Assembly (NCBI RefSeq): GCF_000400465.1
Contig: NW_008806277.1
Coordinates: 90,001 to 122,000 of the forward strand
Direction: 5' to 3'
Length of the DNA stretch: 32,000 nt
From: Wallemia ichthyophaga EXF-994
Taxonomy: Eukaryota > Fungi > Basidiomycota
In this document: positions 1-32,000 of the stretch, one piece after another
Position numbering within the stretch: the first letter of the stretch is position 1
How the letters are laid out: the number at the start of each line of letters is the position of its first letter
Position numbers and translations under genes: made by a program
Notes under the pieces: generated by a model
Told to the model about the DNA's origin: nothing
Databases searched by the model: none
What the model saw: only the letters and a program-made list of their open reading frames with translations

Positions 1-73
1 TGTTCGTTTCCTCCTCATCCTCCTCTTCCTCCTCAGCGTTGTCTATTATTTTCTTCTCCTCGTCTGCTGACAT
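1..73 (-). CDS. 5' end of an unidentified gene running off the left edge; acidic N-terminus MSADEEKKIIDNAEEEEEDEEETN
   Basis: ATG at 73 preceded by CACCACCACCA on the minus strand; frame open to the window edge; 88 bp downstream of the PRP22 stop. Confidence 0.6.
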   Translation of the reverse strand, partial: MSADEEKKIIDNAEEEEEDEEETN

Positions 74-161
74 TGGTGGTGGTGGTGTAAGCGCAACTGA
101 ATCTTAAATTTTTATAACTAATATCAGCAATAAATACGAGTTTACAATACATGCAGCCATT

Positions 162-3100
162 TCATCCAAATGTCTGCGTCCCGCGCTGGGTCCTGAGTGT
201 TTTACTAGAGTTTGTTAGCGTGAGCGAATGGAAACGGCAACAAATTGACACACCTAATTCTCCAATCATCCTTGCCCTCAAATTTGTTGTAAAGCGGTTC
301 TACCTTCTCCTCCCTTTTTCGTTTACTAATCTTATTAGAATCTGCAGTCTTGAAGAACGTAGGCGCGACCTCAGTGAGCCACTTGGGCTCTATCGTGATT
401 ATCTCCCGCATATACTCCCTGCTAGTAAGAACGAGCTCGTGATATATAACCCACTCCGGGCTTCTGTTAAACAGCGAGCTAGATGGGTGTATAGCGACTG
501 GTGTCCCTTCCACAAGAGTCTTATATCCCTCCGTAGGATCCTTCTTGGCAGCGTGTCTAAAGAAACCGGCTGTGATCGCTCTGCGCACCCTGTTGTAATT
601 CTTTCCACAGCTAATCACCTCGTGATGGTATCTGTCCATGATCGCTACAAGCTGCTTGCGAACGTCTGCGGCACGCTTTATCGTTCGCGCCTGTATAAAG
701 TTCTCGAAACACCATGGATTACTAAACCGACTCGCTTCCCATCCGTTGTACACGGCAAGCAGTGTGAGGTGGTCGCCTTCGGGTTGATGGAATTTCGCTT
801 TCTTCGCGTCGGCTTGTTGTTGCTTTTCTTTCGGACGGTAAAACACATTTTGAGCTTCGAGCATCGCAACGATAGTTAGTATTTCTTTGCTGCATTCCAA
901 GTCTACACTCGCGATCAACATCTTAGCTCGACTAGGATCCATTGGGAAATCAGCCATTTTGCGACCGAGGCGAGTAAGCAATCCTTCGTCATCTAGAGCC
1001 GATAGCGCATAGAGATTTTCTAGAGCTGTTATCATAGTCTGTGCTGGTGGTGGATCCATGAAATCGAACCCAAGGAGATCGTTAATACCCATTGCCTTGA
1101 GTTGGAGAATAGTATGGGATAAGTTCTGACGTTGAATATCGGGCACAGTGTTAGGAAGCATCTCATTCCTAAATGCCGCCTCTGTGTATAGTCTGTAACA
1201 TTTTCCTGGTCCAGTACGACCTGCTCTACCCGCTCTCTGCCTAGCCTGGGCCTGTGAGATGGGTGTAACGACCAGACTGTCCATACCGAGACGAGGATCG
1301 TAAGCATTCTGCTTGACGAAACCAGGATCAACGACGTAGTAGATACCGTCTATTGTGATAGATGTCTCTGCAATGTTGGTAGCAATGACAACCTTACGTG
1401 CGCCTGGAGGAGCCGGTTCGAAAATTCTGCTTTGCATCTCGGAAGGCAACGATGAATACACCGGGAGAATAATAAGCTCGGGGACTTGATTACCTAGCGC
1501 TTTCATACGTTCGTATAAGATTTCAGCAGCTGTATCGATTTCTTCTTGACCAGTAAGGAATAAAAGTATGTCTCCAGGTGGTTCAGACAGATGGATCTGC
1601 ATCACCGTAATTAACGAGGCTTCCATGTAGTCAGATTCAGGTTCCTTAGTGTACATGATCTCGTAGGGGAATGTACGACCTGGAATAGTGAAGATAGGGC
1701 ACCCATTGAAGTATGTAGAGAACTTTTCGGCATCGAGTGTTGCAGATGTGACGATAAATTTGAGATCAGGACGGCGTTTCATTGTTTCTGTATCTTGTTA
1801 GGTAATTTATTAAGAAGATAAAAATACTCACTCTTGAGCAAACCGAACAGGACATCGGTGGCGATAGTGCGTTCGTGAGCTTCGTCGAGAATAATGACAG
1901 AATAATTTCTCATATCAGGATCGACAAGACACTCCCTCTGGAGCATACCATCAGTCATGTACTTGATTCGCGTCTCAGGACCAGTGCAATCTTCGAATCT
2001 GATAGTGTAGCCGACTTCTTGACCAAGACGACAACCAACTTCCTCCGCTACTCTCTTACTAACGCTCATTGCAGCTACACGTCTTGGTTGGGTACAGCCA
2101 ATCTTACCGTACTCAGCGAAGCCTTCTTCTGCAAGATACTGAGTCATTTGGGTGGTCTTACCTGATCCAGTATCACCAACGACGACGAGTACTTGATTGT
2201 CTCTTACAGCCTGTACCAGCTGCTCCCTCAGCTTATATATTGGCAGCGAAGCTCTCTGTTCTTGGATAGTCTTGTCGGTAATTTTTCCGTATGTAGTTGC
2301 TTTGTTGAACGTTTTGGCCTTCCAGGCAGGTGCGGCAGACGCCTTAACGTTTTGGTCTTGAGCAAATTGCCTATCGCTTGGCTGTGCAAGCGGATCTTGC
2401 CATGCGGATTTGATGTCGTTTTGCTCCGAGTCTTTCTCTTCTTGAGCATCTTGTTGACGAATTTCTCTACGCTCTTTGGCCAAACCAGCGCCTGAGACGG
2501 CGGCTCTGTTCATGGATCCATCTGGAGCCTTGACGATACGCACGGGAGAAAGATCCAAACTAATCTTTGTCTGACCCTTTAAGAAGGAAGGTTCAACGTC
2601 GCGGACTTCGATGTCAACATCTTCGTCTAATTTATTTTGATTGCTACGAATGTTCATAGGGGCATCAAAATCGCGGTCAAGATCTGGGTAATCTGAGGGT
2701 TTTGCGGCGCCAGAAGCGATCAGTTGCTTAATTTCCCAGCGTTCTGGGGAAGTGTAGCGTTTTACGGAACCTCTATAATGATCATCTGGGAAGTGAGCAG
2801 AATGAGTGGAGTGGGTGGAGTGTTTTGAAGATTTAGAAGGTTTTGAAGATCTAGATGAGGATCCTTTACTTGGAGCAAGATGAGGACTGAGGTCATGACC
2901 ATTTGATTGATCAGCGTCTTTTAACGATAAAGACAATCGGTGACCATCAATGGACATGACCTTGACGTAAACGAGCTGATTTCGTCTGAGAAAATCGCGT
3001 GGGTTATTAACTCTACTGTTTGACATTGCGGAAACGTGTACTAAGCCATCAATTCTACTGTTGAAACCGTTTAAGCTGATGAAAGCACCGAAATCTTTGA

Positions 3101-3706
3101 TTGAGTTGACGGTACCTTGGTATATAGAGTAAACTTGAGGAGAAGAGTGGGTAGGAGTCATAGTGGTTGTAGAGGGAGAAGGATCAGGCTGTATTCTAGG
3201 TTTACTAATCTTATCAAAGGAATTGCTATCCGTCCAGTCTTGGTTTGGCTGTGATAAACCTGGGAATACTCTTTGCTGGTCTGGATTTGATTGTGGTTTT
3301 GATTTTGATTTATACTTTGGATGCATGGTAATGATAAGCCTATCGATGGTATTTATCGCAGATTCAGGAAACGAAGCCCCCATTTCATTCAGTTTGCTCT
3401 TGAAAGAGGCCAAGTCTTTCGATTGCTCGTGTATGCTGAGTATGAATTCTGCTAGGACCTGTGGGGGTCGTTAGCGGTGTTTTTGGGAGATCAAGAGAGA
3501 TGGCTGAGTAGAATGGGAGATAATATGTAAGGGATACATCTCCGGGGAGTCCTTTGACGACTCCGTGGACGCCGGAGAGATGAAGGAAAAAGACGAGGCA
3601 GCCACCACAAAAGACCCACCTTATCTTTAATACCAGTATAATTAAACAGCTCTTTTGTAATTTTCTGATTTAGATTTATAATTTCAAGATTTTCTAATTC
3701 GTCCAT
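162..3706 (-). CDS. PRP22: Pre-mRNA splicing DEAH-box helicase Prp22/DHX8; exons 3706-3620, 3458-1832, 1787-254, 204-162
   Basis: MDELENLE N-terminus, S1 domain ([12 protein letters not shown]), [23 protein letters not shown]; ends ...TQTFG*. GT-AG introns with CTAAC-type branch points restore one frame across three ORFs. Confidence 0.97.
3537..3582 (-). other. Stem-loop inside the 161-nt PRP22 intron 1 (3619-3459)
   Basis: Minus strand CATCT(CT)CCGG...GGAGTC-GTCAAAG-GACTCC-CCGGAGATG: 9-bp outer stem with a 2-nt bulge and a 6-bp inner stem. Confidence 0.6.
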
Positions 3707-3744
3707 CTTGATGCAGCTCCTGATGGTTTTGAACAAGAATCGCG

Positions 3745-6264
3745 ATGGCAGAAAGAGTTAAGAATCGCTTAAAACAAAAAACACAAAAGAAGAAGGATTT
3801 TGATTTTTCATTTAACAGCCACAGCCACGGCGACGGCGACGGCGACGACGATCAAGGTGTCAATCACGGTGATGACGCTATTACGCTCCCGAACAAGATT
3901 GAGCATTTGATACACGTAGATGGCCATATGAGTGGTCTCCCGCCTTCCTGGGCCAATCAACTCGCTCAATTGGGCTACTTTGGTGATCTAGATACGCCTG
4001 CTATTAACCAGCATAAGCAGCGGGGGAGCACGCAGCAAAGAGGGCAGCCGAAAAGGCACACAGACCATACACAGCATCCAGGGCGCTCAGGGCACTCAGG
4101 AACCACAGTTCACTCCCGCCAATCCCATCTAAGCATCCCTCAGCTCAACATCGCAGACCAAGACGAGGATTGGTCGAAAGGTGTACTCAAAGCACTCGAG
4201 CGATCTTCACTGGATGACTTCAAAGCAGCTCCTTCCAGACGGTCGTCAGCCGTGAACGTCGAGTCGGGTAAATCCACTCAACTCCACCGCAGGCCAGCCA
4301 CCACAGACACCAACCAACCGCGATACACCGTCCCGCGCTCTTTCGCAGCAGCCCAAGACCAATACCTATCAAACATAGCTATCCGCAAGGAAATAGACGC
4401 CAGCCACGGCATAAACGAGCCACACGCCGCTGATGTTTACGGTGGTATGGAAGAGGAGATTCTCGACTCTCCCCGCGATGTTGATGATGTGGGCGATGTG
4501 GACGTCACTCATTGGGCAATCCCCAACAGCCCCTCTGCCCTCTCTTTCCAACTTTCCCCGCTCCAGATCGATAACCACACCTTTGAGCTGTCTGAAAGCA
4601 CGACAACGCCCCCGCTAATCCCGGCGCACCTGCGCAACTCCGCGAAGCAGGTCGAGACGCGCAAACGTTCGCGATCCTCTCTGATAGCGCTTGATAAGAG
4701 TCGACATGTCTCGACGCTGTCTACACCAGGCTCTGTCGATGGTGATGGTGATGGTGATAACAATATTACAGCGACGTACATGCACGACATGCATGCTGCA
4801 CCCAACCTCGACGACATCGTCCAAGACGATAGCAGCAGTAGTAGTAGTGATGCTATTCATGGGATTGGTGTCATTCCTGGTGATGGCTCTAGACCTAGCC
4901 ATGCTCACAGTCTTAGTGACGATAGTACATTCTCCATCCTCGACGGCGTGCGTGGTGTCGACAATTTCAATGACCCCGACAGTCCTGACAATCATGGTCT
5001 CGGTATCGACGTATATGGTTTGACTAGAGGTGCACAGAGTGAAATAAACACGTTGAGCGCGTTGAACGCGTCGAACGCATCAAGCACATCAAACATTTCG
5101 AGCACTTCAAGCACTTCGACAGCGCGAGTGGGAGCGGAAGAGTCCGTCGCTGATCAACCCATAGCGTTCGATATCCCGCACGCACACCAGTCCAATCTAC
5201 AACTTAATTCGACTGCCACCACTTCCAACTCCAAATCCCCGGCGGATCTATACAAGACATTATCTCAAGACACGGAAGCGGACACAAAATACGCGCTCAC
5301 CCACCTCGTTCCCCTCGCCTCAACAGGCAGCGCCACTGATGCGTACCCACCTGCACAGCGCACGCTGATAGCAACAGGTTTAAGTGGTGATGTGTATGCA
5401 AGTGGGTGCGGAATGCGAGCGCTAAAGGTAGTCCGACGCACCACCGAATCGACACGGCTGCTCAACCTGCAGAACGAGCTATCAATAGTGCGATCAGTGC
5501 CTCACGAAGCCATTTTGCCCATACTGGAACTGTACGTGGGGGAAACGCCTCCACATGCCACGCTCGTCATGCCGCTCATGGCGCGCTCTCTCACTGATAT
5601 CCTTGCTTTGATGGAACACGGGCTAGTGCTGAGTGGAGGTCAAATCGCGCGTGTCGTACAAGATATCCTCTCTGCCCTCGCCGCTCTACATGCCCATCCC
5701 GATCATATCCTCCATCGCGATGTGCGCTCTGACACCATCATGCTGGCGAGCGATGGCAGGAGCGTGCTTACGGATTTCGCTAGCGCCACCCGCTCCCCAG
5801 ATGAGCATGGGTGCTCTGTCGGTGATGTCATATCTGCTCCTTTCTGGCTAGCTCCGGAGTTGTGTGCTGATGGTGGTCGCTATACGCACAAAAGCGATGT
5901 ATGGTCATTAAGTGAGTGCTGAGGACTATTGGAAAGAATCAAAGCATCTTACTCCCTTCTTATAGTCGCAACTACACACGAAATGGTCACCGGATTGCCG
6001 CCATACGCTGAGTATGACGAGTTGGCCTTGTTTCGGAAACTCGCGGGCGGGTTGCCTGATTTGCCCAACGAGGCTTGCAGCTCAGTGAGCGGCTTCATAA
6101 CAAGGAATGCAGTCGTCGATCCAGTCGCTCGGCCGTCGGCGAGGCAATTACTCGATAATGACCCCTTGGTTGGTCATGATAGCCAGGCTAACGTCGCAAA
6201 TAGAGAAGATATTGCCAGCTTATTAGTGCTTGCTAACCAGCTCGAAAGTGAGCCAACCTCATGA
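3745..6264 (+). CDS. PAK/Ste20-like Ser/Thr kinase with CRIB domain and atypical catalytic motifs; exons 3745-5911, 5966-6264
   Basis: CRIB-like ITLPNKIEHLIHVD followed by GLPPSWANQL; kinase motifs ALK, NE, HRDVRSDT, TDFA, APFWLAPE, KSDVWSL; 54-nt GTGAGT...TAG intron joins to EMVTGLPPY. Confidence 0.85.
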
Positions 6265-6537
6265 GGTTTTTTGTTTCTTCCTTCTATCTCGGAATTTACA
6301 GATAAATAGTGGCTCTGGACGGGCACGCTTCTTGCACCTCGCTTTTCGCTTTCTCACAACTCATCACATACATTGGAAATACCCCCTCTCACACTTTGTA
6401 ATTGTAAAACAATCTTCGCTTTTGAGACACGTTAATTCATTTCGAAAAATCAGGGATATAAACAGAGTGGCTTGTTCAGATGGCTTTGTTTAATCAAACA
6501 TATCCAAACAGCTCCATCCAGGAGCACAACTGCCACC

Positions 6538-7596
6538 TCAGAGCAAGACAGCAATAACTGCAATCACAGCGATAGACCAAGCCGATACGAGTTGGAGAGT
6601 GGCAGCAGCCGAGTCGTCGTCCTGACTCTGGCCCTTGCTTCCTTCATCGCCCTCGTTGCTTGAAGTAGGAGTTGGCTGTTGAGCGGCATTCAAGCTGCTT
6701 TGCGTGCGGCAGTTAGACGAGGAAGGAGTCATCTGGGCCGAGCTAGGCGTAGCCGTATCTCCGATAGTGTAAACAGTCTGCTGGCCCTCCTGTGTAAGAG
6801 TGCCGGTGTATCTCTGGGCGAAACTAGAGAAGCTGTTATCGCCGTCGCCCGCTACGCTGAACATACCAGGAGGGTAAGCAGCGTCAGCGTCACAAGATTG
6901 GAAGACATCCTTCTGTTCGTAGTCGCCGGGCATGATAAACCCGCAACCCATTTCGTCCAGTTTATGTTCGCACATGGTGGCCGCATCCCATGTATCGTTG
7001 CCAGCCGTGCAGACACGCAAGCAGAACTGTTCGTAAGAGATGAACTCCATCCACTCGGCATAGTTCTCATCTGTGCCCGAGACATTCGACGTAACGTTGC
7101 CGCCGATGGGGTTGCCCTCGCCAGTGGCGCCGTGAGGATCGAGCTCACCGCCGTAGTCCGCATCCTGCAGACCGATCTTGGTGAGGTCGCCCCAGCCGAC
7201 TACCTGTACGTAGAAGGGGGTCGTGATGAAGTGCACGCCAGTGAACGTGCCGTCGGGAATCAGACGTGCGTCGTTGCGCGGTTGCGTGCACCACGCTACT
7301 TGCTCCCCTTCTGTGTCACCGATCGTCTTGTTGGCTTCTTTGGGCCCGAATATGCAGAAGTCCTGCGCGTGTCAGACAAGATTTTCACGCTTCAGCCTCA
7401 CTCAACTCACATCAATCGAGTTGACGGAGAGCAGTCGCGCGTTTGAGCCCGCATCGCCAGCTTTCATGGTGGGCGAGGGCGGGTTCGTGCTGCCCATAGT
7501 GCCCGTCGCGAGAACACCGTTCTGGGAGGAGTTGACGTCCTGTGCTGAGACGGCGGTGAGGGAGAGAGCAAGGAGAGCTGCTGAGAGATAGCGCAT
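6538..7596 (-). CDS. Secreted, probably GPI-anchored mannoprotein (Cryptococcus MP88 / 'macrophage-activating glycoprotein'-like); exons 7596-7411, 7362-6538
   Basis: Signal peptide MRYLSAALLALSLTAVSA; RLLSVNSIDDFC, VAWCTQPRNDARLIPDG, DYGGELDPHGATGEGNPIGG; Ser/Thr-rich linker and hydrophobic C-terminal tail; 48-nt intron. Family assignment is from recall. Confidence 0.8.
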
Positions 7597-8051
7597 GTTT
7601 ATAATAGAGTAAGAGAGACGAGAATCAAGTCAGTCAGACTCGATTGACATGCTCAGCTGCGGATCAGCACTACCCGCAGCTTAGTGAAAAAAAGGAAGAA
7701 AACTAAACAGAGTACGCTATTGTAGCGGTGTGGGTGGTGATGAGCTGATGCACAATGTCCTCATGGCCAGGTACACGATAAGGCGGACCCAGTCGAGAAG
7801 TGTCGAGAGCTGTCAGAGTGAGTGCCTAGTAGAGAGGGAGTGAGTGGATATTTATGTCAGTGCGACATTGTGTGTGCCAGTGCGTGCCGCTCTATGTCCG
7901 AACGCGTCTGGCTAGTAATCGACACAAGGTCTATTGAAATTGAAGGGTCACAGGCTAGAAACAACTGAGGGGAGAATTGTGGAAGGCTGCTGAGAAATTA
8001 CAAGCCAACGATGCTGGTAATTTACTTGGAAATACACCGAAAAATCTGCGA

Positions 8052-9474
8052 ATGGGCGATTTGAGGGACATTGCCATAGCAGCACCCCAAAAACGCGTAT
8101 GCGAATTGGATTTCGATTCAAAATGCAGCAACCATGATATTGGTCGTGAGTAAATTGGATTTGGTTGTAATTGGCAGCGAGGGACACAGGATACTCAGGG
8201 CTAAGAGGCATCGCACCGCTGGAGAGCTGTTCGCTGCGTTGGACGAGATACTGTGTACGGCCGACGTGGATTTGTTGTCTGTGGATGGCTACCAGGGCAA
8301 TCAGCTAGACGCCACGCTGTATTTCCCGTCCACGCCACTCCAGCACCACTCGCAGCTCCACAATGCAACATACCTCCGCCAGCGCTACAACAGCCACATT
8401 CGCATACAGCCCAACCTCGACAGGACAGCAGCCCACTTTACCGCTATATCCCCACCTACTAACTCCATACTCGTCGGGCTCGGCCACCACAACCACATCA
8501 TTTTCCAGATACCAAGACATACTACAGCGCGTCTGCCAAAATACACACACGTGCTCCCGCACCCTCTCAACCCCTCCCTCGCCCTGGCATACATTCAGAT
8601 ACGCGACCAGGGTCTCGCACGCTCCTCAATACGCGACGCATACAGCAACGGCAACTGGTCCACCTTCAACAGCCTCGTCAATATAGTCAACATTGGTGGA
8701 TCCGTCGGGCTGGATAACAAGCTGTTCAGTTTCTACTACCCCACGCCTCAAGCGACGCTATCGGGGAGGCTGCAGGGATACTATCGCTATGAGTTGGGCA
8801 CACCGACCAACGAATTTGCAGACCTCCGCGCTAACTCGCGCTGCATCGTCGAATCTCAATTCCTCACTATCAAGCGCTATATCGAGGCATTCGAGCGGAG
8901 CGGTGTGATTGGCCAGGGATGTGCGGTGTATTTGACGGGAGAGCCCACCCAGTCAGGCTCGCTGTGCTCAGCGATAGCCAACATACTCGCCAAGAAGATA
9001 TACCTCCCGCATTCGACCATGTGCGAAAAGAGCACGCAGCACACACTCACCCCGTTGCTTGGCATGGGGCTATATAGCTGGTATAATGTCTTTCAACCAT
9101 CCACAGCCCTCGAGGAGACAGTGAGGTTTAGGAGGAAATCGTATAACCACTCCATCCCCTCACCTACCTCCACTCCCCCACTTACACCCCTCCTCACGCC
9201 TCAGATTGGATATCTCAGCAACCGAAGAGAGAGCGAAAAGAGTAATCTGACGCCGGTCGCCGAGCAGTTTGAACTGCCTACTATCACACCCACCACTATA
9301 TCATTCGAACAGAGGTACCAATTCAGCAGCCTCACTCAGCTCGAATTTGACAACGATCCTTATATCAAACCAGACAGCGATCTTGGATTGATCTATGCTG
9401 CACTTTTATGCGAGCATGAGCGGCTGGAGGCCATCTCTGTGGGAAGCTATGCGAGGAATAGCTGGAATGTGTAG
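8052..9474 (+). CDS. Degenerate xylulokinase-like (FGGY / actin-like ATPase fold) protein; 5' end uncertain (ATG 8052 with an intron from GTGAGT near 8146, or ATG 8134)
   Basis: 446-codon ORF with blocks matching fungal xylulokinase (ALDEIL, RDAYSNGNWSTFNSLV, KLFSFYYP, RCIVESQFLTIK, VYLTG...AIANIL). Confidence 0.6.
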
Positions 9475-9583
9475 TAGGGGCTTCTGGGTGTCTTGGCATG
9501 TCTCACTTTGTTAATAGCTACAATATTATTTTATTCGTCATTAACTTGATCATGCATTCATTAAACATTTGCAGGCATAGCCC

Positions 9584-10046
9584 TCATTGTGTAGTCACCA
9601 CGGAATCCTTCTCAACAAACTCCACAGGCGACTCGCCCTCAAGTGTGCTAACCAGGTTTTGTGGAATGTGGCCAGTGAATGTCTTCATAATCCCATTGCT
9701 GGTGTAAGGGTGTGTCACTTTGCCGCCTAGAGTATATTAAAAATGACGTCATCAGACATGCACTACACACCAGTAGACTCAACCTGGCTGGCGTACTTGT
9801 GGATCTCGTCGTCGGTGGCTGTCTCCTTGAACATGACGATGTATCTGTCGTGTGATTCTGGGTTGTGTGAGTGAGTATGTGGCGTGGCGTATGCGGCCAG
9901 CACCCACCTGCGTTCATTCTGCTTATCTGCTCAGTCGATGGGATTACGATGTTGCGTGTCTGTGTGCTGTGTGTGTATGTGTACAATCCTCCCAGCGTCA
10001 AAGTAATTGTTACGAAAGCAACAGCTATTTTAGTCGAGAGGCGCAT
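9584..10046 (-). CDS. Peptidase inhibitor I9 (POIA1/PBI2-like); exons 10046 (or 9917)-9908, 9857-9771, 9726-9584
   Basis: Spliced product ...MNAESHDRYIVMFKETATDDEIHKYASQVESTGGKVTHPY...FTG...VEFVEKDSVVTTQ*; 50- and 44-nt GT-AG introns. Confidence 0.85.
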
Positions 10047-10104
10047 GACTGCTATTGATAACGAAAGGTACGCGTGAAATGAAATTACTTATTTCGAATG
10101 TATA

Positions 10105-10125
10105 GTGTATCGTGTATCGTGTATC
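10105..10125. repeat. (GTGTATC)3 tandem repeat between the GMC stop and the I9 start
   Basis: Three perfect 7-mers read directly. Confidence 0.85.
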
Positions 10126-10149
10126 GGGAATAATACACAGTAAACACTC

Positions 10150-11979
<1,830 letters not shown>

Positions 11980-12033
11980 TTATCATTATAGCCATACAAA
12001 TCTATGTATAAAGCGCTAAAGCTACTTGTACAT

Positions 12034-14362
12034 CTACTGCCGAATCTTATCCATCCATTTCATAAATATGTTCTTTTTGCCTGCTTTAGCTGTGCCTGTC
12101 CGTGATGATGGTCTTGCTGCTGCCGTCATAGGCGAGCTGCCAATGTCGTTATCGAGTGCGTTTGCGTTTGTATTTGCATTTGCATTTGCATTCGCGTTCG
12201 TGTTTACGTTTACGTTCGGCGACGGTATCCTCTTCCCCCGTCCACTCTTCTCCCGCTCATACTTTTCCCGCTCGAGCTGCTCTCTCTCTCTACGCACACT
12301 AGCTGCATTCAGCCTCGCGCCAGCGGGCGCAGGCGGCGGCGATATTTGTCCGTTACGCGGGTTCGCGTTGGCTGTGCCGTGACTGACGCTCCTCTCTTTC
12401 ATGAACGTCTCTGACATTCCGCTGGCGAATTGGCCGCTGCTGTGTGGCGGTGTAGGCTTGGTGTCTGCTACACTCTCTGCTGCACTCAGAGACCGCCTCC
12501 TGCTTCGTTTTTCCTCTTGTTTCTGCTTCTGCTGTCTCCCGCCGTTGGGTATCTCGGGTGGTATATCGTGCTCTCCCTTACTTCCACTCGCGTTTCCACT
12601 CCCACTCATGCTTTTCAGCCTCACTTTCCCAAACCAGCTGCTGTCTTTGTCGTATGTGCTCGCAGCATGGCTGGTAGATGGCCTCGCTGTAGATTTGTCC
12701 TTCTTGGCAAAAAGCGATCCTGAGGATATGGGTCGAGATGCTGAGCCTGCGTTGGAATTGTTACTCTTGCTTTTGATGGCGCTACTGTTTCCATTGCCAC
12801 TACCACTCCCCATCCCCACACTGCTTACCCTGTCTGCCCCCAGTCCAAAAGGTATATTGAGTGACTTGCGAGAGCTTTGAGATCCAGTGCGTTTCAGATC
12901 ACCACTTTTATTCTTATCTTTGTCCTTTTCTTTGTCTTTGTCATCCTTACTCTCCTTCTTTTCCTCACTCGCAGTCATAACCTGGTTGAGCTTCGACGTG
13001 CTGTTCACTTTAGAAGCACTGGTGAGTGGGGTGAGGGTGGGTGATGGTGGTGCACTAAAAGACCCTTTCTTCTTCAAGTACGACGCCTTGTTTGACTTGT
13101 CCTTGTCCTCCTCTTCCTCCACCAGCGGCACCTGAGGCGAAGGCTTCTCCGCGAGACCAACACTCCCTCTATCAAGATGGACAGTCTCGTAGAAGAAGAC
13201 ATACCCCTCTCCCGCCGGATCGTTTCCGAAGAATTTACTCAGTTCGTGCTCGTCGACAATCGACACCTTATCGTCGTCGAACAGCACCCATCTGTCATAC
13301 GACTTGATGATAGATACGTAATGGCCGTGGTGTGGGCCGCTGTAGGTGCATTAATGATGATTTTGGTAAGCTCGAGTGCAAATATTTACACACCTGCCGA
13401 TATGGATGATGACTGCAAAGAGACTATACATCCTGTCACTGTTTTCAGCACCCTGGCATGTGCTGCTGAGATTGGCAGGCTCGAGAAGGAACGGGAACGC
13501 AACGCGGTACGACAGTTTGATGTAGCGGTTCTGCTCTTCCTGATATTTGAATCGCTTGAGGTGGAGAGCGAGGATGTTTGGGAGCTTCTTGATACGCATC
13601 CTGAATATAGTACAAGGTGTAAGAGGATGGTTTAAACACTCTAATTAAACACTCTTACCATTTTTCAGCTTCCTGCAATCCTCCACAACCATCGCAGAAG
13701 AATTTGTTCTTCTGGCAGAGCATCTCGCGCGTGCTGAAGTTGCTCAGACACTCTGTGACATTGGAGTCTTCCTCGACGTTGATGCTGAGATCGAGAAACG
13801 ACTCATCGCGGTGGGTAATGTTCTCGCAGGTCATGCATTTCGTTTCATTTGTGAGCGTTCCTTCGAAGAGAGAATGTACGAGCGTGTGGGGGGATTTGGT
13901 GAGGCGCGTAAGATCCTCAGCGACTCTATTGAGAAGATAGTTGAGGAACTCATGCGCATCCTGGTGCGTCGTCGATCTGAACAGCTCATTTTCAATTCGA
14001 AGCCTATCGACAAATGATTTGGTGTGAGATACGCCAGTACGCCTAGGCTGCCTGGATATTTCATGGAAAAGATTACGGAGCACTGTGTACATGCTCCTGT
14101 CTACATCCGACGGCAGCCCCAAAATCAATTCTCTTAACGGGCGACAGAAGTAGAGAGATTGGAGAACTGAATTGCAGTAGCACGTATTGCCCAGATTATC
14201 CATCCCGTAGAATCTCTCGAGGTTTCTGTCTGCAACCTGCTCTGCACTCAGTCGCCGCTCTGTTTTCGGGTCCTTTACCAGCGCTGCATCGAGCTCCCTG
14301 CTGCTGATCCCGCTTTGAAGATCCTTGCTGGCTATTCCAAGCCTCTTGAACAACGAGGTCAT
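12034..14362 (-). CDS. Ubiquitin-specific protease, USP12/46 (CreB/Ubp9/13)-like, with a long low-complexity C-tail; exons 14362-13659, 13600-13394, 13339-12034
   Basis: Cys box [23 protein letters not shown], His box [18 protein letters not shown]; 58- and 54-nt introns. Confidence 0.92.
12155..12215 (-). repeat. Degenerate hexamer repeat encoding an Asn-Ala/Asn-Val dipeptide run ([20 protein letters not shown])
   Basis: TTTGCA/TTTGCG/TTTACG units on the plus strand. Confidence 0.8.
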
Positions 14363-14419
14363 CCTGTGCGTCGTTTGCCGTGGCTGCTGTGATCTGAGAG
14401 AGATGAATTAAATAAACAA

Positions 14420-16753
14420 TTAAAATTCATCAGAATCATTTACATCGACATATTTATCTGCCAGCTCATCGTCATCGCTGCTCACGTCTATCATCAGATT
14501 CTTTCGTGGCCGCTGTGTTGGCTTTGTGTTTGAGTTTGTGTTTCTATCAAGCAGCCCAACCGCGACGCGTGGCTGATATATGTGATCTATCTTGCGTCTG
14601 AATTTCTTATAGTTCGGCATATCTCTATCACCTCGAATTTCCTTCTTTTCCTTCTTTTCCCCAGGCTCGTCACGCCTCCGCAGCGGAATGAGTTTCATCG
14701 GAATAATGCAATCGCCGAGAGCGCGCTGAAATCCACTCCCATCCAGCTGCAGATCATCATCAAAGTCATCTCCTTCCCTACCCTTCTTTCCAGCCTCTTT
14801 TCCAACCACTTTTTCAACTCCACCGGACTTGCTCCCAGGCACACTCTCAGGCACCCGCGAAGCCTGTCTCTGCGCAGCCGCTAATACCTCCTGCTCAGCT
14901 ATGCGCGCATGTTGTGCAGCTACCTTCGCATTCCGCTCTTCCAATAGCGTTTTCTTTCTCCTCATCATATGCTCATTGAGAAAATCGTGTTTTTGGGGCG
15001 CTGCCATCTGCTCCTCTACTCTCTCACGCGCCGTCTTGCGTTTCTGAATTATTTGCGGTGTCGGGGGTGGTATGTGCGATTGCAGCTGCGACAGCAATTG
15101 CGTCGGTGCGGGGGAAGACACATGTGGTGCCGTTGGCTGAGGTGCTGGGAAAGGCTCTTCATCGGAGTCGTCGATGTTTATTGTCTGCATTCGACGCGTG
15201 TTTGCTCGTCTGCGCAGGGTGCTTTGTTGTTGATGGGGCTGATAGGGTTGCTGGGGTTGCTTTGTTGGAGATGATTCCTCTGCTTTCTCTTCTGGCTGCT
15301 GCAATTGCGATGTCTCTTCGTGTTGTTTCTGTTGTTGTTGCTGTTGCGCGTTCGCACTTGTATGCACATCATCATCATCAGAATCATCAATGTTACGGGC
15401 CAATGCGCGTCTCGCGCCTGCTCGTTTACCAAGTTGTAATGTTGTATTTTTCCCTGGCTGCTGCGGTTGTCGCAATTGCACTGTTTCTGCTTTCTCCTGA
15501 GCAGGTGGTGCAGCTGACGTGCTATTTTCACCATCATCGTCTAGGTCATTAGAATGCACTCTCGCAGCACCGCTTCTCTTAATCAACTTTCTCTGTGGTG
15601 CTTTCGGTGCCTCAGCTTCCTCTATCCCATCCAGTGCTTTGCGCTTCCTGCTTTGGGAGGGCTCTTGAGAAGGTGCTCTAGAAGAAGAGGATGGTTGTGA
15701 TTCATGCCGAGGTGCATCTACTCTCTCTTCACATGGCACAGCCTCTAAACAATCCACATCAATCTCCATAATAGCTCTATTCACCGAGGAGCATTCCATA
15801 TGCTGAATACCAACTTGTTGAGCAGCTTGCGATATCGCATTCGACCATGCTACACCCTCGCCCAACAACCTGTCGCTTACATCTGTTGGGAGAATAATCT
15901 GGGTGTTTTTCGTACATGTGCGCTCAATTGCTGATGCGACATTGTCCGCTTTGATGGATGTGTTGATTGGTTTAACACTTGCACCGCAATGCGTTAGTAT
16001 GTCGATATAAGCAGATGATAGGAGATCAACAATCACGTAGAAGGTGTGTCCGCTAAATAACCTCAATCTACTCTCAGAAATGAGCCAGAAAGCATCAGAT
16101 TGAATTTTTTCATTGGAAACTGCTGATGGCAGATGATCTGAAGTGACAGTGGGGAGTATAGAATCGATATTGTCTGACAATATAGACTGGTAGACGCTTT
16201 CAAGGTAGCCTCTGTTGACGATAGGTTTGAGGGAGGTTAGAGCAGCGAGTACTTTAGTATTGAGAGATCTTTCTGGATGGACTAGGTAGTCATAGGAGGA
16301 CTTCCAATGACCCCTACCGAATTTTAAACCCTTTTCCGCGTAACAGAGTGTCTCAGAGTTGAATGAAGATTTTGAAGTGAATAGGGAGGAGACATTGAAA
16401 TGAATTGGGCGCCAAATCACAGTCATAGCGATAGCTTGATTGGCAAGGTATATAATGTCACCGTGTTCAATCTCAGTTGAACTGTTTTCGAGCATCGTCG
16501 GTGGGCTGTCTGGTTTGACTACTTTAGCTTTCTTGTTTGCGTGTATTGTGAGAGGATATTTTGCTTGTATATCATCCCTCTTTGTCACGTCAACATCACC
16601 GGCTATCACGTCACAGTGATTAGCCCTACTAATCAACTTATGGTTGAATTTGATTTCTGAGGATTTCCTTCCGATCGAAGTTGTCTTTGAGGGTTTCAAG
16701 AAAAAGAAGCTGTGAGTGTTTTCGTTGGTGTTGTAGCAGTCTAGTGTGTACAT
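14420..16753 (-). CDS. NBS1: Nibrin / Nbs1 (MRN complex)
   Basis: N-terminal FHA (SIGRK...ISRANH), BRCT-like region, C-terminal Mre11-binding NYKKFRRK motif, acidic C-terminus; single ORF of 777 aa. Confidence 0.85.
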   Translation of the reverse strand: MYTLDCYNTNENTHSFFFLKPSKTTSIGRKSSEIKFNHKLISRANHCDVIAGDVDVTKRDDIQAKYPLTIHANKKAKVVKPDSPPTMLENSSTEIEHGDIIYLANQAIAMTVIWRPIHFNVSSLFTSKSSFNSETLCYAEKGLKFGRGHWKSSYDYLVHPERSLNTKVLAALTSLKPIVNRGYLESVYQSILSDNIDSILPTVTSDHLPSAVSNEKIQSDAFWLISESRLRLFSGHTFYVIVDLLSSAYIDILTHCGASVKPINTSIKADNVASAIERTCTKNTQIILPTDVSDRLLGEGVAWSNAISQAAQQVGIQHMECSSVNRAIMEIDVDCLEAVPCEERVDAPRHESQPSSSSRAPSQEPSQSRKRKALDGIEEAEAPKAPQRKLIKRSGAARVHSNDLDDDGENSTSAAPPAQEKAETVQLRQPQQPGKNTTLQLGKRAGARRALARNIDDSDDDDVHTSANAQQQQQQKQHEETSQLQQPEEKAEESSPTKQPQQPYQPHQQQSTLRRRANTRRMQTINIDDSDEEPFPAPQPTAPHVSSPAPTQLLSQLQSHIPPPTPQIIQKRKTARERVEEQMAAPQKHDFLNEHMMRRKKTLLEERNAKVAAQHARIAEQEVLAAAQRQASRVPESVPGSKSGGVEKVVGKEAGKKGREGDDFDDDLQLDGSGFQRALGDCIIPMKLIPLRRRDEPGEKKEKKEIRGDRDMPNYKKFRRKIDHIYQPRVAVGLLDRNTNSNTKPTQRPRKNLMIDVSSDDDELADKYVDVNDSDEF

Positions 16754-16779
16754 TGAAGTGGAGTGGTAAGGAGGATAGT

Positions 16780-19279
<2,500 letters not shown>

Positions 19280-19360
19280 GATTTCAACGATCTATGTAAA
19301 GAAAGATATATAGGTATACAGATATGCATAATGACGATAACGATGATAATGATGACGCTC

Positions 19361-20209
19361 TCACACACCACTCTTGCCCGGCCTCGCTACCAAAGCTGCA
19401 GAAGCCTGATTGGTGGGAAAGATGAGGGAGCTGGCAGTTTGGACGTGCGGAGGACGGCTAGTGACCCAGATGATATCTTCTGCTACATCGTGTGGCGTGA
19501 GAGGGTCTAGATCCTTATAGACATTGCTAGCCTTATCAGTATCTCCGCGGAAACGCACCTCGCTGAATTCCGTCTCGACCAAACCAGGCTGAATTTCCGA
19601 GACGCGGATGGGAGTGCTGATGAGTTCTTTCATGAGAGAGTTAGTGAAAGCTCTAGCAGCGTGCTTAGTGCTGCAGTAGATGCTGCCGTTAGGATAAGGT
19701 TCGATGCCGGCGATAGAGCCGATAGTGACGACATGACCGTTGTTACGCTGTTTGAAGTGGTTGACGAGTATTTGGGTGAGTTTGATAAGACCGGTGACGT
19801 TGGTGGAGTACATCAGGGCTACGTCGTCGTCGGCGATATCTCCCACAGCTTCGATGCCCTTGACTAGACCGGCGTTGTTGATGAGAATGTCGATGTGGGG
19901 GAAAGTGGATCGCTGGAGAATAGTGGAGATGTCTTCGTTGCTGGTCATATCTAAAGAAATTGCTTGGTGTGCGCCGTGGGGATTGAGTTGGCGTGCTTGA
20001 GCGACGATATCTTGCAGCCTGTCTAATCTACGAGCAGCGAGGAGGACATTTGCACCGCATTGGGCGTATAATAGGGCAGTGGACTTGCCGATGCCGCTGG
20101 AGGCACCAGTGACGAGGACATTCTTCCCTTCTGCGGGGGAAGTTAGTGGGGAATCAGTGAGAATAAGTATAAACATACGTAATCTATGAGTTGATAGAAT
20201 TTGGGACAT
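19361..20209 (-). CDS. Classical NADP-dependent SDR, YdfG/YMR226C-like; exons 20209-20179, 20130-19361
   Basis: TGASSGIG, AARR, NNAG, YCSTK, PGLVETEFS; 48-nt GTATGT...CAG intron gives MSQILSTHRLQGKNV. Confidence 0.9.
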   Translation of the reverse strand: MSQILSTHRLRMFILILTDSPLTSPAEGKNVLVTGASSGIGKSTALLYAQCGANVLLAARRLDRLQDIVAQARQLNPHGAHQAISLDMTSNEDISTILQRSTFPHIDILINNAGLVKGIEAVGDIADDDVALMYSTNVTGLIKLTQILVNHFKQRNNGHVVTIGSIAGIEPYPNGSIYCSTKHAARAFTNSLMKELISTPIRVSEIQPGLVETEFSEVRFRGDTDKASNVYKDLDPLTPHDVAEDIIWVTSRPPHVQTASSLIFPTNQASAALVARPGKSGV

Positions 20210-20273
20210 TTTAATTGACTATAGATGATGGACGTTCGGGTTCAAGAGGGTTTCTCTGTTCGCTACAGCCATT

Positions 20274-21317
20274 ATGTAAATTGGGTTTAATTGAAATGGC
20301 AGCAACTGATTGAATCAATCACAGGACACATGTACTCCCAGCTAATCTGTTAAAGGTGATTAGATAATCTTGTGTACGCTGGTTACTCACTCACAGTTGC
20401 AGCTATTTGCACCACGGCCACCACTCTCTTATGCTAAACCACTGGAGCGTGATCCAACGCGTGGAAAGAGGAATACGATTACAGGGATTGCCGGTTTGAT
20501 GGATTCGATTAGGTACGAGAATGAGAAAGTTACAGACGATCAGGATGAGAAGGCACAGCAGAATGGAATCAATGACAACGATAGGAAATCCCAACTTCAG
20601 GCTGAAAAAGCTACAAAGAGAAAGGACACCTTCAACAGCGCACTCAGTCAGTACAACCCACAATCAGACAGTGAAGCTATCGGTGATCCCTTCAAAACGC
20701 TCTTCATTGCACGCTTAACCGCTGAAACCAATGAATCCGATTTACGTAAGGAATTTGAAGTCTATGGCCCTGTGGAAAGAGTTCGTATTGTTCGTCATAA
20801 AGACACGGGAAACAGCCGCCGTTATGCCTTCATTATATTCGAAAAGGAACGCGATATGAAAGCAGCGTATAAGGATGCTGAGGGTTTGAAAATCAATGGC
20901 AATAGAATCCTCGTTGACGTCGAACGCGGTCGTACCGTAAAGAATTGGAAACCTAGGCGTTTAGGCGGTGGTTTGGGTGGTAAACCTAAAGTGGTTATCC
21001 CCGACTTACCTCCGCCACGAGGACCTCGAGGCCCTCCTGGTGGTTCTAGAGGTGGTTTTGGTCCTCCAGGTCCACGAAGAAGCGATGGCGGTGGTAGATT
21101 TGGTCCTCCAGGTGGTGGTCCTGGTCGCTTTAGCCGCGACCGCGACCGTGATCGTGATGGTCCTAGATTCGGTGGTGATCGCCCAATGCGTCACTGGGGT
21201 GGCCCTCCACGCGATAGAGATAGAGGTGATAGAGACGGCCCCAGAAGATCTTTTGGCGGTTTCAAGAGGGAATTTGACGGTGGAGACGATCGGGATGCCA
21301 AGCGTTATAGATATTAG
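20274..21317 (+). CDS. SNP1: U1 snRNP 70 kDa protein (Snp1 ortholog); exons 20274-20275, 20325-20355, 20403-21317
   Basis: Spliced N-terminus MTHVLPANLLKLFAPRPPL; RRM GDPFKTLFIARL...RRYAFIIFE; DVERGRTVKNWKPRRLGGGLG; RG/RD-rich tail. Confidence 0.93.
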
Positions 21318-21393
21318 CTGGCTGGGTCATAATATGTGGTACTTTTGTACAAACGAATTTAATTATTGATTCACTAGTCTCTTCTTAACCGTG

Positions 21394-22951
21394 ATGACCT
21401 CATCACCGAATTCGAACGACTCGAAGAAACGCAAAATGAAATCCTTCGATGAGCTATTCGCTGATGCAGCACCGGAGAAAGCCAAGGGTACGCGACAGAC
21501 GACGCCTCACGCGACGGATGTGCGATGGCTGCGAGTGGGAGGAGGGGGAGCCGGGGGAGCTAACCAAGGCGATGATCAATCAGGCTATTGGTGGCCAGTG
21601 CGAAGTTTAGACGAAGGCGCAGTGGAAGTGTATGGCGACGACGGGCATGGATTCCGCCGGCGGGTCAAAGCAGACAAGGAGTCGCTGGCCACATTCAAGC
21701 GCGAGGGCGTAGTGCGATATACCCCACAGACCTTCTACACGCACGAAACTCCGCCTCCCTGTCTCGTCGACGCTTTTCAAACAGCCGTCAAAAGCGCCAG
21801 CATCGACGACGAGGATAGCAAGGATGACCTGCCTGATGTGGACGTAGCGTTGTATGTCTCAACCCCATCGGCTAGCCAGGTTGGGCAGGTTACCCAAGTG
21901 GACTCGGACTCGTCCCCGGTGAGCACACAAGGGCAGACTGAGACGCATTCAGGGCATTCAGAGCACTTGAATCACTCCCAGCACCTGATTCAACCCGATC
22001 GAGACATCAATATAGCGGAGAAGGAAGGTGTCTTGTCGCGCTACTACAAGTCATCCAAGACACACTGGCCAGCACGCGTCATTGGGTTTGACAGCGGACT
22101 CTACTTGCTCGAATTCAACGACGCGACTGTGCGCAAACTGCCGCGCGCATGTTTCTTTACGTGCGCCGAAAAAGGTTTTCGGGAGTGCGAGCTGGGGATG
22201 CTGGAGAAGGTGGGCGGGGACCAGAAGAAGAAGAAGCGAGGGGACAAGAGCAGGTATGAGTATGGGCGTGAGGGCGGGAATAGGAGTGAGCTCACCTGCT
22301 CACACACTCGCACTCAGCCTCGCATGCCCCCCACAGAGGTGTTTGGGGAGCTGGACATGGCGACACAAGTGCAGCTGTGTCTGCCCATCATCGACCGCAT
22401 AATCCACGAGCAGTACACGCCCGCTCTGGAGAAGCACAAGCAGTTTGTCAGAGGCGGTCTCTCCCGCAAGGCCGTTGGAAAGCAGGTGTGTTATGGGGAA
22501 TTCAGCGGCTGTCGCGACGAGATTGTGGAAATAATACGCGAGTATTTGAAGGTGTGTGCAGCGTGCTGGCTAGCTAGCTAGTTAGGCATACACACACACG
22601 AATACGCTAACACCCCGCTCACACCAGCCAGGCGAGGAGGGAGAGGAAAGTGCGCAGGAAAAGGCCTACGAGAAGCTCACGCCGCCGGAACGCGTTGCTT
22701 ATATGCTCGATGTACTTTTCCCGGAAGTGCTCATCCAGATTGTCATCCACTCGGAAGGACTGGATGGAGAGAGCGCGAGCGGATACAGGCGGGCGTGCGA
22801 AATACTCAAAGCGGAGTCTGCGGACCGCGACTGGATCGATAGGATCTACGCTCAGAGACAGTTCCACGAGCCGTCCACACCCACGCAGCAGCCCGAGCAG
22901 CAGCTGTACCACTCGTCAGGCAGGCCTGTGCGGAAGAAGACAGGGCGATAG
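21394..22951 (+). CDS. Uncharacterised protein with two PWWP/Tudor-like motifs and a helical C-terminal domain; confident intron 22552-22627, splicing at 22210-22317 unresolved
   Basis: GYWWPV and SKTHWPARVIGFDSGLYLLEFND motifs; a 76-nt phase-0 intron with GCTAAC branch joins two ORFs. Confidence 0.7.
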
Positions 22952-23038
22952 TGGTTGTGGCTTAATCGGATTTGATTTTTGATTTTCGCGTACCACTTAC
23001 AGGCTACAGCCCAGCCATCCCGCTTGTACTGCTACACT

Positions 23039-23917
23039 ATGACGTTGATCGACTTTCCTAAGTGCGAGTGCGAGGGCGAGATTGAGAAGGCTACACACAC
23101 ACAAGCCACATCACGCAAATTTCCGCTCAGTCTGCCTTTCGATCTGCGTATGTTTGCGGTGACTTGGCGCCCGCGGCCGGCGACCGCCCCCACATACACA
23201 GCCACCGTCAACGAGAAGCGGATCGCACTGGGCGTAGAGCTGCTCGAGAAGGCTATCGAGGCTGACAGGAGGCGCGACGATGAGCTCTGCTGTACGTATG
23301 CGATTTACAGCGCTCTATCGCTGCAGCTGCCCGATAAGACGCGTTCTGAAATTTATAACAGATGAGGCATATTTCCACGCGGTGGACCTAATATTCAGTG
23401 CAATCAACGAGCGCAAGGAGATGGACTCAAGGCGCATGGAGCACCTCGAGAGCATGATCAATTGCCATTTGCTCAAGCTGGGACTGACGCCAGTGAGCTG
23501 CACAAAAGACCGCGGCGGCGGTTGGCGGGAAGGAGTAATTGAGACGAGCACCGCGATAGCCGTGGCTGCCAAGAAAAGCAAAGTGGGGAAGCGTACTGCT
23601 GTTGGTTTGCTACTCACGCTGCTCAGCTCCACCAATACGCGTTGGGCGGGTTAATCAGCATCGTCAACGCACTCAGACAACTCAATGAGAGATTTCAAAT
23701 ATCTTGGCGTCTCGTCAACGCACTCGAACGCGCAGTCGCGCTCTTTGTCCGCCTTGATAGCCACTTGGGTCTCCACCAATCAGCTTGCGAGATTGGCTGG
23801 ACGGCGTGGGAGGCCACAGTGAAAGCTGCGATAGCTTATGCTCAAGCGGGTGCGTCGACGGCAACATCTCCAGCGTCATCTTCGGTGTCATCTCCATCTC
23901 GAGTGAAATACCAGTAG
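23039..23917 (+). CDS. Uncharacterised protein with a MIT-like helical bundle; introns 23292-23361 and 23583-23626, possibly 23062-23130
   Basis: IALGVELLEKAIEAD...Y..AVDL pattern resembles MIT helix 1-2; two GT-AG introns join three ORFs in frame. Confidence 0.6.
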
Positions 23918-24019
23918 TCTTTAGATGAATTGATATAATTTCTGTATTTAATAAAGCATTTTAAGTTCAATAAACTATAAACACATCTTGGTAGTGTACA
24001 ACGACGATCAGCGCTAGAG

Positions 24020-27000
24020 ATGAACAAGCCACGCGAGTCAAAAGTGGTCGATATTGACAGCAGCGACGATGACGCGGCGGGCGATGACAGCAACAAGCGC
24101 AAGGATGGCGTAATTGATCTTACCAACGACGACGACGATGATGTTGTTATCAAGAGCACGCCAAAGCCACAGCCACCACAGCAGCCAATATCATTCGATC
24201 CGCTGTCTCCATCTGCACCGGTGTGTATTGGTGAAATAACATGCACTGCACTCGTGATGATTCCTTCGAATTATATCCAAACGACTCCCGAGGTTTGGAA
24301 GGACGTCCGCTTGGCTTATGTGCCTCAACTCAATCATTCTACTCAGAATCCTCCAATTGAAACTATACGCGTATACCCTCCTGCTCATGTTCTCGGACAG
24401 ACTCCTGCACTTAGCCTCGGTGCTGGTCAGATGCGCATCCAGGACAGCTTTGCCGTTGTTGATCGCCGCACTGCGGGCGTTTTGGGCCCTTTGATGCTTC
24501 AGCGTTGTGTACGAATTGAAGGCGTCGTTAAAACAAAGTCAGGAAGCGTGAGTTGAGTTGCTTATCTAATAGTCCACTCTCACCCATCTACAAACAGCCA
24601 ATGATGCTCCCTATGAAACTCCTTCTATTCACCAGACGTGACTTAATGGAGAAAATTGCACACGTTGTCCTCCACGCAGGCATTGCCATCGAAGAGCCAG
24701 AAAGATATAGACCAGACAAACATTGCAACGCTTGGTATGAGTCGCCTGCTATTGTCAAGACCTTTAGTAAACATGGTTTTCCTTCTACTAATATACCCTC
24801 CTATGGCCCACTCACTAATGACTCGTCCTCCTCCCTCAATCCTTACTCTTATCGGCCTCAATACACTGGCCACGCAAAGACAACCGAAGTCAATCGCTCT
24901 CAGCAAGCTAACGAAATGCTTGGCAAAATATCCGTCGATGAACTCCCTGAAACTCTCGCTTCATCTAGAATAGCGACTACTCTCTACCCTCATCAGAAAC
25001 AGGCGCTGACTTTTTTACTTGAGTGCGAACGTGATCCTCGTAGATCCACAAATGAATCTGACAAATTCTCCTTCTGGAAGCAAAGTAAAGATAAAAGGAA
25101 ATTCCAGCATATTATCACACACAACTACCTCAACCAGGAACCTGCTGGATGTCGCGGTGCTATTTTAGCAGACGATATGGGACTCGGTAAGACTATCTCA
25201 GTTGTCGCGTTGATTGCGTCCACGTTCGAGTCTGCAAATGATTATGCATTGGCTGGTCCGAGTAAATCAGACACAGAAAAAAAACCAAAGAGGCAGGAAA
25301 TGAAAGCTCCAGATGCTTCCCATTTCAGTAGCAAATTCGCTATACCTGGCATGCCTCAATCTAACTCTGGTATTACCGACTCATTTCGAAAAGAAAATGA
25401 CGACCAACTCGAAGGTGCTTCTGGAAAATCACGTCGATTGCGCAAAGAGAGGCTTCAAATTAGGAGTAAAGCGACTGTAATTGTCAGTCCCTTATCTACG
25501 CTAAGTAATTGGGAGGAACAGTTCAGTGATCACATGACAACTAAGCCGCATTTCTATCGTCATGAGGAAAGACCGCCAAGAAAACGCAAAGACGATGGAC
25601 TGAATATTTATATATATCATGGCAATAATCGCAAGAAAGAGGTGTCATTTCTGATGCAATTTGATGTCATTCTCACCGCCTTCTCCACCGTCGCTACTGA
25701 GTTCAGCAAACAGGATACTGCCATCAAGAAACTTCATCTTGCGCAAGAGAAATGGGATGAGATGTTGGAGAATGGTACGGCTTTCGCGAATACCAATGGA
25801 GTTAGCGACGATGATGTATCCTTTGTGTCTGACAGTGCAAGCGCATCCGGAGCCTCCTCATCGAAACCTACCAAGTTGCCACCATCATCATCATCATCAT
25901 CGACGTCCAAGCCAAAGGGTAAAGGCAAGCGTAAGAAGAAGGGTGAGGATGATCTTGAGGGTCTCTGTCCAGAGATGCTAGCAGAATTGGAGCAGAATGC
26001 CATCAACTATACTTCTCCACTTCAGCAAATCGAGTGGTTCAGAATTGTGCTCGACGAAGCCCACTATATCAAAGATCCATCAACCATGATGTCAAAGGCA
26101 GCTTCTGAACTAGCAGCTGAGAGAAGGTTGTGTTTGACGGGTACGCCTATCCAGAACAAAATTGAAGACCTTTATGCTCTGTTGAGGTTCTTGCATCTCG
26201 AACCATTTGATGAGCGCGAGACGTGGAACACGTTTATTGGCACACCCATTAAGCAGCAGCTCAATGTAGGATTTGCGAGGATCCAGATAATTATGAAGCA
26301 TATAACTATGCGTCGTACCAAGGAAATGAAGAATAAGGATGGTACCCCGATTGTCTCCCTCCCTGATCGGTCTGATGAGTTGCGTTCGTTGGAATTCAAC
26401 CCCCGAGAGAGGGCTATATATGAAAATCAACATGGTAAATCTAAGGACAAGTATCTAGATTTACGTGATGCTGATGGTTTGTCACGTGGTGGTTTTATTA
26501 GTATTTTGCAGGTATGTTGGAGTATGAGTGGTTGGTGATGCAAATTAACACTTTAAAGGAATTACTTCGTTTGAGGATGATATGCGACCATTACTGTCTA
26601 TGTCCAGATGCTGTGAACGCGTTTGCTGAATCACCACTCGCACAAGCGCAAGCTATCTTTCAGGTAATGCGCGACTCAGAAACTGCAAATTGTTTGGAAT
26701 GCTACTACGACTTTGTCCAAGCGCAGCTCCCTGGTGCGCCCAAGGAAGAAGAGGACGAGAAGCCGCTGTATGATGAAAAAGATAGGGATTTCAAAAAGCC
26801 GAAGAAGGAAGCAGGAGGAGGAGGAGGAGCACCAAGTAATGCCGTGGCACTTCCAGTTCTCAATCTCCAGTGTAACCATCTGTTATGCAGCAACTGCATA
26901 CAAAAACACATTGGCGTATGGCCCGAATTCGAGCCATTTAATTGTCCAGATTGCAAGGAGCTGGTCAGCGATCGTGAAAAGATTATCCAAATCAGTAACT

Positions 27001-27766
27001 TCAACGACACCTTTGCGTCTGTCGACAACGATCTCGCCAAGTTTGAAGACGAGCTGCCGACTTCGAAGCGGAAGAAAAGGATCGAAAGACCGGAGGAGTT
27101 TTCGACCAAGATAGAAGCACTGCTTCACGATCTCGCTGAAATATCAACAACGAATCCTCACTCACCCAACTACGACACACTCAATTTCGATGTCGACATC
27201 AAAGCTACACCGAACAAAACGATCGTATTCAGTCAGTGGACGTCTATGCTGGATTTGATTGAATATGGATTGAAGGAGTGTCAAATTGGATACGGTAGAC
27301 TCGATGGAACTATGCAGCGTGATCAGCGTGCTTTCGCTCTTGAAAGACTCAAATTTGATCCCAAGTGCGAAGTGCTCCTTATATCACTGCGTGCAGGTGG
27401 TGTAGGATTGAATCTGGTGAGTTGTGTGGTACATAGTGTACAACCCTCTCACACACCTGGCAGACTACAGCAAATAGAGTATACATGATGGACAGCTGGT
27501 GGAACGTCGCAGTGGAGAACCAAGCAGTCGACCGTGTGTGTCGTATTGGTCAAAAACGCCCCGTGCAGGTCGTCCGCTATATCATACAGAACACTATCGA
27601 GGAGCGCATTCTGCAGATACAAGAACGCAAAACAGAGCTCTTCAAGGGCGTCCTCGGATCTGGACGCCAGAGGTCCAAGGAAGAGGAGAGGAAGGAGATG
27701 CTCGAGAATATCGCTATCATGTTTGGAGAGTCGCCCGAGTCTGCGCATGTGAGGAAAAACATGTAG
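24020..27766 (+). CDS. SNF2-family helicase with embedded C3HC4 RING, Rad5/HLTF-like; exons 24020-24547, 24598-26511, 26559-27416, 27464-27766
   Basis: LYPHQKQAL, GAILADDMGLGKT, VLDEAH, LTGTPIQN, RING C..C...C.H..C..C...C..C, IVFSQW, QAVDRVCRIGQKRPV; 50-, 47- and 47-nt introns. Confidence 0.93.
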
Positions 27767-28524
27767 ATGGTTGCATCGCTGTAATCTTTTCAACTCATTC
27801 ACTCATCTTTGTGGCTGGGCTGGGCTTGTCTCAGCTTTCTCAGTCGACTTTTTTTTTTAATCTCTTTTATCTTTCATTCCCCCTTACTCAGCAAACACAC
27901 AAGCATGTATCACTATGTCTTCTCAATTTTATTTATTTGTATTTAGTTTATTTGGTTGTAGGCTGTATCCATTCTATCCATTCTATCTAATCATTTGAAA
28001 CCTTTGTGAAACATTTATGAAACATATTGTCAAGTGCGATCATGGAGTGCATGGATAGACAGCTAGGTCAATCCAATGCAGGAAAGCTAAGCATGCTCCT
28101 ATGTATTCTCATTGTACGTACTTCGCTGAGGAAGGCACAGCGCTGTCTTGGAAGAAGGCTTGGCTATACCCAAATGTAAAAAACCCTAAAAATCAAACAC
28201 CTGCGTCATATGCCTGCATGATCACTTAAAATAGGCATTAGGGGGACATTTTGCTACAAGGCTCCCAACATCCTTTCACGGCTCCTCTCAGTAAATCGGC
28301 ATTGTTCTTCATCTTTAGTTATACCAGAACAGCACATATATCTTTTTTTCTCTTAAGCGGAGCATTTGTTGGTTTAAATGTTAAGAGTTAGTTAAATTGA
28401 CATTCTCAAACAATGATCAGAATGCCTCAAATTAATGTAAAGGTAGATTATATACAATACGCTGCCATAAAATTACTATGAGTGTCAGTATAATATGATT
28501 ACGTGCGCTGAATTTTGAACAAGA

Positions 28525-30269
28525 TTACATGAAGAGAACAACTTTCCCGCTGCCATTACCGCCTGCGATGCTCAAATCGTCGAGTCCAGTGAAGGGTTTC
28601 GCCGATACGACAGCCGGTACAGCGGTGATATTCTCCGTATCAACTAAATCAGCAGACGGTGCTCTATCGCCCATTGTCCACATCTCCAACGACCTCTTCA
28701 TAGAAGGAGTGATGAAAGAGGTGGGGACACCAGTCCATGGCGCTGGATTAATCCACTGCATTCTAAAAACCGACAACCATCTCCCCGTTTCGTTGTTGTG
28801 TTTGATCGAATTGACAACGTTGAGTTTATCGTCGAACACCTTAACTGTGTTGTCGAAAGACGTTGACAAAATGTTGGATCCCGTTGGAGAGTAATAAGCC
28901 GATGTGACAGCTTTCCCGTGGATGGTTCTATGCAACATGCCAATTTCCTCGCGATTGTCATAGTACGGTAGATCGTCTTCATCTTCTGTAATAGGTTCGA
29001 GTGTATTGCAATGTTTCTTAACCATTCGCATGTCGAATATACGTACAGCGTGGTCGTTGGAGGCTACACATACCTGCTGCTCGTTGGAGGGGTTGATAGA
29101 GACGGATCCGAGTTTGTTCTTGGACAACACATACCGCACACCCCTATCGCGGGATTCACGCATATCTTTTAGCGACAGTCCGCCTCCGTTGTCAGCTGCG
29201 TGCAGCAGCGAGGGCGTTTGATGGGGTATGTCGAGATGTGTGATTAGCCTATTCGTCTCCTGTTCGTATCCGTCGTTGCTACGGAAGAGTTGGGTCGATA
29301 GCCCACTCTCGAAGTCTAATTGACGGATTGTGCAGTCGTAACTGGTCGTGAATGCCTTCCTACTATCGCTAGCATCAAATCGTATGCAGGAAATAGGTGA
29401 TCCAATCACGTGTGGCTGCAAACGCCATATCTGCGCCGTGTCCTTGTCGGCGTCATATTTTAGTATGCCAAGTTGACCGTACTTGTCACCAGCAAACACC
29501 AGATCACTTTCTTTGTCAGGATGGTACTGCATGCTGTGAATGCGATTTGAGGTAACTTTTTGAATCGTTTTGAATACCAAACTATTGGCTCTTTCTTTGT
29601 ACTTGTGCACTGAATCGCTGCTGTTCGTATCTTTCTCATCTTCGACAGAATGTATGGGACGTGGAATGGCTGGTCGTGATGCCAAATAGCCTGAAAGCTC
29701 CTTCGCTATTAGCTCATCATTCTCGTCATCATCTTCTTCGTCATCCTCATCCTCATCATCCTCCTTCTTGGCTTTCTCCTCCTTTTTCACACTCTCGCCG
29801 CACTTCTTGCTGTGTATGTACTCTACCGGATCGCGCTTAAGTAGCTCGAGTATGGGCATATCATTCCTACGCGTTTCGTGCTCAATTCTCCGCTTTTCAT
29901 CTTTGCGTTGTGCTTCGCGTTCTAGTTCCGTCTCTAGCTGCTCGCGGCTCGCTTTCTTGTCTTCTTCGGTCGTAGGAACGCGTCTGCTCGAACGTCTGGG
30001 TGGGTCTGCAGCAACTGCTTTGTCTGCATCTTCCTCCCTCTTCACCCTCTTCTTGGCTGGTTGCTGCTTCTGCTGTTTCTGCTGCCTGGGTTTCGCATCA
30101 TCACTGTCGTGCGATCGCTTCCCAAACACCTCCTTCGACGCCTCGCCTAGTCCAAGTTGCTCGAGAAGACGGTTGTTCTCCTCGATGTTCTTCAGTCGCT
30201 GTCGCTCACTAGCGTGTATTAGCGGATTGCAGTGAGCGCAGAACCACAAGCGTACTACTCTGAACCCAT
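28525..30269 (-). CDS. CMR1: WD40 protein Cmr1/WDR76; exons 30269-30256, 30208-28525
   Basis: Spliced start MGSEYERQRLKNIEENNRLL; HP...LVFAGDKYGQLG, SAYYSPTG, HNNETGRW, GGNGSGKV; 47-nt intron. Confidence 0.9.
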
Positions 30270-30484
30270 TTTGAGCACTTGTTTTGATGTTCGGTGTCGG
30301 TGATTAAGTTTACTGGGTCAGTGGCGATTACATTTGATTGCATCCGATAGCGACTGATAGCAGCTTCCAAATAGACTTTACCTGAGCTAGCTAGTTGATG
30401 ACTGTTTTACGCGTCACTTAACTTATCACTCGCTAATAATTAACAATTACAATATATACCACAATAAAACGCAACAGCACGCGT

Positions 30485-31650
30485 AAATCTATCCTAGTAA
30501 AAATACAACAAACACAATTCAACCCATTTGCAACCGCAAATCTAAAGCCATCAGAGTCAGTGCAAGGTTTAGCAGCAGTTAGGCAAGGTCTAGTATGAGC
30601 GTCCGGGAATACTTAAGAGGCTTTCGGGAACTTCTCTGCACCGAGTAGACCGAGTTCAAGGGATTTGATGCGCGTATCGTTTATGTAGAACAAAGGCGTA
30701 TACCCGTCTTAGGTAGAGGGTTTAGGGAAATTGGCGAGACCGATGGCATTTTAGAGGGCTTATCGGACTCATATGCCTCCTCAAAGGTTAGAGTGTGATC
30801 ATACAATTCTACGATACTACCTATGGATGATGCTATGATTTGTTACCCGACGGTGAATAATGAGCATTCAGTCACCGATGATTGTTCTGATAGCCATAAA
30901 ACAATCCTTCAACGTCAAATACATCTTCCGTGGGAGTTTTATTTGAATTTCGACTATCACTCTTCTGCAGCCCACTCACATCGAAAACTCGAAGTGTTTT
31001 ATCTGCACTTGCCAGAAAAATCTCAAACTGGTTGGCTGGATTGATCGAGACGCTATTTAGTGCTTTAATGGATTAGCTAAATTTTTCAACGGTTTCATCG
31101 TTATTCCGAATGCGCGCTTCAGTGATTGCCAACCTTCCTTGTGAGTCAGACATATAGATGATGTTTGGAGAGTTGTAATGTGCATCTATACCCAACACAT
31201 CAACTGAATCACCTTTAAAAGTCTTGTCGAGCAGACTTGGAGGATCGAAGAGCATTTGGAACACTTTACTCGACACACCAGTCTCAAAATCCAACAACAC
31301 TCGAACCGTTGAATCGGCGCAGACTGTATAAAGTTTACGGTAACAATGAGGATCTAGGAGGTTGTTGTTGATTGAATGACTTCTAACGTGTGGCTGTAGT
31401 CTCCATACTTCAGAATGATTTGCGTGTTTTGTGATACCAAGTTGGCCCTGCTTATCTCAAGTAAAGATAAGCTCAGATGATCGATCTGGGTGGTAAAGCA
31501 AAACAATTGGACTACTAGTCACAGCTTTAGTTCTGCAATAAGGTCTGCGTTTTTCTTTTTGGATCGCTGCTGAGTGTTCAAAACGACAGGAGAAATGCGG
31601 AATCTTGATCGTCTTTGGATCTCTTGAACAAGTTTGTTTTAGGTCATTTT
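30485..31650 (-). pseudogene. Diverged tandem CMR1/WDR76 paralog disrupted by in-frame stops and frameshifts (boundaries approximate)
   Basis: Manual translation aligns colinearly to the neighbouring CMR1 over most of the WD40 region; stops at 31457-31459, 31073-31075 and 30681-30683; frame changes near 30830-30900. Confidence 0.85.
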
Positions 31651-32000
31651 TGGAACAGAACGGAGTTATTAGTGTAGATCAGCAGAGTTTTGCGCGTCCA
31701 ACTGATCCTGATAACACTCGTATTCTGCAGCATCGTCCCAAACATCGTCATAAACCGAGAAAAATACTGCGTCAAGTACGTCCAAACGCCTAGCAAACTT
31801 CCAAAGGTGAACTTTTTTGCGTTACTCTTCAGAATCAACAGAGTAAAGAGTTGGATCTTATTAATAAGAGTATGAATTGAGTGCTCAGAATAATAAGAGT
31901 TATTATCAAGGCTCCAGCGCTCTTCCAGCATTTCACCAAGCCCAGTTTTATCTGGTCTATAAAGTTCGGCATATCTTCTATAGGACTGATTCTTTGCAAT
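31644..32000 (-). other. Coding-like fragment entering from the right edge, unidentified
   Basis: Frame open from 32000 to 31644 (119 codons); an overlapping second frame reads RRLDVLDAVFFSVYDDVWDDAAEYECYQDQLD...* ending at 31669. Confidence 0.35.

Follow-up and report, generated by a model that had tools for sequence, protein, structure and literature searches.

The genome of Wallemia ichthyophaga is very compact, with 9.6 Mb and 1.67% repeats (PMC3849046), and a gene-free gap of ~1.9 kb between its Med9 and CMR1 genes raises the question of what occupies this interval. We address it in a stretch of 32,000 nucleotides from strain EXF-994 (contig NW_008806277.1, positions 90,001 to 122,000 of the forward strand), hereafter the window, which over the interval and CMR1 is base-for-base the EXF-994 reference locus L018 (KE007227.1). 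In the orientation of the NCBI locus L001, the gene order is RPL19e (-), Med9 (+), the gap, CMR1 (+), and an SNF2 helicase (-), with the Med9 stop at L001 position 8093, ~177 bp past the window end at position 32000. CMR1 (S. cerevisiae Ydl156w)/WDR76 is a DNA-damage- and chromatin-associated WD40 protein whose gene is normally single-copy. We find that the gap is filled by a second, broken copy arranged in tandem with the intact one, here termed psi-CMR1, which explains a gene-free interval that is unusually long for one of the most compact basidiomycete genomes.

The intact gene is represented by an ORF at 28528-30249 (-) that is 99% identical to the deposited 'hypothetical protein E3P84_01765 [Wallemia ichthyophaga]' (P0001), and its orthologs in W. 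hederae (64% identity) and W. mellicola (60%) are both named DNA damage-binding protein CMR1. A tblastn search of the window with this ORF, a check suggested by the initial annotation of the stretch, recovered psi-CMR1 as a minus-strand match at 31573-30842 (31% identity over 260 aa, E=2e-26) with three in-frame stops inside it, along with two more colinear pieces in other frames (30878-30699 and 30696-30523); the remaining alignments elsewhere in the window were weak (E of 0.009 or worse), and many of them involved the charged N-terminal region. In a frameshift-aware protein-to-DNA alignment the homology runs from 31540 to 30523 on the minus strand and is colinear with the entire CMR1 WD40 domain, covering 341 of its 349 residues with 107 identities in 326 aligned positions (32.8%). 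The last aligned codon (30523) lies 254 bp upstream of the CMR1 ATG (30269), both being on the minus strand. The motifs YHPD, DKxGQLG, WRLQPH, LDFExG, SVSINP, ASxD..R.FD, and YSPxG are present, whereas KHNNETGRW is replaced by YESDKPSKM.

Approximately 630 bp separate the Med9 stop from the start of the WD40 homology, roughly the length that the CMR1 N-terminal region would take up. Within these ~630 bp (the part beyond the window being read from L001), every score obtained with a profile from seven CMR1 N-termini was negative, and neither a counterpart of the CMR1 N-terminal third nor its conserved motif (S)E(Y)ExQRLxNIxxN..LL..LGL was found. No start codon is recognizable for psi-CMR1, which leaves room for a partial duplication confined to the WD40 part. 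The peptide RKTVENIERG was considered as a CMR1 N-terminal motif and rejected, as it belongs to the last Med9 exon, which has a conserved counterpart in W. mellicola and whose end coincides with the stop annotated for Med9. The sole intron of CMR1 falls in the N-terminal part that is unrecognizable in psi-CMR1, and at the 3' end of psi-CMR1 we noticed no poly-A tract. At that end the paralog has not conserved its ancestral stop position: beyond the final aligned residues (...VANG), ~30 more codons stay open until a stop is reached near 30433 (window 30433-30522, -).

No gene is called at psi-CMR1 in the NCBI annotations that we examined, and in our literature search we met no previous report of a CMR1 pseudogene in Wallemia. 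The duplicate screen in the genome paper used a threshold of at least 50% of the maximal Exonerate score (PMC3849046); the identity of psi-CMR1 to CMR1 is only ~31-33%. Scans of the window for Rfam families and tRNAs returned nothing. In the Logan ORF collections, two 'proteins' of 73-75 aa (P0018, P0050) correspond to the stretch of psi-CMR1 between two of its stops (window 31073-31300, -) and are spurious gene calls.

Table 1. Features of the CMR1 locus in the window (window coordinates)
Feature	Position	Strand	Description
CMR1/WDR76, intact gene	28525..30269	-	564-565 aa; one ~50-nt intron after the first few codons; parent or sister copy
Spacer between psi-CMR1 and the CMR1 ATG	30270..30522	-	from the L001 gene model 10001-11745 mapped onto the window
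psi-CMR1, recognizable remnant	30523..31540	-	CMR1 residues ~226-566 of the 574-aa ORF (whole WD40 propeller)
psi-CMR1, segment A	30841..31540	-	codon starts 31759-3n; motifs YHPD, DKQGQLGI, WRLQPHV, LDFETG, SVSINP, ASADKTLRVFD, HYSPSGN
psi-CMR1, segment B	30697..30840	-	codon starts 31760-3n; reads IIASSIGSIVELYD...SVSPISLNPLPKTGI; motif KHNNETGRW decayed
psi-CMR1, segment C	30523..30696	-	codon starts 31758-3n; reads PLFYINDTRIKSLE...AAKPCTDSDGFRFAVANG
Stretch from the WD40 part toward Med9	31541..32000	-	size would fit the CMR1 N-terminal region; similarity to it gone
In-frame TGA	31457..31459	-	replaces the conserved Gly of (F/A)GDKxGQLG (AGDKYGQLG in CMR1); fixed, 13/13 assemblies
In-frame TAA	31073..31075	-	aligned to Leu of RYVLSKNKLGSVSINP; fixed in all assemblies
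In-frame TGA	30872..30874	-	aligned to Val of KAVTSAYYSP; fixed in all assemblies
In-frame TAA	30613..30615	-	aligned to Leu of SADLVD; fixed in all assemblies
Frameshift 1	30836..30842 (~30840)	-	equivalent to one base lost, right after HYSPSGN; no indel polymorphism
Frameshift 2	30694..30698	-	between ...NPLPKTGI and PLFYIND...; no indel polymorphism
Segregating 1-bp deletion	30950	-	absent from the window; present in L013, L017, L019, L020; additional disabling lesion, still polymorphic

Psi-CMR1 is disabled by four in-frame stops and two frameshifts (Table 1), none of which is an assembly error. We compared 13 W. ichthyophaga assemblies, namely the window, the NCBI loci L001, L002, and L013-L020 (including the EXF-994 reference L018), and the long Logan contigs L008 and L009. 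These represent eight haplotypes with mosaic patterns, each carrying all four stops and both frameshifts, and three shorter, partial Logan contigs (L010-L012) are free of indels and of SNPs affecting a stop. Since the six lesions recur in every assembly, assembly error, which the initial annotation had named as a possible source of the lesions, is excluded. That annotation had quoted seven colinear blocks, all of which are present as written in the three-frame translation and in the frameshift-aware alignment, and had rightly placed a TGA at the conserved glycine (31459-31457) and a TAA at 31073 (31075-31073, in the homologous frame). The further TAA that it gave at 30681 does exist as a codon (30683-30681), but in the frame that is left at frameshift 2, there being no stop in the homologous frame at this point; likewise, its 'several 1-bp frame changes near 30830-30900' come down to one frameshift at ~30840 and a second one at ~30694-30698. 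Its list thus had two stops right and missed two in-frame ones, the TGA at 30874-30872 and the TAA at 30615-30613.

Psi-CMR1 now evolves neutrally. Across the 13 assemblies, 38 sites segregate in the 1751 bp of the psi-CMR1 region as against 14 in the 1745 bp of CMR1. In the conceptual frames of psi-CMR1 the ratio of non-synonymous to synonymous changes is 21:7, i.e., 75% non-synonymous where random mutation would be expected to yield 77%, as opposed to 5:9 in CMR1 (Fisher test between the two, p=0.02). With its ORF broken and purifying selection not seen, psi-CMR1 is not a functional CMR1/WDR76 gene. The window is identical to L001 over its last 1840 bp (30161-32000), and ~0.8% of sites differ over the preceding 11.6 kb (18525-30160); the other strains carry mosaic haplotypes over 18525-32000, a pattern that fits recombination blocks. 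W. ichthyophaga has been described as recombining, with an LD decay distance of ~1.3 kb (PMC6738226).

The divergence from CMR1 nevertheless points to a long history before this decay. At four-fold degenerate sites in codons for identical amino acids, 6 of 31 are identical between psi-CMR1 and CMR1 (19%), no more than chance would give, and the corresponding identities between the CMR1 genes of W. ichthyophaga and W. hederae (0.30) or W. mellicola (0.34) show psi-CMR1 to be equally saturated. Because these synonymous sites are saturated, the duplication must be old, as the initial annotation had surmised. For the same reason the classical dN/dS comparison of the paralogs that it had suggested was set aside, and stop counts, indel phase, column conservation, and four-fold expectations were used in its place.

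These measures bear most directly on the alternative that survives best, namely that the WD40-coding part alone was copied, that the copy was never functional, and that all of its divergence is neutral decay. This would accord with the upstream stretch, which offers neither N-terminal homology nor a start codon nor the conserved ERQRLKNIEENN motif, with the destruction of KHNNETGRW, and with the neutral evolution seen at present. However, of the columns that are invariant in the three Wallemia CMR1s psi-CMR1 retains 42%, a level that a neutral simulation from the CMR1 coding sequence reaches after ~0.43 substitutions per site, and by then 10±3 stops would have arisen, as against the four observed (P(<=4) ~0.02). 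A never-functional copy at that distance implies a total synonymous path of ~0.86 and a predicted four-fold identity of 49%, far from the observed 19% (P=7e-4). The identity is moreover concentrated at columns conserved across the family (56% retention at universally conserved columns vs 37% at other Wallemia-invariant ones, p=0.02), and the indels are ~12 in-frame to 2 frameshifting (P ~1e-4 on the assumption that a third of neutral indels preserve the frame), although these tests of past constraint are individually modest (p ~0.02) or reliant on assumed indel spectra and on gaps from an alignment at 33% identity. The ~630-bp distance to Med9, too, matches the size of a full-length copy. We hence view a copy that was dead from the outset as improbable.

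In combination, the saturated four-fold sites, the shortage of stops, the in-frame bias of the indels, and the concentration of identity at conserved columns argue for an old duplicate that was long under constraint: psi-CMR1 very probably spent much of its history as a fast-evolving gene under selection that preserved its ORF, in agreement with the long functional phase proposed in the initial annotation. The proposal that it 'died recently' stands in one sense only. The four stops correspond to ~0.10-0.15 neutral substitutions per site since inactivation, and two haplotypes compared directly differ by ~0.01, about ten times less than the divergence since inactivation. The death was therefore late relative to the duplication, yet not recent on the population scale, all six lesions being fixed in the eight haplotypes.

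The phylogenetic distribution of the copy invites a second alternative, a recent duplication specific to W. ichthyophaga that was followed by very fast divergence under relaxed or positive selection and then by decay. In W. hederae and W. mellicola Med9 directly adjoins CMR1 with no psi copy between them, and when the psi-CMR1 translation was searched against the loci of these two species and a metagenomic contig (L007) it matched only their CMR1 genes and no psi-CMR1 remnant. A copy seen in W. ichthyophaga only, next to a tight Med9-CMR1 arrangement in the other two species, is what would be expected if no copy had ever intervened there, and no gene losses would then be needed. Against this, the synonymous sites are fully saturated (the 6/31 above), and the states found only in W. 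ichthyophaga are matched by psi-CMR1 no oftener (6) than those found only in W. hederae (5) or W. mellicola (9). The saturation and the absence of an excess of W. ichthyophaga-only states exclude 'recent' as such, making this alternative very unlikely, and are compatible with a duplication early on the W. ichthyophaga branch. Psi-CMR1 shares 5 of the 17 Wallemia-derived states, and in neighbor-joining trees 69% of the replicates place it basal in the clade, a placement that may reflect long-branch attraction given its long branch. These data fit equally well with a duplication that occurred early along the long W. ichthyophaga branch and with an older one that was cleanly removed elsewhere; such clean removal in the other species may have come about, for example, by unequal crossing-over between the copies. 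To locate the duplication boundaries, we also compared the three species (W. ichthyophaga, W. mellicola, and W. hederae) by alignment at the Med9 3' end and the CMR1 5' junction, and obtained no significant similarity. We found no support for the suggestion in the initial annotation that sister strains or species may have intact copies: every strain carries the lesions, the two sister species have no copy, and no intact ortholog was found in the strains, the sister species, or public protein collections, the latter by the exhaustive search of representative proteins described below.

That psi-CMR1 is a live second CMR1 gene, with its stops and frameshifts being sequencing or assembly errors or lying in introns, has nothing but the colinearity itself to commend it and can be put aside as virtually impossible: the same four stops and two frameshifts are seen in 13 independently sequenced assemblies and eight haplotypes, the TGA inside an aligned conserved motif cannot be spliced out, the 21:7 ratio is neutral and a further frameshift segregates, and the examined NCBI annotations have no gene at this position.

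In a phmmer search of the psi-CMR1 translation against 1.84 billion representative proteins, the sole strong full-length match was W. ichthyophaga CMR1 itself (P0001; E=8.5e-32, 127 bits; query 16-358 against protein 220-559). Apart from it and a 73-aa ORF called on psi-CMR1, everything scored at most 57 bits. Of eight such weaker matches that were looked up, six are named CMR1/Cmr1 (Olpidium, Mixia, Ascoidea, Penicillium, Starmerella) or fungal WD40 proteins; the other two are a cyanobacterial NTPase with generic WD40 repeats and an unnamed protein. When the conceptual translation was submitted to a word-indexed protein search, no match came back; this reflects the sensitivity limit of that search, as the exhaustive one succeeded. 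DDB2, the UV-damaged DNA-binding WD40 protein, is absent from those of the weaker phmmer matches that carry names, and no DDB2 chain is found among the PDB sequence matches to psi-CMR1 at E<=1, the best of which are single-repeat matches to Hat2/Mis16/RBBP4 at no more than 21.6 bits; DDB2 does have a WD40 propeller, and among the PDB sequences intact CMR1 reaches it with a weak long-range match of only 28 bits. In neighbor-joining bootstraps psi-CMR1 groups with the Wallemiomycete CMR1s in 97% of the replicates. Its translation is colinear with the whole propeller and keeps most of the family motifs (the glycine of GDKxGQLG having turned into a stop), whereas its broken ORF, its undetectable N-terminal region and motif, and its loss of KHNNETGRW set it apart from the working members. 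By sequence descent, psi-CMR1 can thus be assigned to the CMR1/WDR76 family. The initial annotation's call of a tandem CMR1/WDR76 paralog in the orientation of CMR1 is upheld by the protein search, the named matches, and the PDB search, and the closer affinity to DDB2 that it had raised as a possible objection did not materialize. Although Pfam detects only generic WD40 and propeller signals in psi-CMR1 and CMR1 alike, and so does not separate these families, an origin from another WD40 family (DDB2, for instance) or by acquisition from a distant fungus is scarcely credible in light of the 127 bits to the CMR1 of its own species as against at most 57 for all else, the predominance of CMR1 among the looked-up named matches, the lack of a DDB2 match, the bootstrap grouping, and the tandem position next to CMR1 in the same orientation.

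We therefore consider it highly probable that psi-CMR1 is an unprocessed pseudogene derived from an old tandem duplication of CMR1/WDR76, which was long preserved as an ORF, was then inactivated, and is now decaying. In this scenario, a head-to-tail tandem duplication in the Wallemia lineage would have given rise to the remnant between Med9 and the surviving CMR1. Through much of its history, purifying selection of a relaxed or divergent kind would have kept the extra copy as an ORF, and its inactivation would have preceded by a good margin the coalescence of today's W. ichthyophaga haplotypes, with decay ever since. At present it is likely to have no protein-coding function, and its sole plausible role would be a passive one as the upstream region of CMR1, whose promoter and 5' UTR would now have to be housed in the spacer. 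Overall, the interpretation in the initial annotation was largely right and is supported in part.

Psi-CMR1 resembles other unprocessed tandem-duplicate pseudogenes in adjoining its parent in the same orientation with a colinear coding region, and in having fixed stops and frameshifts, neutral polymorphism, and no annotation. It differs from them in being unusually diverged (33% identity, saturated synonymous sites) and yet having six lesions only, a combination that suggests a long period as a working, fast-evolving paralog, and in sitting in a very compact genome, where long non-coding stretches are unusual. Otherwise, it is an ordinary duplicate pseudogene of a well-known kind. Its recognition adds an unannotated feature to the W. 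ichthyophaga reference annotation, exposes the short ORFs in public collections as spurious, and indicates that a normally single-copy gene was once duplicated and apparently kept twofold in the lineage of W. ichthyophaga. Lying beside a constrained gene, it also provides a local neutral reference against which population-genetic analyses of a recombining halophile can be calibrated. More speculatively, and in our estimate with little likelihood, the Wallemia lineage might have long kept a second, strongly diverged working CMR1/WDR76 that W. ichthyophaga lost in a later streamlining of its genome. This would amount to sub- or neo-functionalization of a normally single-copy genome-stability factor, and some unsampled Wallemiomycete could in that case still have an intact ortholog, from which a specialized WDR76 function might be learned.

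Several observations concern the locus at large. The deposited CMR1 models of W. mellicola (L003 10001-12039, P0003) and W. hederae (L006 10001-12226, P0002) carry an N-terminal extension of ~75-100 aa that is in fact Med9, the two genes having been fused by annotators because they lie so close together; the W. mellicola genes seem to overlap, with the Med9 stop codon sharing bases with the CMR1 ATG (ATGA). The metagenomic contig L007 (ENA ERZ27248811, contig k119_125037, 7195 bp) has the order RPL19e / CMR1 / SNF2 with no psi copy. Its CMR1 is 40% identical overall to that of W. ichthyophaga and 54% identical to that of W. mellicola in the WD40 domain, and the contig probably comes from an unsampled deep Wallemia-like lineage. 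The SNF2 helicase gene downstream of CMR1 (window 24553-27766, +; Pfam SNF2-rel_dom, Helicase_C) is split over several frames, which makes introns likely, and its models are inconsistent within the species: L001 has one protein of 1915 aa (12501-18876), and L002 has two of 1417 and 493 aa (12501-17231 and 17319-18876).
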